Source: Patescibacteria group bacterium (GTDB lineage: Bacteria > Patescibacteriota > Patescibacteriia > Magasanikbacterales > GWA2-37-8). From it: 64,000 nucleotides of DNA. The translations under genes and the position numbers were made by a program. The DNA is taken from the NCBI GenBank assembly GCA_004321885.1, contig SCQK01000007.1, forward strand, positions 150,540 through 214,539, written 5' to 3'. Under the pieces are notes generated by a model that had not been told where the DNA came from, did no database searches, and saw only the letters and a list, made by a program, of their open reading frames with translations. Shown one piece after another: positions 1 to 64,000 of this stretch (its first letter is position 1; each line of letters begins with the position of its first letter).

Positions 1-1
1 G

Positions 2-166
2 GATTCAAAATCTGAACAGGATAAAATTAAAAAATTAAAAAAGGAAATAAAAGATTTGGAGAAAAAAATGAAAGAAAAAGAAGAGCAGGTTCAGGATTTA
101 ATGATAATTTGGAAGAAAAAACAGCGCGAACAGCCGCAGGAATTTGATAACGCTCCGGCGTATTAA
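2..166 (+). CDS. 3' end of a CDS truncated by the window edge; K/E-rich coiled-coil tail
   Basis: Open frame from window start to TAA at 164-166 (DSKSEQDKIKKLKKEIKDLEKKMKEKEEQVQDL...). Confidence 0.3.
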   Translation, partial: DSKSEQDKIKKLKKEIKDLEKKMKEKEEQVQDLMIIWKKKQREQPQEFDNAPAY

Positions 167-192
167 ATAAAATTTTATTGTATTCATAAAGC

Positions 193-1422
193 TTGTCAAT
201 GAATATGTCCGTCAAAAAAATTTTCCTCATCGTCCTCCTGCTTCTGGTGGCGGTTCTTATCGGTATCGGGCTTTATAAAATGTTTATTGGCGCCAAGCCG
301 GCCGCCAAAATCCCCTATCAACCGCCCGCACCCATTACCCCGGGCGTACTGCCGCCCTCGGGCGCGCGCACTACGACCGGCGCGGGCGTTCCCGCGGGCG
401 CCATTTTGCCTTCGGCCGGTTTTATGGTGCAAACCTCCACCCCGGCCGGATTCTACAAAGCCGAGCCAGTCACCCAAATCAGCGCCGACTACGCGGTTTA
501 TCCTTCACTGAACCAAACCGGCGGCTTCCGTTATTACAACGCGGCCGACGGCAAATTTTACGACATCCGAAACGGCAAAATTACTCCCCTTTCGGACCAG
601 GTCTTTTACAACGCTTCAAACGTCACCTGGGCCAAAAACCGTGACATTGTCGTGATAGAATATCCGGACCAGTCAAAAATCATCTACAATTTTGAAACCG
701 AAAAGCAGGTAACTTTGCCCAAACACTGGAGCGAATTTTCTTTTTCTCCCGAAGGCAAAGAGATCGCGGCCAAAAGCATTGGCCTGGCCCCGGAAAATCG
801 CTGGTTGGTTACCACGCGAGACGACGGCACCGGCACCAAAACCATAGAACCCATGGGAAACAACGCCGACCGCGTGCTGGTGGACTGGTCTCCCAGCCGG
901 CAAGCCGTGGCTTTTTCGCGCACCGGCGAGCCCCTTGGCGCCGAACGCCAGGAAATTTTGCTCGTTGGCCTGAACGGCGAAAATTTCAAATCCTTGGTGG
1001 TTGAGGGCGAAAACTTTTTGCCCAAATGGTCTACCACCGGCAAAAAATTATTATACAGCGTGGACAGTTCGCGCACGGATTTTAATCCCGAACTCTGGAT
1101 AAGCGACGCCTATGGCGACCGCATCGGCGATAACAGACAAACCTTAAAATTAAACACCTGGGCCGACAAGTGCGCTTTCGCGAGCGACGATGCTTTGTAC
1201 TGCGCCGTGCCCAAAGAATTGCCCCAGGGCGCGGGCATGGCGCGCGACATTGCCAACGGCCTGGCCGACGAATTGTACAAAATTGACCTGCGCACCGGTC
1301 TCAAAACAGTCGTGCCCCTGGGCGGCGATTACAATATCACCAATATTTCTTTTGATGCCGCCAAATCCGCGTTGTATTTCACGGATTTAAATAAGAGCGG
1401 GGTGTTTGAAAGCAAATTATGA
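193..1422 (+). CDS. membrane-anchored protein with Pro-rich linker and TolB/PD40-like beta-propeller repeats (hypothetical)
   Basis: N-terminal TM helix, PAxxP linker, repeated YxxxDG / WSP motifs; ATGA overlap with the next gene. Confidence 0.5.
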   Translation: MSMNMSVKKIFLIVLLLLVAVLIGIGLYKMFIGAKPAAKIPYQPPAPITPGVLPPSGARTTTGAGVPAGAILPSAGFMVQTSTPAGFYKAEPVTQISADYAVYPSLNQTGGFRYYNAADGKFYDIRNGKITPLSDQVFYNASNVTWAKNRDIVVIEYPDQSKIIYNFETEKQVTLPKHWSEFSFSPEGKEIAAKSIGLAPENRWLVTTRDDGTGTKTIEPMGNNADRVLVDWSPSRQAVAFSRTGEPLGAERQEILLVGLNGENFKSLVVEGENFLPKWSTTGKKLLYSVDSSRTDFNPELWISDAYGDRIGDNRQTLKLNTWADKCAFASDDALYCAVPKELPQGAGMARDIANGLADELYKIDLRTGLKTVVPLGGDYNITNISFDAAKSALYFTDLNKSGVFESKL

Positions 1423-2072
1423 CCAAAAAATTTTTCTTGGTGCTCGGCTTAATTCTTATTGCGACCGGTCTTTTATTCTACAAGCAAATCCGCCGCGCCC
1501 TCGGCATTACTGTCACGCCCAATGCCCTGCCGCTTATTGAATTTACCAGCGTCAATATTCCAGAAGGCGGTTTCACTCCTGTTTTGGGCAACCCGGGCGC
1601 GGACATCACCGTAGTGGAATTCGCGGACTTTGCCTGCGGCGAGTGTAAAAAAATTCATTACGGTTTAAGCGATTACATCGCAAAAAACCCGCAAAAGGCG
1701 CGCCTGATTTGGCGAGGCGTGCCGGCCGGAAAATGGTACGCGGCCGGAAACACACTATCTCACCAGGCCTCTTATTGCGCCGACAAGCAGGGCAAATTTT
1801 GGCAATTCGCGGCCATGGCCATGTCTGATAAAAATAATCTAACCGAAGCCGGACTGAAAAAAATGGCTGAGGGTTTGAATCTAAATTTGGTTGCCTGGGG
1901 GCGCTGTGCCAACTCCGAAGAAGCCAAACAGGCGGTAACAGCGAACTCCGACATTGCCGCCGGTCTCGGCATCCGCGCGCTGCCGGGCATTTTTATTAAC
2001 AACCGCCGCATCAATCTGGACGCCCAGGCCGACATCGTGGAAATTCTCAAAAAATTCGTGGAAAAAGAATAA
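1419..2072 (+). CDS. DsbA-like thioredoxin-fold thiol-disulfide oxidoreductase
   Basis: N-terminal TM anchor; CGEC (CxxC) active-site motif in FADFACGECKKIH. Confidence 0.6.
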   Translation: MTKKFFLVLGLILIATGLLFYKQIRRALGITVTPNALPLIEFTSVNIPEGGFTPVLGNPGADITVVEFADFACGECKKIHYGLSDYIAKNPQKARLIWRGVPAGKWYAAGNTLSHQASYCADKQGKFWQFAAMAMSDKNNLTEAGLKKMAEGLNLNLVAWGRCANSEEAKQAVTANSDIAAGLGIRALPGIFINNRRINLDAQADIVEILKKFVEKE

Positions 2073-2077
2073 AATTG

Positions 2078-2185
2078 CTGGGGCTCCATAGTCCGAAGTC
2101 TCGCCGCTGGCTCCATACTGTGTGTGGAGCCACAATGCACCCTGGCTCCATAGTCCCCGACTCAATCGGGGCTGTGGAGCCAGCC
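2078..2185. repeat. cluster of GGCTCCAYAG...CTRTGGAGCC hairpin repeats (intergenic copy)
   Basis: ggctccatagtcc...tggagcc arms repeated 3x; the same family sits inside the folC-like gene at 17929-18016. Confidence 0.7.
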
Positions 2186-2192
2186 ATCAATT

Positions 2193-3692
2193 ATGTCCCG
2201 TAAAATTTTTCTCACAATCTTTCTCGCCGCGCTTTTGTTTTCTTTTGCCAGCGCTGATTTCACGCTGGCGGCGGATTATTGCCGCGTAAAATTAGATGTG
2301 ACTGCTGTCAGTAAAACCACTCTTGCTTGCTACGACATTAGCGCTTTATCAAATTATCCAAAGTTCAAAGGAAAAGAGGCGGGAGATATCTGCAATGAAT
2401 TTTACGGCGACTTGGAAAACCAGGAACCGACCGTTAAAAACTATACAGCCCATGAATGTGTTTCGGCAGAGTCTTTGGAAGAGTGCAAAAAAGGAAATGA
2501 AGCGCCGGCCTGCCCCAAAACAAAACTGGAAGTAATCACAAAATTAACAGCTGAACTAAGACCGCCGGCCACGGCTATCCGCATTCCCGGGCTTTCTTTC
2601 AGCGAGATAAACAAAAATATTACCGAAGACGCGGCGGGAAATAAATATCTCAACATCCCCTGGATAGGTGAAATGCTTACAGCCGTGTACAAATTCGCCA
2701 TCACCATTGTCAGCATCGTGGCCGTGATAATGATTATCATTCAGGGCGCGCGGGTGGTGACATCCGGCGGAGGCGAAGCCAAAATGGACGCGTACAAAAA
2801 AATCATTCAGGCCATCATCGGCCTGGCCATCGCCTGGGGTTCTTACGCGATTTTATATAACATCAATCCGGATTTGGTGACCTTCAAGGCGTTGAAGGTG
2901 AGATATATCCAACCCATACCAATGCCAGAATTCGCGGATGATTTACAAACCACAAAAAATGATACAACCAGTGATTCAAGCGGGTATTCTTCTGTGTTTG
3001 CAAATTGTCCAATAACTCTATCAGCTCCATTTTCGCCAAGTGGAAACCCCGCAAACGAAGCGCGAACAAAAGAATTTTATGACAAAATAAATTCGGTTAT
3101 TAAGGGTACTACTTTAAGCGACAAAATATTACAAATCGCCGAAGCCGCTTCAAAATGTCAGATTCATTTTGGCTCATGCGGAAGAACAATAGGAACTGTT
3201 TATACACTGGCTGGTATTACTACAAAAAGTTACGGCAGTGATTGCTTAACAAAACCAAAAGGATGCTGGACGCATGAACAGTCAAAACAACTTAACACCA
3301 TATCAAGTAGCTTGATAAAATCATTTCCAAACTACCGTTGCGGACGAGATTGTAAAGGAAACAAAGACAGCCCGAGCGGCTGTGCTAATTCGGACAAGGA
3401 AGCGAGAAAAAAAATGTTGAGCACTCTGCTATCTGACTCCAACTTGACCAGTAAAGGGTGGCCGGATACTTGGGCTAATGATTTAAAACCTGGAGATACA
3501 TTCTGGGTTTACAATGGGAATACGAGTTGTTCCGGATTGCATACCGCGTTATTTTTAGGGTGGGCGTCAGATGGCGTCGCAAAAGTTATCCAAGGAGCAG
3601 CTGGCAAAGCGGTTGGTATGGGGTCCATTTGCATCAAAAAAAGTTGTGGGGAAAGAATGAATCCTTTAATAAAAACTTTTCGGCCACAATGA
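2193..3692 (+). CDS. secreted Cys-rich protein with a central VirB2/TrbC-pilin-like double-TM segment and a C-terminal papain/NlpC-P60-like Cys-His region (hypothetical)
   Basis: Signal peptide; two TM helices split by a short loop (TAVYKFAITIVSIVAVIMIIIQG...IIGLAIAWGSYAIL); C-terminal TSCSGLH motif. Confidence 0.45.
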   Translation: MSRKIFLTIFLAALLFSFASADFTLAADYCRVKLDVTAVSKTTLACYDISALSNYPKFKGKEAGDICNEFYGDLENQEPTVKNYTAHECVSAESLEECKKGNEAPACPKTKLEVITKLTAELRPPATAIRIPGLSFSEINKNITEDAAGNKYLNIPWIGEMLTAVYKFAITIVSIVAVIMIIIQGARVVTSGGGEAKMDAYKKIIQAIIGLAIAWGSYAILYNINPDLVTFKALKVRYIQPIPMPEFADDLQTTKNDTTSDSSGYSSVFANCPITLSAPFSPSGNPANEARTKEFYDKINSVIKGTTLSDKILQIAEAASKCQIHFGSCGRTIGTVYTLAGITTKSYGSDCLTKPKGCWTHEQSKQLNTISSSLIKSFPNYRCGRDCKGNKDSPSGCANSDKEARKKMLSTLLSDSNLTSKGWPDTWANDLKPGDTFWVYNGNTSCSGLHTALFLGWASDGVAKVIQGAAGKAVGMGSICIKKSCGERMNPLIKTFRPQ

Positions 3693-3787
3693 AAAATCCA
3701 ACTTCAACATTTTTTTGTTCCAACTGCGGCGCCCAGTTCATGAAGTGGACCGGACGGCCCACCCACTTGAACTCGCAATATTTATGA
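3689..3787 (+). pseudogene. truncated, diverged duplicate of the radA 5' zinc-finger segment (32-aa ORF, ATGA overlap with radA)
   Basis: MKNPTSTFFCSNCGAQFMKWTGR... parallels the radA N-terminus FICSNCDAQFTKWVGKCLECGKWGT; ends TGA overlapping the radA ATG at 3784. Confidence 0.35.
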
Positions 3788-5220
3788 AAGATGGCTTTAA
3801 AACAATTTTTATCTGCTCAAATTGCGACGCGCAATTTACCAAGTGGGTGGGTAAATGTTTGGAATGCGGGAAGTGGGGAACAATTGAAAAATCCCAATTT
3901 CCAATTTCCAATTTCCAATCAAATTCCAAACTCCAAAATCCAAACACCCAAAATTATCCACCAGTAACGACGAAAAGACTTTCAGAGATAGACAGCGCGG
4001 AAGCCAAAAGGATAAAAACAAACATTGATGAATTAGACAGAGTGCTTGGAGGGGGGCTCGTGCCGGGCTCCCTTGTTTTATTGGGCGGCGAGCCGGGCAT
4101 CGGCAAATCCACTTTGGCAGCGCAATTGGCGGCCGCGATTCCCAACACCTTATATATTTCCGGCGAAGAATCCGCCGAACAGATTAAATTGCGCTTTGAG
4201 CGATTGGGGATTCCGGGTCAAGCCCGGAATGACAATAATGAGACCTTGCGCTTCGCGAACGCGACGAGCGTGGAGAGTGTGATAGCGGCCATGGATTCCC
4301 CCGTACTTAGTCGGGGGAATGACAGTAAAAACGAGACGGTCGGAATGACAAAACCACAACTCGTTATTGTTGACTCAATTCAGACAACGAGATCAGACGA
4401 AGTAGAGGGCGAGGCCGGAAGTATAAACCAAGTGCGGGCCTGCGCGGTTAAACTCATGGAAGCGGCAAAATCCACGGGCGTACCGATTGTTTTAATCGGC
4501 CAAGTGACCAAAGACGGCGCCGTGGCCGGCCCCAAAACCCTGGAACATCTGGTGGACACTGTGCTCTATCTGGAAGGCGACCGCTTTCACCAATTCAGAA
4601 TCTTGCGCGCCGCCAAAAATCGCTTTGGCTCAACCGATGAAGTCGGAATTTTTTCCATGGAAGAAAACGGCCTGCGAGAAGTGAAAAATCCATCGGCCGC
4701 GTTTTTGTCCGGACGCGAAGAAAATGTGCCCGGCTCTTGCGTTACCTGCCTGATGGAAGGCACCCGTCCCCTGCTGATTGAAGTGCAGGCGCTCGTAACA
4801 AAAACTAACTTCGGCTATCCCCAGCGCCGGGCCTCGGGCTTTGACCTAAACCGCTTGCAAGTGCTTATCGGCGTGCTGACCAAACGCGCCGGACTGCCGC
4901 TGGACACTTATGATGTATTTTTGAATGTCGTGGGCGGGATAAGCGCCGAGGAACCGGCCGTGGACTTGGCCGTGGTGCTCTCCATCGCTTCGGCCACGAA
5001 AAACAAACAACTGCCCAAGGGGCTGGCCGCTTTTGGCGAAGTGGGTTTGGGCGGCGAAGTGCGCGCCGTCAGCCAAGCCAAAAAACGTCTGGATGAAATC
5101 AAAAAAATGGGATTTGAATTCGCCGTGGTGCCGGCTTCTTCCGAAGAATACAAAGCGGGCGGCATCAAAATCGCGCCGGTAAAAAATGTGAAAGAATTAG
5201 TAGAAAGGATTGTCTTGTGA
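3784..5220 (+). CDS. radA: DNA repair protein RadA (Sms)
   Basis: C4 zinc finger, Walker A GGEPGIGKST, Lon-like C-terminal domain; carries three in-frame repeat insertions. Confidence 0.85.
   Translation: MKDGFKTIFICSNCDAQFTKWVGKCLECGKWGTIEKSQFPISNFQSNSKLQNPNTQNYPPVTTKRLSEIDSAEAKRIKTNIDELDRVLGGGLVPGSLVLLGGEPGIGKSTLAAQLAAAIPNTLYISGEESAEQIKLRFERLGIPGQARNDNNETLRFANATSVESVIAAMDSPVLSRGNDSKNETVGMTKPQLVIVDSIQTTRSDEVEGEAGSINQVRACAVKLMEAAKSTGVPIVLIGQVTKDGAVAGPKTLEHLVDTVLYLEGDRFHQFRILRAAKNRFGSTDEVGIFSMEENGLREVKNPSAAFLSGREENVPGSCVTCLMEGTRPLLIEVQALVTKTNFGYPQRRASGFDLNRLQVLIGVLTKRAGLPLDTYDVFLNVVGGISAEEPAVDLAVVLSIASATKNKQLPKGLAAFGEVGLGGEVRAVSQAKKRLDEIKKMGFEFAVVPASSEEYKAGGIKIAPVKNVKELVERIVL
3888..3922 (+). 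repeat. AATTTCC heptamer tandem repeat (x3-4) inside radA, translated as SQFPISNFQ
   Basis: aaaatcccaatttccaatttccaatttccaatc; same element in recG (x2) and the FemAB-like gene, always in the same coding frame. Confidence 0.8.
4208..4234. repeat. GGATTCC-(CGGGTCAAGCCCG)-GGAATGACA palindromic element inside radA
   Basis: ggattccgggtcaagcccggaatgaca; near-identical copy at 11819-11845. Confidence 0.75.
4293..4324. repeat. GGATTCC-CCCGTACTTAGTCGGGG-GAATGACA palindromic element inside radA (translated DSPVLSRGNDS)
   Basis: Copies at 11250-11280, 53496-53538 and 55068-55098 (opposite orientation). Confidence 0.8.
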
Positions 5221-5221
5221 C

Positions 5222-5292
5222 TGTCATTGCGAGGCCTGAAAGGCCGAAGCAATCCCTTGCAATGTGGGATGGGATTGCTTCGCTTCGCTTGC
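5222..5292. terminator. long imperfect palindrome (GTCATTGC...GCAATGAC arms) between convergent radA and recG; likely bidirectional terminator and repeat-family member
   Basis: gtcattgcgaggcctgaaaggccgaagcaatccc...gggattgcttcgcttcgcttgcaatgac. Confidence 0.5.
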
Positions 5293-5299
5293 AATGACA

Positions 5300-7474
5300 T
5301 TACTCCAAATGCACTGCATTCTCCCACTCTTTAATCTTCGCCGTTAAGGTCGGAAATTTCCCCAATCTCGGCGCCACTTGCCGCGCCGCCTCGCGCGCTT
5401 TTTTTATTATCTCTTTATCCGTCAGCTTGGCCAAACGCAAATTCATAAACCCGCTCTGGGCCGTGCCATAGACCTCGCCGGGCCCGCGCATTTCCAAATC
5501 CTTTTCCGCCAGCTTGAACCCGTCGTTATTTTTTTCAAAAAATCGCAGGCGCTCCAGGGCGCGCGGCGACTCCTGCTCCACGAACAAAAAACAATATGAC
5601 TGATGAACCGAACGCCCCACCCGGCCGCGAAATTGGTGTAACTGGGCCAATCCAAACCTCTCGGCCCCCTCTATCATCATCACGCTGGTGTTTGGAATAT
5701 CCACACCCACCTCCACCACAGACGTGGAAACCAAAATATCCAACTCGCGCTTCCTGAATTTTTCCATTGTCCCGTCTTTTTCTTTTGGTTTGAGGCGTCC
5801 ATGCAAATATCCCACCCGCAAATCCGGAAATATATTTTTTGAAAGTTTTTCAAATTCTGAAAGCACCGATTTCTTGTCGTCTTTTGGAAATTGGAAATTG
5901 GAAATTGGAAATTCTTCGTTGTTTGCCCCAATTAAAGGGCAAACAACGAAGCACTGCCTGCCTTTTTTTACTTGTTCGCGGATAAAAGTGTACGCCTTGA
6001 CGCGATTTACCGGCTCCACCAGCCGCGTCAAAATTTTCTTGCGGCCCGGCGGCAATTCGTTGATAATGGAAACATCCAGGTCGCCGTAAACCATGAGGGC
6101 CAGAGAGCGCGGTATCGGCGTGGCGGTCATGCTCAAAAAATGCGCGCCGCCTCCCTTTTCTTTTATCGTCTTTCTCTGCCCCACCCCGAAACGATGCTGT
6201 TCATCCACAATCACCAAACCCAATCTTTCAAACTCCACTCCTTCTGTCAGTAAAGCATGTGTGCCAATAATAATTTGAATATTATTACTCTTGATCTTTT
6301 CCAAAAAATCTTTTTTATTAAATTTTGAAAATTGGTCATTGGTCATTGATTGGAAATTGGAAATTGGAAATTGGGATTTTGAACCAGTCAATAAGCCCAC
6401 TTTAACTTTATGCCCAAGAAGATTAACGATTGAATTATAATGTTGCACCGCAAGTATCTCGGTGGGCGCCATCAGCACGGCTTGGTAGCCATTCAAAGCC
6501 GCGTTGTACATGGCCATAGCCGCCACCACGGTCTTGCCCGAACCGACATCGCCCGACAGCAGGCGATTCATCGGCGTGGTTTTTTGCAAGTCCTGTAAAA
6601 TTTCCCAGGCCGAAATTTTTTGCGTTTTGGTTAGTGTAAAAGGCAAACTCGCCACAAATTCCTTGATGGCGTTTTCGTTAAAAGCGAGGGACGGGGCTTT
6701 GGCGTCGGCTTTTTCCAGCCGCGACAGTTCGGCTTTAAGCTGAATCAAAAATAACTCATCAAATTTCAGACGCTCGGTGCTTTTGGCCAAATCAATTTCA
6801 TCTTTGGGAAAGTGAATACCCTGCAAAGCCGATGATAAAGGCGCTAAATCATACTTGTCTAAAATTTCATCAGGCAGCCATTCTTGCATTGCGGCCGATA
6901 ATACAATCACCTGGCTAACCAAAAAACGAATCTGTTTTTGGGTCAGCCCGGCCGTAAGCGGATACATCGGCACCAGTCGCGCCGTGTGGGTCGTATACAA
7001 ACCCTCCCCTTTCAGAGCCTGCCCTGAACTTGTTTCAGGGGGAGGGACAGAGGGTGGGGTATTCACTCGCTCATACACCGGCCCAATCATCTGCGCCCCC
7101 AACATATCGGTCCGCGCCTTGCCCGACAAAAAAACCTCGTCCCCGGGCCTAAGCGTCTTGCCAATAAACGGCTGATTAAACCAGACCACGCGCAAACTAC
7201 CGCTCGCGTCCGAAACCAGCGCTTCGGTGATGTTTTTTCTCTGACGCGGACTGCGCTTGTTGGCGATGAGCTCAACTTTGGCGCGCACTGTCACCGCCTC
7301 CCCGTGTTTCAGGTCGGCGATTTTTACCACGCTCCGAAAATCCTCGTAACGGAAAGGAAAATAAAAAAGAAGGTCGGCCGCCGTGGCCACACCCAAACGC
7401 TCCAGCCGCTTGGCCGTGGTCTTGCCCACTCGGGAAAGTTGTGAGATTGGGGTGTTTAAGTTCATAATCAGCAT
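5300..7474 (-). CDS. recG: ATP-dependent DNA helicase RecG
   Basis: Wedge domain, GSGKT, DEQHRFGV motifs; two in-frame heptamer-repeat insertions (FPISNFQ). Confidence 0.85.
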   Translation of the reverse strand: MLIMNLNTPISQLSRVGKTTAKRLERLGVATAADLLFYFPFRYEDFRSVVKIADLKHGEAVTVRAKVELIANKRSPRQRKNITEALVSDASGSLRVVWFNQPFIGKTLRPGDEVFLSGKARTDMLGAQMIGPVYERVNTPPSVPPPETSSGQALKGEGLYTTHTARLVPMYPLTAGLTQKQIRFLVSQVIVLSAAMQEWLPDEILDKYDLAPLSSALQGIHFPKDEIDLAKSTERLKFDELFLIQLKAELSRLEKADAKAPSLAFNENAIKEFVASLPFTLTKTQKISAWEILQDLQKTTPMNRLLSGDVGSGKTVVAAMAMYNAALNGYQAVLMAPTEILAVQHYNSIVNLLGHKVKVGLLTGSKSQFPISNFQSMTNDQFSKFNKKDFLEKIKSNNIQIIIGTHALLTEGVEFERLGLVIVDEQHRFGVGQRKTIKEKGGGAHFLSMTATPIPRSLALMVYGDLDVSIINELPPGRKKILTRLVEPVNRVKAYTFIREQVKKGRQCFVVCPLIGANNEEFPISNFQFPKDDKKSVLSEFEKLSKNIFPDLRVGYLHGRLKPKEKDGTMEKFRKRELDILVSTSVVEVGVDIPNTSVMMIEGAERFGLAQLHQFRGRVGRSVHQSYCFLFVEQESPRALERLRFFEKNNDGFKLAEKDLEMRGPGEVYGTAQSGFMNLRLAKLTDKEIIKKAREAARQVAPRLGKFPTLTAKIKEWENAVHLE
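5886..5914. repeat. GGAAATT heptamer x4 (in recG)
   Basis: ggaaattggaaattggaaattggaaattc. Confidence 0.8.
6331..6375. repeat. ATTGGTC x2 plus GGAAATT x3 heptamer repeats (in recG)
   Basis: attggtcattggtcattgattggaaattggaaattggaaattggg. Confidence 0.8.
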
Positions 7475-7518
7475 TATACCAAAACCGGCCGCCTTTGGCG
7501 ACCGGTCTTCATTGATTA

Positions 7519-8922
7519 TTATTCATTGTCCTCTGCTATTCCTTTTCTTGCTCTCTCTCGTTCTTCTCTGGCGGCTTTTGACGAAAATGGTTTATGTGTA
7601 ACTATATCTATCCCTCCTGCTCCTTTTGCAACATGACTTTCAATTTTTTTGTATGGCTTGGGTGTTTTTGGTTTATCAATCACAGGCGCCGCATATTGCT
7701 CCATCACAAACGGTTTCTTTTCCGGCGGTATAAATACTTGCGCCCGCGGACGCTTATTCCTGAATATTGTTTTTGTTTTGTCTACTACTACATCTGTTTC
7801 ATCTACTACTACATCCTTTTCACTTATCGCTTCTTCTTCGCCCGCCTGAAATTCGGCTATCTCGTGCGCCGCACGCTTTTTCGCCTGATAATTCGCCGCT
7901 TCCTGCGCCCCGACAGCGCTCATCGCCAATCCGGCCGCGGCCACGCCAGTAGCCAGCTTGCCTATTTTTCTTCCAACTTTTTTACCCAGGTCCGGTACTG
8001 TCTTATCCGGCGCCACCTCCCGAGCTCGCTCCGTCTGTGGAATATCCTCTATCCTCTTCTCTGTCTTTTGTGCAGACAATAACTCTTCTTGTATCTGTAG
8101 TTCCAGATTAACTATGTCAGCCTTAAGTTGGGCTTTTTGTGCGCGCTTTTCTTTGCTGAATATGGAAAACACGCCAAACCTCGCCAGCTCCGCTTTCTTG
8201 GCCGCGATTTGCGCCGACAATTTATCCATCACGTCGCCCTGTTTAAACCATTTCTTGTCCTCATACGAAAAATCATCTTCCAACAAATTTTCATCAATAC
8301 TCGTCGGCGCGCCATTAGCCTCTTGGTGGACAGCCGCCCACTCCTCCATATCTTTCGCTTTCACGAATGTTTCTTTCGGCTTTTTGTATATCGCCTTGCC
8401 AACTGTTTTCAGCTCTTTTGTTCCTGCCCTATATTCCGCTATTTTATCCTTAAATTCATCCAATTTTTTCCCTAATTCATCCACTTCCTTCTTGGTTGCT
8501 ACAACATCAAAAAATTTTTCCAAAATTTTAACATCTAAATCAAACTCTTTCTTTTCTTCTTTTGACAAACCGCTTTTTGCTTCAACAAATTCATTTCTTG
8601 CTCTATCTAATTCTCGCTTTCTATGTGTTTCTTCCAAGACACCTCTTCCAATCAGTTCCTCAACTTCTTCATCTTCGCTAACAATATCTGTGTCCTTTAT
8701 TCCTTTTTCCCTGGCCCATGGGACGCGTTGTTCTTGAGTAGACGGCGGTAACTCTCTACTTTCTTGAACTTCAAACATATCCCCTTCGTCTAATTCAATG
8801 TCGTTATCTTCGGTTGGAACGGGTGGCATTTTCGCTCGTTTTTTATCCGCTATCAAACGCCCTAATTCTTCGGAGCTTAATCTGCGGGCTAAGCCGCCTT
8901 CGCCTCTTCTTGGCATATACAA
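7519..8922 (-). CDS. K/E-rich coiled-coil protein with one TM segment (hypothetical)
   Basis: Long ORF with coherent composition; the overlapping + strand ORFs are Ser/Leu-rich mirror artefacts. Confidence 0.4.
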   Translation of the reverse strand: MYMPRRGEGGLARRLSSEELGRLIADKKRAKMPPVPTEDNDIELDEGDMFEVQESRELPPSTQEQRVPWAREKGIKDTDIVSEDEEVEELIGRGVLEETHRKRELDRARNEFVEAKSGLSKEEKKEFDLDVKILEKFFDVVATKKEVDELGKKLDEFKDKIAEYRAGTKELKTVGKAIYKKPKETFVKAKDMEEWAAVHQEANGAPTSIDENLLEDDFSYEDKKWFKQGDVMDKLSAQIAAKKAELARFGVFSIFSKEKRAQKAQLKADIVNLELQIQEELLSAQKTEKRIEDIPQTERAREVAPDKTVPDLGKKVGRKIGKLATGVAAAGLAMSAVGAQEAANYQAKKRAAHEIAEFQAGEEEAISEKDVVVDETDVVVDKTKTIFRNKRPRAQVFIPPEKKPFVMEQYAAPVIDKPKTPKPYKKIESHVAKGAGGIDIVTHKPFSSKAAREERERARKGIAEDNE

Positions 8923-8985
8923 AATGGTTAATTGTTTTTAATGTCTGCTCTCTTTTTAATATTATACACCAAATCCAAACGTCAA

Positions 8986-11169
8986 TCAATCCTTCTTTAT
9001 CTCCAGCACAAGCGGCTCGGACAGGTTGCGATAGCCGCCGCTGTTGTATAGCTGCAAATCCGGAAATTTTATTTTAGCGCCATTTTCGCTCAACTCGTAG
9101 AGCACGCCCTTGGCGGCGGTTTCCAGAGCGACCGCGCCCGCGGACACGTTCGCGGTCTTGCCGGAAAGCAAATTCTTGGCGCTCCAGCCGGCCGTGCTGA
9201 ATTGACCCGCTGTCATCTTCACCGCGAAAGTCCCGTCTTTCAAAACACCGGCCCCGCCCAAATCAAACTCCAATTCGTGGTCGTAATTAAAATCCATGGC
9301 GCTGACAGCCGCCTGCCCGGCAATATATTGGGGCGGAAATTTTTCCCGGTACTTCACTTTTACTTTCCACTTGCCCAGATACGGATACTTGGCGCCCTTG
9401 GCGGCGGGCCCGGTCATTTCCCCATCAGCGGCAAAATCAAGCGCGCCTTTGTAATTGGCCGACAGGGAAAAAAGCGGGGTGATGACGAGCGTCTTGTTGG
9501 CGCTGATGCCGAAACAGCTCGGCCGGTTGTCCACCACCAGCCGGGTTATGCTGGTTTTCTTGCTTTGCTCGCCGTTGCTGAAAATCAAAACCACTCTTTC
9601 AAAATTTTCTTTGGCAATTTCCAGGCAAAAAGCCCGGCTCTCTTTATTTGTCCAATCCTCTATATACGGCGGCTCGGATTTGGCTTTGGGAAAAATCACC
9701 GCCTTAACGCCGGCCTTGTCCAACTGGCCAGAAAATTTTTTCAAGTCGCCAAAAATGACTTTTTTAATTTTCTTGCCTTCGTCCGCCACCGAGACCTCGG
9801 CCACCTGCGCGGTCAGGGCGGCCACCGGGTCCTGCCATAAAATAAAAGCGCCCAATTCGGAATAAAGATGCATTTTCGCGTTCGCGCCTTCATCAGACGA
9901 GCGCTTGGGAAAAACCCCGCTTTGGTCTTTATAAAAATTCACCGGCGCGCGGTTGTAATTCCACAACGTAAATTCTTTCCAGTTCGCTTTCAGGCCGCCG
10001 GCGATGGTTTTGTCGGCCGCTTCCAGCGCCGAGGCGCTTCTGGCCGCGTCAAAAATTTTCTTGATAATGCCTACGCCGTATTTTTGCGACAGATAAAACG
10101 GAAAAACATAAGCGCCGTATTCGTGATTCTGGCCGTCTTTGTACAAAGCGACTTCAGGTTTGGGAATAAAAGTGCCGCTGTATTCCTGTTCAGTATTTAA
10201 TTTTGGGTAAATAAAATCCTCGGCCCAGACAGCCGTGCCCTCTATCCACCACCAATTTTTAGCCGAAAACGCCGAACCAAAAGCGTGCTGGAAAGTATGA
10301 AACAACTCATGGACTGTCGTGCCTTTGAGCATGGCGTCGCTTAAATTGTCGCGCACGATGACAAAACTGCTTTTGTTGTTCGGGTCCGGCACGTTCACGC
10401 CATAGGTGGAGCCGCTTTTGGATTTTACCCACTTGCTCGTGCCGGCCACCACATAGATGTCGGTCTTATTGTCTCCGCCCAAAGCGCCGTCGGGCGGCGG
10501 CTCCACGCCGAGCAAATCCTTGAAGCGGGTGTAGGCCTTGTCGGCGTTCAGGTTGGCGGCAATTTTTTTAGCCGTGTTGTCAAAGAGCGCTTGCTTCACC
10601 TGTTTGCCGTCTTCCATTACGGTAATTTCCGGATGCCAAATTTTAATTTTGCCGTCGGCGGTAACCAGAGCGCCCTTAAAACTTAGCGGCCGGTCATAGG
10701 CCAGGGCGGCTTCCGCGAAACGGAAAAACTCCGGCTGGCGAGCGCGCTCCATGGCCAGTTTTTGCTCTTGACGGTTGATAAAACTATCCGGGTCATCCGG
10801 GCGTTTGAAATACGGCGCCAAAATGGCTTTCGTTTTGTCCGATAGCTGGCCGTAGTTTTCCATGAGCCGAACAAACACCCCCGCGTCTTCAAACACCAGC
10901 TGGCCGCTCCAATATTTTTCCGGCAGTTTCTCGTCATCTCCGAAAAGAAATTGTACTTTATATATTAAAGCCGTCTCAAAATCAATTTTTCTATCCGTCA
11001 AGTCCTGTTCTATCATGTCCAGGCCGGTCGGGCCGGTGGCCAGCCGCGACTCTTTGGACGCCGGTACTAATTTGAGCCGCCAAAAAGCGGACAACAAAAA
11101 AGCCGCCAGGGCAATCAAAACACCGGCGGCTTGCAAAATAGTTTTCTTTTGTGGAAACGCGATGGTCAT
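8986..11169 (-). CDS. large secreted HExxH zinc-metallopeptidase-like protein
   Basis: N-terminal TM/signal; TTVHELFHTFQH motif; ATG at 11167-11169. Confidence 0.5.
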   Translation of the reverse strand: MTIAFPQKKTILQAAGVLIALAAFLLSAFWRLKLVPASKESRLATGPTGLDMIEQDLTDRKIDFETALIYKVQFLFGDDEKLPEKYWSGQLVFEDAGVFVRLMENYGQLSDKTKAILAPYFKRPDDPDSFINRQEQKLAMERARQPEFFRFAEAALAYDRPLSFKGALVTADGKIKIWHPEITVMEDGKQVKQALFDNTAKKIAANLNADKAYTRFKDLLGVEPPPDGALGGDNKTDIYVVAGTSKWVKSKSGSTYGVNVPDPNNKSSFVIVRDNLSDAMLKGTTVHELFHTFQHAFGSAFSAKNWWWIEGTAVWAEDFIYPKLNTEQEYSGTFIPKPEVALYKDGQNHEYGAYVFPFYLSQKYGVGIIKKIFDAARSASALEAADKTIAGGLKANWKEFTLWNYNRAPVNFYKDQSGVFPKRSSDEGANAKMHLYSELGAFILWQDPVAALTAQVAEVSVADEGKKIKKVIFGDLKKFSGQLDKAGVKAVIFPKAKSEPPYIEDWTNKESRAFCLEIAKENFERVVLIFSNGEQSKKTSITRLVVDNRPSCFGISANKTLVITPLFSLSANYKGALDFAADGEMTGPAAKGAKYPYLGKWKVKVKYREKFPPQYIAGQAAVSAMDFNYDHELEFDLGGAGVLKDGTFAVKMTAGQFSTAGWSAKNLLSGKTANVSAGAVALETAAKGVLYELSENGAKIKFPDLQLYNSGGYRNLSEPLVLEIKKD

Positions 11170-11170
11170 G

Positions 11171-11242
11171 TGCACCCGCCAGGAGTCGAACCTGGATTTC
11201 CGGCTTCGCAGGCCAGTGTCCTATCCATTGAACGACGGGTGC
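11171..11242 (-). tRNA. tRNA-Arg (anticodon GCG as read)
   Basis: Cloverleaf GCACCCG...CGGGTGCA; anticodon loop CTGCGAA; no encoded CCA. Confidence 0.7.
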
Positions 11243-11249
11243 ATGACTA

Positions 11250-11280
11250 GATTCCCCCGTACTTAGTCGGGGGAATGACA
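11250..11280. repeat. GATTCCCCCGTACTTAGTCGGGGGAATGACA palindromic element next to the tRNA-Arg 5' end
   Basis: Identical to the radA copy at 4293-4324. Confidence 0.8.
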
Positions 11281-11298
11281 ATTTTTTGGGTGCGTTTT

Positions 11299-11808
11299 TT
11301 AGTGTAGCTTGAACACTCTTCCCAATTTGTCGCTAAGCGGCTCTTCTTCCTGTTCTAAATCTTCCTGCAAAAACTGGTTCAAAAAATCGCGAATCGGCCT
11401 GGGGTCGTTATCCAACAGCGGCACTTGCAGGCGATGCCTAATCAAACTGCTTAACGAAAAATATAAATTCTTCACCTCGGGCGGATTGTAAATAATCCAA
11501 AAACTCTTCAACTCGCTGTAGCGATAAAACTTGCACCCCAGCACAATGCCCACTTCGGTAATCGCAAAATTCACCTGCAAAGGGGTCTGCAAACTCTGCA
11601 TGTATAAAATGATGCCAAAAAGAGCGATGATGAGCGTAAAAATATAATTGGCGGTCCACAAGGAATAAACTAAAAGTAGCGCGGCCACTGCGCCCATCAG
11701 CCAATACCAGCGCTTGTCTCTTTCGTGCTCTTCGTATTCTTTTACCGACCATTGATAAACCACGCGGCCGATGTTCACGTCTTCTTTTAGCAAATTGTTG
11801 GGCATAAT
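11299..11808 (-). CDS. small membrane protein (hypothetical)
   Basis: Two TM helices; start taken at the internal Met (MPNNLLK) because the upstream part of the ORF is the palindromic repeat. Confidence 0.4.
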   Translation of the reverse strand: MMPNNLLKEDVNIGRVVYQWSVKEYEEHERDKRWYWLMGAVAALLLVYSLWTANYIFTLIIALFGIILYMQSLQTPLQVNFAITEVGIVLGCKFYRYSELKSFWIIYNPPEVKNLYFSLSSLIRHRLQVPLLDNDPRPIRDFLNQFLQEDLEQEEEPLSDKLGRVFKLH

Positions 11809-11818
11809 TTTTATTTTA

Positions 11819-11845
11819 GATTCCGGATCAAGTCCGGAATGACAG
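11819..11845. repeat. ATTCCGGATCAAGTCCGGAATGACA palindromic element
   Basis: Pair of the 4208-4234 copy. Confidence 0.75.
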
Positions 11846-11847
11846 CG

Positions 11848-11921
11848 TGCACGCATCTGGACTCGGACCAGAGACCTCTGTCGTGTGAGGACAGCGCTCT
11901 AACCAACTGAGCTATGCGTGC
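11848..11921 (-). tRNA. tRNA-Val (CAC)
   Basis: GCACGCA acceptor, D-arm TAGCTCAGTTGGTTAGAGC, anticodon loop CTCACAC. Confidence 0.75.
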
Positions 11922-11984
11922 CAGTTTAACCAATCTTATCACAAATTCCAATAGAAATCAAGCCTGCCTGCCGCAAGACAGGCA

Positions 11985-12013
11985 TTGAAAAGCAAATAAA
12001 ATAGTGATACAAT
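11985..12013 (+). promoter_or_regulatory. sigma70-type promoter, TTGAAA-17-TACAAT
   Basis: Directly upstream of the LCP-family gene. Confidence 0.5.
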
Positions 12014-12033
12014 GCGTATTACTTATCCCTCCC

Positions 12034-13554
12034 ATGATTAAAGATACTCAAGACGAAAACGCGGATGAGAACTACGTTGGCCCTGAATTCAAACCCAACC
12101 TGCTCTCGCCCCAGGACTTAAAACCAATCGCGGCCGCGGCCCGACCCAAGCCCTGGCTCTTTTATATTATAGCCATTTTGCTTCTGGCATTTATCGTCAA
12201 TTACAGCGTCAAATTTTATACCCTAATAAAATGGTCGCGCGGCCAAACCAACGTGGACCCGGTCACATTAAAGCCCCGCAAAACCGGTTTGTTTGAAACC
12301 ATCAGAAATTTTTTTGACAGCACGCCCGACATGACCGGCGGAACGGAAAGAATCAATATACTCCTTTTGGGCATCGGCGGCCCGGGCCACGACGGCGCCT
12401 ATCTTAGCGACACCAACATTATTTTAAGCGTCAAGCCGGCTGAAAAAAAAGCCGCGCTTATTTCCATTCCCCGCGACCTGACGGTAAAAATGGACGGCTA
12501 TGGCTACAGAAAAATAAACGAGGCCAACGCCTACGGCGAAATAAAACAAACCGGCGCCGGCGGCGAATACGCGCGCCAAATTTTTGAACAGACTTTCGGC
12601 ATGACCATTCCCTACTACGCGCGCGTGGATTTTCAAGCCTTTGTGGATTTGGTGGACGCGGTGGGAGGCGTGGATGTAAACGTTCCCCGCGCTTTCACGG
12701 ATTATTCATACCCGGGGCCGAATTATTCCTACCAAACCATCTCTTTCGCGGACGGCTGGCAGCACCTGGACGGCGCCCGCGCTCTTGTTTACGCGCGCTC
12801 GCGCCACGGCAGTAATGGCGAGGGTTCGGATTTCGCGCGCGCTCGCCGACAGCAAACGGCAATTTCCGCCCTGAAAGAAAAATTCTTGTCCGCCGGCACC
12901 CTGCTCAACCCGGTTCGCCTGCAAAAAATTATTGACTCGCTCACGACCCACATCTCCACCAATTTAAGCTTCGCGCAAATCAAATACCTGGCCGACTTGT
13001 CCAAAGAAATCGGCGACGACAGCGTGAAGACCCTGGTCCTGGACGACAGCCCGGGCGGATTTTTGGGCACCACCATTTCCGAGGAAGGCGCCTTTCTGCT
13101 GGTGCCCCGGACTGGAAATTTTACCGCCATCAACAGCGCCATTTGGAATGTCTTTGAAAGCACGAGCACGGCCAGACTGGCCAGCGAGACGCGCGCTGCT
13201 TCGGCCGCGGCCAAGCCCTTATTTCTCATGGTCAAGGTGGAAATCCAAAACGGCACCTGGCGCGCAGGCTATGCCGCCAAAATTAAGCAGGAGCTCGCGG
13301 ACAAGGGTTATAACATTTCCGGAATCGGCAACAGCGTCAAAAGACCGGTGGCGACCTCTACTATATATATATTAAACAAAAAGGCCGACAAAAAAACCAT
13401 CAGCGACCTGGCTAATACTATGAATTTGCCAGTCACGGTAATTTTGCCCGAATGGCTGGCCTACTCTTATGACGACCCAGCCACCTCTGCTAGTGAAGCG
13501 GGCGCCAAGTACCGCGCGGACACGGATATATTGATAGTGCTGGGAGAACAATAA
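12034..13554 (+). CDS. LytR-CpsA-Psr (LCP) family cell-envelope protein
   Basis: TM anchor plus LCP core (ARVDFQAFVDLVDAVGGVDVNV); start moved downstream of the promoter to MIKDTQDEN. Confidence 0.7.
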   Translation: MIKDTQDENADENYVGPEFKPNLLSPQDLKPIAAAARPKPWLFYIIAILLLAFIVNYSVKFYTLIKWSRGQTNVDPVTLKPRKTGLFETIRNFFDSTPDMTGGTERINILLLGIGGPGHDGAYLSDTNIILSVKPAEKKAALISIPRDLTVKMDGYGYRKINEANAYGEIKQTGAGGEYARQIFEQTFGMTIPYYARVDFQAFVDLVDAVGGVDVNVPRAFTDYSYPGPNYSYQTISFADGWQHLDGARALVYARSRHGSNGEGSDFARARRQQTAISALKEKFLSAGTLLNPVRLQKIIDSLTTHISTNLSFAQIKYLADLSKEIGDDSVKTLVLDDSPGGFLGTTISEEGAFLLVPRTGNFTAINSAIWNVFESTSTARLASETRAASAAAKPLFLMVKVEIQNGTWRAGYAAKIKQELADKGYNISGIGNSVKRPVATSTIYILNKKADKKTISDLANTMNLPVTVILPEWLAYSYDDPATSASEAGAKYRADTDILIVLGEQ

Positions 13555-13555
13555 T

Positions 13556-14920
13556 ATGGCCACGCCCGCGAAAATTATAGAAGAAAACTTGCCGACCGTG
13601 GCCTTGGTAGGCCGCGTTAACGTGGGCAAATCCACCCTGTTCAACAAGCTCATCGGCCAAAACCGCGCCCTGGTTTCCAAAATTCCGGGCACCACGCGCA
13701 CGCCCAATACGGGTAAAGTTTTTTGGCGCGGCCAAAATTTCCGACTGATAGACACGGGCGGGCTCACCTTTTCCGATGATGTGCCGTTGGAAAAAGAAAT
13801 TATCGCCCAAACCGAAATGGCGCTCGCCAAAGCCGATGCCGTGATTTTTTTGACTGATATTCAAACCGGCCTTTTGCCCCAAGAACGCGAGCTGGCGCGC
13901 CGCCTGATAAAAAACAAGGAACGGGTGCTGTTTACGGCCAACAAGGCCGACAACGAACGCCTGCGCTTATTGGCTCATGAAAAAGACTGGCTGAAACTCG
14001 GTTTGGGAGCGCCCTTGCCCATTTCCGCGGCCAGCGGGGCCAATGTGGGCGAACTGCTGGAGCGCGTCTTTGCCAAATTGGGCAAACTGAAAAAGCGGCC
14101 GAAAAAAATAAAAGAAATTGCGGCGATAAAAGTGGCGATTGTGGGCCGGCCCAATGTGGGCAAGTCGTCTTTGTTTAATAATTTAATCGGCGCCCAATCC
14201 GCCATTGTCAGCGACATGCCCCACACCACGCGCGAACCGCTGGATACTTTGGTCAATTTTGAAAGCCATCCCATTGTTTTTGTGGACACGGCCGGCATCA
14301 GGCGCAAGGCCAAAGTGGCCGGGGAATTGGAACGCGAGGGCATTGCCAAAAGCATACAAATGATACAAAAATCCGATATTGTGCTTTTGGTGCTGGACAC
14401 GGGCGAGCCCCTTTCCTCGCAAGACCAGCAGCTGGGCGGACTCTTGCGCGAAAACACCAAGAGCGTGATTATTGTTTTAAACAAATGGGACCTGGCCGAA
14501 AGCAACGAGGACTCGTTTAGAAACGAGGTGAAAAAAAGAATTTACGGCGCGTTCCCACATTTGGATTTCGCGCCGATTGTTTTTACCAGCGCCAAAACCC
14601 AGTACCGCGTGCACCAAATTTTTCCTCTTATCTTGCGCGCCTGGGACGAAAGGCATACAATTATTCCCGAAGAGAAATTGGACGAATTCTGGAAAAAAGT
14701 GAGCCGCGAGCACCGGCCGGCGCGAGGCAAGGGCACCAGGCATCCCAAAATTTTGGGCTTCTGCCAGTTGCGCGCCAGCCCGCCTATGTTTGAAATGCAA
14801 ATCAAGGCCAAGACGTCTTTGCATTTTTCTTATGTGCGCTATATTGAAAACCGCTTGCGCGAACATTTTGGTTTTTTCGCCACGCCGATTGTGATAAAAC
14901 TAACAAAGGTGAAGAGATAG
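13556..14920 (+). CDS. der: ribosome-associated GTPase Der (EngA)
   Basis: Two tandem GTPase domains (GRVNVGKSTLFN, GRPNVGKSSLFN) plus KH-like C-terminus. Confidence 0.9.
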   Translation: MATPAKIIEENLPTVALVGRVNVGKSTLFNKLIGQNRALVSKIPGTTRTPNTGKVFWRGQNFRLIDTGGLTFSDDVPLEKEIIAQTEMALAKADAVIFLTDIQTGLLPQERELARRLIKNKERVLFTANKADNERLRLLAHEKDWLKLGLGAPLPISAASGANVGELLERVFAKLGKLKKRPKKIKEIAAIKVAIVGRPNVGKSSLFNNLIGAQSAIVSDMPHTTREPLDTLVNFESHPIVFVDTAGIRRKAKVAGELEREGIAKSIQMIQKSDIVLLVLDTGEPLSSQDQQLGGLLRENTKSVIIVLNKWDLAESNEDSFRNEVKKRIYGAFPHLDFAPIVFTSAKTQYRVHQIFPLILRAWDERHTIIPEEKLDEFWKKVSREHRPARGKGTRHPKILGFCQLRASPPMFEMQIKAKTSLHFSYVRYIENRLREHFGFFATPIVIKLTKVKR

Positions 14921-14921
14921 C

Positions 14922-15392
14922 ATGAAATTAATTGTCGGTCTGGGAAATCCGGGAAAAGAATACGAAGGCACGCGGCATAACGTGGGATTTTTTTGCGTTG
15001 ATAAATTAAAGGAGGCGCTGGCCGGCGCGAAAATAATTTTTGCCAAGCCGGATAAATTTATGAACAACTCGGGCCCGGCCGTGGCCAAAATTTTGCGCTA
15101 CCATAAAATAAAACCGAGCGACCTGCTGGTGATTCACGACGACAAAGACATTCCACTCGGCGAATACAAAATCCAGACCGGACGCGGCTCGGCCGGGCAC
15201 AAGGGCGCGCAGTCTATCATTGACGCTTTGGACACGAAAGATTTCACGCGCCTGCGCGTCGGAATCGCGCCCACGGATAAAGAAATAAAAAACACGAGCG
15301 ATTTTGTGCTGAAAAAATTTAGCAAAAAAGAAAAAGAAATAATCAATCAAGTTAGTAATGAAATAGTTGAACGGATAAAATCTCAAATATGA
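14922..15392 (+). CDS. pth: peptidyl-tRNA hydrolase
   Basis: MKLIVGLGNPGKEYEGTRHNVGF signature. Confidence 0.8.
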   Translation: MKLIVGLGNPGKEYEGTRHNVGFFCVDKLKEALAGAKIIFAKPDKFMNNSGPAVAKILRYHKIKPSDLLVIHDDKDIPLGEYKIQTGRGSAGHKGAQSIIDALDTKDFTRLRVGIAPTDKEIKNTSDFVLKKFSKKEKEIINQVSNEIVERIKSQI

Positions 15393-16471
15393 ACTATCGC
15401 GCGGCGCTGGCCCATTTCCCGAAAATTACGTACGGAAGGTACAAAAAAATTCTGGACCTTTTTTCGGATTTGAAAAATTTGTGGCAGGCGGAAATGGAAG
15501 AACTGACGCAAGCCGGCCTGGAAGAAAACATCGCGCACGAATTTTTGCTCTGGCGCGAATCCAACCCGGCCGGCTCCATTTTGGAACGGATGAAAAAAGA
15601 AAAAATTAAAACCGTGTCTTTGGGCGACCCGGCTTACCCGGCTTTGCTCGCCGAAATAAACGACCCGCCCATGACTTTGTTTTATCGCGGAGTTTTGGAA
15701 GCGGACAACGGCCCGGCCGTGGCCGTGGTGGGCACGCGCAATTGCACCATGTACGGCCAGCAGGTCTGCGTGGAAATCAGCGGCGCCTTGGCGCGGCAAG
15801 GCATTACAGTGGTCAGCGGACTGGCGCTGGGGCTGGACGGCGCGGCCCACCAGGCGGCCTTGGAAAACAAAGGCAGGACCATTGCCGTGCTCGGCTCGGG
15901 CATTGACGACGCGCATATTTATCCTTCGGCTCATCGCCCATTGGCGCAAAAAATCATCGCCGAGGGCGGGGCCGTTGTTTCCGAATATCCGCCGGGCTTT
16001 TTGGCCGCGCCCTATTCTTTTCCGGCGCGCAACCGCATCATCGCCGGGCTGTCGCTGGGCACGTTGGTGGTGGAAGCCCCCGAGGAATCCGGCGCGCTCA
16101 TTACCGCGCGCTGCGCCCTTGATTACAACCGCGAAGTTTTTGCCGTGCCGCACAATATTACTTCCGCAAACGGCGTAGGGTGCAACAACCAATTAAAACT
16201 CGGGGCCAAACTCGTTACCTCGGCCGACGATATATTGGAGGCTTTAAATCTAAAAAGTCTGGCCCAAACCGTGCTTTTGAAAAAAGAACCGGCCGCGTCA
16301 AACCCGACCGAAGAAGCGGTGCTGGCACAGCTGTCGCGCGAACCCAAACACATAGACGCCGTGGCCAAGGAAACAGGCATTGACAGCCGGCTAATAAGTA
16401 GTACACTAACGCTGTTGGAAATAAAAGGAGTGGTAAAAAATCTGGGGGGAATGAATTATGTTGTAAGTTAA
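15389..16471 (+). CDS. dprA: DNA processing protein DprA (Smf)
   Basis: Rossmann core VVGTRNCTMYG...SGLALGLDGAAHQAAL; C-terminal wHTH. Confidence 0.8.
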   Translation: MNYRAALAHFPKITYGRYKKILDLFSDLKNLWQAEMEELTQAGLEENIAHEFLLWRESNPAGSILERMKKEKIKTVSLGDPAYPALLAEINDPPMTLFYRGVLEADNGPAVAVVGTRNCTMYGQQVCVEISGALARQGITVVSGLALGLDGAAHQAALENKGRTIAVLGSGIDDAHIYPSAHRPLAQKIIAEGGAVVSEYPPGFLAAPYSFPARNRIIAGLSLGTLVVEAPEESGALITARCALDYNREVFAVPHNITSANGVGCNNQLKLGAKLVTSADDILEALNLKSLAQTVLLKKEPAASNPTEEAVLAQLSREPKHIDAVAKETGIDSRLISSTLTLLEIKGVVKNLGGMNYVVS

Positions 16472-16528
16472 GTGTCAAAAACATAAGTACTAAATAAAAA
16501 GCCCGCAAAGAGTCAATAATTTTTATCT

Positions 16529-17200
16529 ATGACAAAATCAACCATACAAAAAATTGTATTCACAATCATATTTGTAGCCATCGGCTTCGGCCTGATGCAA
16601 GTGCCATTTACCCAGCTGATAGGCTCAAAATTAAAATTCACTTTGTTTGATTTTTACGGCCCAATCGCCGGCGGATTTCTGGGTTCGGTTTGGGGTATGA
16701 TTACGGTTTTGGCAATGCAAATCGCCAACTGGGCTTGGCACGGATTTAACACCGAAACAGCCACCCTTATTCGCTTTTTCCCCATGCTGTTCGCGGTTTT
16801 GTACTTTGCCAGAAAATCACGCGCCATTTTGGCAGTGCCGGTCATCGCCATGCTCGTGTTTTGGGCGCATCCCGAGGGCAGGCAGGCTTGGCACTTCGCT
16901 CTGTATTGGCTGATTCCTTTGGCAGCGCACTTTTTCCGAAATAAAATTTTGTTCGCGCGCGCTTTGGGCACGACCTTTACGGCCCACGCGGTGGGCGGCG
17001 CATTGTGGATTTGGTTTGTGCCCGGCATGAAGGCCGCGGCCTGGATAGGCCTCATTCCGGTGGTTTGGAAAGAACGCGGGCTGATGGCAATCGGCATTAC
17101 CTTGTCTTTCGTCGTCTTCAATTTCCTCTTCAGCCTGGCCGCTAAAAAAATCCGGGGCCTGGACTTTCTGAAACTTCACCCAAAGTATTCGGTCAAATGA
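16529..17200 (+). CDS. polytopic membrane protein, ECF-transporter S-component-like (possibly folate-family, given folC-like neighbour)
   Basis: 5-6 TM helices in ~220 aa; 4-nt overlap with the Mur-ligase gene. Confidence 0.35.
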   Translation: MTKSTIQKIVFTIIFVAIGFGLMQVPFTQLIGSKLKFTLFDFYGPIAGGFLGSVWGMITVLAMQIANWAWHGFNTETATLIRFFPMLFAVLYFARKSRAILAVPVIAMLVFWAHPEGRQAWHFALYWLIPLAAHFFRNKILFARALGTTFTAHAVGGALWIWFVPGMKAAAWIGLIPVVWKERGLMAIGITLSFVVFNFLFSLAAKKIRGLDFLKLHPKYSVK

Positions 17201-18576
17201 ACTTCCAAGAGGCCTACAATTACATAATCTCCCTGGCCAATATTCCGCGCAAAGAATACATGGCCGACCCCAAACATTGCCCCTGGTACTTAAAACGGTT
17301 GAAGTTTTTTTTGCGTATTTTGGGAAATCCGGAGAAAAAAATACCCCACATCATACACGTTACCGGCACCAGCGGCAAGGGTTCGGTCTGCCTGATGTTG
17401 GACTCCATTCTGCGTGAAGCGGCCCGCCACCGCGCCAAAAATTTTGGTGTGGTGGGCACGCTCACATCGCCTCACGCCTCGGCCATTATGGAGCGCTGGG
17501 AAGTAAACGGCCGGCCAATGCCTAAAAAAGAATTCGCGGCGCTGGTAGAAAAAATCAAGCCCAAACTGGACCAGTATATGCGCAAAACGCCGTATGACAT
17601 GCTCGCCTACGGCGAACTGGCCACGGCTATGGCGCTTTACTATTTCGCCAAAAAAAAAATAGAATGGGCCGTGCTGGAAGTGGGCTGCGGCGGACGCTAT
17701 GATTCCACCAATGTAATCCCGCGCAAAGATGTGGCCGTGATAACTAATATCGGCCTTGATCATACGCAAACACTCGGCAATACCAAAGAAAAAATCGCCT
17801 ATGAAAAAGCCGGCATTATCAAACGCGGATGCCAGGTGTTCACGATGGAAACAAACAAAAAAATTCTGCGCGTGATAGAAAAAGAATGCCAAAAAAATCA
17901 CGCCCCGCTTAAAATTGTCTACCCCTTAGGCTGGCTCCATAGTTCCGCCAAAGGCGGACTGTGGAGCCAACGAATGCACTCTGGCTCCACAGCCCTTTGG
18001 GACTATGGAGCCAGCCGCCTCCCGGTTCTCGGCGCCCATCAACAAAAAAACGCGGCCCTCGCGGCCGCGGTGGCGCGTTCAATCGGCATCTCCGAAAAAG
18101 CAATCACGCGCGGCCTGGCCAAAGTAAAATTGCCAATCAGAATGGAAGTCGTTTCGCGCAAGCCCATAGTCATCTTAGACGGCGCGCACAACAAGGACAA
18201 AATGCAAACAACAGTGGAAGCAATCTCCTCCCCCTTTATAAGGGGGAGGCGTGGTGGGGGTAGGGGTAACATCCACCTCATCCTCGGCTTTGCCGACAAT
18301 AAGGACTACCCGGCCATGCTCAAACAGCTCGCGGCGCTAAAACCAACCACCGTCGCCTGCACCCGCTTCAGCCACAATTTCTTCCGCAAGGCCGCGGACC
18401 CCAAAATCCTGGCGGCCAAAATAAAAAAACTGCTTCCCCGCGCCAAAACCGAAATTTTTTTGGATGTTTTAGACGGCTTCAGCTGGAGCAAAAAACAAGC
18501 CGCGCCCAGCGACATTATCCTCTGCACCGGCTCCATATTCCTAAGCGGCGAATTGCGTCTCAAAATTATCAGGTGA
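17197..18576 (+). CDS. Mur-ligase family protein, folylpolyglutamate synthase (FolC)-like
   Basis: HVTGTSGKGSV P-loop, Mur-ligase middle and C-terminal domains; two in-frame repeat insertions. Confidence 0.6.
   Translation: MNFQEAYNYIISLANIPRKEYMADPKHCPWYLKRLKFFLRILGNPEKKIPHIIHVTGTSGKGSVCLMLDSILREAARHRAKNFGVVGTLTSPHASAIMERWEVNGRPMPKKEFAALVEKIKPKLDQYMRKTPYDMLAYGELATAMALYYFAKKKIEWAVLEVGCGGRYDSTNVIPRKDVAVITNIGLDHTQTLGNTKEKIAYEKAGIIKRGCQVFTMETNKKILRVIEKECQKNHAPLKIVYPLGWLHSSAKGGLWSQRMHSGSTALWDYGASRLPVLGAHQQKNAALAAAVARSIGISEKAITRGLAKVKLPIRMEVVSRKPIVILDGAHNKDKMQTTVEAISSPFIRGRRGGGRGNIHLILGFADNKDYPAMLKQLAALKPTTVACTRFSHNFFRKAADPKILAAKIKKLLPRAKTEIFLDVLDGFSWSKKQAAPSDIILCTGSIFLSGELRLKIIR
17929..18016. 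repeat. two tandem GGCTCCAYAG...CTRTGGAGCC hairpins inserted in frame in the folC-like gene
   Basis: Translated GWLHSSAKGGLWSQRMHSGSTALWDYGAS; same family as 2078-2185. Confidence 0.75.
18225..18266. repeat. CCCTCC-loop-GGAGGG hairpin element inside the folC-like gene (translated PFIRGRRGGGRGN)
   Basis: ctcctccccctttataagggggaggcgtggtgggggtagggg. Confidence 0.75.
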
Positions 18577-18601
18577 TAACCGCATATTGATAACCGCATA
18601 T
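18574..18601 (+). promoter_or_regulatory. perfect tandem 14-bp direct repeat TGATAACCGCATAT x2 abutting the topA -35
   Basis: Candidate regulator binding site; overlaps the folC-like stop codon. Confidence 0.4.
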
Positions 18602-18630
18602 TTGACTAAACGCGATTTTTGCTTTATTCT
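18602..18630 (+). promoter_or_regulatory. promoter TTGACT-17-TATTCT for topA
   Basis: Spacing 17; lies between the direct repeat and the SD-sequestering hairpin. Confidence 0.45.
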
Positions 18631-18647
18631 TTATTAAATGACCATTA

Positions 18648-18682
18648 CCCCCTCCTCGCCTCCCCCTTCAAAAGGGGAAGAG
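18648..18682 (+). promoter_or_regulatory. CCCTCC/GGAGGG hairpin element in the topA 5' UTR; its 3' half supplies the SD
   Basis: ccccctcctcgcctcccccttcaaaaggggaagag then 8 nt then ATG 18691. Confidence 0.55.
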
Positions 18683-18690
18683 AAATAATT

Positions 18691-20910
18691 ATGTCCACTC
18701 TCGTCATCGTGGAATCGCCCACCAAGGCAAAAACCATTTCCAAATTTCTCGGCAAAGACTACACAGTGAAGTCGTCTTTCGGGCATCTGCGCGATTTGCC
18801 CAAAAGCAAACTGGGCGTGGATACGGAACACAACTTTGAACCGCACTACATCGTGAGCCGCGCCAAGACCAAAATCGCCAAGGAACTGAAATCAGCGGCC
18901 AAAAAATGCGATGAAGTGCTATTCGCCACTGATGAAGACCGCGAGGGCGAGGCCATTTCCTGGCACCTGGCCTTTATTTTAGACATAGACCCGGAAGACG
19001 CCAAGCGCATTGTTTTTCATGAGATAACCAAAACAGCCATCACCCACGCCCTGCAAAATCCCCGCCCCCTGGACATGAAGATGGTGCACGCCCAGCAGGC
19101 CCGCCGCGTGCTGGACCGCCTGGTCGGCTACGAACTCTCGCCTTTCCTGTGGCGCAAAGTGGCGCGCGGGCTGTCGGCCGGACGGGTGCAATCCGTGGCC
19201 GTGCGCCTGATCTGCGAACGCGAACGCGAAATCCAGGCCTTCAAATCCGAAGAATACTGGACCCTGGAAGGAACTTTTATAGCGCCCGAAAAAGCCGGGG
19301 AACCAAAAGAATTTTCCGCCAAACTTTTTTCCATGCCGGGCAAAAAGCTGGAAAAACTTGACCTCAAAAACAAAGAACAAATTGACAAAATTTTATCCGA
19401 CTTAAAAGACGCGCGCTACGCCGTCGCCGGCGTGGAAGAAAAAAAAATAAAGCGCGTTCCCCCGCCCCCGTTCACCACTTCCGCGCTCCAGCAGGAAGCG
19501 CATCACCGGCTGGGATTTTCGGCCAAGCAGACAATGATGCTGGCCCAGCAATTATACGAGGGCGTGGAACTGACCGGCGAGGGCGCGGCCGGTCTTATCA
19601 CCTACATGAGAACCGACTCGGTAAACCTGTCGGAAAAATTTTTGGACGACGCCAAAAATTATGTGCAAAAAACTTTTGGCAGCCAATATGCCCTAACGGC
19701 TCCGCGAGTCTTTCGCAACAAAAGCAAAAACGCGCAGGAAGCGCACGAATCAATCCGCCCCACCGAAGCCGGCCGCGCGCCCGACCAGCTGAAAGACCAT
19801 TTGGAAAAAAATCAATTCAGGCTTTACGATTTAATCTGGCGCCGCGCCCTGGCCACGCAAATGGCCGCGGCCGAGCTCAAAGCCACGGCCATAGACATTG
19901 CCTGTGACAAAAATTATGATTTCAAAGCCAACGGCCAGCAAATTATTTTTGACGGCTTTTTGCAATTGTATCCGGACAAATCAAAAGAAAACTATTTGCC
20001 GCGCCTGAAAAAAGACGACGAAGTAAGTTGCAAAGAATTAAAACCCGAACAGCACTTCACCGAGCCGCCGGCGCGCTACAACGACGCCACGCTCGTGAAA
20101 ACCCTGGAAGATTACGGCATCGGCCGGCCTTCCACCTACGCCCCCACCATCGCCACCATAGAAGACCGCGGCTACATTGAACGCGACGACAAAAAACGGC
20201 TGGCGCCCAAAGAAATCGCTTTTTTGGTAAACGATTTGCTGGTCAAACATTTCCCTCATGTCGTTGATTTCAAATTCACGGCCGAAATAGAAGACAGCCT
20301 GGACCAAATCGCGCGCGGCCAAAAACAGTGGCAGCCGGTGGTGGCGGATTTCTACGGGCCCTTTGAAAAAAATCTGCGCCAAAAAGACCAGGAACTGAAA
20401 AAAAGCGACATCGCGCAGGAAAAAACAGACGAGGTATGCGAAAAATGCGGGTCGCCCATGCTCATCAAAATGGGGCGCTTCGGCAAATTTATGGCCTGCT
20501 CCAATTTCCCGGAATGCAAAAACACCAAAAATCTAAACGGCGGCAAAAGCGCCGAGCCAGAGCCCACCGACGAGATATGCGAAAAATGCGGGTCGCCCAT
20601 GCTAAAACGTCAGGGCCGCTATGGCCCCTTCCTGGGCTGTTCCAAATATCCGGCCTGCAAAAATATCAAAAATATTGACGTAAAAATAAACCTTAAATGC
20701 CCAAAGTGCGGCGCGGGCGACGTGGTGGCCAAGCGCAGCAAGCGCGGCAAAACTTTTTACGGCTGTAACCGCTACCCGGACTGCGATTTCGCCCTGTGGG
20801 ATAAACCGACGGGCGAATTGTGCCCTGACTGCGGCAAGCCCCTGGTGTTCGGCAAAGAAAAAACCAGATGCTCAAACAAAGAATGCTCATACGAAAAAAA
20901 TCCCGCTTAA
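18691..20910 (+). CDS. topA: DNA topoisomerase I
   Basis: TOPRIM N-terminus (MSTLVIVESPTKAKT), Tyr domain, several C-terminal C4 zinc ribbons (CEKCGSPM repeated). Confidence 0.9.
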   Translation: MSTLVIVESPTKAKTISKFLGKDYTVKSSFGHLRDLPKSKLGVDTEHNFEPHYIVSRAKTKIAKELKSAAKKCDEVLFATDEDREGEAISWHLAFILDIDPEDAKRIVFHEITKTAITHALQNPRPLDMKMVHAQQARRVLDRLVGYELSPFLWRKVARGLSAGRVQSVAVRLICEREREIQAFKSEEYWTLEGTFIAPEKAGEPKEFSAKLFSMPGKKLEKLDLKNKEQIDKILSDLKDARYAVAGVEEKKIKRVPPPPFTTSALQQEAHHRLGFSAKQTMMLAQQLYEGVELTGEGAAGLITYMRTDSVNLSEKFLDDAKNYVQKTFGSQYALTAPRVFRNKSKNAQEAHESIRPTEAGRAPDQLKDHLEKNQFRLYDLIWRRALATQMAAAELKATAIDIACDKNYDFKANGQQIIFDGFLQLYPDKSKENYLPRLKKDDEVSCKELKPEQHFTEPPARYNDATLVKTLEDYGIGRPSTYAPTIATIEDRGYIERDDKKRLAPKEIAFLVNDLLVKHFPHVVDFKFTAEIEDSLDQIARGQKQWQPVVADFYGPFEKNLRQKDQELKKSDIAQEKTDEVCEKCGSPMLIKMGRFGKFMACSNFPECKNTKNLNGGKSAEPEPTDEICEKCGSPMLKRQGRYGPFLGCSKYPACKNIKNIDVKINLKCPKCGAGDVVAKRSKRGKTFYGCNRYPDCDFALWDKPTGELCPDCGKPLVFGKEKTRCSNKECSYEKNPA

Positions 20911-20926
20911 AACGGGATTTTTGTTT
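20898..20926 (+). terminator. rho-independent terminator (stem aaatcccg/cgggattt, then T-run) overlapping the topA stop
   Basis: aaatcccgcttaaaacgggatttttgttt. Confidence 0.55.
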
Positions 20927-20939
20927 CCGCCCGCCGCAG

Positions 20940-20967
20940 TTGAAAAAAGAAGCGAAGCCTGTATAAT
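20940..20967 (+). promoter_or_regulatory. promoter TTGAAA-16-TATAAT; predicted start lands on the rel ATG (leaderless transcript)
   Basis: -10 ends 7 nt before ATG 20975. Confidence 0.5.
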
Positions 20968-20974
20968 GGAAGTT

Positions 20975-22477
20975 ATGCGCGAAATCATTCTCAAAAACGA
21001 CCCGGAACTCAAGGACCTCCTGGATGAACTAAAAAATTATTGCCGCAAAGACGACCTGATAATGGCTCGCCTGGTTTATGATTTCGCGGACAAGGCGCAT
21101 GAGGGGCAGATGCGCAAATCAGGCGTGCCGTACATAAAGCATTGTCTGGCCACGGCCTACATTTTGGCCAAAATGAAGATTGACATCGGCATTATTATCG
21201 CCGCTCTGCTTCACGACGTGCCCGAGGACACCCATGTCACGCTGGAAGAAGTGGAGAAAAATTTCGGCCATGACGTGGCCTCGCTGGTAAAAGGCGTCAC
21301 CAAATTGGGCAAGCTGAAATATCGCGGCGTGGAAAGATACATTGAGAACCTGCGCAAAATGTTCGTGGCCATGGCCGAAGACATCCGCGTAATGATTATA
21401 AAATTCGCGGACCGCATCAACAACCTGGCCACGCTCGACGCCCTGCCGCCCAAAAAACGCCACCGCATCGCTCTGGAAAGCCTGGAAATTTACGCCCCCA
21501 TTGCCAACCGCCTGGGTATGGGCGAATTCAAAAGTCTACTGGAGGATTTGTCTTTTCCGCATATCTATCCCAAAGAATATGAAAAAGTTTTTCAAGTCAG
21601 ACAAGATTACCTGGCCGGACAGCAGGCCTATTTGGACCGGGTGATGCAAATCGCGAGGGAAGAAATGACCGCCGCCGGCATCAATTGGAGCGACGTGCAC
21701 GGCCGCGAAAAAACCTTGTACAGTTTGTATAAAAAAATACTGAGCAAGGGCTGGGACAACGTGGACAAAGTGTACGACATCGTGGCCATCAGAATCATCG
21801 TGGGCGACGTAGGCGACTGCTACGCGGCCCTGGGCATTATCCACAAACTGTGGCGCCCGCTCAAAGGCAGAATAAAAGATTATATATCCCAGCCCAAGCC
21901 CAACGGCTACAAATCATTGCACACCACGGTTTTTTGCGCCGAGGGCAGAATCGTGGAATTTCAGATTCGCGACGCGGAAATGCACGGCGAGGCCGAGCAC
22001 GGCATCGCCGCCCACTGGCATTACGACGAACAGGGCGCTAAAATTCCGGCGCGCGACATCAACTGGGCCGTGGAGCTGGCTTCCATCCAAAAAAATATTT
22101 TGGAAAAAATTTCCGACCTCAACGAGCTGAAAGTGGACTTTTTCCGCAACCGCATTTTTGTTTTCACCCCCCAGGGCGACGTGATGGACCTGCCCGAAGA
22201 CGCCACGCCCATTGATTTCGCCTACAACATTCACACCGACGTGGGCAACCATTGCAACGGCGCCAAGGTCAATGACCAGATGGTCTCTCTGGATGCGCCC
22301 TTAAAAAGCGGGGACGTGGTGGAGATTATTATGGACAAAAACCGCAAAGGCCCCAGCCCGGACTGGCTGAAAACCGTAAAAACCCACTCAGCCAAATCGC
22401 GCATCAAATCCAATCTCAAACATAGCCGCTCGTCTTTGTGGCTGCAAATGATTTTGCCGAAGCCGAAGAAGAAGTGA
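20975..22477 (+). CDS. rel: RelA/SpoT-homolog (p)ppGpp synthetase/hydrolase (short RSH with HD, synthetase and TGS domains)
   Basis: HD motif, RelA_SpoT synthetase region, TGS domain (RIFVFTPQGDVMDLP). Confidence 0.8.
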   Translation: MREIILKNDPELKDLLDELKNYCRKDDLIMARLVYDFADKAHEGQMRKSGVPYIKHCLATAYILAKMKIDIGIIIAALLHDVPEDTHVTLEEVEKNFGHDVASLVKGVTKLGKLKYRGVERYIENLRKMFVAMAEDIRVMIIKFADRINNLATLDALPPKKRHRIALESLEIYAPIANRLGMGEFKSLLEDLSFPHIYPKEYEKVFQVRQDYLAGQQAYLDRVMQIAREEMTAAGINWSDVHGREKTLYSLYKKILSKGWDNVDKVYDIVAIRIIVGDVGDCYAALGIIHKLWRPLKGRIKDYISQPKPNGYKSLHTTVFCAEGRIVEFQIRDAEMHGEAEHGIAAHWHYDEQGAKIPARDINWAVELASIQKNILEKISDLNELKVDFFRNRIFVFTPQGDVMDLPEDATPIDFAYNIHTDVGNHCNGAKVNDQMVSLDAPLKSGDVVEIIMDKNRKGPSPDWLKTVKTHSAKSRIKSNLKHSRSSLWLQMILPKPKKK

Positions 22478-22479
22478 AT

Positions 22480-23328
22480 TTACGGCCCCTTGGTGATGCG
22501 CTTGATGAGGCGCGCTAATTCCTCCCGGGAATAAAAATCAATGTGAATAGCGCCGCGCTCTCCCCTTTTGGTGATGTTTACTCGCGTGCTTAAAATGCCG
22601 CGCAATTCGTCTTCCAAAAAAGATAAATTCGGGTCGCGCTTTTTTTTATTTAAGGTAACTTTGCTCGCTTCTCTTTCTGTTTCGGCAGAAGACATTTTCC
22701 CGGCCAGCATGGTGGCCAATGCCGCCATTTGTTTTTTGACATCGGGAAAAGCCAATAGGGCGCGCGCCTGAGCATAGCCTATCTGTTCTTTTATCAGGGC
22801 TTCTTTGGCTGGCTCGGGCAAATCCAGCAAACGGATGGTATTGGAAATCACGGGCCGGCTTTTGCCCACGCGCTTGCCAATGTCTTCGTGCGAAATGCCA
22901 AACTCTTTGTGCAGACGGCTATACGCGAAAGCCTTTTCTATGGGATTCAGGTCTTCGCGCTGGATGTTTTCTATCAAAGCCACTTCCAACTTTTGCTTGT
23001 CCGGCAATTCTTTAATAATAGCCGGCACCGTGGCCAGACGCAAAAGCTGGGCCGCGCGCAAGCGGCGCTCGCCGGCCACCAGCTCATAGCCGCCGTCGGC
23101 CTTTTCCGTAACCAACAGGGGCTGTAAAATGCCATGCTCTTTGATGGAATCAGCCAGCTCGCCCAGCTCTGGCTCGCTGAAATTTTTGCGCGGCTGATGC
23201 GGATTGGGCGCAATGGCATGAGCCGGAATCTGCCAAATTTTGCTTTGGTTTTCATTGCCGGCGCTTGGCTTGTTTTTTTTGGATGAAGTGGGCGTGATAA
23301 GCGCGCCCAAACCGCGACCTAATGACAT
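22480..23328 (-). CDS. parB: chromosome partitioning protein ParB/Spo0J
   Basis: GERRLRAA ParB box; HTH. Confidence 0.85.
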   Translation of the reverse strand: MSLGRGLGALITPTSSKKNKPSAGNENQSKIWQIPAHAIAPNPHQPRKNFSEPELGELADSIKEHGILQPLLVTEKADGGYELVAGERRLRAAQLLRLATVPAIIKELPDKQKLEVALIENIQREDLNPIEKAFAYSRLHKEFGISHEDIGKRVGKSRPVISNTIRLLDLPEPAKEALIKEQIGYAQARALLAFPDVKKQMAALATMLAGKMSSAETEREASKVTLNKKKRDPNLSFLEDELRGILSTRVNITKRGERGAIHIDFYSREELARLIKRITKGP

Positions 23329-23334
23329 AAAATG

Positions 23335-23375
23335 TACCCCCTACCTAACCTCCCCCTTATTAAGGGGGAGGACAT
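23335..23375. promoter_or_regulatory. CCCTCC/GGAGGG hairpin element between parA stop and parB start; provides AGGGGGT SD 7 nt before the parB ATG
   Basis: taccccctacctaacctcccccttattaagggggaggacat. Confidence 0.55.
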
Positions 23376-24139
23376 TATTCAAACGCTCCCAATAATTCCC
23401 TGGCCAGCCGCTCGTAGGCCTTGGCCGCTTTGCCGCCGTTGTCGTAATGAAAAATACTCTGCCCGAAACTGGGGGCCTCGGCCAAACGCACGGTGCGCGG
23501 AATCACGGACCGGAAAATATTATTGGGAAAAAATTTGTAAAGCTCGTTCATCACTTCGCCCGACAGGCTGTTGCGCGGGTCATACATGGTGAGCACGGCG
23601 CCGAGCACTTTCAGGTCCGGCTTCAAACTCTCGCGCACCAGGTCTATAGTTTTCAAGAGCTGGCCCAAACCTTCCAGGGCGTAATACTCGGCTTGCACCG
23701 GAATAAGCACGTGGGTGGCGGCAATGAGCCCGTTTAGGGTTAAAAGGCCAAGCGACGGCGGGCAGTCTATAATAATATAGTCGTAAGCGTGCGCCACTTC
23801 CGAGAGAGCATCAGCCAGTTTGTTCTCGCGCCCTTCCATATTTACCAGCTCCACGCTGGCGCCGGCTAAATCCGGCGTGGCCGGGGCCACGCGCAAACCG
23901 GCATGGCCAGTGTTGAGCACAATATCGTGCAGGCGGGCCTGGCCGGAAATGGTGTGATAAAGGCCTTTTTCAAGCTCTTGATGTTTTATGCCCAGTCCCG
24001 AAGTGGCATTGCCCTGCGGGTCCAAATCAACCAGAAGCACAAACTTGCCTTCTTCGGCCAAAGCCGCGGCCAGATTGATGGCCGTGGTGGTTTTCCCCAC
24101 TCCCCCTTTTTGATTCACGATGGAAATAATCTGCGGCAT
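23375..24139 (-). CDS. parA: chromosome partitioning ATPase ParA/Soj
   Basis: MPQIISIVNQKGGVGKTTTAINLAAALA deviant Walker A. Confidence 0.85.
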   Translation of the reverse strand: MPQIISIVNQKGGVGKTTTAINLAAALAEEGKFVLLVDLDPQGNATSGLGIKHQELEKGLYHTISGQARLHDIVLNTGHAGLRVAPATPDLAGASVELVNMEGRENKLADALSEVAHAYDYIIIDCPPSLGLLTLNGLIAATHVLIPVQAEYYALEGLGQLLKTIDLVRESLKPDLKVLGAVLTMYDPRNSLSGEVMNELYKFFPNNIFRSVIPRTVRLAEAPSFGQSIFHYDNGGKAAKAYERLARELLGAFE

Positions 24140-24148
24140 ACCAAAATT

Positions 24149-24176
24149 ATCATTCCAGCCCACGAGCTGGAATCCA
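24149..24176. promoter_or_regulatory. TCATTCCAGC-CCACGA-GCTGGAATCC palindrome 10-37 nt upstream of the parA start (repeat-family member, possible operator)
   Basis: atcattccagcccacgagctggaatcca. Confidence 0.45.
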
Positions 24177-24252
24177 TTTGTCAACAATAGTATATCATAA
24201 AAGCAAACGCGGATAAAGGGCTTCTACGTTTGTTTTTAATTTTACGTCAGGG

Positions 24253-24840
24253 CTACGCCCTTTTCTCAAACCGTTTTTGCGCGACGGACCAATCCAAAAC
24301 CCTAAAAAAAGCGGCGATATAATCGGCTCGTTTCGCGCCATAGTCAATCAGATAGGCGTGCTCAAAAACATCCAGGGGCAAGATGGGCAAAGCGCCGGCC
24401 AAATGCCCGATGTGGTGCTCGTTTATCCAGGCATTTGTTAATCGGTTTTCCACGGCGTCATAATAAAGAATGGTCCAGCCAATGCCGCGCATGGCCGCGG
24501 TGGCGCGAAAATCCGTTTCCCAGTTTTCATAAGAGCCAAAATCCTCAACCATTTTTTCGTGCAAAGGCGACATGGTGTCAAGCGGCGTGGAATTTTTTGA
24601 GAGTTGACCAAAATAATATTCATGCAAGCGCATGCCGTTAAACTCCCAGCCAAAGCGGCGCTTTAATTCGGCAAACCCGGGCGTATCTGTTTTACCCTCG
24701 CCCCTCATTTTTTCCAAAATATCCATGAGTTTGTTGGCATTGGCGACATACCCTTGATAAAGTGAGAAATGTGTTTGCAGGGCCCGGTCGCTAAAACCCT
24801 CCAAACCCAACAGGGCCTCGTAATTTTTCGCTTCGTACAT
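24253..24840 (-). CDS. sod: Fe/Mn superoxide dismutase
   Basis: SOD Fe/Mn N- and C-domains; DVFEHAYLIDYG metal-site motif. Confidence 0.85.
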   Translation of the reverse strand: MYEAKNYEALLGLEGFSDRALQTHFSLYQGYVANANKLMDILEKMRGEGKTDTPGFAELKRRFGWEFNGMRLHEYYFGQLSKNSTPLDTMSPLHEKMVEDFGSYENWETDFRATAAMRGIGWTILYYDAVENRLTNAWINEHHIGHLAGALPILPLDVFEHAYLIDYGAKRADYIAAFFRVLDWSVAQKRFEKRA

Positions 24841-24874
24841 ACGTTATAATTAAAAACTAAGAGCTAACAGGTAT

Positions 24875-24932
24875 GATATACTACCCGGCGCGTGGATGTC
24901 AAATTGACAAAAGACCAAAAATCAAATATACT
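24875..24932. promoter_or_regulatory. divergent promoter pair with back-to-back -35 palindrome TGTCAAATTGACA
   Basis: Plus strand TTGACA(24904-9)-17-TATACT(24927-32) for tRNA-Leu; minus strand TTGACA-16-TATATC (24875-80) for sod. Confidence 0.55.
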
Positions 24933-24952
24933 GTCCATAGTTTTTTGTGTTA

Positions 24953-25037
24953 GCCGAAGTGGCGGAATTGGCAGACGCGCACGACTCAAAATCGTGTTCC
25001 TTCGGGAGTGAGGGTTCGATTCCCTCCTTCGGCACCA
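24953..25037 (+). tRNA. tRNA-Leu (CAA), long variable arm, CCA encoded
   Basis: GCCGAAGTGGCGGAATTGG..., anticodon loop CTCAAAA; ends GGCACCA. Confidence 0.8.
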
Positions 25038-25071
25038 AAAAAATCCCCCCGGCTTATTCGGGGGGATTTTT

Positions 25072-26295
25072 TTATTCTTTCTTTTCCGCCGCATCTGCTG
25101 TTTCTTGCGATTGGCCTTCAGGCTGAATTTCTTCGGCCGGCTTCGCTTCTTCGGCCTTGGCCGCCGTGGCTTCAGCCGAGGCAGGCTTTTCTTCCTTCTT
25201 CTCTTCAGCTTTTCGCGCGCTTTTGCCTTTCACTCCGGCCGCGCGCAGGCCCAGGCGGTGCTCCATCGGCTCCAGCGACACAATCTCAAATTCTTTGGTT
25301 TCGCCCACCTTAAATTTGTCGTTTATATTCGCGATGGACTCGTCGGCCAGCTCGGAGATATGGGCCAGGCCGTGAATTTCCTTGTCCAGCGCCACCATCA
25401 GACCAAACGGCTCCACTTTCAAGATTTTGCCGCTTACCTTATCGCCCATTTTGTATTTTTCTTTCACGCTCTTCCATGGGTCATCCACCAGGCGCTTGAT
25501 GGACAAATAAATTTTGGAACGGTCCAGCTGGATAATTTGCGCTTTGATTTTGTCGCCCACTTTCAAAATATCCTTGGGGTGGTCTATTCTCTGCCAGGCG
25601 ATTTCGGAAATGTGCACCAGACCTTCCAGGTCATTGCCAAACCTGACAAAAGCCCCGAAAGAAGTGAGGGCGCTCACCTCGCCTTCCACCAGGTCGCCGA
25701 TTTTATACGATTCCAGCACGGCTTTTTGCGCGTCTTCCCAAACCGCTTTTTCCGACACAATCAATTTTTCTTCTTTCTCGTCTGCGTCAATCACTTTTAT
25801 CTCCAGCTCTTTGTTTATCAGTTCGCGCAATTTTTCCAAAATACGGCCCTTGTCGCCGCCGGCTACGCGCGGATAATGTTCGGGGCTAAGCTGGGAAACA
25901 GGCATAAAACCGGCCAGGGCTCCCACCTGCATCATCAGACCGCCCTTGTTGGCCGACAGCGCTTTGCCTTTCACGGCCAGGCCCTCGTTCATCCATTTCT
26001 TCACGTTGTCCCAGGCGCGCTGATAGCCGGCCACGCGGAAAGACAATTCCATTTCGCCGTTTTCGTTTTCCAGTTCCATTACCGTGGCTTCCACTTCATC
26101 GCCCACTTTCAAATTGCCGTACTCGCGCGATTCGGCAAACAGCTCGCGGCCGCGCACCACGCCCACGGTGAGGCCCTGCACGTCCAGCTGAATCTGGCCT
26201 TTTTCCACCGAGATGATTTTGCCTTTAATGACATCGCCCGCTTTGGGGATGTTGGCCGTGTGCGCCATTACTAAATTCTTAAAGTCATCGGACAT
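25072..26295 (-). CDS. rpsA: 30S ribosomal protein S1 (four S1 domains plus KE-rich tail)
   Basis: Repeated S1 OB-fold motifs. Confidence 0.8.
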   Translation of the reverse strand: MSDDFKNLVMAHTANIPKAGDVIKGKIISVEKGQIQLDVQGLTVGVVRGRELFAESREYGNLKVGDEVEATVMELENENGEMELSFRVAGYQRAWDNVKKWMNEGLAVKGKALSANKGGLMMQVGALAGFMPVSQLSPEHYPRVAGGDKGRILEKLRELINKELEIKVIDADEKEEKLIVSEKAVWEDAQKAVLESYKIGDLVEGEVSALTSFGAFVRFGNDLEGLVHISEIAWQRIDHPKDILKVGDKIKAQIIQLDRSKIYLSIKRLVDDPWKSVKEKYKMGDKVSGKILKVEPFGLMVALDKEIHGLAHISELADESIANINDKFKVGETKEFEIVSLEPMEHRLGLRAAGVKGKSARKAEEKKEEKPASAEATAAKAEEAKPAEEIQPEGQSQETADAAEKKE

Positions 26296-26440
26296 ATCTC
26301 AAACAAAAAAACCTCTCTTAACCCTTTCCGCTTGGCGGATGCGGGTGCCTGCCTCTAAATCGGGCCGGCTTATTTGTTTATATTGTATCCAAAGCTTACA
26401 ACAACCGGAAAAAAGTGTCAAGGCATAAAAAATCAATAGA

Positions 26441-26469
26441 CGGTGGGCGCTATAACGCTCCACCGTCCG
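26441..26469. terminator. bidirectional rho-independent terminator (GACGGTGG...CCACCGTC) with T-runs on both strands
   Basis: Between the 88-aa gene and the rpsA promoter region. Confidence 0.5.
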
Positions 26470-26505
26470 GCGTTTTTGTCTGGGAGCCTCCTATTCGCCT
26501 CATCT

Positions 26506-26772
26506 CTACTCACCTCCTTCCATTCGGACGAGGGCCCGAATGATGTCTGTAAACTCTCTGATCGCTTTGAGAGTCTCCGGTTCTCTGGCTGACTCTGCAC
26601 CAAAACGATGGTGGCCGTTCTGAATGGCCGCTTTCTGCGCTTCTTGCGCCACCACCACTTCCAACCGAAGCAAAGCTACGCCAAGCGGGCCGTTCACCAA
26701 CATATCCAGCAGTTCTTTTTCTGCCGGAAACAACTTTGCGGCTGTTGCCAGCAATGACGACGAGATTTGCAT
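26506..26772 (-). CDS. small hypothetical protein (88 aa)
   Basis: Strong SD (AAGGAGG plus 7 nt) before the ATG. Confidence 0.45.
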   Translation of the reverse strand: MQISSSLLATAAKLFPAEKELLDMLVNGPLGVALLRLEVVVAQEAQKAAIQNGHHRFGAESAREPETLKAIREFTDIIRALVRMEGGE

Positions 26773-26858
26773 TTCCTCCTCCTTTGTTTCCTCGTGCCGT
26801 TTCTCCCCAAAACGCCTATATTCTTATTACCACAATCAAAGAAAAATAACAAATCCGG

Positions 26859-27785
26859 CTACGGATTTAACTGCCACTGAAGAAGCACCGGGTCAAATGT
26901 GGTTGAAGTTATGTTAATCATTCCCGGCTGGAGCGTCTGCTGACCAGACGGCGGGGCCACTTGCGGCGGCGCGTTCGGATTTTTGTATTTCAGCGGGACA
27001 GATACAGTGTCAGACACCAGCTTCTTTGTCTGGTCGTAATAGAAAACGTATAAAATAAGCGTCTGGCCGTCGGTGAGACTGCCGGCTAAATTAATTTTTT
27101 TGCTGAAATCACCCCACAGGCCAGGCTCCAGCGCCCCCGGGCCGTTGGGAGAGTAAGCCGTGGCAACCTCGCTGAAATAGGCAACGCCGCCTGACTGCAC
27201 GCTGACCATAATTTCATCGCCGGCGCTGGCCAGCGAACTGCCGTATATTTTTGAATGGCCAATGACGTCAAAAGTGTTTCCCACTTCGGAATTTGAGGCG
27301 GGATGAGAAATAGTGATATTCGGCGGGGCCGGCGGACGCTCTTGTTCCGGAGCCGGCGGTTGTTGGCCGGGATTTTGAGCGGGCGGATTTTGACCCGGAG
27401 GCGGAGCCGGATTTTGCCCGGTACTGCCGCCAGACCCGGCGCCGCCGCTGCCGGCCCCCGCGACACCGGTGCCGGTCGACGAATTATTAGATGTATTGCC
27501 TGTCGGCTGATTCTGTTTTTGCCCGCCGGCTACCGACGTAGTGCCGCCTGTTGCCGCCGTGCCTCCCTGGGCGCTGCCTGCTGTAGCCGTAGCCGCGCCC
27601 TGCGCCCGGTCTCTGGCAACCTGCTCGCCAGACGGCCCCGCATTGTTTGCGTTCTTGTTTTTGCTAAAATAGCGCCCGGCCCCCAGACCCAGGGCCAAAG
27701 CCAAAATTATCGCTAACGCGACAATGAGGGCGCCTTTTTTACCTTTCTTTTTAATTTGCTCAGCCGATATTTGTTGTTCTGTCAT
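26859..27785 (-). CDS. membrane-anchored Gly/Pro/Ala-rich low-complexity protein (hypothetical)
   Basis: N-terminal TM; PPGQNPPAQNPGQQPP repeats. Confidence 0.4.
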   Translation of the reverse strand: MTEQQISAEQIKKKGKKGALIVALAIILALALGLGAGRYFSKNKNANNAGPSGEQVARDRAQGAATATAGSAQGGTAATGGTTSVAGGQKQNQPTGNTSNNSSTGTGVAGAGSGGAGSGGSTGQNPAPPPGQNPPAQNPGQQPPAPEQERPPAPPNITISHPASNSEVGNTFDVIGHSKIYGSSLASAGDEIMVSVQSGGVAYFSEVATAYSPNGPGALEPGLWGDFSKKINLAGSLTDGQTLILYVFYYDQTKKLVSDTVSVPLKYKNPNAPPQVAPPSGQQTLQPGMINITSTTFDPVLLQWQLNP

Positions 27786-27818
27786 ATGTAAATATTTACA
27801 TTGTTATACTACATTAAT

Positions 27819-29375
27819 TTAAAAATTTGTCAAAATATCTTTTATTAAAGGCACGATGATATTTTTTTGATAGAAGTACGCGTTGGTTGGTTTTTTGGTA
27901 ATAGGGAAGATTAAAGACGGCACCAACAATTCCTGACTCGCGTTGTCTTTATAAGTCCAAATCTTTACCAGCTCCACGCTCGGGGTGCCCAGTTCAATTT
28001 TGACTACGCGGGCATTCGGGCCCTGCTCGGCGGCGTAAAACTCCTGACGCCAGCCCCCGGCCTCGGCCAGTTTTTGCAAACGGCTCGCGTCTTTTTCCGC
28101 GGCATAGCCCGAACTTTCATATTGCTGGCTGGTCAAGTTGTACACATTTTGCACCGTCAGGCCGTGCGCGTTCACGGCCACACTTAAACCACTTTTGTAA
28201 CCAGACTCTTCATATATATTCTTGCCTTCCACTTTGAGCGGATAAATTACAGTGAGGGAATCGGGCGCGTAATATTCGGCCGTACCAGAATCTTTTACAG
28301 CCGCCACTCCGTAACCGATCAGCCAGTCCTTTTGTATTTCGGGCGGGCCGTAGCTGTCGGTCGGTATGCCGTAGTCCCGCAAAAATTTATCGGCCGCCGC
28401 GATTATTTTATCGTCGCCCGGCAGATCCGAAACCCGCAAGGGTTTGTAGTACTCCGGAGAAACCACCATATCGCTGGACCTTGTCCAATTGCTCCAATTC
28501 TGATTTATGGAAACCGAACTCTCATTCAAGTCAACATAGACCGAGTAGCCGCGGTCGCGATTCTCGCTAAAACTGATGTTTTGCACCTTGATGCCGGAAA
28601 ATTTGTTCCAATCAATGCCCAGCCGTGCGCCCGAAAGCAAGGAAGAAAGCTGGCCAAACGAAGCATCGCCGCCTTTGATTCTTTTCAGCACCTGCATCGT
28701 CCCGCTGTCATCCTGTCCACCATTGTCATCCTGAACTTGTTTCAGGATCTCCATTATCGGTTCGCCTTTATATGCATATTTATACACGTCATAAACCGGA
28801 TAGTCGGGCGCTATCGTCTTGCCGGGTTCGGCAATGCCTGTGGCAACACCGGCGCTGCCCCGGCCATACGCGGCCACGGGGGCCGAAGGGGCTGGCGAGC
28901 CCAGGGCAATCTCCCTCTTCTCCTGTTTTTGCGCAGGCGCGGGTGCGGCCGCGTCCGGGCCGGCCGTTGCACCAGCCGCGGCTTTTTCTTCTAACAGCAG
29001 ATTGCCAAACGCGTTGTCGGCCAGTTTGGTCACGCTCGTTTGCGCGTTCTTTAAATCGAACAATCCGGGCCTGATATTATTTTTCACAAAAGAAAAAACC
29101 AGCAAAACCGAAGCCGCTGCCCCGGCGCCGATAAAAAGCCAGGAGAGCGGCTGAAAGCGCCGGGCCGGACGCGCCCGGGCCAAACGCGCGCCAGCTTCCA
29201 GCTCGTTGGCTCGCGTCAGTAAACGCTCGCGTAAAGCCAAACGAAATTTTTCATCAAACTTCGTGTCCGGCCGAGACGCCAGCAGTTCGTTGATAATTTT
29301 TATCACTTCCTGTTCGCGCGAACGCAACTCCGGCTCCATCGCATACAAATCGTTTAATATTTTTTGAATATCCAT
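27819..29375 (-). CDS. putative anti-sigma factor (cytoplasmic N-domain, one TM, large extracytoplasmic domain)
   Basis: 22-nt overlap with the upstream ECF sigma gene; topology typical of anti-sigma factors; contains an in-frame GTCATCCTGAACTTGTTTCAGGATC element. Confidence 0.45.
   Translation of the reverse strand: MDIQKILNDLYAMEPELRSREQEVIKIINELLASRPDTKFDEKFRLALRERLLTRANELEAGARLARARPARRFQPLSWLFIGAGAAASVLLVFSFVKNNIRPGLFDLKNAQTSVTKLADNAFGNLLLEEKAAAGATAGPDAAAPAPAQKQEKREIALGSPAPSAPVAAYGRGSAGVATGIAEPGKTIAPDYPVYDVYKYAYKGEPIMEILKQVQDDNGGQDDSGTMQVLKRIKGGDASFGQLSSLLSGARLGIDWNKFSGIKVQNISFSENRDRGYSVYVDLNESSVSINQNWSNWTRSSDMVVSPEYYKPLRVSDLPGDDKIIAAADKFLRDYGIPTDSYGPPEIQKDWLIGYGVAAVKDSGTAEYYAPDSLTVIYPLKVEGKNIYEESGYKSGLSVAVNAHGLTVQNVYNLTSQQYESSGYAAEKDASRLQKLAEAGGWRQEFYAAEQGPNARVVKIELGTPSVELVKIWTYKDNASQELLVPSLIFPITKKPTNAYFYQKNIIVPLIKDILTNF
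28706..28749. repeat. GTCATCCTG...GTCATCCTGAACTTGTTTCAGGATC palindromic element in frame in the anti-sigma-like gene (translated [10 protein letters not shown])
   Basis: Identical 25-mers at 37280-37304 and 63646-63670. Confidence 0.75.
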
Positions 29376-29944
29376 AGTGCGAACAAAATTATTAATTCAA
29401 GAAGCGGCATTTCGGCGCGCAATTTCGCCATCACCCGCGAAAAGCTCATCCGGCAGCTCTCGGCGCTTTTGCCCAGCGCTTCGGCAATCTCTTCATAAGG
29501 CATTTCCTGCCACACCCGCATGATAACGATTTCTCTTTGCGTCGGCTCCAGTTTGCCCAGATATTTTTTTACTTTTTCCAGCGTGTCTCGCGCGTCTATG
29601 GCGCTATCCAAATCAACGTGTTCCCCTGCCTTGCCGGCAGGCAGGCCTAAATCCCAAACATCCTCTATATTCACGTCTGCTTTTTTCACGCGGTAATAAT
29701 CAATCACCGTGTTGCGCGCGATGGCATAAAGCCAGGCCGAAAAAGTGCCTTTGTCCGGGTCAAATTTTTTTACGCTTTCCAGCCCTTTCATAAAAACCTG
29801 GCTGACAATATCCTCGGCCGTTTCTTTGTGCCAGGTTTTGAAATACACGAAGTCATAAATCTTCTTCGCATATTTATCATAAAGAAGTCCAAACTGCTTT
29901 AATTCCCCTTTTTGACATTGGCCTATTATCTCCCTGTCTTCCAT
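29354..29944 (-). CDS. ECF-type RNA polymerase sigma-70 family factor
   Basis: Sigma regions 2 and 4 (FSAWLYAIARNTVIDYYR). Confidence 0.75.
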   Translation of the reverse strand: MEDREIIGQCQKGELKQFGLLYDKYAKKIYDFVYFKTWHKETAEDIVSQVFMKGLESVKKFDPDKGTFSAWLYAIARNTVIDYYRVKKADVNIEDVWDLGLPAGKAGEHVDLDSAIDARDTLEKVKKYLGKLEPTQREIVIMRVWQEMPYEEIAEALGKSAESCRMSFSRVMAKLRAEMPLLELIILFALWIFKKY

Positions 29945-29977
29945 AATAAAACGAAAAAAACAAAATGATGTAACCGC

Positions 29978-30982
29978 CTATTTGCGGTTGCGATAAAGGA
30001 AATCAATAAACTTGGCGGCCAGCATGTCGGCTCCGGCCGTATTCACGTGCCCGCCGTCATTTTCCGCCCAGGACTGGTTCAGGCACAAGTGATTCACCCC
30101 GTCGTCGGCCTTATTGACGCACAGCTCGCCGTTGTTGTTCATGCTTTCCAACGTGGCTATGTCAAAAACCTGTTCGGCCGGATAAGCCTTCCTCAATTTG
30201 TCATTCCAGGCTTCGCGCAAATCATTGTGGCTGGCCGCGTCGCCGGCCTCTCCCAGCGGCGCTGTCATGTGCAAAAATTTCACGCCGGGAAATTCCTTTT
30301 GCAATGCCGCAATGGTGGATTGATAGGTCTCAAAACTTAGATTGCCGGGAAAATCCACGAAGCATAATTTCATCAGGACCAGGTCAACATTGGCGCCAAT
30401 GCCGCCGCGCAATTTTTGCGCGAACGCGTCAAGCTTTGATTGCGGGTCTTCGTTTTCGCCGATATTATTATTGCCGATTATACCGGGCCTTAAATCCGCG
30501 GCCCTGGCGATTTCCACCACGCTCACGCCGCTGTTTGGATTTTTCTCCAAAACCCTGTTCACCCCGTCCAAAATTTGCGCACCTACCGACTGGTGGCCAA
30601 ACCAAATTCTGTCTTTGGCAAGCGAGCTCAACTTTTGCGCCAGAGTTGGCGTTGCTCCCGGCGGCAATACCGGCGCTGGCGCTGGTTTGGACGCAATTTT
30701 TTTCGCGGTCATCGCGCGAACTTTATCAAACGGCACCCGGGCGAGCGTTTTCGCGCCCACTTTTTTCACCGCGCTCCACGATTTGAAATACGTAAAGAAA
30801 ATTTTCGGGGCAGGAAATATTTTCTTCGTGCATTTGCTTGTCACATAGTACACGGCTTTACTCGCGCTTGTCTTGTAGGCCTTGTTTACCGGCAAAGCGC
30901 AGGCGGCGCTGGCGCTGTTTGTCGCGATAAAAATACCGGCCGCGATGGTTAACCCCGCCAAAATTGATGGTGTTTTTCCCAT
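29978..30982 (-). CDS. secreted SGNH/GDSL-family hydrolase
   Basis: Signal peptide; block III GNNNIGEN; block V DGGHVNTAGADMLA. Confidence 0.5.
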   Translation of the reverse strand: MGKTPSILAGLTIAAGIFIATNSASAACALPVNKAYKTSASKAVYYVTSKCTKKIFPAPKIFFTYFKSWSAVKKVGAKTLARVPFDKVRAMTAKKIASKPAPAPVLPPGATPTLAQKLSSLAKDRIWFGHQSVGAQILDGVNRVLEKNPNSGVSVVEIARAADLRPGIIGNNNIGENEDPQSKLDAFAQKLRGGIGANVDLVLMKLCFVDFPGNLSFETYQSTIAALQKEFPGVKFLHMTAPLGEAGDAASHNDLREAWNDKLRKAYPAEQVFDIATLESMNNNGELCVNKADDGVNHLCLNQSWAENDGGHVNTAGADMLAAKFIDFLYRNRK

Positions 30983-30998
30983 ATTCGAAATGAGTGAG

Positions 30999-31028
30999 GG
31001 AAATAATCAAATGCATTTGATTATTTCC
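30999..31028. promoter_or_regulatory. perfect 30-bp palindrome GGAAATAATCAAATG|CATTTGATTATTTCC in the divergent intergenic region
   Basis: 17-46 nt upstream of the SGNH hydrolase start; candidate dimeric-regulator operator. Confidence 0.45.
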
Positions 31029-31187
31029 GAACGAATGAGAATATATGTGGCGTAGCCCCTATATAATTTTATTAAAAAAATATTAAATAAACGACTGGTA
31101 AAACCCGCCTTTTAACCCATTTCGACGCTTGCCTTATCTCCCAATTTATGATAAACTATTTCTATAATTTTTACCATAGCTTCGCGT

Positions 31188-31802
31188 ATGCACATCTCCT
31201 GGCTGGGACAAACCTGCGTCAAATTGCAAACCAAAAATCTGGATGAAGACGTCGTTATTTTGATAGACGCTTACAAACCGAAGCGCGGTGAATTTCCGCG
31301 CAATTTCGGACCGGCCATTGCCATGTTTTCAAGCGGCGCCGAAAACGCGGCCACTGTTTCACAAAACGCTTTTACTGTAGACACCCTCGGCGAATTTGAA
31401 ATCAAAGATTGTATGCTCTATTCCATGCCCGGCGGCGCGGATAATTTTGTTTTCAAAATCGGCGCCGAGGGTTTGTCCGTGGTCCACTTGGGACGGCTCA
31501 AAAAACCGCTGGAAAACGGCGAGCTGGAAAAAATCCTTAGCCCGGATATTCTCTTCGTGTCGGTTGGCGGCGGTCCGGATTATCTGGAGCCGAAAGATGC
31601 GGCCGCCATGATAACGGCGCTGGAGCCGCGCGTCATCATACCGACAGGGTTTAAATGCGATACCGACCCTGATGCCAAACCGCTTTCCGCCTTCATTTCC
31701 GCCATCGGGCTCAAACCAGAATCGGCGGAAAAAAAGGTGATTATAAAAAAGAAGGACTTGCCGCAGGAAGAAACCAAACTGTGCGTTTTGGAGAAAGAAT
31801 AG
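31188..31802 (+). CDS. MBL-fold-like protein lacking the HxHxDH motif (hypothetical)
   Basis: Weak resemblance to the UPF0173/MBL superfamily. Confidence 0.3.
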   Translation: MHISWLGQTCVKLQTKNLDEDVVILIDAYKPKRGEFPRNFGPAIAMFSSGAENAATVSQNAFTVDTLGEFEIKDCMLYSMPGGADNFVFKIGAEGLSVVHLGRLKKPLENGELEKILSPDILFVSVGGGPDYLEPKDAAAMITALEPRVIIPTGFKCDTDPDAKPLSAFISAIGLKPESAEKKVIIKKKDLPQEETKLCVLEKE

Positions 31803-31803
31803 T

Positions 31804-32139
31804 ATGCCACGCAAAAAATCAACTCCCAAAAAATCAGAACCCGTCAGCCAAATGATCTATGTTTCCAACGAACCGGCCCGCAAATGGATGTGGCTGTTGG
31901 TGGCTATTTTCGTCATACTCATCGCGGCGCTGTGGGGTTGGTCATTCAAAGTCAGGCTCGCATCTTTTAGCTGGCAAAACACTCCTGAAAACAAGCTCGT
32001 GGAAAAAAGCCAGAACGACTGGGACGAACTATTTCGCGAAGCGGAAGCGAATCAAAATAAAACCATTTTGGAAGAACAAGTAAAAAATTTAATCAAACAA
32101 ATATCCGTCACCTCAACGATAAATAGCGCCACACCTTAA
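31804..32139 (+). CDS. small membrane protein (hypothetical)
   Basis: One TM helix; tight spacing with flanking genes. Confidence 0.35.
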   Translation: MPRKKSTPKKSEPVSQMIYVSNEPARKWMWLLVAIFVILIAALWGWSFKVRLASFSWQNTPENKLVEKSQNDWDELFREAEANQNKTILEEQVKNLIKQISVTSTINSATP

Positions 32140-32141
32140 TT

Positions 32142-35100
32142 ATGCAAGCAAAAATTGAACTGCCCAAGGCGCCAATCGGCGCTATCACTCCCGCGCCCAT
32201 CGTGGACGAGATGCGCAAATCATATCTGGAATACGCCATGAGCGTGATTGTTTCCCGCGCCCTGCCTGACGTGCGCGACGGCCTCAAACCGGTGCACCGC
32301 CGCATTTTGTACGCTATGTGGAACATGGGCCTGCGCCACAACGCCAAGTTCCGCAAATCGGCGCACGTGGTCGGCGAGGTGATGGCGAAATACCATCCGC
32401 ATGGCGACTCGGCAATCTATGATTCCATGGTGCGCATGGCGCAGGATTTTTCCATGGGCCACACGCTGGTGCACGGCCAAGGAAACTTTGGCTGTTTCAC
32501 AAAAGATACCAAAGTCAAATTAACTGATGGCCGTGGTTTGAATTTTGAAGATTTAATCAAAGAATACGAATCGGGAAAGAAAAATTTTACTTACTCCATA
32601 AACAATTCCGGTCTAATTTCCATTGCCGAAATAAAACATCCCAGATTAACCAAAAAATCCGCTGAAATAATGAAGGTGGTATTGGATAACGGCGAAGAAA
32701 TCAGATGTACCTTGAATCACCTGTTCATGTTAAGAAATGGAAGCTACAAGGAAGCAAAAGATTTACAAGCCGGTGAATCGCTGATGCCCTTGTATCAAAA
32801 AATTTCCGAAAAAACCGACAAGTTAAACCGCGAAGGATACATCTTAATCCACCAAAACAAAACCGGCGAATGGGTGCCGGCCCACCACTTGGCGGATAAT
32901 TTTAATCTGAATGAAAAAAAATATGCTATAACGCGCGGCAGAGTTCGTCACCATGTTGATTATAATAAATTAAATAATAACCCGGACAATATCATTCGCA
33001 TGCGCTGGGGCGAACACTGGAAAATTCACTACTCGCACGCGAAAGAAATGCATCAAAATAATGAGTACGTAAAAAAACTTGCCGATGGCAGAAAAAAATT
33101 CTGGGCCGATAATAAAAATAGGAAAAAATACGCGGAAAGAATTTCTGTCCGCAATATTAAGAATTGGAAAAATTCGGAATACCGCGAAAAAACGCGTCAA
33201 TTCCTTAGCGAAACAAACAAGGAGTATTTAAAGAACCATCCGGAAAAAATAGCTGAAATTAAAAAGACGGCTTCGGCCACTTTTAAAAAATTATGGTCAA
33301 TACCTTATTATAAAAACTTATTCCACGATAAGATCGTCGCCGCGAACAAAAAAAGAATATCCAACAATACTGGCAAGAAAAAATTCTTGACTATCTGCAA
33401 AGAGGCGTTAAATCGCTTTAAGACAATTAATGAACAATCATACGAGCATGCCCGAAAAAAAGTTTACCCATATGGACGCGCTACGATGTGGCAGACCGGC
33501 TTCAAAAAATACTTTGCTGAAAATTTGGATACACTGACGCAAGAAGCGGTAAAAAACCACAAGGTGACCAAAATTGAATTTTTGAATGAAAAAGAAGATG
33601 TGTTTGATATTACGATTGATAAGTGGCACAATTTCGCTTTGGCCTCCGGAATTTTTGTACATAACTCAATGGACGGAGACAACGCCGCCGCCTACCGCTA
33701 CACCGAAGCCAAATTGGAATCATTGGCCGAAGAAATACTCGCCGACATTGACAAGGAAACGGTAAACTTCGTCCCCAACTACGATGGCTCGCACAACGAA
33801 CCGACCGTCCTGCCGGCCAAGGTCCCCAACCTCTTGCTGAACGGCACAGTAGGTATTGCCGTGGGCATGGCCACTTCCATTCCCCCGCACAATCTGGGCG
33901 AACTCTGCGACGGCCTGATAAAACTGATTGACGACCCGGAAACCACGGTGGAAGAACTCTCGGAAATAATCAAGGGGCCGGACTTCCCCACCGGCGGCAT
34001 CATTTACAATAAAAAAGATATTTTGGCCGCCTATTCCACGGGTCGCGGCGGCATTGTCATACGCGCCAAAGCGGAAATACAGGAAAGCAAATCAGGCCAG
34101 TTCCAAATCATAGTGAGCGAAGTGCCTTACCAAATAAACAAAGCGGCGCTGATAGAAAAAATCGCCGAGCTGGTGCAGGAAAAAAAGATAGACGGCATCA
34201 AGGACCTGCGCGATGAAACCAACAAAGACGGCGTGCGCATCGTTATTGAACTAAAAAAAGATTCATATCCGAAAAAAGTTTTAAACCGCCTGTTCCAGCT
34301 CACCGAACTGCAGACCACTTTCCACACGAACATGCTCGCTCTGGTGGACGGCATCCAGCCGCGCGTTTTGAATCTCAAAAACGTCTTGGAAGAATTCATC
34401 AAACACCGCCAGGAAATAATCCGCCGGCGCACCGAGTTTGACTTAAACAAGGCCAAGGAGCGCGCCCATATTTTGGAAGGCCTGAAAATGGCGCTGGACA
34501 AAATTGACGCCGTGATAAAAACCATCCGCGCTTCCAAAGACAAGGACGAGGCTAAAAAGAACTTGATGTCCAAATTCAAATTCACCGACCGGCAGGCCGT
34601 GGCCATTTTGGAAATGAAACTGCAGCAGCTGGCCAATTTGGAAAGACAAAAAATTGAGGATGAATTGAAAGAGAAAAAACTGCTGATAAAAGAGCTGGAA
34701 TCAATACTGGCTTCCAAAACTAAAATTCTGCAAATAATCAAAAAAGACACGGCCGAGTTGAAGGCCAAATACGGCCGCGAACGCGGAACGCAAATAGTAA
34801 GCCACGGCGTGAAGGAATTCACCGTGGAGGACTTGGTGCCGAACGAACCCACGATTATAATGATTACCACCGACGGCTATATCAAGCGCCTGCCGCCGGA
34901 CACCTTCCGTCAGCAATCGCGCGGCGGTAAAGGCGTAATCGGCGTTACCACCAAAGAAGAAGACAGTGTGGAACACTTACAGGCAACCAACACGCACGAC
35001 AATATCTTGTTCTTCACCAACCGCGGACGCGTATTCCAGTTGATGGCCTATGATATACCGCAAGCCAGCCGCACGGCCAAGGGGCAGGCTCTAGTTAATT

Positions 35101-35780
35101 TTCTGCAACTGGCGCCCAATGAAAAAGTGACGGCCTTGCTGGGCATGAGCGAGCTGGAAAAAATTAAATTCCTGGTCATGGTGACGCGCCAAGGGCTGAT
35201 TAAAAAAACCGCGCTGGAAGATTTTGCTAATGTGCGCAAGAGCGGTCTTATCGCCATCAAACTGAAACCGAACGACAATCTGGAATGGGTCAAGCCATCC
35301 ACCGGCGCGGATGAAATATCCATCGTCACTAAAAAGGGTCAGGCTATCCGATTTAAGGAAAAAGACGTGCGGCCAATGGGGCGCGGGGCCAGCGGCGTGC
35401 GCGGCGTGCGCTTGCACACGGACGACGAAGTGATTTGTATGGATATCGTTGACCCGAAAAACGTCTCGCTGGAGTTGTTTATTGTGGGCGAAAACGGTCT
35501 GGGCAAACGCACTCCCCTGGCGCAATACAAAGTGCAAGGACGCGGGGGCAGTGGCATCAAGACCGCGGCCATCACGGATAAAACCGGATTCCTTATCCAC
35601 GCCAAGGTCATAGACAAAGTGGAATCGGCCGAGCACGATTTGATACTGATGTCGGCCAAGGGCCAGGTTATCCGCTTGCCATACAAATCTGTTTCGGTCT
35701 CGGGTCGCGCCACCCAGGGCGTGCGCCTGATGCGCTTCAAAGAGGGCGGCGACAAAGTGGGAAGCGTGACGTTGTTGTAA
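32142..35780 (+). CDS. gyrA: DNA gyrase subunit A, interrupted by an in-frame intein
   Basis: GyrA N-terminus to ...GQGNFG|C...VHN|[14 protein letters not shown]...; C-terminal beta-pinwheel. Confidence 0.9.
32493..33665 (+). mobile_element. GyrA intein (391 aa) with HNH-type endonuclease motif
   Basis: Starts at Cys right after GNFG, ends HN before Ser+1; internal [16 protein letters not shown]...WGEHWKIH. Confidence 0.8.
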
Positions 35781-35826
35781 ATTTCGTATAAAAAAATCCC
35801 TCCGGAAATGCGGAGGGATTTTTTTG

Positions 35827-35898
35827 TGCCCTCGGCGCGAATCGAACGCGCATCACCAGCTTCGGAGGCTAGTGTCCTATCCATTGAACGACGAGGAC
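35827..35898 (-). tRNA. tRNA-Arg (CCG)
   Basis: GTCCTCGTCGTTCAATGGATAGGACA...; anticodon loop CTCCGAA. Confidence 0.75.
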
Positions 35899-36893
35899 TA
35901 AAATATCCGGCGCAATTTTCTTAACCAGCCGTATACCTTACACTTTTTTTTATTAATAATCAAGTCAAAAGTGCCCGGGGCTTCTTTGTAGGCGCCGCCA
36001 AAACCGAGTTTGAAACGAGTGACACCGGCGTATTGGTGGCGCGGTTCACCTTGCGGCGCGATACCGAAAAAATCATAAAACTTGTAGCCCAGCTTTTTTC
36101 CCAACTTAATTCCTTCCCATTGCAATAGATACGGGGCCATCAAATGGCGGCACGCGTAATCGGACGCGCCGTACAGATAAGTAAAGGTGCCACCAAACCC
36201 GACAAACACCGCCGAAGCTACGGGCGCGTTTTCGTGATAAGCCGTGAGCTGATAGACAAAATCTGAACTGATGACTTTTTTGTAATGCTCCTCCGGGTGG
36301 GTCTTGAAATTATCCCGCTTGGCCGTCTCTTTTTCCAATTTGATAAAAACATCCGCGTTCTTTTCGTTGGCGATTCGCAAATTTTTTCGCGCCGCCAAAT
36401 TTATATTGTAGCGCGTTTTTTGACCCATGCCGGCAAGCAGTTCATCCTCGGACTTGATTAAGTCCAAAATCAACGTGGCGCGAGGGGTGATGTCTATTGT
36501 CTTGTTCGCCCCCTCCGGAACCTGTTCCGGTTCAACGCGGAAAAACACGCACTTTTTGGATTTCAGATAATCAATCAAAGTCTTATATGTTTCGTCAAGG
36601 GATTCTTCGCTTCGCTCAGAATGACAATTGGAAATTGGAAATGCTTCACTTCGTTCAGAAAAAGGGAAATTGGAAATTCCAACAGGTCCTTTGGGGCAAA
36701 AGGCGTATTTCCAGCCAAACGGCAAATCAACGTACACAATCTGGGCCCAAGCCAAAACAGCGCCGTTTTCCTCTATTTCCAAACGCTCAACTTTTTTGCC
36801 CTCGGCAATCAAAATATCACCCCATTCCCATGATTGGGAAAAAGGCAGATTTTGAGGCCAATTCGCGCTATTTTCCACGACTCTCATCTGCAT
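35898..36893 (-). CDS. FemAB-family (peptidoglycan interpeptide bridge) acyltransferase-like protein
   Basis: FemAB-like core; heptamer-repeat insertion translated ISNFPFSERSEAFPISN. Confidence 0.45.
   Translation of the reverse strand: MQMRVVENSANWPQNLPFSQSWEWGDILIAEGKKVERLEIEENGAVLAWAQIVYVDLPFGWKYAFCPKGPVGISNFPFSERSEAFPISNCHSERSEESLDETYKTLIDYLKSKKCVFFRVEPEQVPEGANKTIDITPRATLILDLIKSEDELLAGMGQKTRYNINLAARKNLRIANEKNADVFIKLEKETAKRDNFKTHPEEHYKKVISSDFVYQLTAYHENAPVASAVFVGFGGTFTYLYGASDYACRHLMAPYLLQWEGIKLGKKLGYKFYDFFGIAPQGEPRHQYAGVTRFKLGFGGAYKEAPGTFDLIINKKKCKVYGWLRKLRRIF
36607..36680. repeat. composite repeat: CTTCGCTTCGCTCAGAATGACA arm plus GGAAATT heptamers (x2, x2) inside the FemAB-like gene
   Basis: gaatgacaattggaaattggaaatg...gggaaattggaaattcc. 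Confidence 0.7.
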
Positions 36894-36946
36894 ATTAGCC
36901 CCATTTTACCCCAACTCTCGCCAAAAAGCAATTTGAGCTCAACTAC

Positions 36947-36975
36947 TTGCAAAAATTGAGAATTTAATATATGAT
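36947..36975 (+). promoter_or_regulatory. promoter TTGCAA-17-TATGAT for the rpmF-nusB-rnc cluster
   Basis: Good -35/-10 match and spacing. Confidence 0.5.
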
Positions 36976-36990
36976 TACAAGCGTTTAATA

Positions 36991-37040
36991 CCCCTCCCAT
37001 GCCCCTCCCCTAAAAGGGGAGGGATGAAAAGTGGGGTTGC
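36991..37040 (+). promoter_or_regulatory. CCCTCC/GGAGGG double-hairpin element in the rpmF 5' UTR
   Basis: cccctcccatgcccctcccctaaaaggggagggatgaaaagtggggttgc. Confidence 0.55.
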
Positions 37041-37052
37041 TAATTTTATTCT

Positions 37053-37271
37053 ATGGGTCTTCCCGGACATCGCCGAACCTCTTCGGACAAACGGCGCCGC
37101 TCGGCTCATTTTGCTTTGACCGAGGTCAACGCGCAAAAATGCCCCAAATGCGGCACGGCCATTTTGCCCCATCGTGTTTGCGCTTTTTGCGGCACATACA
37201 AAGGCCGCCAAGTGATTGACGTGAGCAAGCGCGACGTCAGAGGCAAAAGACGGGCAAAGAAAAACAAATGA
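37053..37271 (+). CDS. rpmF: 50S ribosomal protein L32
   Basis: [18 protein letters not shown]-terminus plus CPKCG...[12 protein letters not shown] zinc ribbon. Confidence 0.6.
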
Positions 37272-37279
37272 CACAAAGC

Positions 37280-37304
37280 GTCATCCTGAACTTGTTTCAG
37301 GATC
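37280..37304. repeat. GTCATCCTGAACTTGTTTCAGGATC element
   Basis: Identical to 28725-28749 and 63646-63670. Confidence 0.75.
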
Positions 37305-37317
37305 TCCATTTTATTCT

Positions 37318-37743
37318 ATGTCAAACCGCCATTTAGCCAGAAGCATAGCCATGCAAGCTCTGTTTGAATGGGATTTCCGCGGGCAACCGCCGGAATTTTT
37401 GGAACAGACAATAGCGCGCGACCTGGAAGAATTCGGTCCGGGCCTTGATGAACAAAAATTCGCGGAAAAAATCACCGAGGAGGTGCAAAAACACATTGGC
37501 GAAATAGACGCCCTGATAACAAAATACGCGCCCCAGTGGCCGATTGAGCAAATCACCGTGATTGACAGAAACGTTCTGCGCATCGGCATCTATGAATTAA
37601 AATTCGGCGAAGGCGTGCCCCCGAAAGTGGCCATCAACGAAGCGATTGAACTGGCGAAAAGTTTCGGCGGCCCGTCTTCGGGCAAATTTGTCAACGGCGT
37701 GCTGGGCGCGATTTACAACGACATGGAGAAGCCGAAAGAATAA
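37318..37743 (+). CDS. nusB: transcription antitermination factor NusB
   Basis: [14 protein letters not shown]; NusB fold length. Confidence 0.7.
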
Positions 37744-37751
37744 TTATATAT

Positions 37752-38522
37752 ATGACAAAAGCAATGACACTGCCTGAAGTGAAGGAAAAAGATTTTCCAG
37801 CTTTGGAAGAAAAACTGGGCATCAAATTCAAACACCGCGATTATTTGGCGCAGGCGTTCGTGCACCGCTCTTATTTGAACGAGCACCATGATTTTCCCCT
37901 GCATCACAACGAACGGCTGGAATTTTTAGGCGACGCGGTGCTGGAACTGGTGGTGACGGAATTTTTGTTCAAGGAATATTCCAACCCCGAGGGCGAGCTG
38001 ACCAACTGGCGCGCGGCCCTGGTCAACGCCAAAATGCTGGCCAGCATCGCCTATGAAATCGGCATGGAATCATATTTGTTTTTAAGTCACGGCGAAGCCA
38101 AAGACGCCGGCACCAAGGCGCGTGATTTTATCATGGCCAACACTATAGAAGCGCTTATTGGCGCGATTTACCTGGATAGGGGCTATGACGTAACCAGGCA
38201 ATTCGTGGCGCGCTGGGTACTCGTCAAATTGCCGCATGTTTTGGAAAACGGATTATACATGGACGCCAAGAGCCGCTTCCAGGAATCGGCCCAGGAGCTG
38301 GTGGGCGTTACTCCGTCTTATCGCGTTTTGAAAGAAGAAGGGCCGGACCACAATAAATTTTTCAAGGTGGGCATTTACTTAAACGGCGAACTCGTGGCCG
38401 CGGGCGAAGGCACCAGCAAGCAGGAAGCCCAAACCGAAGCCGCCGAAGCCGCGCTCAAAATCAAGGGCTGGAAGGGGCCGAAAATAAACGTGATGAAAAA
38501 AGAAGAAGGAGACGCGATTTGA
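37752..38522 (+). CDS. rnc: ribonuclease III
   Basis: ERLEFLGDAVLELVV catalytic signature; C-terminal dsRBD. Confidence 0.85.
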   Translation: MTKAMTLPEVKEKDFPALEEKLGIKFKHRDYLAQAFVHRSYLNEHHDFPLHHNERLEFLGDAVLELVVTEFLFKEYSNPEGELTNWRAALVNAKMLASIAYEIGMESYLFLSHGEAKDAGTKARDFIMANTIEALIGAIYLDRGYDVTRQFVARWVLVKLPHVLENGLYMDAKSRFQESAQELVGVTPSYRVLKEEGPDHNKFFKVGIYLNGELVAAGEGTSKQEAQTEAAEAALKIKGWKGPKINVMKKEEGDAI

Positions 38523-38539
38523 ATTTTCTTTACAAATCC

Positions 38540-38612
38540 GCGCCGCTAGCTCAGCTGGTAGAGCAGAGGACTCTTAATCCTAAGGTCCAGGGTTCGATCC
38601 CCTGGCGGCGCA
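38540..38612 (+). tRNA. tRNA-Lys (CTT)
   Basis: GCGCCGCTAGCTCAGCTGGTAGAGC...; anticodon loop CTCTTAA. Confidence 0.7.
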
Positions 38613-38618
38613 CAATTC

Positions 38619-38690
38619 GCCCTCGTCGTTCAATGGATAGGACACCAGGCTTCGAACCTGGTAATGTGGGTTCGATTCCTGCCGAGGGCA
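38619..38690 (+). tRNA. tRNA-Arg (TCG)
   Basis: GCCCTCGTCGTTCAATGGATAGGACA CCAGG CTTCGAA CCTGG... Confidence 0.7.
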
Positions 38691-39464
38691 CTAAACCGTC
38701 ACACTCTCTACTTTTATTCTTCCTTCCAAATAATTTTTATCATCTTTGAACGCGGCCGTTGCTTCATCCGCCAATTCGCCACTGCCCAACACAATTATTA
38801 CAAACGGATTTTCTGTTGTAAATAATTCTCCAAATCCGTGATGGCCGAAAGCGATATTTACCGCCACTTTTAATTCTTCGGTCGCGTATTCAGCCGGCAA
38901 ATACGCGCGGCTGATAACAAAACCCATGGGCAAACCATCGGCAGACGGATTAAATTTTCCCGTGCCGTCAAAATACACCACACGCGCGCTGTGAAATTCG
39001 GCCGGCCGCGCCATTTCTGTCAAAGCCACATGGCGGTAGCGCGCCCCGAGTTTGTCGGCTAATTTTTTCGCCCAATCAATCGCCAAATTATCCATTTGCT
39101 CGGATGTCGGTTCGGTTCCTTGGTTGTCGCGCTTGTAAGCGAGCCCGGCCGCGCCGCAACCTCCGTGGCTTGTGATTTCGCTCACGCCCAAATTTTTCAT
39201 CAGCCCGGCTGTTTTTTTCAGCCGCTCGGCTTCGGAGCTCGCCGGAAACAAAATGCCAGAACCGGCCATGGGGAATTTTGTCAGGCCGCCCATTTTTTTG
39301 TGCGCCACGCCTTCATCCATGCAGACAACGCACTCGTGCGTGTTCACAAAACATTTGCCCCACTCCGGCAAATTTTTTAAATATTTTTCCGTTCCCTGTT
39401 CGTAAATTTTTCGCATTACTTCTTGTCCATTGCTCCATTCAGCTTCCAGATTCTCATTATGCAT
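38691..39464 (-). CDS. beta-carbonic-anhydrase-like protein (divergent; native codon usage)
   Basis: CVVCMDEGV resembles the CxDxR motif; SHGGCGAAG resembles HxxCG. Confidence 0.4.
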   Translation of the reverse strand: MHNENLEAEWSNGQEVMRKIYEQGTEKYLKNLPEWGKCFVNTHECVVCMDEGVAHKKMGGLTKFPMAGSGILFPASSEAERLKKTAGLMKNLGVSEITSHGGCGAAGLAYKRDNQGTEPTSEQMDNLAIDWAKKLADKLGARYRHVALTEMARPAEFHSARVVYFDGTGKFNPSADGLPMGFVISRAYLPAEYATEELKVAVNIAFGHHGFGELFTTENPFVIIVLGSGELADEATAAFKDDKNYLEGRIKVESVTV

Positions 39465-39559
39465 AAAGTTGTCATTCCAATTTAATATCGCATTACGCGA
39501 AATTTAGAGATAAGCACCAACCCGCCGCGCCTATCTCCTTGGAACTTGGCAGGCAAGTG

Positions 39560-40207
39560 CTAAGCGGCGTCAGACGACTCCAACAGCCCGGGATCCGGCT
39601 CTTTTCCTTGAGGCCAGACCTCAATCTCCGGGTGCGTCTTCCTCCACTGCACCCATCCCTTGGCCCGAAGCCTCAAGAAACTATGATACCCCGAGTCATG
39701 ATCGTAGAGGCCGAAGATGAGAAGCACCTTCGTCTTTCCGATGGCCAGGCGCTTCTTGATATTCAGCTTGCCCTTGACCATCAGGTCAAGACACTGTATC
39801 AGCTTCAGCTTGTACTTTTCACAACCGCGGCAGGTGGCGTGATGACCTACAATGGTGAGGTAGTTATTTCCCTCGGTGTTCATGAACGTCCGCAGGGTTA
39901 CTTCTATTACAGTATAGTACGGCCGATCGTCGTTCAGCGGGGAGAAGGGGAAAACCGCCAGGTGCGCCCCCACGAAACTGACGTTCGCCATGCCGTTCAG
40001 CGGGTCTCTTCTTCCCCGGCCAGCCAGCGAAAGGACGCGCTCATCGGCCTCTTGGTTGAAGCGGCCGCATCCGCAAGTGATGTACGCCTTGCCTGGCTCA
40101 AAGCCGTGGCCGTCCAGCCGATTAAGTACCCCGGCCGCCAACAACTGACTAATGACCTTTCGCTCCTCATCGTTGTAGCCGAATAAACTTGACTCCCTCT
40201 GTGTCAT
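39560..40207 (-). CDS. beta-carbonic-anhydrase-like paralog (GC-rich, AAG/GAG codons; likely horizontally acquired)
   Basis: ITCGCGR and VGHHATCRGC motifs; strong SD AAGGAGG; the + strand mirror ORF was rejected. Confidence 0.45.
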   Translation of the reverse strand: MTQRESSLFGYNDEERKVISQLLAAGVLNRLDGHGFEPGKAYITCGCGRFNQEADERVLSLAGRGRRDPLNGMANVSFVGAHLAVFPFSPLNDDRPYYTVIEVTLRTFMNTEGNNYLTIVGHHATCRGCEKYKLKLIQCLDLMVKGKLNIKKRLAIGKTKVLLIFGLYDHDSGYHSFLRLRAKGWVQWRKTHPEIEVWPQGKEPDPGLLESSDAA

Positions 40208-40358
40208 CTGTGTAACCTCCTTGGTTAGGAAGGTGCGTTTGTTGATTGATAATATGATATTGTATTGATTTTAACTAAAAAAGTCAAAAAAAGAAGGCCC
40301 GACCGCAAAAGCTGAAAAACTTGCGGCGGACCTTGAAAGGACAAATAAAGCAGACAGC

Positions 40359-40925
40359 CTACTGTGGACGGACGAGCTGCATGCGGCGGAACTCGCGCCA
40401 CTTCTTACCGGAGAGGAAATACGTTCTCTTATCCTCTTCCGCTCCAGTCCAGTCCACATGAAGCTTGCACCTCACGCGGAGGCCGTGGTTGATCTCATCC
40501 TTGATCTCATCCTTGACGCCGACTATCCAGTCGACGATGGTGATGACGTCCAGCCCCCAGGCATCAGCTTTCCCACAGGGGACATGAGCAATGAGGACCA
40601 CGGTGTCAATCTCCTTGAGCTCCCGCGACTCGCGAATCTCCTCGAACAACATGTTGCCCTTCTCGCGACCGGCGGGATCCGGGCACTTGCGGTTCATCAG
40701 CAGAGGACCGCCGTTGATGGCGTGTAGGTGCGGCCGGGGCCGGCAGACACGCTCAATATACTTCATCTGATCGAGCGCCTGATCGCCATCGCCGCAGAGC
40801 ACCACGATCGCCCCGCCGCTGACATCCAACAATTTCGGCTCGACGTCCAGGAAAAAACCCTCTTCGCGCAGAACTGCCAGATCGTGCAACTCCTTCTCGG
40901 TAAGCTTACGGGCGTGTTTTCCCAC
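40359..40925 (-). CDS. beta-carbonic-anhydrase-like paralog (GC-rich; GTG start with SD)
   Basis: VVLCGDGDQ and IAHVPCGKADAWG motifs. Confidence 0.45.
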   Translation of the reverse strand: MGKHARKLTEKELHDLAVLREEGFFLDVEPKLLDVSGGAIVVLCGDGDQALDQMKYIERVCRPRPHLHAINGGPLLMNRKCPDPAGREKGNMLFEEIRESRELKEIDTVVLIAHVPCGKADAWGLDVITIVDWIVGVKDEIKDEINHGLRVRCKLHVDWTGAEEDKRTYFLSGKKWREFRRMQLVRPQ

Positions 40926-41301
40926 TTGCGTCTCCTTTTGGCGTAGGTAGTTGAGGGAAAGAGCGCTTCAAATTTTGAAACACTCGGTTTCATAATTTGC
41001 GAACATCATTTTACTCCGCTTCTCAAAAAAAATCAAGGGTCGTTCTTTTTTGAAAAACAATTTTTTACAGACTGCTTGCGGGGTCGCATGACCCTGTGCA
41101 TAACTTTTCCTAAAACTATTTTCATTCCGAAAAAAAAGTTTTATAATATATGCAGGTCGAGAAGAAAAATTTTACGTTGATGCTTGTCATGTAAAATTTC
41201 TTCAAAAATTTTTGCCGCGCTCATCAGATGGGAACTTACCCTAGGGGGCTCTCACGAGGATGAACGCCCAAAAATTATCTTACTCTCTATTCCAGACCTG
41301 T

Positions 41302-41325
41302 ATCCCGACTAAGTCGGGATGACAG
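41302..41325. repeat. ATCCCGACTAAGTCGGGATGACAG palindromic element in the micro-ORF leader
   Basis: CCCGACTAAGTCGGG core shared with the rRNA/intron hairpins. Confidence 0.7.
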
Positions 41326-41354
41326 TGCGCTGGGACAGAAAGGGGGTGTCTATT

Positions 41355-41402
41355 ATGGCCAAGAAGAAAGCCAAGAAGAAGGGCGGTAAGAAGCGAAAAT
41401 AG
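41355..41402 (+). CDS. 15-aa poly-Lys micro-ORF MAKKKAKKKGGKKRK
   Basis: SD AGGGGG plus 8 nt then ATG; immediately followed by a strong terminator. Confidence 0.35.
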   Translation: MAKKKAKKKGGKKRK

Positions 41403-41413
41403 TTTGGTAACTA

Positions 41414-41447
41414 AAACCTCCCGGCTTAGCCGGGAGGTTTTGTTTTT
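41414..41447. terminator. bidirectional rho-independent terminator (aaacctcccggc-ttag-ccgggaggttt then T7)
   Basis: Ends the micro-ORF (+) and the PHP gene (-). Confidence 0.7.
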
Positions 41448-42751
41448 TAGAATAATCGCGACTGGCCTCCGCCCATTTTTTCACGGTCGCCCAGGGCGTT
41501 CACTGTTCCGAACACGCCGTCGTAACCGGGCTTTACTTTCACCCGGCCAACGCGCGCGTTGGCGATGGCCAAAGCGATATTTTTATCCGAAGCGTATTTT
41601 TTTATCTCTTCCAAATCAGCGTCCAATAAAATATGAAATTCACTGCCGATATTTTTAATCAGATTTTCATACTCTAACGCCACTTTTTTGCCGGCCGTTC
41701 CCACGCCGAATACCGCCGCGATTATTTCCCGCAAAGGCACGACGTACTTGTGCGGAATAAATTTTTCCGCCGGGATATTTTCTTCTTCGCGGTCAGCCAA
41801 ATCATCTACGCGATGCAAAACACCGACTGTTAAATTTTTTTTGCATTTGGGGCAAATATTTTTTAATTTTTTTGTTTCTTTGGGCGCCAGGCAAACCTCG
41901 CACGCCGCGTGTCCGTCAAAATGATACTTGCCCTCTTCGGGAAAAAATTCTATGGTGTGCAAAAACTTTCTCTTGTCGCCTTCTTTTATTATCCGCGTGA
42001 TTTCGCCATAAGTAATTTCGTTTTCTTCCGCAAAAGCGAACGCATTGGCCTCGCGGCCGATTTTGTCCGGACTGTGCGCGTCGGAATTGGACACCAGGGT
42101 AATATTATCCAGCTTTGAAAGACGACGGTTCATTGCCGGGTCGCTGGAGAGTCCGGTTTCTATGGCGCGGATATGCGGCGTTAACTCTTCAAAGCACTCT
42201 GTCAGCGAATCATAGCCGGATTTGGAGCCGAAAACCGCGAACCAGGGAGTCCAGGCATGGGCCGGAATGAGTAAAAATCTTTCGTCAATTTCTAAAAGCA
42301 TTTGCAAAACGGCTTTGGCCGATAAACCCATTATCGGCCGGCCGTCGGATTTTAGGTTCACGCTCTTTTTTTCAAACTGCGCGTTCAATTTTTCCACCGC
42401 GGCGATATTGGGCGCCAAAATCACCAAATGCAAACGGCGGGTTTTGTCTTGGTGTTTGTAGATGCAGGAAATCTCGGTGGAGAGGATGAATTTAACCCCT
42501 CCTTGTATCCCTCCCCTATTAGGGGAGGGGCAAGGGGTGGGGTTTTTCAATTCATACAATCCGCTCTCTCCAATCTCGGACAAATTTTCTTTTATATGCC
42601 CCAGCCAGGCCGGATGCGTGAAATCGCCGGTCGCTACAATATCAACTCCCTTGCGCGCGCAAGCCGCGGCGATTTTTGGCAATTCCAAATCAGGCGAACA
42701 AGCGCGTGAGTATTTGGAATGAATGTGAAAGTCAAGAATTTGTTTGAGCAT
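41447..42751 (-). CDS. PHP-domain protein with C-terminal zinc finger, endonuclease Q-like
   Basis: LDFHIHSKYS PHP motif; GHAACEVC...CPKC; in-frame CCCTCC/GGAGGG element (PTPCPSPNRGGIQGGV). Confidence 0.5.
   Translation of the reverse strand: MLKQILDFHIHSKYSRACSPDLELPKIAAACARKGVDIVATGDFTHPAWLGHIKENLSEIGESGLYELKNPTPCPSPNRGGIQGGVKFILSTEISCIYKHQDKTRRLHLVILAPNIAAVEKLNAQFEKKSVNLKSDGRPIMGLSAKAVLQMLLEIDERFLLIPAHAWTPWFAVFGSKSGYDSLTECFEELTPHIRAIETGLSSDPAMNRRLSKLDNITLVSNSDAHSPDKIGREANAFAFAEENEITYGEITRIIKEGDKRKFLHTIEFFPEEGKYHFDGHAACEVCLAPKETKKLKNICPKCKKNLTVGVLHRVDDLADREEENIPAEKFIPHKYVVPLREIIAAVFGVGTAGKKVALEYENLIKNIGSEFHILLDADLEEIKKYASDKNIALAIANARVGRVKVKPGYDGVFGTVNALGDREKMGGGQSRLF
42496..42545. repeat. 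CCCTCC/GGAGGG hairpin element inserted in frame in the PHP gene
   Basis: cccctccttgtatccctcccctattaggggaggggcaaggggtgggg. Confidence 0.75.
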
Positions 42752-43871
42752 ATTGAATCGCGGCAGCGACCGCGCGCGAGATATTTTTATCCAACGGGTC
42801 GGGCAAAATTTGCTCGGCGGTCGGCGACGGCACCAGCGCGGCCAGGGCGCGGGCCGCCGCCAGCTTCATTCCCATGGTAACTTTTTTTATTCTGCCGTCC
42901 AGCAAGCCGCGAAATACTCCCGGGAAAGCCAGCACGTTATTCACCTGATTGGAAAAATCACTGCGACCCGTGGCAACGAGCGCGGCGCCGGCCGCGCGCG
43001 CCAGGTCGGGCATTATTTCCGGCACTGGATTGGCCATAGCAAACACAATCGCGTCCTCATTCATTGTTTTTATCATTTCCGCAGTCAGAAGTCCCGGCTT
43101 GCTCACGCCCACAAAAACATCCGCGCCCGCTACGGCCTGCGCCAAACCGCCGCATTTTTTTGCCTTATTCGTAAAAGAAGACAGTTCGCTCTTTGCTTCG
43201 TTCAAATCGCCACGGCCTTCCACGATGATGCCTTTGGAATCAACGACGGTAATGTTTTTCACGCCAACGCCATACAAAATGTTGGCCACGGCCGTGCCGG
43301 CCGCGCCCGCGCCGCTAATCGCGACATCCGCTTCGCTCAAATTTTTACCTGCCACCCGCAAAGCATTAAGCAGTCCGGCCAAAACCACGATGGCTGTGCC
43401 ATGCTGGTCATCGTGAAACACCGGAATGTCTAAAATTTCGGCCAAACGCCTTTCAATTTCAAAACAGCGCGGAGCGCTAATGTCTTCCAAATTAATGCCG
43501 CCGAAAATCGGAGATATCGCCGCCACGATTTTTATGATTTCTTCCGTGTCCTGCGTAGCGAGCGCGATGGGCACCGCGTCCACATCGGCGAATTCCTTAA
43601 ACAGCACGCACTTGCCTTCCATCACCGGCAAACTGGCTTCGGCGCCGATATTGCCCAGGCCCAGCACCGCGCTGCCGTCTGTTACTACCGCCACCAAATT
43701 ATTCTTGCGGGTCAAATCATAGACCAAGTTTTTATCCCGCGCTATCGCCTTGCACGCTTCGGCCACACCGGGAGTATAGGCCAAGGATAAATCCGCGCGC
43801 GTTTGTATTTTCGCGCGCGATATGACTTCTATTTTACCTTTTAATTTTCGGTGATATTCAACAGGGTCCAT
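42732..43871 (-). CDS. NAD(P)-dependent malic enzyme (short form)
   Basis: Malic-enzyme N-domain plus Rossmann (AISGAGAAGTAVANIL). Confidence 0.8.
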   Translation of the reverse strand: MDPVEYHRKLKGKIEVISRAKIQTRADLSLAYTPGVAEACKAIARDKNLVYDLTRKNNLVAVVTDGSAVLGLGNIGAEASLPVMEGKCVLFKEFADVDAVPIALATQDTEEIIKIVAAISPIFGGINLEDISAPRCFEIERRLAEILDIPVFHDDQHGTAIVVLAGLLNALRVAGKNLSEADVAISGAGAAGTAVANILYGVGVKNITVVDSKGIIVEGRGDLNEAKSELSSFTNKAKKCGGLAQAVAGADVFVGVSKPGLLTAEMIKTMNEDAIVFAMANPVPEIMPDLARAAGAALVATGRSDFSNQVNNVLAFPGVFRGLLDGRIKKVTMGMKLAAARALAALVPSPTAEQILPDPLDKNISRAVAAAIQYAQTNS

Positions 43872-44778
43872 AGCTCCAACGCGCGAAAATGCCGCAGGGA
43901 AGCAGACGGCCGGATTTTTCTTCTATTGTTAGTTCGCCATGTTCCACCGAACCGCCCGCCAATTTTTTTACGAGCGATTCTAAATTATTAGCGTAAGTAA
44001 TAGACGAATAGCCCGAGGCATAGCCATTGACCAGAAAAAACAGCGGCTTATCCGACAAAAGCTGTGCGCACAAATCCATCAGCTCCAAAAAATCTTCTTC
44101 TATCTTCCACATTTCGCCTTTGGGGCCGTGCCCAAAAGCCGGCGGGTCCATGATAATGCCGTCATACTTGCGCCCACGTTTGATTTCACGCTTCACAAAC
44201 GCCACGGCATCATCCAAAATCCAGCGAACGGGTTTTTCCGACAGACCGGAAATTTCCGCGTTTTCCCGCGCCCAGCCAATGGCCGACTTGGAGCCGTCCA
44301 CATGGCATATCTGCGCGCCGGCCTGAGCCGCGGCCAACGTAGCGCCGCCGGTGTAGCCAAAAAGATTAAGAACGTTGACCTTGTCATTCCCGCCCCGTAT
44401 CCTGGTACGGGGCAGGCTCCGGCGGGAATCCAATACCTTTTTTATCCATTCCCAATTTCCTTTTTGCTCCGGGAACAAACCAGTGTGTTTAAAAGCCGAG
44501 GGTTTAATCCAAAAACGCAAACCGCCAAACTCAACTTGCCATTTCCGCGACACGCCAGCCTTTAATTTCCATTCGGTGGCTTGGTCACCGCGCACCCCAA
44601 CAGGGTCCCTTCTGGAAAAAACCGCGTCCGCTTTTGGCCATAGCTCGGGCGCGCTCTTTCGCCACAAGGCCTGCGGGTCTGGCCGGGACAAAACATATTT
44701 TCCGTATCTTTCCAATTTCTCCCCTTCTCCGCTATCCAATAATTCGTAGTCTTTTTCTTTTTTCGTAATTTGAATCAT
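43858..44778 (-). CDS. class I SAM-dependent rRNA methyltransferase (RlmI/RlmK-like)
   Basis: LNLFGYTGGATLAAA SAM motif, DPPAFG; contains an in-frame palindromic element (RTRIRGGNDK). Confidence 0.6.
   Translation of the reverse strand: MIQITKKEKDYELLDSGEGEKLERYGKYVLSRPDPQALWRKSAPELWPKADAVFSRRDPVGVRGDQATEWKLKAGVSRKWQVEFGGLRFWIKPSAFKHTGLFPEQKGNWEWIKKVLDSRRSLPRTRIRGGNDKVNVLNLFGYTGGATLAAAQAGAQICHVDGSKSAIGWARENAEISGLSEKPVRWILDDAVAFVKREIKRGRKYDGIIMDPPAFGHGPKGEMWKIEEDFLELMDLCAQLLSDKPLFFLVNGYASGYSSITYANNLESLVKKLAGGSVEHGELTIEEKSGRLLPCGIFARWSYGPC
44383..44431. repeat. GTCATTCC-CGCCCCGTATCCTGGTACGGGGCAGGCTCCGGCG-GGAATCC element in frame in the methyltransferase gene
   Basis: Conserved outer arms, different inner hairpin. 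Confidence 0.75.
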
Positions 44779-45116
44779 ATCAAATCCATTCTAAATTCAG
44801 CCCCATGTTTCATAAATCCCTTGCGCTCGTACCACTCATGTACTTGGGGCCGGCTGAAACGGCTGGTGGCTATCAATTTATAGCAACCGATGCTTTTGGC
44901 TTCATTTATCGCGGTTTCCAAAAGTTGATTGCCCAAACCTTTTCCTCTATACGCCTCCTCCACAAAAATATCTTCCAAAAAACCAAACGGCTCTTCGTGC
45001 AAGCCGTTGTACAAAACATACAAAAGCGCCCGGCCCACGCGCTGACCATTTTCTTCCGCCGACACTTGCACGCCATAGGCCTTATTCACCTGCTCTTTTT
45101 TTATTTCCATAATCAT
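44775..45116 (-). CDS. GNAT-family N-acetyltransferase
   Basis: Acetyl-CoA motif RGKGLGNQLL. Confidence 0.65.
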   Translation of the reverse strand: MIMEIKKEQVNKAYGVQVSAEENGQRVGRALLYVLYNGLHEEPFGFLEDIFVEEAYRGKGLGNQLLETAINEAKSIGCYKLIATSRFSRPQVHEWYERKGFMKHGAEFRMDLI

Positions 45117-45121
45117 TTTTA

Positions 45122-46069
45122 CTAAACCAAAATTTTCTTAAAAATCCGACTAATTTCCCCCGGGCTTAACGCGCCTTTCAAATCACGATAGGAAAAACTT
45201 TTTATACTTCTGCCGCGCAAATTTTCTTTATCAAACTCCAGCGAAGCCCATTTTTTTTCTTGAAAATATTTTTTCTGCGCTGAATTCAATTTGTGTGCGT
45301 CGCGTATTATCATATCCACCCGGCGCGGCAAATATTTTTCTAATTCTGAAACCAAACTACTTAAACACTCCGGGCCGGTCTCGCCTTCGGCGCGATAGGC
45401 GCTCTCCACGTAAATCAACTTCGCTTTGGACGCCTTAACCGCCTCTTTTGTTCCATTCGGCAAAAGAGTCGCGACCAAACTGGTGTACAAACTGCCCGGG
45501 CTTAAAATAATATAGTCGGCCGCCCGAATGGCGCGCACCGCTTTTTCATACGCCTTTCCCGACGGCTCCAGCCAGACCTTTTTTATCTTAAACTTTCTAT
45601 TGTAATCGGGAGTATCTATGACCGCCTCGCCTTTTATCACCTTGCCGTTTGTCAGTTCGGCGCAAAGCCGCGTCGGTTTAAGAGTTACTGGATACACATT
45701 GCCCCGGGCTTCCACCGCCTGGGCCAAGGCTGAAAGCGAACGCAAAAAATCGCCGCCATATTTCGTTCCCAAAGATAAAAAAATATTTCCCAAATTATGT
45801 CCATCCAATTTTCCCGCGCCGCTAAATCGGGCGCTGTAAAAAATCTGCCGCAAAATCTGATAATCGTATTTTGAAAGCGACAAAATCGCGCGCAAAATAT
45901 CGCCCGGGGGCAGAATGCCAAACTCGTCGCGCAAACGCCCCGAGGAACCGCCCGAATCGGCCGTGGAAATAACGCCGGTAATATCAAACAAGTCCGCATT
46001 TCTTTTGAGCGCGTCTAGGCAAATGGCGCTGCCATTGCCTCCGCCGATGACAACTATTTTCTTTTCCAT
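45122..46069 (-). CDS. YvcK/CofD-family (gluconeogenesis factor-like) protein
   Basis: VVIGGGNGSAICLDAL...ISTADSGGSSGRLR. Confidence 0.7.
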   Translation of the reverse strand: MEKKIVVIGGGNGSAICLDALKRNADLFDITGVISTADSGGSSGRLRDEFGILPPGDILRAILSLSKYDYQILRQIFYSARFSGAGKLDGHNLGNIFLSLGTKYGGDFLRSLSALAQAVEARGNVYPVTLKPTRLCAELTNGKVIKGEAVIDTPDYNRKFKIKKVWLEPSGKAYEKAVRAIRAADYIILSPGSLYTSLVATLLPNGTKEAVKASKAKLIYVESAYRAEGETGPECLSSLVSELEKYLPRRVDMIIRDAHKLNSAQKKYFQEKKWASLEFDKENLRGRSIKSFSYRDLKGALSPGEISRIFKKILV

Positions 46070-46089
46070 AAATTCCTGCTAACCAATTA

Positions 46090-47913
46090 CTACTCCACGG
46101 TAACTGACTTTGCCAAATTGCGCGGCCTATCCACATCACACCCCAGAGCCACGGCCATGTGATAAGCAAATAATTGCAAAGGCAAAGTGTTTAAGAGCGG
46201 CTCCAAAAGCTCCATAGTCGGCGGCACAAAAATCACATCATCCGCAATTTCTTTCACGCTTTCATCGCCCTCGGTCGCCACCAAAATCACTTTCGCCTGC
46301 CGGGCGCGCGCTTCCTGCACGTTGCTGCGCATTTTATCATAAAGCTGGTTTTGTGTCATGAGCGCGAAAATCGGAAATTCCGGCGAAAGCATGGAAATCG
46401 GCCCGTGCTTCAGCTCGCCACCCGGATAGGCCTCGCTGTGAATATATGTAATTTCTTTCAATTTAAGAGAGCCCTCCAGCGCCACCGGATAATTTATGCC
46501 GCGCCCCAAAAACATAAAATCGCGCGCGCCCTGATATTTTTCCGCAATTTTTTTTATCTCATCGCTTTTTTCCAAAATTGATTTCATTTTCCCCGGTATT
46601 TCCAATAAAGCGTCCAGCAACCGTTTGCCCGTAGCCGCGCTCACCCTTTTTAATCTGCCGAATTGTAGGGCATACAAAAGCAAAATCGCCACCATATTAG
46701 TGTAGGCCTTGGAAGAAGCCACGGCCAGCTCGGGCCCGGCATGAATATAGGTGCCGCCGCCGGTTTCGCGCGCGATAGTGGAACCAATGACATTGACAAT
46801 GCCCCGCACTTGCGCGCCCTTTCTTTTGGCCTCGCGCAAAGCGGCCAAGGTATCGGCTGTTTCGCCGGACTGGGAGATGCCAAACACCAAAGTTCTGTCA
46901 TCCACAATCGGGTCGCGATAGCGAAACTCGCTGGCTACGTCCACCTCGGTGGGCAAATCAGCCAATCGTTCAAAGGCGTATTTACCGGCCAGTCCGGCAT
47001 AATAGGCAGTGCCGCAGGCGAGCAAAACTACGCGCTTCACCTGCCGCATCTGCTCCGGCGTCATATTCAGGCCGCCCAAATGGGCCTCTCCCTCGGCCAA
47101 ATCATAGCGCCCGCGCAAGGCGTCTTCCAGCGAACGCGGCTGGTCAAAAATTTCTTTAAGCATAAAATGGGGAAAGCCTTGCTTCTGCGCCTGTTCATCA
47201 TCCCATTCAATATTTTCCACGCACTTGGTCACTTTTTCGTCTTGCAGAGTAAACATCTTTAACTGGTCCGGCGTGATTTCCGCCACTTCCCCGTCATCCA
47301 AAAAAATCACCTGCTTGGTATGCGCCAGCATCGGCGAAGTATCGGAGCCGATATAGTATTCGCCGTCGCCCACGCCCACCACCAGCGGGCTGCCCATGCG
47401 CGCGGCCACTATTTTTTCCGGCTCGTTCATGTGCATGACCACCAGCCCGTAAGTACCGTGCACATGCGCCAGCGCCTGCTCCACGGCCAAACGCAAATCC
47501 CCTTTGTAATGCGCTTCTATCAAATGCGCCAAAACCTCGGTATCGGTTTCCGATTTGAATTCGTGCCCTTGCAAAAATTTTTCCTTGAGCTCGCGGTAAT
47601 TTTCAATAATTCCGTTGTGCGCTAAAACTAAATTGTCGTCGCAAGCGGCATGCGGATGAGCATTGGCTTCGGTCACTCCGCCGTGCGTGGCCCAGCGCGT
47701 ATGCGCTATGCCAACTGTGCCACTCATAGTCTGCCCTTTTAATTTATCGGCCAGGCAATCAATTTTGCCCACCGCCCTGGTTCTATTAAATTTTCCGTCC
47801 GACAAAATGGCCACGCCGGCGCTGTCATAGCCGCGGTATTCCAACCGGCGCAAGCCGTTAATTAAAATCGGCAAGCATTGTTTTTTTCCGACGTAACCCA
47901 CAATCCCGCACAT
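46090..47913 (-). CDS. glmS: glutamine--fructose-6-phosphate aminotransferase
   Basis: MCGIVGYVG N-terminal nucleophile; two SIS domains. Confidence 0.9.
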   Translation of the reverse strand: MCGIVGYVGKKQCLPILINGLRRLEYRGYDSAGVAILSDGKFNRTRAVGKIDCLADKLKGQTMSGTVGIAHTRWATHGGVTEANAHPHAACDDNLVLAHNGIIENYRELKEKFLQGHEFKSETDTEVLAHLIEAHYKGDLRLAVEQALAHVHGTYGLVVMHMNEPEKIVAARMGSPLVVGVGDGEYYIGSDTSPMLAHTKQVIFLDDGEVAEITPDQLKMFTLQDEKVTKCVENIEWDDEQAQKQGFPHFMLKEIFDQPRSLEDALRGRYDLAEGEAHLGGLNMTPEQMRQVKRVVLLACGTAYYAGLAGKYAFERLADLPTEVDVASEFRYRDPIVDDRTLVFGISQSGETADTLAALREAKRKGAQVRGIVNVIGSTIARETGGGTYIHAGPELAVASSKAYTNMVAILLLYALQFGRLKRVSAATGKRLLDALLEIPGKMKSILEKSDEIKKIAEKYQGARDFMFLGRGINYPVALEGSLKLKEITYIHSEAYPGGELKHGPISMLSPEFPIFALMTQNQLYDKMRSNVQEARARQAKVILVATEGDESVKEIADDVIFVPPTMELLEPLLNTLPLQLFAYHMAVALGCDVDRPRNLAKSVTVE

Positions 47914-47934
47914 ATTATTATTTCAAAGTTAAAG

Positions 47935-48468
47935 TTAACGACTTGCCATCAAAAAACAATCTTCTCCTGCTGCAAACGCTTTTTTATTATCTTCCCAGCC
48001 CGGCTTTTGGCTTATTTTTTTCTCCAACAATTCAAAAACCTTTTCTTTTTCGCAAATTTCTTTTTGGCCCAAAACGAGAGCCAAAACACCCAGCAAAAAA
48101 ATATTATGACTGAACGGCTTGATATTTTGGGCTTCAATCGTCGCGGCGAAATCGTTAAGATTATAAACTCTTAATTCTTTATTCTCAATTCTTAATTCAT
48201 CGCAATACAATTTCGCCCGCTCTCTCGCCTGCTCGGACATAAGCACCAAAATATCCGGCTTGCTGAATTTGGGATAAACAATGTCGCGGTCGCTAATTTG
48301 AATGAAAGCCAACGACGCGCCGCCGCGCTGTTCCAACCCGTAATTGGGAACAAAAGAAACATGCTTATTGTTTTGAAAAGCCGCCTTGCTGATAATTTCG
48401 GCCATTGTCTGCACGCCTTGCCCGCCGTCGCCGGCGATAAGAATCTTGAAAAGCATATTAAACCTCAC
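47935..48468 (-). CDS. 2-oxoacid:ferredoxin oxidoreductase gamma subunit
   Basis: POR gamma family; operon with alpha and beta. Confidence 0.65.
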   Translation of the reverse strand: MRFNMLFKILIAGDGGQGVQTMAEIISKAAFQNNKHVSFVPNYGLEQRGGASLAFIQISDRDIVYPKFSKPDILVLMSEQARERAKLYCDELRIENKELRVYNLNDFAATIEAQNIKPFSHNIFLLGVLALVLGQKEICEKEKVFELLEKKISQKPGWEDNKKAFAAGEDCFLMASR

Positions 48469-49135
48469 CTGTCTTAAACGCCTGCTTCAAACTTTCCAGG
48501 TAAGCAATCGTCTCCGCGCCGCGCGTGCGCCAGTTGGTCGGACAAAAAGACAAAATTTCCAGCAAAGAAAAATGCCCGGCTTTTTGCGCGGCGATGGCGC
48601 GCTCAAAAAATTCCTGCATCTGCTTGGGTTCGTTCACGGCCGTGCGCGCCAAAAAAGCGCCGGCCGCCACTAAATTTTTTAATAATTCCGGACCGAAAAA
48701 CGGCTCGTCCAAATTCCCTTCCGGATGCGTGTCGGTTTTCTGATTTTTCAAAGTAGTGGGCGCGCTTTGTCCGCCGGTCATGCCGTAAACCGTGTTGTTG
48801 ATTACCAAAACAAAAACCGGCTCGTCGCGCTTGGCCGCGTGGAGCAAATTCTGCAAGCCGATAGCGTAGGCGCCGCCGTCGCCGGTAACCGCCACGCAAA
48901 ACGAATCGGGTTTGGCGCGCTTGAAACCGAGCATGGTGGAAGTAACCCGGCCATGATGGGTTTGGAAGGTGTTTATAGGCAGATGGTCCCAAGCCAAAAG
49001 CGCGCAGCCAATATCAAGACCAATGACGGCTTTTTTGCTTAGCCCGGCTTTCTCTATGGCTTTGGCCAACAGCATCAAGGCGATGGGGTAGCCGCAGCCC
49101 GGACAAAATTTTGCTGGTTTAAATTCCATAAACAA
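48458..49135 (-). CDS. 2-oxoacid:ferredoxin oxidoreductase beta (TPP-binding) subunit
   Basis: CPGCGYP, TPP-binding motif GDGGAYAIG. Confidence 0.75.
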   Translation of the reverse strand: MFMEFKPAKFCPGCGYPIALMLLAKAIEKAGLSKKAVIGLDIGCALLAWDHLPINTFQTHHGRVTSTMLGFKRAKPDSFCVAVTGDGGAYAIGLQNLLHAAKRDEPVFVLVINNTVYGMTGGQSAPTTLKNQKTDTHPEGNLDEPFFGPELLKNLVAAGAFLARTAVNEPKQMQEFFERAIAAQKAGHFSLLEILSFCPTNWRTRGAETIAYLESLKQAFKTGEV

Positions 49136-50141
49136 AATTCACTATCTCCTCCACCTCAATCCCCACGGCCGGTTTTTGCAAATAATCAAACGGCGTGGAA
49201 ATCTCGGGCGCGAGCTGGTCGCGCACCAAGCGCGCCAACTGGCCCAAGCTGGATTCAATCACAATAATTTTTTTCGCTTTGGCCGCCGCCTTGTCCAATT
49301 TTTCTTTGGCCAAAGGCCGCAAGGTGATGGGCCGGAACAAACCAACCTTTATTCCTTGCCCGCGCAAAATGTCAACAGCTTCCTTGGCCGCCGCGCCAAC
49401 TATTCCGTGCGCCACCAGCAATATTTCCACGTCGTCGGTTTGTACTTCCTCGGCGCGCGCCGCTTCCTTGGCCGCGGCCGCGAAATCATTTTCCATTTTC
49501 AGCACCTCATCGCGCAGTTCTTCTTCAAAATTATATATATTGCGCCAATGACGGAATGTTTCCTCGTTTATCAAAGGATGCGCTTTCGCCGGTTCAGCTT
49601 TGGTCTCGTCCAGTATGCCTTTTGTTTTCAACAAATAGCCATCAGTCAAAACAATGGCCGGAAATTTATATTGCCACGCCTCGTGAAAAGCTAAAGCAGT
49701 CAAACGATAAAGCTCATCCAAATTAGAGGGGGAATAAACCAGCCGGTGCCCTTCGCCGTTGCCGCCAAAGCAGGACAAAATCACTTCCTGTTGGGAATAA
49801 ATCACTGTGCCCGAGCTGGGGCCGCCGCGCTGGCCGATAACGGCCACAAACGGCAAACGCATGCCCTCGGCCATGCTGATGGCATCTTGCATCAAGATAT
49901 GGCCCGGGCCGGCCGAACAGGTAAAGGCCTTTTGCCCGGCGATAACCGCCCCGCAAACGCCAAAACCAGCCGCGATTTCATCCTCGGTTTGCAGATATTT
50001 TTGGCCTTTTTTTATCCAAATCGTAAAGACCTCGGTGGCCGGAGTAATGGGATAGCCGTACATCATTTCAGCGCCGGCGTCCAACGCCCCTTGCACCGCG
50101 GCCTCGGCTCCGGTGACAAATTGTCTGTTATTTGATATCAT
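49119..50141 (-). CDS. 2-oxoacid:ferredoxin oxidoreductase alpha subunit
   Basis: POR N-terminal domain (GYPITPATE). Confidence 0.75.
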   Translation of the reverse strand: MISNNRQFVTGAEAAVQGALDAGAEMMYGYPITPATEVFTIWIKKGQKYLQTEDEIAAGFGVCGAVIAGQKAFTCSAGPGHILMQDAISMAEGMRLPFVAVIGQRGGPSSGTVIYSQQEVILSCFGGNGEGHRLVYSPSNLDELYRLTALAFHEAWQYKFPAIVLTDGYLLKTKGILDETKAEPAKAHPLINEETFRHWRNIYNFEEELRDEVLKMENDFAAAAKEAARAEEVQTDDVEILLVAHGIVGAAAKEAVDILRGQGIKVGLFRPITLRPLAKEKLDKAAAKAKKIIVIESSLGQLARLVRDQLAPEISTPFDYLQKPAVGIEVEEIVNFVYGI

Positions 50142-50916
50142 GAGCTAATTTTAAATCGTCTTGTGAATTCACGCCAAGCGCCTCGGCCGGCTCTATTTCA
50201 ATGGATGAAATTTTTTCACCAGCGTCAATCGCCTGCTTTACCAAATCAGTCAGATAATATTCTTTCTGCGCGTTGTTATTTTTTAATTCTTTTAAATTTT
50301 TCCACAACCAATCTGCCTTGAAACAAAAATACGATGGGTTGATTTCTTTTGTTTTTAATTCTTCCTCGTTCGCGTCTTTTCTTTCCACAATTTCAGCAAC
50401 GTGCCCATTCGCTCCCCGTATCACCCGCCCAAAATCATAAAACGGCGCGCGCCAGCCCTCAAAATCCGGCACCACGGCCGTCATGAGCGTTACGGTGTTG
50501 CCGCGTTCAACATGCCTCTTCATCAATCGTTTAATTGATTCACTTTTCAGGTACGGGTGGTCCCCGTAAAAAACCATAACATGGTCAACAAAGCCATTCA
50601 ATATTTTCTCGGCGCAAGCGACCGCGTGCCCGGTGCCCAATTGTTTTTCCTGTATCGCGTAGTCAACCCGAGCGCCCAAAAACTCTCGCGCCAGATGGTT
50701 GGTCGGGCTCACTACCACCACCGGCTTGATGCCCGCCACCACACTAAAATTTTTGGTGTGGTGGCCCGCGCTCTCCACCGCCGCCACAACATAATCAATC
50801 ATCGGTCTGCCGGCCAATTTATGCATTACTTTGGGCAATTCACTTTTCATGCGCGTGCCTTGGCCGGCGGCCAGAATCACCACGCCGATTTTATCTGTTG
50901 TCCCTGACATACTCAT
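50128..50916 (-). CDS. sugar-1-phosphate nucleotidyltransferase (GlmU N-terminal-domain-like, no LbH acetyltransferase domain)
   Basis: VILAAGQGTRMKSELPKVMHKLAGRPMI; start moved to an internal Met to limit overlap. Confidence 0.6.
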   Translation of the reverse strand: MSMSGTTDKIGVVILAAGQGTRMKSELPKVMHKLAGRPMIDYVVAAVESAGHHTKNFSVVAGIKPVVVVSPTNHLAREFLGARVDYAIQEKQLGTGHAVACAEKILNGFVDHVMVFYGDHPYLKSESIKRLMKRHVERGNTVTLMTAVVPDFEGWRAPFYDFGRVIRGANGHVAEIVERKDANEEELKTKEINPSYFCFKADWLWKNLKELKNNNAQKEYYLTDLVKQAIDAGEKISSIEIEPAEALGVNSQDDLKLAHDIK

Positions 50917-51532
50917 AAATTTCAAGCAAATCATTAAAATACGAAATTCCGCTTTTTTTGTATTCATCTTCGCTGATTGTCGGGGATTGACGTAAAACTA
51001 TTTTTAACTCTGGGAACATCCGCGACAACGAAACGCTCTCATCCGGCTTGTCATTTATCAACCAAACCGTTTCCGCCTGCGGCTTCACATTTAATTCAAG
51101 GCCCATCGCCTGTTCTTTGGACATCTCGGTGATATACACTTTGTCAAAATACCCGCTTACACCGAGCGCCTCTATTTTTACTTTTTGAAAATCCGGCGCT
51201 CCCCAACTTAGCAATACCATCCGCTCGCCGAATAGCTTAACTTTTTTCAGAAACTCAATGGCGCCGGGGAACAAAAATCGTTTCAAAAATTCGCTTTCGG
51301 TAGTCCGGCGCAGGGCCTCCAAAACCCGCTTTTCATCATAGCCGAGGCGCGCCAGCGCGCGGGCGTGAGCTGAGTTAGTATAAACAAAAGCGCCGTCTTT
51401 CGCAAGCCGCGCCTCTTGGTATGTTTGCTTGTAAACTTTCCCCGGAATCCCAGCTTTGGCCACCTCTTTTTGCCTGGCTATTTTGAACGCGTGCGTATCA
51501 AAAAGAGTATCGTCAAAATCAATGATAAACAT
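50891..51532 (-). CDS. HAD-superfamily hydrolase
   Basis: MFIIDFDDTLFDT motif I. Confidence 0.6.
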   Translation of the reverse strand: MFIIDFDDTLFDTHAFKIARQKEVAKAGIPGKVYKQTYQEARLAKDGAFVYTNSAHARALARLGYDEKRVLEALRRTTESEFLKRFLFPGAIEFLKKVKLFGERMVLLSWGAPDFQKVKIEALGVSGYFDKVYITEMSKEQAMGLELNVKPQAETVWLINDKPDESVSLSRMFPELKIVLRQSPTISEDEYKKSGISYFNDLLEIYEYVRDNR

Positions 51533-51561
51533 AGAACCACTAATTTACTTCACTAATCACA

Positions 51562-51873
51562 CTAATCTTCGCTGGCTCCTTTTTTGCCGGCTCCGTTGTC
51601 CCCCAGAATGGGGACTGTGGAGTCGCGTTGCAGTACCCTGGTGATAGCCACTATAGCAAAGACGGCGATAATCGTAATAATTACCGCATACAAAAATTTG
51701 GCCGCCACCCCGTTCGCTTGCGCCGGAAAAATCAATTCTATCAGGGACTTGACGGCGTCATTCCAAGCCAGACCGGCGATGAGCCCAAACGCGGCCGTGA
51801 TATAGCCCATTGTTTTCTCCCGCACTTCTTTGCGCAAATTTTTACTCTCTTCTTTTATTTTTCCTAATTCCAT
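51562..51873 (-). CDS. small membrane protein (hypothetical)
   Basis: Two TM helices. Confidence 0.35.
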   Translation of the reverse strand: MELGKIKEESKNLRKEVREKTMGYITAAFGLIAGLAWNDAVKSLIELIFPAQANGVAAKFLYAVIITIIAVFAIVAITRVLQRDSTVPILGDNGAGKKGASED

Positions 51874-51874
51874 A

Positions 51875-52876
51875 CTATTCCATTGTTGAATTATATTTAC
51901 CGTCCCGCGCCGCGCCGCACAGTTTCGCTCGCTTCACAAAGGCCTGTTGAGCCGCTGGCACATTTTCCAGTTCGCCGCTCCAAGCCCTTAGCGCCGAGGC
52001 CTGTAACGCCCGCCCATAAGAGTAACTTAATTGCCACGGACAGCCCACGCTGGCTAAATTTATCGCGTTCAAATTTTCGCAGGCCTCTTGCTCACTCTGT
52101 CCGCCGGAGAGAAATACTATCCCGGGCACTTCAGTCGGCACGACTTCTTTGAAACATTTTATGGTCATTCCGGCAATTTCTTGGGGAGCGGCTTTAGGCG
52201 CTTCTTCACCCGATATCACCATATTCGGCTTGAGCAAAATCCCGTCCAAGGCCACGCCTTCTTTCCCCAACTCTTCAAAAAATATTTTCAAAACATTTTT
52301 GGTCACCTCGTAGCATCGCGCTATGTCGTGCCCGCCGTTCATCAGAACTTCGGGCTCCACAATCGGCACGACATTATTTTCCTGGCAAAGTTTGGCGTAC
52401 TTAGCCATCCGTTCGGCATTGGCCCGCAGGCATTCTGCGGTCGGCAAATTTTCTCCTATTACCAAAGCGGCTCGCCACTTGGCAAAACGCGCTCCGAGCG
52501 CATAATACTCTTTCAACCGCTCATCCAAACCATCAAGCCCGCTCGTCAAAGTTTCTTTTTCCGGGTTATTAAACGGCTTTAGCCCCGCGTCAACTTTTAT
52601 CCCGGGAATTACGCCTTTGCTTTCCAAAACTTTCGGAAAGGGCACGCCCTCGCCAGTGGATTGCCTAATTGTTTCATCGTACAAAATCACCCCGCTGATA
52701 TTTTGCTCCATTGCCGGCGCGGTAAAAAGCAATTCACGATATTGCCGCCGAGTTTCCTCGGTGGATTCCACGTTAATTTTGGCAAAACGTTTACCAATCG
52801 TGCCCGTGCTTTCATCGGCCGCCAAAATCCCCTTGCCCGGCGCCACCAGCTTTTTCGCGATTTCGTTTAACGACAT
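51875..52876 (-). CDS. fba: fructose-bisphosphate aldolase, class I
   Basis: KGILAADESTGT, class I FBA; start at MSLNEIAKK (upstream ORF extension is a repeat). Confidence 0.8.
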   Translation of the reverse strand: MSLNEIAKKLVAPGKGILAADESTGTIGKRFAKINVESTEETRRQYRELLFTAPAMEQNISGVILYDETIRQSTGEGVPFPKVLESKGVIPGIKVDAGLKPFNNPEKETLTSGLDGLDERLKEYYALGARFAKWRAALVIGENLPTAECLRANAERMAKYAKLCQENNVVPIVEPEVLMNGGHDIARCYEVTKNVLKIFFEELGKEGVALDGILLKPNMVISGEEAPKAAPQEIAGMTIKCFKEVVPTEVPGIVFLSGGQSEQEACENLNAINLASVGCPWQLSYSYGRALQASALRAWSGELENVPAAQQAFVKRAKLCGAARDGKYNSTME

Positions 52877-52885
52877 ATTAAAATT

Positions 52886-52916
52886 GTCATTCCCGCGACG
52901 TACGTCGGGAGAATCC
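52886..52916. repeat. GTCATTCC-CGCGACGTACGTCGGGA-GAATCC element 10 nt upstream of the fba start
   Basis: Arms as in the other family members. Confidence 0.75.
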
Positions 52917-53030
52917 ATTATTTAAATTTACCTTTCGGTTATAATAAAAATAAAGGTCATATAGGTAAATATGATTATACTCGGCCGCGTATTCTAAAGT
53001 TTTAACTCTTTCATCCATATAAATACCCTA

Positions 53031-53063
53031 CCCTTTTTGTCCCTCCCCTAAGAGGGGAGGGAG
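53031..53063. repeat. CCCTCC/GGAGGG hairpin element overlapping the pfk 3' end (encodes the last 5 codons and stop)
   Basis: ccctttttgtccctcccctaagaggggagggag. Confidence 0.7.
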
Positions 53064-54289
53064 CTAACGACGGGTGCAGCCAGGCGATCGAGCGTGAAAA
53101 TATCGCCGACGAGCGGACGCGCATAGTTTATAAATTCTTGGGTCACCATGTTATCGCCGGCAATAAATTCATCGGGCATCTTTTTGGTTTTGCCGGCCAC
53201 ATCGCCCAAGGGCAATAATTTGTACTCTACAGCGTAATCGCCCACGCGGTTTATGGCCACCGATCCGTCCACGTTGTGCCAAACTGAGTACTGTACTGCT
53301 TTTTCGCCCACCTCGCGCGCTTCGTGCCTGTCTATTTCGCTGACACAACCCAAAAATGAGCGTTGTAAATATCCCAGGGTGTCGGCGCGTACCCGTTTGA
53401 TGCCTGTTTTGACCTTTACCAAACCAGCCAACATGTCTCCAAGGGCGCCCGAACCAGATAAGGTTACATTGCCGTGCGGGTCAACATCCAACCCTGGATT
53501 CCTGCTGGATTCCCCCGTACTTAGCCGGGGGAATGACATTGCCATCAAATTCCCTGCTTTGTCCGCGATCCCCTCAGAGACCGCCACCACGCATCGGCCA
53601 TATTTCTCGTAAACACTTTTCACGTCAACGCAAAATTTTTCCGCGTCAAAAGCGCGCTCGGGTAGATAAATCAAATGCGGTCCGTCATCGGGAAATTTCT
53701 TAGCCAAAACCGAAGCGGCTGTTAAAAAACCGGCATGCCGGCCCATCACCACCGCGATATACACGCCCGGCAAAGAACGGTTATCCAAATTCGCGCCGGC
53801 AAACGCGCTGGCCACATAACGTGCGGCCGAACCATAGCCCGGGCAGTGGTCGGTACCGACCAAATCATTGTCTATCGTTTTGGGGATATGAACCACGCGC
53901 AATTCGTAATTGGCTTTATTCGCCTCTTCGTTCACAATGCGGCAGGTCTCGGCCGAATCATTGCCGCCGATATAATAAAAATACCGTATGTCGTGTTTAC
54001 GCATCACCTCAAACATCTGGCGGCAATACTCGGCACCCGGCTTGTCGCGCGTGGAGCCCAAAGCCGCTCCAGGCGTGTCGGCCACGCGCTCCAGATTATG
54101 CGTAGTAGATTCGGTGAGGTCTAAAAAATTTTCTTTGATTATTCCCGACACTCCAAAACGGGCGCCGTATACTTTTGTTATTTCCGAAAATTTGCGCGCC
54201 TCCAAAACCACGCCGGCCAGGGACTGGTTTATCACCACGGTCGGCCCGCCCCCCTGGGCCACCAAAGCTTTACCGATTAGTTTGAACAT
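53048..54289 (-). CDS. pfk: 6-phosphofructokinase (PPi/ATP-dependent PFK-A family)
   Basis: GGGPTVVINQS, PFK fold; contains an in-frame palindromic element (MSFPRLSTGESSRNPG). Confidence 0.8.
   Translation of the reverse strand: MFKLIGKALVAQGGGPTVVINQSLAGVVLEARKFSEITKVYGARFGVSGIIKENFLDLTESTTHNLERVADTPGAALGSTRDKPGAEYCRQMFEVMRKHDIRYFYYIGGNDSAETCRIVNEEANKANYELRVVHIPKTIDNDLVGTDHCPGYGSAARYVASAFAGANLDNRSLPGVYIAVVMGRHAGFLTAASVLAKKFPDDGPHLIYLPERAFDAEKFCVDVKSVYEKYGRCVVAVSEGIADKAGNLMAMSFPRLSTGESSRNPGLDVDPHGNVTLSGSGALGDMLAGLVKVKTGIKRVRADTLGYLQRSFLGCVSEIDRHEAREVGEKAVQYSVWHNVDGSVAINRVGDYAVEYKLLPLGDVAGKTKKMPDEFIAGDNMVTQEFINYARPLVGDIFTLDRLAAPVVSSLPS
53496..53538. repeat. compound GGATTCCTGCT plus GGATTCCCCCGTACTTAGCCGGGGGAATGACA element in frame in pfk
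   Basis: Same element as 4293-4324. Confidence 0.8.
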
Positions 54290-54304
54290 AAATGCTTACC
54301 CCTC

Positions 54305-54385
54305 TCTCGCTCTCCCCTTATAAAGGGGAGAGAAACACTCCCTCCCCTTGCCCCTCCCCTAAAAGGGGAGGGATAAAGGGTGGGG
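54305..54385. promoter_or_regulatory. two tandem CYCTCCCCT/AGGGGAGRG hairpins between the HD-gene stop and the pfk start; supplies G-rich SD for pfk
   Basis: ctctccccttataaaggggagag...cccctccccttgcccctcccctaaaaggggaggg. Confidence 0.6.
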
Positions 54386-54387
54386 TA

Positions 54388-55041
54388 TTAAAACTCTCCG
54401 CTCCATTCCTTGTCAAAATTCTTCAAAAACTCCTGCGTAAATTTAGCTTTTTTCTCGGCCAGCTTACGGGCGGTTTTGGTGTTCATCAATTTAGGCAGTT
54501 TCAAAATCCGCTCAAAAAACTGGTTGTAGGTAGTGCCCTCGCTGCGGCGGCGCTGGTATTCGTCTTGGCTGAGGCGCTTGCGCGGTTTTATTGCCGGGTC
54601 GTGCAAAACGCGCTTCACTCGTCCGCCAAACGCGCAAACCCGGGCAATGCCGATGGCCCCGAGCGCGTCCAGCCAGTCCGCGTCCTGCACGATTTTCCCC
54701 TCAATGCTATCCGGCGCTTTGGCCCCGTCGCCTTTGTAGTGGGCATTTTCCACAATATGCAAAATTTGCTCCTGTCTGGCATCGTCTATTTCCAATATAT
54801 CCATCATGCCGTGCAAAATCAAATGCCCTTTTCCCTGGTCAAATTCAAACTGTTTGTAATCGCCCAAATCGTGCAAAAGCGCCGACAGTTCCACCAATTC
54901 CAAATCGCCGCCTTCTTTCGCTTGCAGGCGCTTGGACAATTTCCAAACCCTCTCCAAATGAAACCAATCATTGCCGGCCGGGTCGCCAGTCATCTTTTTA
55001 CGCACGTATTCAGCGGTTTTTTTCACCAGTTCGGTACTCAT
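54388..55041 (-). CDS. HD-domain phosphohydrolase
   Basis: HD motif (LHDLGD...); SD GGGGAGG plus 6 nt then ATG (MSTELVKK). Confidence 0.7.
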   Translation of the reverse strand: MSTELVKKTAEYVRKKMTGDPAGNDWFHLERVWKLSKRLQAKEGGDLELVELSALLHDLGDYKQFEFDQGKGHLILHGMMDILEIDDARQEQILHIVENAHYKGDGAKAPDSIEGKIVQDADWLDALGAIGIARVCAFGGRVKRVLHDPAIKPRKRLSQDEYQRRRSEGTTYNQFFERILKLPKLMNTKTARKLAEKKAKFTQEFLKNFDKEWSGEF

Positions 55042-55067
55042 AATTTTCCTCCCCACCGCCCAAAATT

Positions 55068-55098
55068 GTCATTCCCCCGACTAAGTACGGGGGAATCC
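55068..55098. repeat. GTCATTCCCCCGACTAAGTACGGGGGAATCC element (reverse orientation of the radA copy)
   Basis: Upstream of the HD gene. Confidence 0.8.
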
Positions 55099-55271
55099 AG
55101 GGTCAATATAGCTAAGTCCACTCCAATTTTATCGCAAAACAGCGTAAAGGTCAAACGAAAAAACCGCCAAATTAAAAACCGGCGATTCAGAAAAACCGCC
55201 GGTCGCAGAAGAATAATCTGCTGGTGTGACACGGAGACGAAATACTCTCGCCTCCGCGTTATGTAAAAGTG

Positions 55272-56606
55272 CTACTCGCGGCCGCGCTGGCCGCGGTTGT
55301 TGCCACGGTTGCGGCCGCCGCGCTTCTTGGCGTCGCCCTTGCCCTCGCCCTTCTTGGGCTTGGACTCGGGGGCCTTGCGGCACTCGCCGAAACGCGGGTT
55401 CTCGCGCCGCTCGCGGTCCGCTTCGGCGGCGAGCTGGGCCTGCCAGGCCTTCTCCTGGAGGCGAATGTCCTCCGCCTCGTGGAAAGCAGCCACGGCGACG
55501 TCAAACTGCTCATCCGAGAGCCCGGCGGCCCTGGCCAAGAGCCGTGCCACCTTCTCGCCCTGCTCGTTCTCCGCCTGGACCATCCTGTCCACAGCGGCAT
55601 AGCGCAGGATGAGAAAGCCCTCCATGTGCTGGCCATGCGACTCGAGCACGGCCGCCGCGATGTTCTTCACGACCGCCGGCTCCAGCTTGGAATCGGCCGT
55701 GCGCAGGCAGGCCACTATCTCGTTCTTCACGAGTTCGCGCTCCACCTGCTGGGCATTCTTCTTTGCCTCGGCCGCGAGCCGGAGAGCCCTCTCCTCGGCC
55801 GTTTCCGGCCGGGGGCACTCCATCAGACGCGCGAACTTGGAGTCGCGCCCGAGGAGCACTCTATCCAACTCCTGAAAAACCTCGGGAGGCACGACATCAA
55901 ACCGCGCATCCTTGCCCCACGCCCCGACGAGGTCGTTGATGGTGTTGAAGAGCTTGGAGAACTCTTCCTTTCGAGTCTCCAACGCTTTCAGGTGATCAGG
56001 GTCGGCGTTCGGCCGGCCAGCGTACCTGTCCGCCTTGAAGCGGAAATGCTTCACAGCGCGACAGAGCCAGCCACGGAAGGCCAAAGCGTAGGCCCAGGTC
56101 GCGAAGACCAAGGCCGGAAGGAGAATGGAATACTTCTCCTCGAGCTTGCGAACCGCCTCGGGCCGCGGGTCCTGCATCCCCTCCTGCTTGGGCTCGGCCA
56201 GCTGGACCTTGGGGCCCACCAGCTTGGCCTTGATCTCCTCGGCCGTGAGGGGCCGCGGCAGCTGGGGGATGCCCAGCTTGTCGCGCAAGGCCGGCTTGGC
56301 CTGCGCGAGTGCCTGGCGCACACGCGCCTGGCGCGCCTCCTCGGCCTTGCGGGCCTGACGCTCGGCCTCCTCACGCTCGCGCCGCTCGTTCTCCAGGCGC
56401 TCGGCCTCGAGCCGGGCCTGCTCGTCACGCCGCTCCTTGGCGAACATCTCGACGATCTCGCGATCGCCGAGGATGTCCTCCACCGTGGCCTCGACGAGCG
56501 CGGCGTTCTCGCTGATGAAGGCCTGCGCGCGCTGCGCAAGCCACTCCTGTGCCGGCATCCCGCCCTGCACCAACTGCAGGGCGTTACTGCTCTGCCTGGT
56601 CTCCAT
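55272..56606 (-). CDS. GC-rich (~65%) ER-repeat / RGG-tail protein with one TM (hypothetical; probably horizontally acquired)
   Basis: AAG/GAG/CTC codon usage unlike neighbours; start taken at METRQSS; the + strand mirror ORF was rejected. Confidence 0.45.
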   Translation of the reverse strand: METRQSSNALQLVQGGMPAQEWLAQRAQAFISENAALVEATVEDILGDREIVEMFAKERRDEQARLEAERLENERREREEAERQARKAEEARQARVRQALAQAKPALRDKLGIPQLPRPLTAEEIKAKLVGPKVQLAEPKQEGMQDPRPEAVRKLEEKYSILLPALVFATWAYALAFRGWLCRAVKHFRFKADRYAGRPNADPDHLKALETRKEEFSKLFNTINDLVGAWGKDARFDVVPPEVFQELDRVLLGRDSKFARLMECPRPETAEERALRLAAEAKKNAQQVERELVKNEIVACLRTADSKLEPAVVKNIAAAVLESHGQHMEGFLILRYAAVDRMVQAENEQGEKVARLLARAAGLSDEQFDVAVAAFHEAEDIRLQEKAWQAQLAAEADRERRENPRFGECRKAPESKPKKGEGKGDAKKRGGRNRGNNRGQRGRE

Positions 56607-56851
56607 TTTCCTGTCCTTTCTGCTCCCGCCCTTACGGGGCAAAATTTTCAAGACCCTTTGGTCCAACGCACCCGCGCTGGTAAAGAGTCTTCCACCAAAA
56701 AATACGACAAAAAATCCCATTCTTCGGCGACAAAATTGTCAAAAAACAACGAGATAGTATAGCACAAAATCGCCCACTTGTCGAGGGTCTACCCTCGTAT
56801 TTTGCCTAAAATTAGCCGAAATTATAAAAACAGCACAACAAAAAACACGCC

Positions 56852-56968
<117 letters not shown>

Positions 56969-57009
56969 GCGTGTTTAAGTTTTTTGCAATAGGGACGGAT
57001 TCCCACGGT

Positions 57010-57037
57010 GGATTCCTGCTCGAAGGCAGGAATGACA
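57010..57037. repeat. GGATTCC-TGCTCGAAGGCA-GGAATGACA element in the 23S-5S spacer
   Basis: Could double as a processing stem. Confidence 0.6.
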
Positions 57038-57343
57038 GCGAGGGAAAGCACAGCTTAATGCTTTTGTCGTACGCTCGACCTATTAGTACTCCTCCGCTCA
57101 AGCCATTACTGGCCTTACACGTAGAGCCTATCAACCTTGTAGTCTACAAGGGGTCTCAACGAACATTAATCTTGAAGACGGCTTCACGCTTAGATGCTTT
57201 CAGCGTTTATCCGTGCCGAACGTAGCTACCCGGCAATGCCCTTGGTAGGACAACCGGCACACCAGAGGTTCGTCCACTCCGGTCCTCTCGTACTAGGAGT
57301 GAGCCTTCGCAATGTTCAACGCCCGCAACAGATAGGAGACCGA

Positions 57344-57664
57344 CAATTTTGTTACATTCCCGACTTTCCGCCGACTGGCGGACGGGACGGCGCATTATTT
57401 CTAACACGCTCTGCATGTCGCCATGCAGTTCGGACTATATCTTCCCTGAACCTTATTGGTTCGCGGGTCTAGCGTATAGTCTCTGAGGATTCTCTCTTTG
57501 AGAGTCTTTCCTGCTGGTTGTCTGCACTTGCCGCTTTATTACTTATAAAATAAGTAGCGCAAGATACTTTGGTTTCACTCCTAAATGAAACCTTCCAGAG
57601 TTTCCAGCATTTAGCTAGATTTATAGACAGCGCGGTTTGTGGCTAAGATTAGCCAAACTCTTCC
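57344..57664 (-). mobile_element. group I intron, ORF-less (321 nt), at E. coli L2593-like site (GAGACAGT|...|TCGGTC)
   Basis: 5' exon ends U, intron ends G; S-box AAGATATAGTCC present. Confidence 0.65.
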
Positions 57665-57708
<44 letters not shown>

Positions 57709-57744
57709 TGGCGAACAGCCAAACCCTTGGCAGCTTCTCCACCG

Positions 57745-57780
<36 letters not shown>

Positions 57781-57819
57781 GGACCGTCTATATGGACTAT
57801 CGGGTCCGATCAGCCTGTT

Positions 57820-58683
57820 CATATTACTTCCCCTATTACTAGGAGTACTGACTATATCTTCATCCCAACTTTGCCCAGTCGGGAGTACGGCATATTGTGG
57901 CGCGCGATTTCCTTCACTATGAATGCGCCACCTCGGCCTTAGGCCTCAGTCGATACGGGGTTCTTCATCAATTTTGTACCGCATGCTTTCTATCACATAC
58001 GGGGCAATTATTTTTTGCAGTTTCCTGGTGTCCTTCACGCAAAATTTCAAATCCATGGCTTTTGTTTTTTTTAATTCCAGCTTTGGGTGTAGATTGAAAT
58101 TTTTCGCGAAGACTCGTTTCAGTCCGCTGATGCTTTCGGCGTTCAGCTTGGACAGATAGATATACGCGGTTTTATCGCGTTTATAATAATATCCATCATC
58201 CATAAACCATACTGCCAATACTAGAGGATCAAATAATTTTTCAATTATTTTTGGAACTTGCTTGTCGCCGTTTTCATAAAACAGCGCATGCAATTTTCCA
58301 AACTCTGGCGATGAATGCGACTGGCATCGGTAATAGGCATATTGTTTCCGCCAAATCGGATTAAAACGCGTCAAATACTTTGGTTTTGATTGCATATATC
58401 GTTCAAGCTCGCGCCACTTCCAGAAAATATATTCTTTCTGACGCGAACTATGCTCCAAACGCAATCGCGCGTTTTTCTCGCCGGTTTTTTGCAAAAAACC
58501 ATCGCCTAATACACAGCCAATCGCTATACTTCTTTCGCGTTGATTCATATGTAATGTAATTTAACGCGATGAAGAACTTCCCACGGTATTCCCCTTCCCG
58601 TTTGGGATTCGGGGTTCACCGTTATTAGCCGTTTTCTTGTTCCGATATTACTACCGGAACGGGACAACAACCCTTTCGGGTCT
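57820..58683 (-). mobile_element. group I intron at the L2449 (omega/I-SceI-type) site GGGGAT|...|AACAGGC with LAGLIDADG ORF
   Basis: Exons rejoin to GGGGATAACAGGCTGAT; S-box GAAGATATAGTCAG. Confidence 0.7.
57946..58548 (-). CDS. LAGLIDADG homing endonuclease (intron-encoded)
   Basis: IGCVLGDGFL plus second motif. Confidence 0.75.
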   Translation of the reverse strand: MNQRERSIAIGCVLGDGFLQKTGEKNARLRLEHSSRQKEYIFWKWRELERYMQSKPKYLTRFNPIWRKQYAYYRCQSHSSPEFGKLHALFYENGDKQVPKIIEKLFDPLVLAVWFMDDGYYYKRDKTAYIYLSKLNAESISGLKRVFAKNFNLHPKLELKKTKAMDLKFCVKDTRKLQKIIAPYVIESMRYKIDEEPRID

Positions 58684-58872
58684 ATCCCCGGAGTAGCTTT
58701 TATCCGTTGATCTTCCACTCTCCTATATGAGGTGGTCGGTTCACTAACTTCCGCTTTCGCGACTGCTCGGGTTGTAGCCCTTGCAGTAAAGCCAGCTTGT
58801 GCGTTTGCGCGTCCAGCTCGATTTCCATCCGAGCTAAGCTGACCTTTGTAAACGCCTCCGTTACATTTTAGG

Positions 58873-59809
58873 CAATTGTGTTACCTTAATTTTCCTAACT
58901 TATATTCCATTTTCGGAATAATATAGGGCCTGATGATATTAACGAATTCCTGCACCGATGACGCGAGCAAGTAAATCTGCTTGCCTTCTTTCTGCTTTCG
59001 CAGTTTGGTTGCTATCTTGTATTTATTCGACAGAACCCTTCGCAATCGGCGCAGACAAATATCGGAATAACATTGTGTGTTTAGAATTAACGCCCGATGA
59101 TGATTTGATTTAATGGAACCATCATCCATAAACCATACTGCCAATCCGAGCGGCGTCAGCCATCGATGAATCAATTTAGGCACGGTCTTCTCGCGGCCGC
59201 GATAGAATTGCGCGGCGTAGAAGCGCAGAGCCGGATGACTCACTGTGTTAAACCAATATTTTTTGTACAGCTTGCCGTTCACTGTCTGGTCTTTGATTTT
59301 AGGAGGAGTTATCACCCAATCCTTGAACTTGTCATAAATCCAATCAACGTATGCCTTTTGGCTAAGTCCGTGCTGGACCATTAACCGATAAGCGACGCCG
59401 GAATTATGATTAGATAGGTGACTGTCTCCCAGTAATGTTCCGACCAGTATCTCACGCTGTACTTTTGTTAATTTCAATCCCTTCTTATACTCTCTTAACT
59501 TCAGAGTATTCATAATTTTAAGGACCAAATTTAATTTGGTGCTCTATGTCGCCATAGAGTTCAGACTATATCATTATCCCGACTAAGTCGGGATACCTGG
59601 CATGTAGTCGTTGAGGGGTCATCCCGATTAAATTGGGAGACTTCCCTGCTGGTTGACCGCAGGCGCGCATTTTCACCCCGACGTAACGTCGGGGTAGCGC
59701 GGCCATACTCCGGTTGTTCTAGCATATAGCCAAGTTTGCTTTCAATGTCGCCATTGAAACGCCCTTCGTGATGTTCCAACATTCGTTGGCGTAACGGACA
59801 TCACGACTC
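58873..59809 (-). mobile_element. group I intron in the domain V region (~E. coli 2260) with LAGLIDADG ORF; boundaries tentative
   Basis: Exons rejoin to GGGGCGGTTGCCT|CCTAAAATGTAACGGAGGCG; S-box ATGATATAGTCTGAAC; contains two CCCGAC...GTCGGG hairpins. Confidence 0.5.
58881..59513 (-). CDS. LAGLIDADG homing endonuclease (intron-encoded)
   Basis: VGTLLGDSHL plus second motif. Confidence 0.7.
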   Translation of the reverse strand: MNTLKLREYKKGLKLTKVQREILVGTLLGDSHLSNHNSGVAYRLMVQHGLSQKAYVDWIYDKFKDWVITPPKIKDQTVNGKLYKKYWFNTVSHPALRFYAAQFYRGREKTVPKLIHRWLTPLGLAVWFMDDGSIKSNHHRALILNTQCYSDICLRRLRRVLSNKYKIATKLRKQKEGKQIYLLASSVQEFVNIIRPYIIPKMEYKLGKLR

Positions 59810-60103
59810 AGGCAACCGCCCCAGTTAAACTACCCACCAGACACTGTCTCCTTTGGCCGATTCAGGTCAAAAGATTAGGCATAAATTCATCTAAGGGTGG
59901 TATTTCACTGTCCCCCGACTAGGTCGGGGTCCCACCTATTCTAAACATAAATAAGCTTATGCCAATATCAAGTTGTAGTAAAGCTTCACGGGGTCTTTTC
60001 GTCTAGTTGCGGGTAGGAGGCATCTTCACCTCCCTTGCAATTTCACCGAGTCCCTCGTTGAGACAGTCGCACTATCGTTATGCCATTCATGCGGGTCGGA
60101 ACT

Positions 60104-60811
60104 CCAATTGTTATCACTGTGTTTCCACAATGTTCAGACTATACTTTCATCTTCCCGACAATATTTAGGAGATCTGTTTTTAAATAGCGGCGCGCTCCGA
60201 TGTTATTCATCGTATAGGCACTGGCTATAATTTCCTTTATACCATTTGTCGACAAGTGAAGATTTGACTTCATTGAGCGACAAATTTTTCTCAATATTTC
60301 AAAGTCATTTTGCTTTGAAGTTCTTAGAGGGTATCTGTCAAAGTGCGGCATGATTTTTTTTATCAAATCATCCAGACTTCGCACCTCGTATTTGTACGTC
60401 TGATCATGACTGTCAAAGCGAATACCGCCACAAGCAAAATAATTTTTCAATTCTTCCAGAACCGATAAATTACGCTTGTTTTGGCTGACCGTGAAACTTG
60501 GTCTGACTTCAATCCCGACGGATAATTTATCGCGTCGTGAGAACGAAACCAGAAAGCTTCCTTCGCCATCAACAATTCCCGAAACGTACCAAGGATTTAT
60601 CTCCATATACTGTCTCCTTTCTTGGGAAGAGCCGGCGTGTTGCCCGCTTTTGGCAGGCCTCATCTTTCGATTCAGTCGTTACGGGGCTTTGCTTCCCAGC
60701 AAAGCTTCCCACGGTATTCCCCCATAGGGGTTCACCGTTATGAGCCGGTTTGCTAATATCGCGTCACCGCGATACTCGGGCAAGTATTATCTCCGACCCG
60801 GAGATTTGTTC
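60104..60811 (-). mobile_element. group I intron at the L1931-like site TTGTCGGGT|...|AGTTCCGACC with LAGLIDADG ORF
   Basis: S-box GAAAGTATAGTCTGAAC near the 3' end. Confidence 0.65.
60139..60606 (-). CDS. LAGLIDADG homing endonuclease (intron-encoded)
   Basis: VSGIVDGEGSF; SD AAAGGAGA before the ATG. Confidence 0.75.
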   Translation of the reverse strand: MEINPWYVSGIVDGEGSFLVSFSRRDKLSVGIEVRPSFTVSQNKRNLSVLEELKNYFACGGIRFDSHDQTYKYEVRSLDDLIKKIMPHFDRYPLRTSKQNDFEILRKICRSMKSNLHLSTNGIKEIIASAYTMNNIGARRYLKTDLLNIVGKMKV

Positions 60812-60831
60812 ACCCGACAAGGAATTTCGCT

Positions 60832-61303
60832 CGACGCTTCCTTTTTAATAGCGTTGGACTATATCTTCATCCCCGACTAAGTCGGGGAGCATAGCGTTTA
60901 GTCTCTGAGGATCCTAAACTGTTAAGCCCCTGTTACTGCGTAGTAACATTTAATCGCAAATGCGAATTATCCTCAATCATTATTTTTATAACACCATCGC
61001 ATAAGCGCTCGCTAAAGCACATCTGCAAAAAATTTTGTAGTAGTTTGAAGGTGATATGATTAATGATTAGAGGGGCCTAACGCAATTTTGTTATTAATAA
61101 CATAATTGCATTAAATTAGTTTCCTGCTGATCATCCCGCTTGGGACTTCCCAGCATATGGCTATGATTGGATTATACCACACATCACTGTGCGGTAAGGC
61201 AGCTTTTTTAATGGCTTTGATTTGATCCTCTGCTGATCACGATTGTTTACATATCGCTATCTCCGTCCCAATCCTTGTGAATTCGTGGGTAAACGAATTC
61301 ACA
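60832..61303 (-). mobile_element. group I intron, ORF-less (472 nt), at the L1917-like site CCTAAGGT|...|AGCGAAATTCC
   Basis: Separated from the next intron by a 20-nt exon; S-box GAAGATATAGTCC. Confidence 0.65.
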
Positions 61304-62111
61304 ACCTTAGGACGGTTATAGTTACCGCCGGCGTTCATCAGCGCTTCGGTTCAAGGCTGCCTTCCCGACTAGGTCGGGAAATGACCTCTCCCCTTAACGT
61401 TCTGACACTGGCCAGGCATCACCCCCTATACTTCAGCTTGCGCTTTTGCAGGGAGCTGTGTTTTTGGTAAACAGTCGCAGTGCGTCTTTTGTTGTAATCC
61501 CGACTAAGTCGGGACGGGCCTTATCCCTAAGTTACGGCCGCTGTATTGCAGAGTTCCTAAACGAGGGTTCTCTCGTACGCCTTGGTCTTCTCGACCTATC
61601 CACCTGTGTCGGTTTACGGTACGGTTGCGCGCGACTTAACGATTCATGCCTTTTCTAGGCACCTCTCCGTCTTAAGTTGACTCCACCCGAGGGCTTTGTC
61701 TTCGCCTTGCGGCACGTGTATAACCAAAACACGCTTAAAATTTTGAGATGCGCAACATGAATCAAATCGCGCCCAGTGCTGGAATATTAACCAGCTCATC
61801 CATCGACTACCCCGCCTGGCGGCGGACTCGCCTTAGGACCGACTAACCCTGGGTCGATTCTCGTTGCCCAGGAAACCTTGGATTTTCGGCGCTCCGGATT
61901 CTCACCGGAGTTTTTGCTACTTATGCCTGCATTCTCGCTTCCTTGCACTCCACCACGGCTCACGCCTATGGCTTCAGCGCGCAAGGAACGTTCCTCTACC
62001 ATTCATCTGTATATAAATATACAAACAAATTCGCAGCTTCGGTACCATATTTAAGCCCCGTACATCTTTGGCGCTAAAACTCTTGACCAGTGAGCTGTTA
62101 CGCTTTCTTTA

Positions 62112-62147
<36 letters not shown>

Positions 62148-63504
62148 AAAGAATTAGAACCGCCTTGTTTGCACTTAACATGGATTTAGGGACCTTAGCT
62201 AGCGATCTGGGCTGTTCCCCTTTTGACAATGGCGCTTAGCCGTCACTGTCTGACTCCTGAGATCTGGCTACTGGCATTCGGAGTTTGATTGAAAACGGTA
62301 TCCCGAAGGACCCAATTCTCATCCAGTGCTCTACCGCCGATAGAAACTCTCAAGGCTAGTCCTAGAACTATTTCGAGGAAAACCAGCTATCACCGAGTTC
62401 GATTAGAATTTCTCTCCTATCCACAGTTCATCTCCGCGTGTTGCACGGCGCGTGAGTTCGGACCTCCCCTTCGATTTCTCGAAGGTTCATCCTGACCATG
62501 GATAGCTCACCCGGTTTCGGGTTATGTGCGTGCCACAAACGCCCTTTCAGACTCGCTTTCGCTGCGCCTACGCCCCAGAGGGGCTTAAGCAAGCGGCACA
62601 CATCACACTCGCAGGCTCATTCTTCAATAGGAACACGGTCACCCTTGCGGGCTCCCGCTCTTTGTAAGCGCATGGTTTCAGATACTATTTCATCGCCCTC
62701 TCCGGGCTGCTTTTCACCTTTCCCTCGTGGTACTTGTCCACTATCGATCACCAAAAGTATTTAGTCTTGGACCATAGTCGGCCCGGCTTCAGACGGAATT
62801 TCACGAGTTCCGTCCTACTCAAGAACACTAGCTATGATTTTTTAACTCCTTTCGCGTACGGGACTATTACCCTCTCTGGTTGTTCTTTCCAGAACATTCT
62901 ACTAGGAAGGTTAAAACGCTCACCCGACTTTGCAGAAAGTCGGCGCTAATGTCTTACAACACTCCACAAACAACGGTCTGCACCTTTAAGCCGCGTCAAA
63001 TTAATCTTGCGATCAACCGTTCGCGGCAACATTTATGGAGTTTGGACTTTTCCCTTTTCGCTCGCCGCTACTAAGGGAATCTCTTCGATTTATTTTCCTC
63101 TGGCTACTGAGATGTTTCACTTCGCCAGGTCTTCTTCATGCGGCTATGTATTCACCGCACAATGATCTCTTGCCAATTCCATCTCCAAACTTTTGCTTGA
63201 ACAAGATTGGCTTAGCGTTTCTTTCAGAAACGGAATTGGCAAGAGATCGGGTTTCCCCATTCGGAAATCCCCGGGTCAAAGGTTGCTTGGGACCTCTCCG
63301 AGGCTTATCGCACCCTGCAACGTCCTTCATCGTCTTTTGGTGTCAAGGCATCCGCCATGCGCCCTTGGTAAAATTGCGCACGACAGAAGCACTAAATTGT
63401 GCTTCGTCGCTTACTACCCTATTGCTTTACCACCACACCAAAATTTTTTGGTGTGCGTGGTTTATTTTAAATTGTCAAAGTGCTTTCTTTTGTCGTCCGT
63501 CTCT

Positions 63505-63530
63505 GTCATTCTGAGCGAAGCGAAGAATCC
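63505..63530. repeat. GTCATTCTGAGCGAAGCGAAGAATCC element in the rRNA leader
   Basis: Shares the GCGAAGCGAAG motif with 5222-5292 and 36607-36626. Confidence 0.6.
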
Positions 63531-63645
63531 CTCTCAAAACCCTTCACTCTGTTCAGAATTTAAAAGAGCCGCTTCCAAGCGGCTCCAAATAAAGTCAGAA
63601 AAAAATCTGATTTAGTCCCGTCAAAGGCGGGCAAGCGCTTGGTTT

Positions 63646-63670
63646 GTCATCCTGAACTTGTTTCAGGATC
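63646..63670. repeat. GTCATCCTGAACTTGTTTCAGGATC element (third identical copy)
   Basis: See 28725-28749 and 37280-37304. Confidence 0.75.
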
Positions 63671-63710
63671 TGTTCGTCTCTATGGAACAACATTTGTGTT
63701 TGTTTCACTT

Positions 63711-63740
63711 GTCATTCCCCCGACTTAGTCGAGGGAATTC
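63711..63740. repeat. GTCATTCCCCCGACTTAGTCGAGGGAATTC element
   Basis: Member of the radA/pfk family. Confidence 0.7.
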
Positions 63741-63799
63741 ACAATTTAGTTCCCAGAGGTCCAAGCGATAAATCTACTGGACGTGGTCCCGATAATTTT

Positions 63800-63824
63800 G
63801 TCATTCCCGCGCAAGCGGGAATCC
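63800..63824. repeat. GTCATTCCCGCGCAAGCGGGAATCC element
   Basis: Arms identical to 52886-52916; different loop. Confidence 0.7.
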
Positions 63825-63847
63825 AGTCGGGATTTTAGGCAAAGTCC

Positions 63848-63876
63848 ATAATATCAAAATACCAAAAATTTGTCAA
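63848..63876 (-). promoter_or_regulatory. putative rRNA operon promoter TTGACA-17-TATTAT (minus strand) with ~430-nt leader
   Basis: Plus strand reads ataata...17 nt...tgtcaa. Confidence 0.45.
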
Positions 63877-64000
63877 GGGTATGTACAGTTAACACCATAG
63901 GGTAACATATGGTAGTATCAAGGGTTACACCTGTTCACTGTGTGAACAGTAATAATCGCTTAACCATATGGCCTATCCAATGGCAGCTGGTCGTCGGGAA

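Follow-up and report, generated by a model that had tools for sequence, protein, structure and literature searches.

The closest described systems are the histone H1-like proteins of bacteria, namely Hc2 (HctB; PF07382) and the Burkholderia-type H1-like family (NF038053), which consist of Lys/Ala-rich low-complexity repeats without acidic residues; chlamydial Hc2 differs in size according to how many lysine-rich repeat units it contains (PMC2848022). H1-like C-terminal tails with KPAA / PAKKA repeats are described for AlgP and PhaF (Pseudomonas) and for HupB/MDP1, Ku, and TopA (Actinobacteria), and such tails are regarded as non-specific modules for polyanions, i.e., DNA, RNA, and polyphosphate (PMC9239181, PMC12818456, PMC3553676, PMC5714199). 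The locus analyzed here lies in a 64,000-nucleotide stretch of a Patescibacteria genome (the whole stretch is hereafter called the window) and encodes a lysine-rich peptide of 15 residues, relatives of which were found in other Patescibacteria. This family has the Lys/Ala-rich repeats and the lack of acidic residues in common with Hc2 and NF038053, the length polymorphism by repeat number in common with Hc2, and the AKK / PAKK / KKAAP repeat chemistry in common with the above-mentioned tails. However, the Patescibacteria members are much smaller than Hc2 and the NF038053 proteins, score far under the thresholds of these models, and are putative DNA binders; the family found here is also restricted to Patescibacteria and has its own promoter and leader architecture. 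Moreover, whereas the tails of AlgP, PhaF, HupB, Ku, and TopA are appended to folded domains, in Patescibacteria the tail is the whole protein and is encoded by a separate gene.

We give somewhat better than an even chance (roughly 0.55) to the reading that a free-standing gene of ~295 nt, transcribed as a monocistronic unit, makes up the locus, and that its product is the smallest, among those found here, of a family of H1-tail-like disordered polycations from Patescibacteria. A large part of bacterial diversity belongs to Patescibacteria, and to our knowledge nothing is known on their DNA packaging or on the coordination of their gene expression with replication. A widespread K-rich family would extend the inventory of these minimal cells by a basic component that belongs to chromatin or binds polyanions.

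The micro-ORF and its relatives beside Endonuclease Q

The features of the locus are collected in Table 1. Besides its initiator, the peptide contains nine Lys, two Ala, two Gly, and one Arg; because of the nine Lys and one Arg, its net charge is about +10, which corrects the value of about +12 given in an earlier note made from the letters of this DNA only (hereafter, the sequence-only reading). The same reading had reported a near-ideal SD (AGGGGG plus 8 nt) before a Lys-rich ORF, and the SD was indeed present with the 8-nt gap. Its bidirectional GC hairpin with a T7 run was confirmed with respect to the hairpin and to both directions; the T-run, however, is T4-G-T6, not T7. On the plus strand, the stem is followed by the U-run (G and T6), and on the minus strand by a U-rich tail; the terminator is bidirectional because it overlaps the stop codon (41447-41449) of the convergent 434-aa gene. 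A hairpin and T-run directly 3' of the ORF were also observed in the relatives.

Table 1. Positions of the features of the micro-ORF locus in the window
Feature	Positions	Strand	Description and basis
Putative DnaA box, extended motif AAAG-TTATGCACA-G	41094..41107	-	9-mer core TTATGCACA at 41095-41103
Predicted sigma-70-type promoter, TTTTCA-17 nt-TATAAT	41119..41147	+	-10 at 41142-41147; scan, 10/12 matches
Conserved GGTCGA	41155..41160	+	Probable transcript 5' end
Hairpin 1	41167..41199	+	11-bp stem 41167-41177/41189-41199; 11-nt loop 41178-41188; invariant AUGCUUGU at 41180-41187
Hairpin 2	41207..41276	+	Outer stem UUUUUG...CAAAAA with large window-specific insert; MFE and centroid folds
Hairpin 3 core CCCGAC-UAA-GUCGGG (CCCGACTAAGTCGGG)	41304..41318	+	MFE and centroid folds
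Extended Shine-Dalgarno AAGGGGGTG	41340..41348	+	8 nt from G-run to ATG; sequence inspection
Micro-ORF	41355..41402	+	ATG 41355, stop TAG 41400-41402; peptide MAKKKAKKKGGKKRK, 15 aa
Bidirectional intrinsic terminator	41413..41448	both	13-bp GC-rich stem 41413-41425/41429-41441, loop UUA; terminator scan
Endonuclease Q homologue, 434 aa	41447..42751	-	Convergent neighbour; not part of the micro-ORF transcript

The convergent neighbour matches PfuEndoQ (PDB 5ZB8; E = 8e-51) and TIGR00375 (E = 5e-50). For the comparison, 152 related Endonuclease Q loci were used, and a convergent ORF within 700 nt was counted as a K-rich member; all loci were gathered via Endonuclease Q, and the sample covers the K-rich genes at these loci. 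A convergent Lys/Ala-rich ORF of 15-188 aa was found beside Endonuclease Q in 78 of the 152 loci (median gap, 90 nt), and the Endonuclease Q identity across the 78 loci was 48-67%. No Endonuclease Q of more than 67% identity was found in the genome and metagenome scans; thus, conservation of the micro-ORF was judged among relatives of 67% identity or less. Because a K/A-rich ORF occupies the same place in so many related Patescibacteria loci, the 15-codon lysine-rich frame is, as judged from sequence comparison, a real and conserved gene and not a chance ORF. Conservation in relatives was the test that the sequence-only reading had named beforehand, and the outcome favours the ORF; its statement that the frame would be missed by standard annotation pipelines was also borne out for this conserved, translation-competent micro-ORF. 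By exact look-up, ten orthologues had no match in a collection of 15 billion proteins, and the Endonuclease Q of the window had none on record.

The family has a median length of 33.5 aa, and the length varies by the number of K/A/P/V/T repeats. Even between the close relatives L003, L004, and L007, the length differs (20, 23, and 25 aa, respectively), and minimal forms appeared independently (16 aa in L090 and 20 aa in L143). Over the whole family, K accounts for 49.7% of the residues, A for 22.1%, R for 9.7%, P for 6.2%, V for 5.9%, and T for 3.6%, with no acidic residues and with E, F, and Q near 0; that is, the sequences are Lys/Ala(/Pro)-rich tandem repeats of H1-like type, essentially without acidic or aromatic residues. 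The N-termini of the orthologues are kept as M[AP](A)KKK (MAKKK, MAAKKK, or MPAKK), and the C-termini as KKRK, KKKK, or KKKR. A GGAGG-like core was found 4-13 nt before the ATG in 60/78 members (mode, 8 nt), and GAAAGGAGGTG is conserved at the SD in the leader alignment. The neighbours upstream of the K-rich gene vary from locus to locus, and in L060 and L079 the K-rich gene is kilobases away from Endonuclease Q with the DnaA box (see below) retained.

Among the family members, the same peptide is encoded by sequences that differ synonymously at third positions, and T makes up 0.8% of the first, 6.7% of the second, and 17% of the third codon positions in the family ORFs. AAG accounts for 47% of the Lys codons in the K-rich ORFs vs 27% in the long ORFs of the hosts, and was higher than in the host in 63/68 loci (Wilcoxon p = 5e-12); in the micro-ORF of the window, the ratio is 7 AAG to 2 AAA, compared with 28% AAG in the long ORFs of the window. 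These codon statistics indicate that Lys codon choice in the family is under selection, and the AAG enrichment fits avoidance of slippery poly-A runs (PMC4363877). Synteny, SD context, and codon bias thus suffice to establish low-complexity ORFs of 15-40 codons as genes.

Promoter and DnaA box

The sequence-only reading had noted a possible TATAAT about 200 nt upstream of the ORF, and this element was found at the expected place with TTTTCA 17 nt before it; both the -10 and a -35 region resembling CTATTTCA can be aligned among the relatives. The motif (G/T)GTCG(A/T) follows the -10 by 6-8 nt in the window and in about 25 relatives, and transcription from the TATAAT promoter would start near 41154.

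Just upstream of the -35 region, between about -59 and -51 relative to the predicted start of transcription, we infer a candidate DnaA-binding site of the high-affinity type (AAAGTTATGCACAG, in the 41094-41107 region). The TTATNCACA core with G flanks (GTTATNCACAG) is the same as in the R1 and R4 boxes of E. coli oriC. Perfect TTATNCACA sites occur only twice in the 64-kb window, and the promoter box is one of the two. In the family, a perfect box was found within 350 nt upstream in 45/78 members, when ~0.03 would be expected for each. The flanks AAAG and G of the box are conserved, and all four bases were seen at position N. The spacing between the box and the -10 is 38 nt in 13/17 members with the box in one orientation, and 40-41 nt in 18/26 members with the opposite orientation. 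In the other 33/78 members, no perfect box was found; a site with one mismatch lies somewhere upstream in 13 of them, and no such site in 20. Since chance would give a one-mismatch site in ~20% of members, and the 13 do not exceed this, they do not speak for a degenerate box. The collected locus sequences contain neither an origin nor, by a tblastn search, a dnaA gene of these organisms, and the box consensus is thus a presumed one for this phylum.

A replication origin at the locus was considered but not accepted, since the box stands alone (40850-41460 holds no further site at one mismatch or fewer), and the cumulative GC skew is monotonic through the window with no switch at the site. The arrangement, a single site with the exact core at a fixed, promoter-proximal place, resembles that of DnaA-regulated promoters with R1/R4-type boxes (dnaA, nrdAB, sda, and others). 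It differs from them in that the target is the gene of a polycationic micro-protein and that the DnaA site is putative. We know of no polycationic micro-protein that belongs to a DnaA regulon, and literature searches found no regulon member of this kind. The K-rich gene would be a concrete putative DnaA regulon target in Patescibacteria.

Leader RNA and the hairpin with an invariant loop

The long structured leader claimed in the sequence-only reading was supported by the folding analysis, in which the 207-nt leader folded with z = -4.1; family-wide, the 150 nt upstream of the ATG gave a mean fold z of -2.2, with 91% of the values below 0. A whole-leader consensus fold recovered hairpin 1 alone, because the leaders differ by large insertions. 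The element to which that reading had pointed in the leader is present as the core of hairpin 3, but the strongly conserved elements are elsewhere, namely hairpin 1 and the DnaA box.

In alignment A1 (27 sequences), 91.6% of the cells of hairpin 1 are paired vs 39-55% in slid controls. Compensatory changes were found in 9 of the 11 pairs, and none of 500 shuffles reached the score; G-U pairs numbered 16 vs 6 for A-C. The covariance model of this hairpin found one site per locus (57 bits sense and 28 bits antisense). At the site of hairpin 2, the relatives have a shorter hairpin, in which a U-run and an A-run form the outer stem around a CUCGCG(AU)CGCGAG core. At the place of hairpin 3 (10-30 nt before the SD), a non-homologous hairpin is present in many relatives and none in others. 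With Rfam 15, the whole window gave no match in 41100-41400 at the gathering thresholds, and a search of 40800-41600 at E <= 10 gave only sub-threshold matches (rimP, rnk, and Phe leader) driven by the terminator. Hairpin 1, which has an invariant loop and is supported by covariation, is thus an RNA element new to Rfam.

The loop geometry of hairpin 1 (2 + 8 + 1) is all-or-none: 28 of the 87 occurrences of the 8-mer have 8/8 closing pairs. Besides the 5' UTR of the K-rich gene, the AUGCUUGU hairpin was found in the terminator of the K-rich ORF in L021 and in the 5' UTRs of CCA-adding-enzyme (cca) genes in L041, L072, and L161, where the stems are unrelated; five further, more distant cca leaders are without it. 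In L081 (a single contig), the box, the -10, the hairpin, and the terminator are present with no ORF within 6.2 kb.

Two other possible functions of the leader were tried and rejected. A mini-ORF in the loop of hairpin 1 (ATG CTT GTC ATG TAA, i.e., MLVM) has ATA for ATG in L011, and its frame runs on in L001 and L005. Pairing of UACUCUCU (41281-41288), a possible anti-SD element, to the SD is predicted by the MFE fold and missing from the centroid fold, and the similar (U)AUCCU elements of the relatives give just 4-6 bp. No consistent pairing of the loop to the SD or the start region was seen by eye. In the mechanism that we propose, the very short message would be protected by its strong terminator hairpin and by the length and folding of its 5' UTR, the AUGCUUGU hairpin would be the recognition site for some factor, and the very strong SD would drive high translation.

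Nature of the product and alternative readings

The family showed HMM similarity solely to NF038053 (histone H1-like) and PF07382 (HC2). The longer orthologues scored below threshold with both (13.3-20.6 bits against 80 for NF038053, and 9.9-13.1 bits against 40 for PF07382), and the similarity is compositional; members of 56 aa or less gave no HMM match to H1-like families, and the 15-mer of the window is too short to score. The database matches of a 152-aa member carry PF07382. A phmmer search with a 39-aa member against all PDB chains gave 0 matches at E <= 10 (sensitivity is low for low-complexity sequence), and a PHROG search of the family members gave no matches. The variable length, the repeat composition, and the weak HC2/H1-like similarity argue for a disordered polycation and not for a ribosomal micro-protein: the family proteins are most likely intrinsically disordered polycations that bind nucleic acids as histone H1 tails do. 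With its 15 residues, the product of the window may lack the length needed to behave as the larger family proteins do.

The +10 peptide would bind polyanions non-specifically, most probably DNA, and the bound peptide would neutralise the charge of the DNA and compact it like the H1-like tails; selection would then maintain the total charge of the protein and not a fixed fold. DnaA bound at about -55 would modulate the promoter of the micro-ORF, and this control would couple the supply of the protein to replication initiation. A wider reading is rather unlikely in our view: in the ultra-small Patescibacteria, a minimal, tail-only "histone H1" micro-protein would serve as a chromatin counter-ion, the DnaA box would couple its synthesis to replication initiation, and the transposable RNA hairpin (11-nt loop NN-AUGCUUGU-N), functional separately and able to exist without the ORF, would define a novel class of regulatory RNAs, common to this mRNA and to that of the CCA-adding enzyme. 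If true, the coupling by DnaA would make the micro-protein a bacterial counterpart of histones supplied in step with replication. Our literature search found no paper tying Patescibacteria/CPR to H1-like or nucleoid-associated small proteins.

The polycation might instead have RNA or polyphosphate as its ligand and act as an RNA chaperone or translation modulator (PhaF-like) or as an organiser of polyphosphate granules (AlgP-like), which we consider rather unlikely. The H1-like tail of AlgP is reported to bind polyphosphate (PMC9239181) and that of PhaF to bind RNA (PMC12818456); DNA is therefore not the sole candidate ligand, and the composition class of the family is common to the tails of both. 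The occurrence of the AUGCUUGU hairpin also before an RNA-metabolism gene, that of the CCA-adding enzyme, points in the same direction. The DnaA-box promoter and the kept adjacency to a DNA-repair nuclease, however, lean to DNA.

The main idea of the sequence-only reading, a ribosomal micro-protein like eL41 or Thx, found no support, in view of the variable length, the lack of a PDB match, and the HMM similarity to H1-like families only. As a lineage-specific ultra-basic protein filling an rRNA pocket (Thx-, bL37-, bS22-, or eL41-like), the product would be expected to be tiny and very basic, with a very strong SD and its own transcription unit, as is the case here, and some ribosomal proteins are absent from Patescibacteria. 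We nevertheless hold this to be improbable. bTHX, bL37, bS22, and eL41 are like the window peptide in size and charge and are also missed by annotation, but they have a fixed length and a non-repetitive conserved sequence, neither of which the Patescibacteria family has; a range of 15-188 aa with repeat expansion is hard to reconcile with a defined rRNA-binding site. No chain of a solved structure matched, no ribosomal gene context was seen, and L081 retains the promoter, hairpin, and terminator without the ORF. An ORF found by chance in L070 (MGSVVKKRRKKMRKHKHKKLMRKTRHQRKKRG), which we take to be bS22-like, looks quite different from the K-rich family.

There is likewise only a slim chance that the main product is an RNA, with the AUGCUUGU hairpin as a self-contained module (a small RNA or a binding/decoy site) and the K-rich ORF as a passenger or second function. 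The all-or-none geometry of the hairpin and its occurrence in four contexts (K-rich 5' UTR, L021 terminator, cca 5' UTRs, and the ORF-less L081) are in its favour. However, the ORF is conserved far beyond the range of the hairpin, which was not found in about 45 members of the K-rich family, and is under codon-level selection; the ORF-less case is a single contig, and the distant cca leaders lack the hairpin. Nor was a trans target found: the complement of the loop (GACAAGCAT) occurs 13 times in the window at one mismatch or fewer vs 12.95 expected, i.e., at the level of chance.

That the frame is an untranslated chance ORF in an A/G-rich intergenic stretch is very improbable; purine-rich sequence is naturally stop-free in all frames, but the ATG, SD, frame, terminal motifs, and AAG bias are kept across the 78 loci at 48-67% Endonuclease Q identity. 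The Lys-responsive attenuator, the other idea of the sequence-only reading, can be set aside: the nine Lys codons followed within 10 nt by an intrinsic terminator resemble the his, trp, leu, and Phe leaders, in which a short ORF rich in one codon type precedes a terminator, and sub-threshold Rfam leader similarities exist (rimP, 36.9 bits vs 47; Phe leader), all due to the terminator hairpin, but nothing lies downstream on the plus strand (the terminator abuts the convergent Endonuclease Q gene, with no downstream operon), neither the MFE nor the centroid fold showed an alternative antiterminator pairing, and it is as a protein that the ORF is conserved, with orthologues of up to 188 aa.

Lys-rich ORFs beside Endonuclease Q

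The 15-codon ORF with its Shine-Dalgarno (SD) sequence, the bidirectional intrinsic terminator and the upstream TATAAT described in the sequence-only reading were found again by reading of the sequence at 40500-42100, ORF listing and a scan for terminators and promoters (see the table). The T-run of the terminator, T4-G-T6 and not T7 as had been claimed, is overlapped by the stop codon (41447-41449) of the convergent 434-aa gene, and the terminator is therefore predicted to work on both strands. The net charge of the peptide, previously given as +12, is about +10 (9 K and 1 R); its codons are, in order, ATG, GCC, two AAG, AAA, GCC, three AAG, GGC, GGT, two AAG, CGA, AAA and TAG. The convergent gene encodes a homologue of Endonuclease Q, a DNA-repair nuclease (PfuEndoQ 5ZB8, E = 8e-51; TIGR00375 also matches), and its closest relatives were found in Candidatus Magasanikbacteria MAGs.

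Around homologues of this neighbour, 160 loci (designated L and a number) were collected, 80 from species-representative genomes and 80 from metagenomes; the neighbour was at most 67% identical to that of the window at all of them, and the comparisons are thus distant. In a mechanical screen for short ORFs rich in K/R, a Lys-rich ORF was detected at 78 of the 152 loci having sufficient flank, on the strand opposite to the neighbour and directly past its stop (median gap, 90 nt), so that the ORF, and not the hairpin alone, is conserved in relatives. The convergent adjacency and the shared terminator were kept, and the genes on the opposite side varied among loci; this conserved pairing is partly due to ascertainment, because every locus was sampled via Endonuclease Q. 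At L060 and L079, the K-rich gene lies kilobases from Endonuclease Q and retains its own promoter features.

After deduplication, the distinct members (n = 78) were 15-188 aa long (median, 33.5), and nearly all began with MAAKK, MPAKK or MAKKK and ended with KKRK, KKKK or KKKR. The window peptide corresponds to the N- and C-terminal motifs with the repeat body shrunk to nil; its GGKK(K)R type of ending was also present in L010, L096 and L143, and other minimal forms, of independent origin, were found in L090 (16 aa, MAKKKAKKKATKKKKR) and in L003 and L143 (20 aa). A GGAGG-like core was located 4-13 nt upstream of ATG in 60 members (mode, 8 nt), and a hairpin with a T-run followed the ORF in those relatives inspected.

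Table. Features of the window and of related loci
Feature	Position	Strand	Remarks
DnaA box TTATGCACA	41095-41103	-	One of just two perfect boxes in 64 kb
DnaA box TTATCCACA	21837-21845		The only other perfect box
Promoter TTTTCA-17-TATAAT	41119-41147	+	Same scan as terminator
Hairpin 1	41167-41199	+	11-bp stem, 11-nt loop; covariation
SD AAGGGGGTG	41340-41348	+	8 nt 5' of ATG
Micro-ORF	41355-41402	+	15 codons, stop TAG, product MAKKKAKKKGGKKRK
Terminator	41413-41425 / 41429-41441		13-bp GC-rich hairpin, then G + T6
Endonuclease Q homologue	41447-42751	-	434 aa
Three consecutive genes	38691-39464, 39560-40207, 40359-40925	-	257, 215 and 188 aa
Basic tails before RNase III gene	37212-37271; L002:12561-12620	+; -	L002 version, …AHRDARRKRAAKKKK
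23S rRNA gene	56856-63378	-	Two covariance-model matches; 5S rRNA adjoining
Group I introns	57411-57693, 59542-59780		In 23S rRNA gene
UUGGUGUG hairpin (example)	L012:7490-7520	-	Leader
AUGCUUGU hairpins before CCA-adding-enzyme genes	L072:10425-10460; L041:10875-10925; L161:~945-980	-; -; +	Stems unrelated
AUGCUUGU-loop terminator	L021:6130-6178	-	Unrelated GC-rich stem, T-run
ORF-less locus version	L081:3790-3960	-	Perfect DnaA box TGTGGATAA, CATAAT, AUGCUUGU hairpin, terminator
32-aa ORF MGSVVKKRRKKMRKHKHKKLMRKTRHQRKKRG	L070:513-611	+	Deltaproteobacterial contig

Promoter and leader

Alignment of the upstream regions revealed a 9-mer exactly matching the DnaA-box consensus TTATNCACA. A perfect box was present within 350 nt upstream in 45 of the 78 members (expected, about 0.03 per member), and all 1.31 Mb of the collected sequence contained only 104. 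The eight specified positions were invariant, the N was A, C, G and T at 17, 13, 13 and 1 of 44 tabulated sites, and the flanks were conserved as AAAG-box-G; GTTATCCACAG corresponds to the R1 and R4 boxes of E. coli oriC. The box occurred in both orientations, at 38 nt from the -10 element in one (13/17) and at 40-41 nt in the other (18/26), corresponding to about -59 to -51. From this arrangement, we infer that the promoter is under DnaA-dependent control; a search for dnaA in the collected sequences found none. A replication origin was rejected, as the box is single, near-boxes are absent nearby and the GC skew does not switch.

The window leader (207 nt from the predicted start to ATG) had a folding z of -4.1; family-wide, the 150 nt upstream of ATG had a mean z of -2.2, and z was below zero in 91%. 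The CCCGAC...GUCGGG hairpin singled out earlier is the window version of an optional hairpin immediately 5' of the SD, and the best-defined leader element is instead hairpin 1. Across 27 sequences aligned without gaps, its stem was paired at 91.6% (39-55% in slid controls), and nine of the 11 pairs had compensatory changes; 0 of 500 shuffles reached the observed score. A-U-(G/A)-C-U-U-G-U was invariant within the 11-nt loop. A covariance model run over the 1.31 Mb gave exactly one copy per locus at 31 loci and the window, scoring 57 bits in sense and 28 in antisense; G-U pairs outnumbered A-C (16 vs 6), which points to an RNA on the ORF strand. Nothing resembling hairpin 1 was retrieved when Rfam was searched with the window leader. 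The conserved (G)GTCGA directly 5' of it is the probable RNA 5' end. Further 3', hairpins are clade-specific and the window has a large insert; its closest relatives carry CUCGCG(AU)CGCGAG between a U-run and an A-run, and another clade carries UUGGUGUG-(N)ACCAUGG(N)-CACRUCAA. By inspection, the latter hairpin (leaders of L012-L022, L073, L085, L088, L089 and L110) has G-U pairs, a compensatory change of GUG/CAC to UAU/AUA and a palindromic CCAUGG loop; such loops could form kissing dimers.

The polycation and its possible roles

The family consists of K (50%), A (22%), R (10%), P (6%), V (6%) and T (4%), assembled from AKK, PAKK and KKAAP-type repeats, and acidic, aromatic and large hydrophobic residues are essentially missing. 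Of the members tested, the two longest (137 and 66 aa) gave sub-threshold matches only, to PF07382 (HC2, histone H1-like nucleoprotein) and NF038053 (histone H1-like DNA-binding protein) in Pfam/NCBIfam, and a 152-aa orthologue used as database query gave seven weak matches, five of them including PF07382. Searches of PDB chains and PHROG families with family members gave zero matches, and exact look-up of ten orthologues in a collection of 15 billion proteins found none of them. Lengths that vary with the number of repeats, as seen here, are the hallmark of chlamydial Hc2 as well (PMC2848022), and the polyanion-binding tails of AlgP, PhaF, HupB/MDP1, Ku and TopA have the same repeat chemistry (PMC9239181, PMC12818456, PMC3553676, PMC5714199). 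Charge and composition are conserved with length free, which argues for an intrinsically disordered polycation.

Comparison of the loci shows a conserved, putatively monocistronic unit, in which a DnaA box and a promoter precede a structured leader, a K-rich ORF with a very strong SD, and a terminator. In the reading we prefer (probability, about 0.55), this unit is combined with DnaA control, an mRNA-stabilising leader and a DNA-binding polycation: transcription would be tuned by DnaA bound at about -55, the very short mRNA would be stabilised by the folded leader and the terminator, the AUGCUUGU loop in the leader may serve as a binding site, and the peptide, synthesised at a high level, would bind polyanions without specificity in the manner of H1-like tails, with DNA as its most likely ligand. 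Clearly less probable is an alternative in which the same polycation binds RNA or polyphosphate instead. A ribosomal micro-protein, also proposed, is improbable, since a protein fitting a defined rRNA site is disfavoured by the free length; the repeat-built family contrasts usefully with the 32-aa ORF of L070, which presumably resembles the known ribosomal micro-protein bS22. As improbable as the ribosomal micro-protein is a function centred on the RNA with the ORF as a passenger.

Besides the leaders of K-rich genes, hairpins with the AUGCUUGU loop occur in three settings: as the terminator right after a 125-aa K-rich ORF (L021), in the 5' UTRs of three orthologous CCA-adding-enzyme genes (PolyA_pol head and HD) and at L081, where DnaA box, CATAAT, hairpin and intrinsic terminator stand in direct succession beside an intact Endonuclease Q gene, with no K-rich ORF in 6.2 kb of sequence. 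The hairpin therefore resembles an RNA recognition module that is complete in itself. A stem-agnostic search showed the geometry of its loop (2 nt, AUGCUUGU, 1 nt) to be all-or-none: the 8-mer occurred 87 times, in 28 cases closed by 8/8 pairs; a search for a cis or trans pairing partner of the loop yielded nothing convincing. The leader of the CCA-adding-enzyme gene at L041, with a terminator-like hairpin and a U-run between the AUGCUUGU hairpin and ATG, looks like an attenuator, and five more distant leaders of such genes (L162-L166) lacked the AUGCUUGU hairpin.

As for the ORF itself, T occupied codon positions 1, 2 and 3 at 0.8%, 6.7% and 17%, a strong periodicity, and identical peptides were spelled with synonymous codons. 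Of the Lys codons, 47% were AAG, compared with 27% for long ORFs from the respective loci, and the share was raised at 63 of 68 (Wilcoxon p = 5e-12); in the window, AAG made up seven of nine, against 28%. Selection against slippery poly-A runs would yield such a shift (PMC4363877). On these grounds, we consider that the micro-ORF genuinely codes for a protein: the K-rich ORFs very probably represent a real, translated and conserved polycation gene, a claim far firmer than those of the ligand and DnaA control, and a chance ORF is highly improbable. The Lys-responsive attenuator suggested earlier is still less credible, because no gene lies downstream.

Novelty and neighbouring features

H1-like low-complexity polycations are already known from bacteria, and our literature search for H1-like or nucleoid-associated proteins of CPR/Patescibacteria retrieved no relevant work. 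What appears to be undescribed is the Patescibacteria family of stand-alone micro-proteins made of a tail only (the shortest with 15 aa), together with the fixed DnaA-box promoter of these genes and the AUGCUUGU hairpin, absent from Rfam.

For the three consecutive window genes, Pfam, NCBIfam and PHROGs gave no match; the 257-aa protein, at 43-52% identity, is also encoded beside the locus in L081, L005 and L001, and conservation of the 188-aa protein is confined to L002 and L009. Similar basic tails, which probably belong to a longer protein as its conserved C-terminus, terminate the ORF immediately 5' of the RNase III gene in the window and L002. The 23S rRNA gene of the window, which comes from the genome of a member of the Patescibacteria (CPR), is split by two group I introns, an interruption typical for CPR bacteria.
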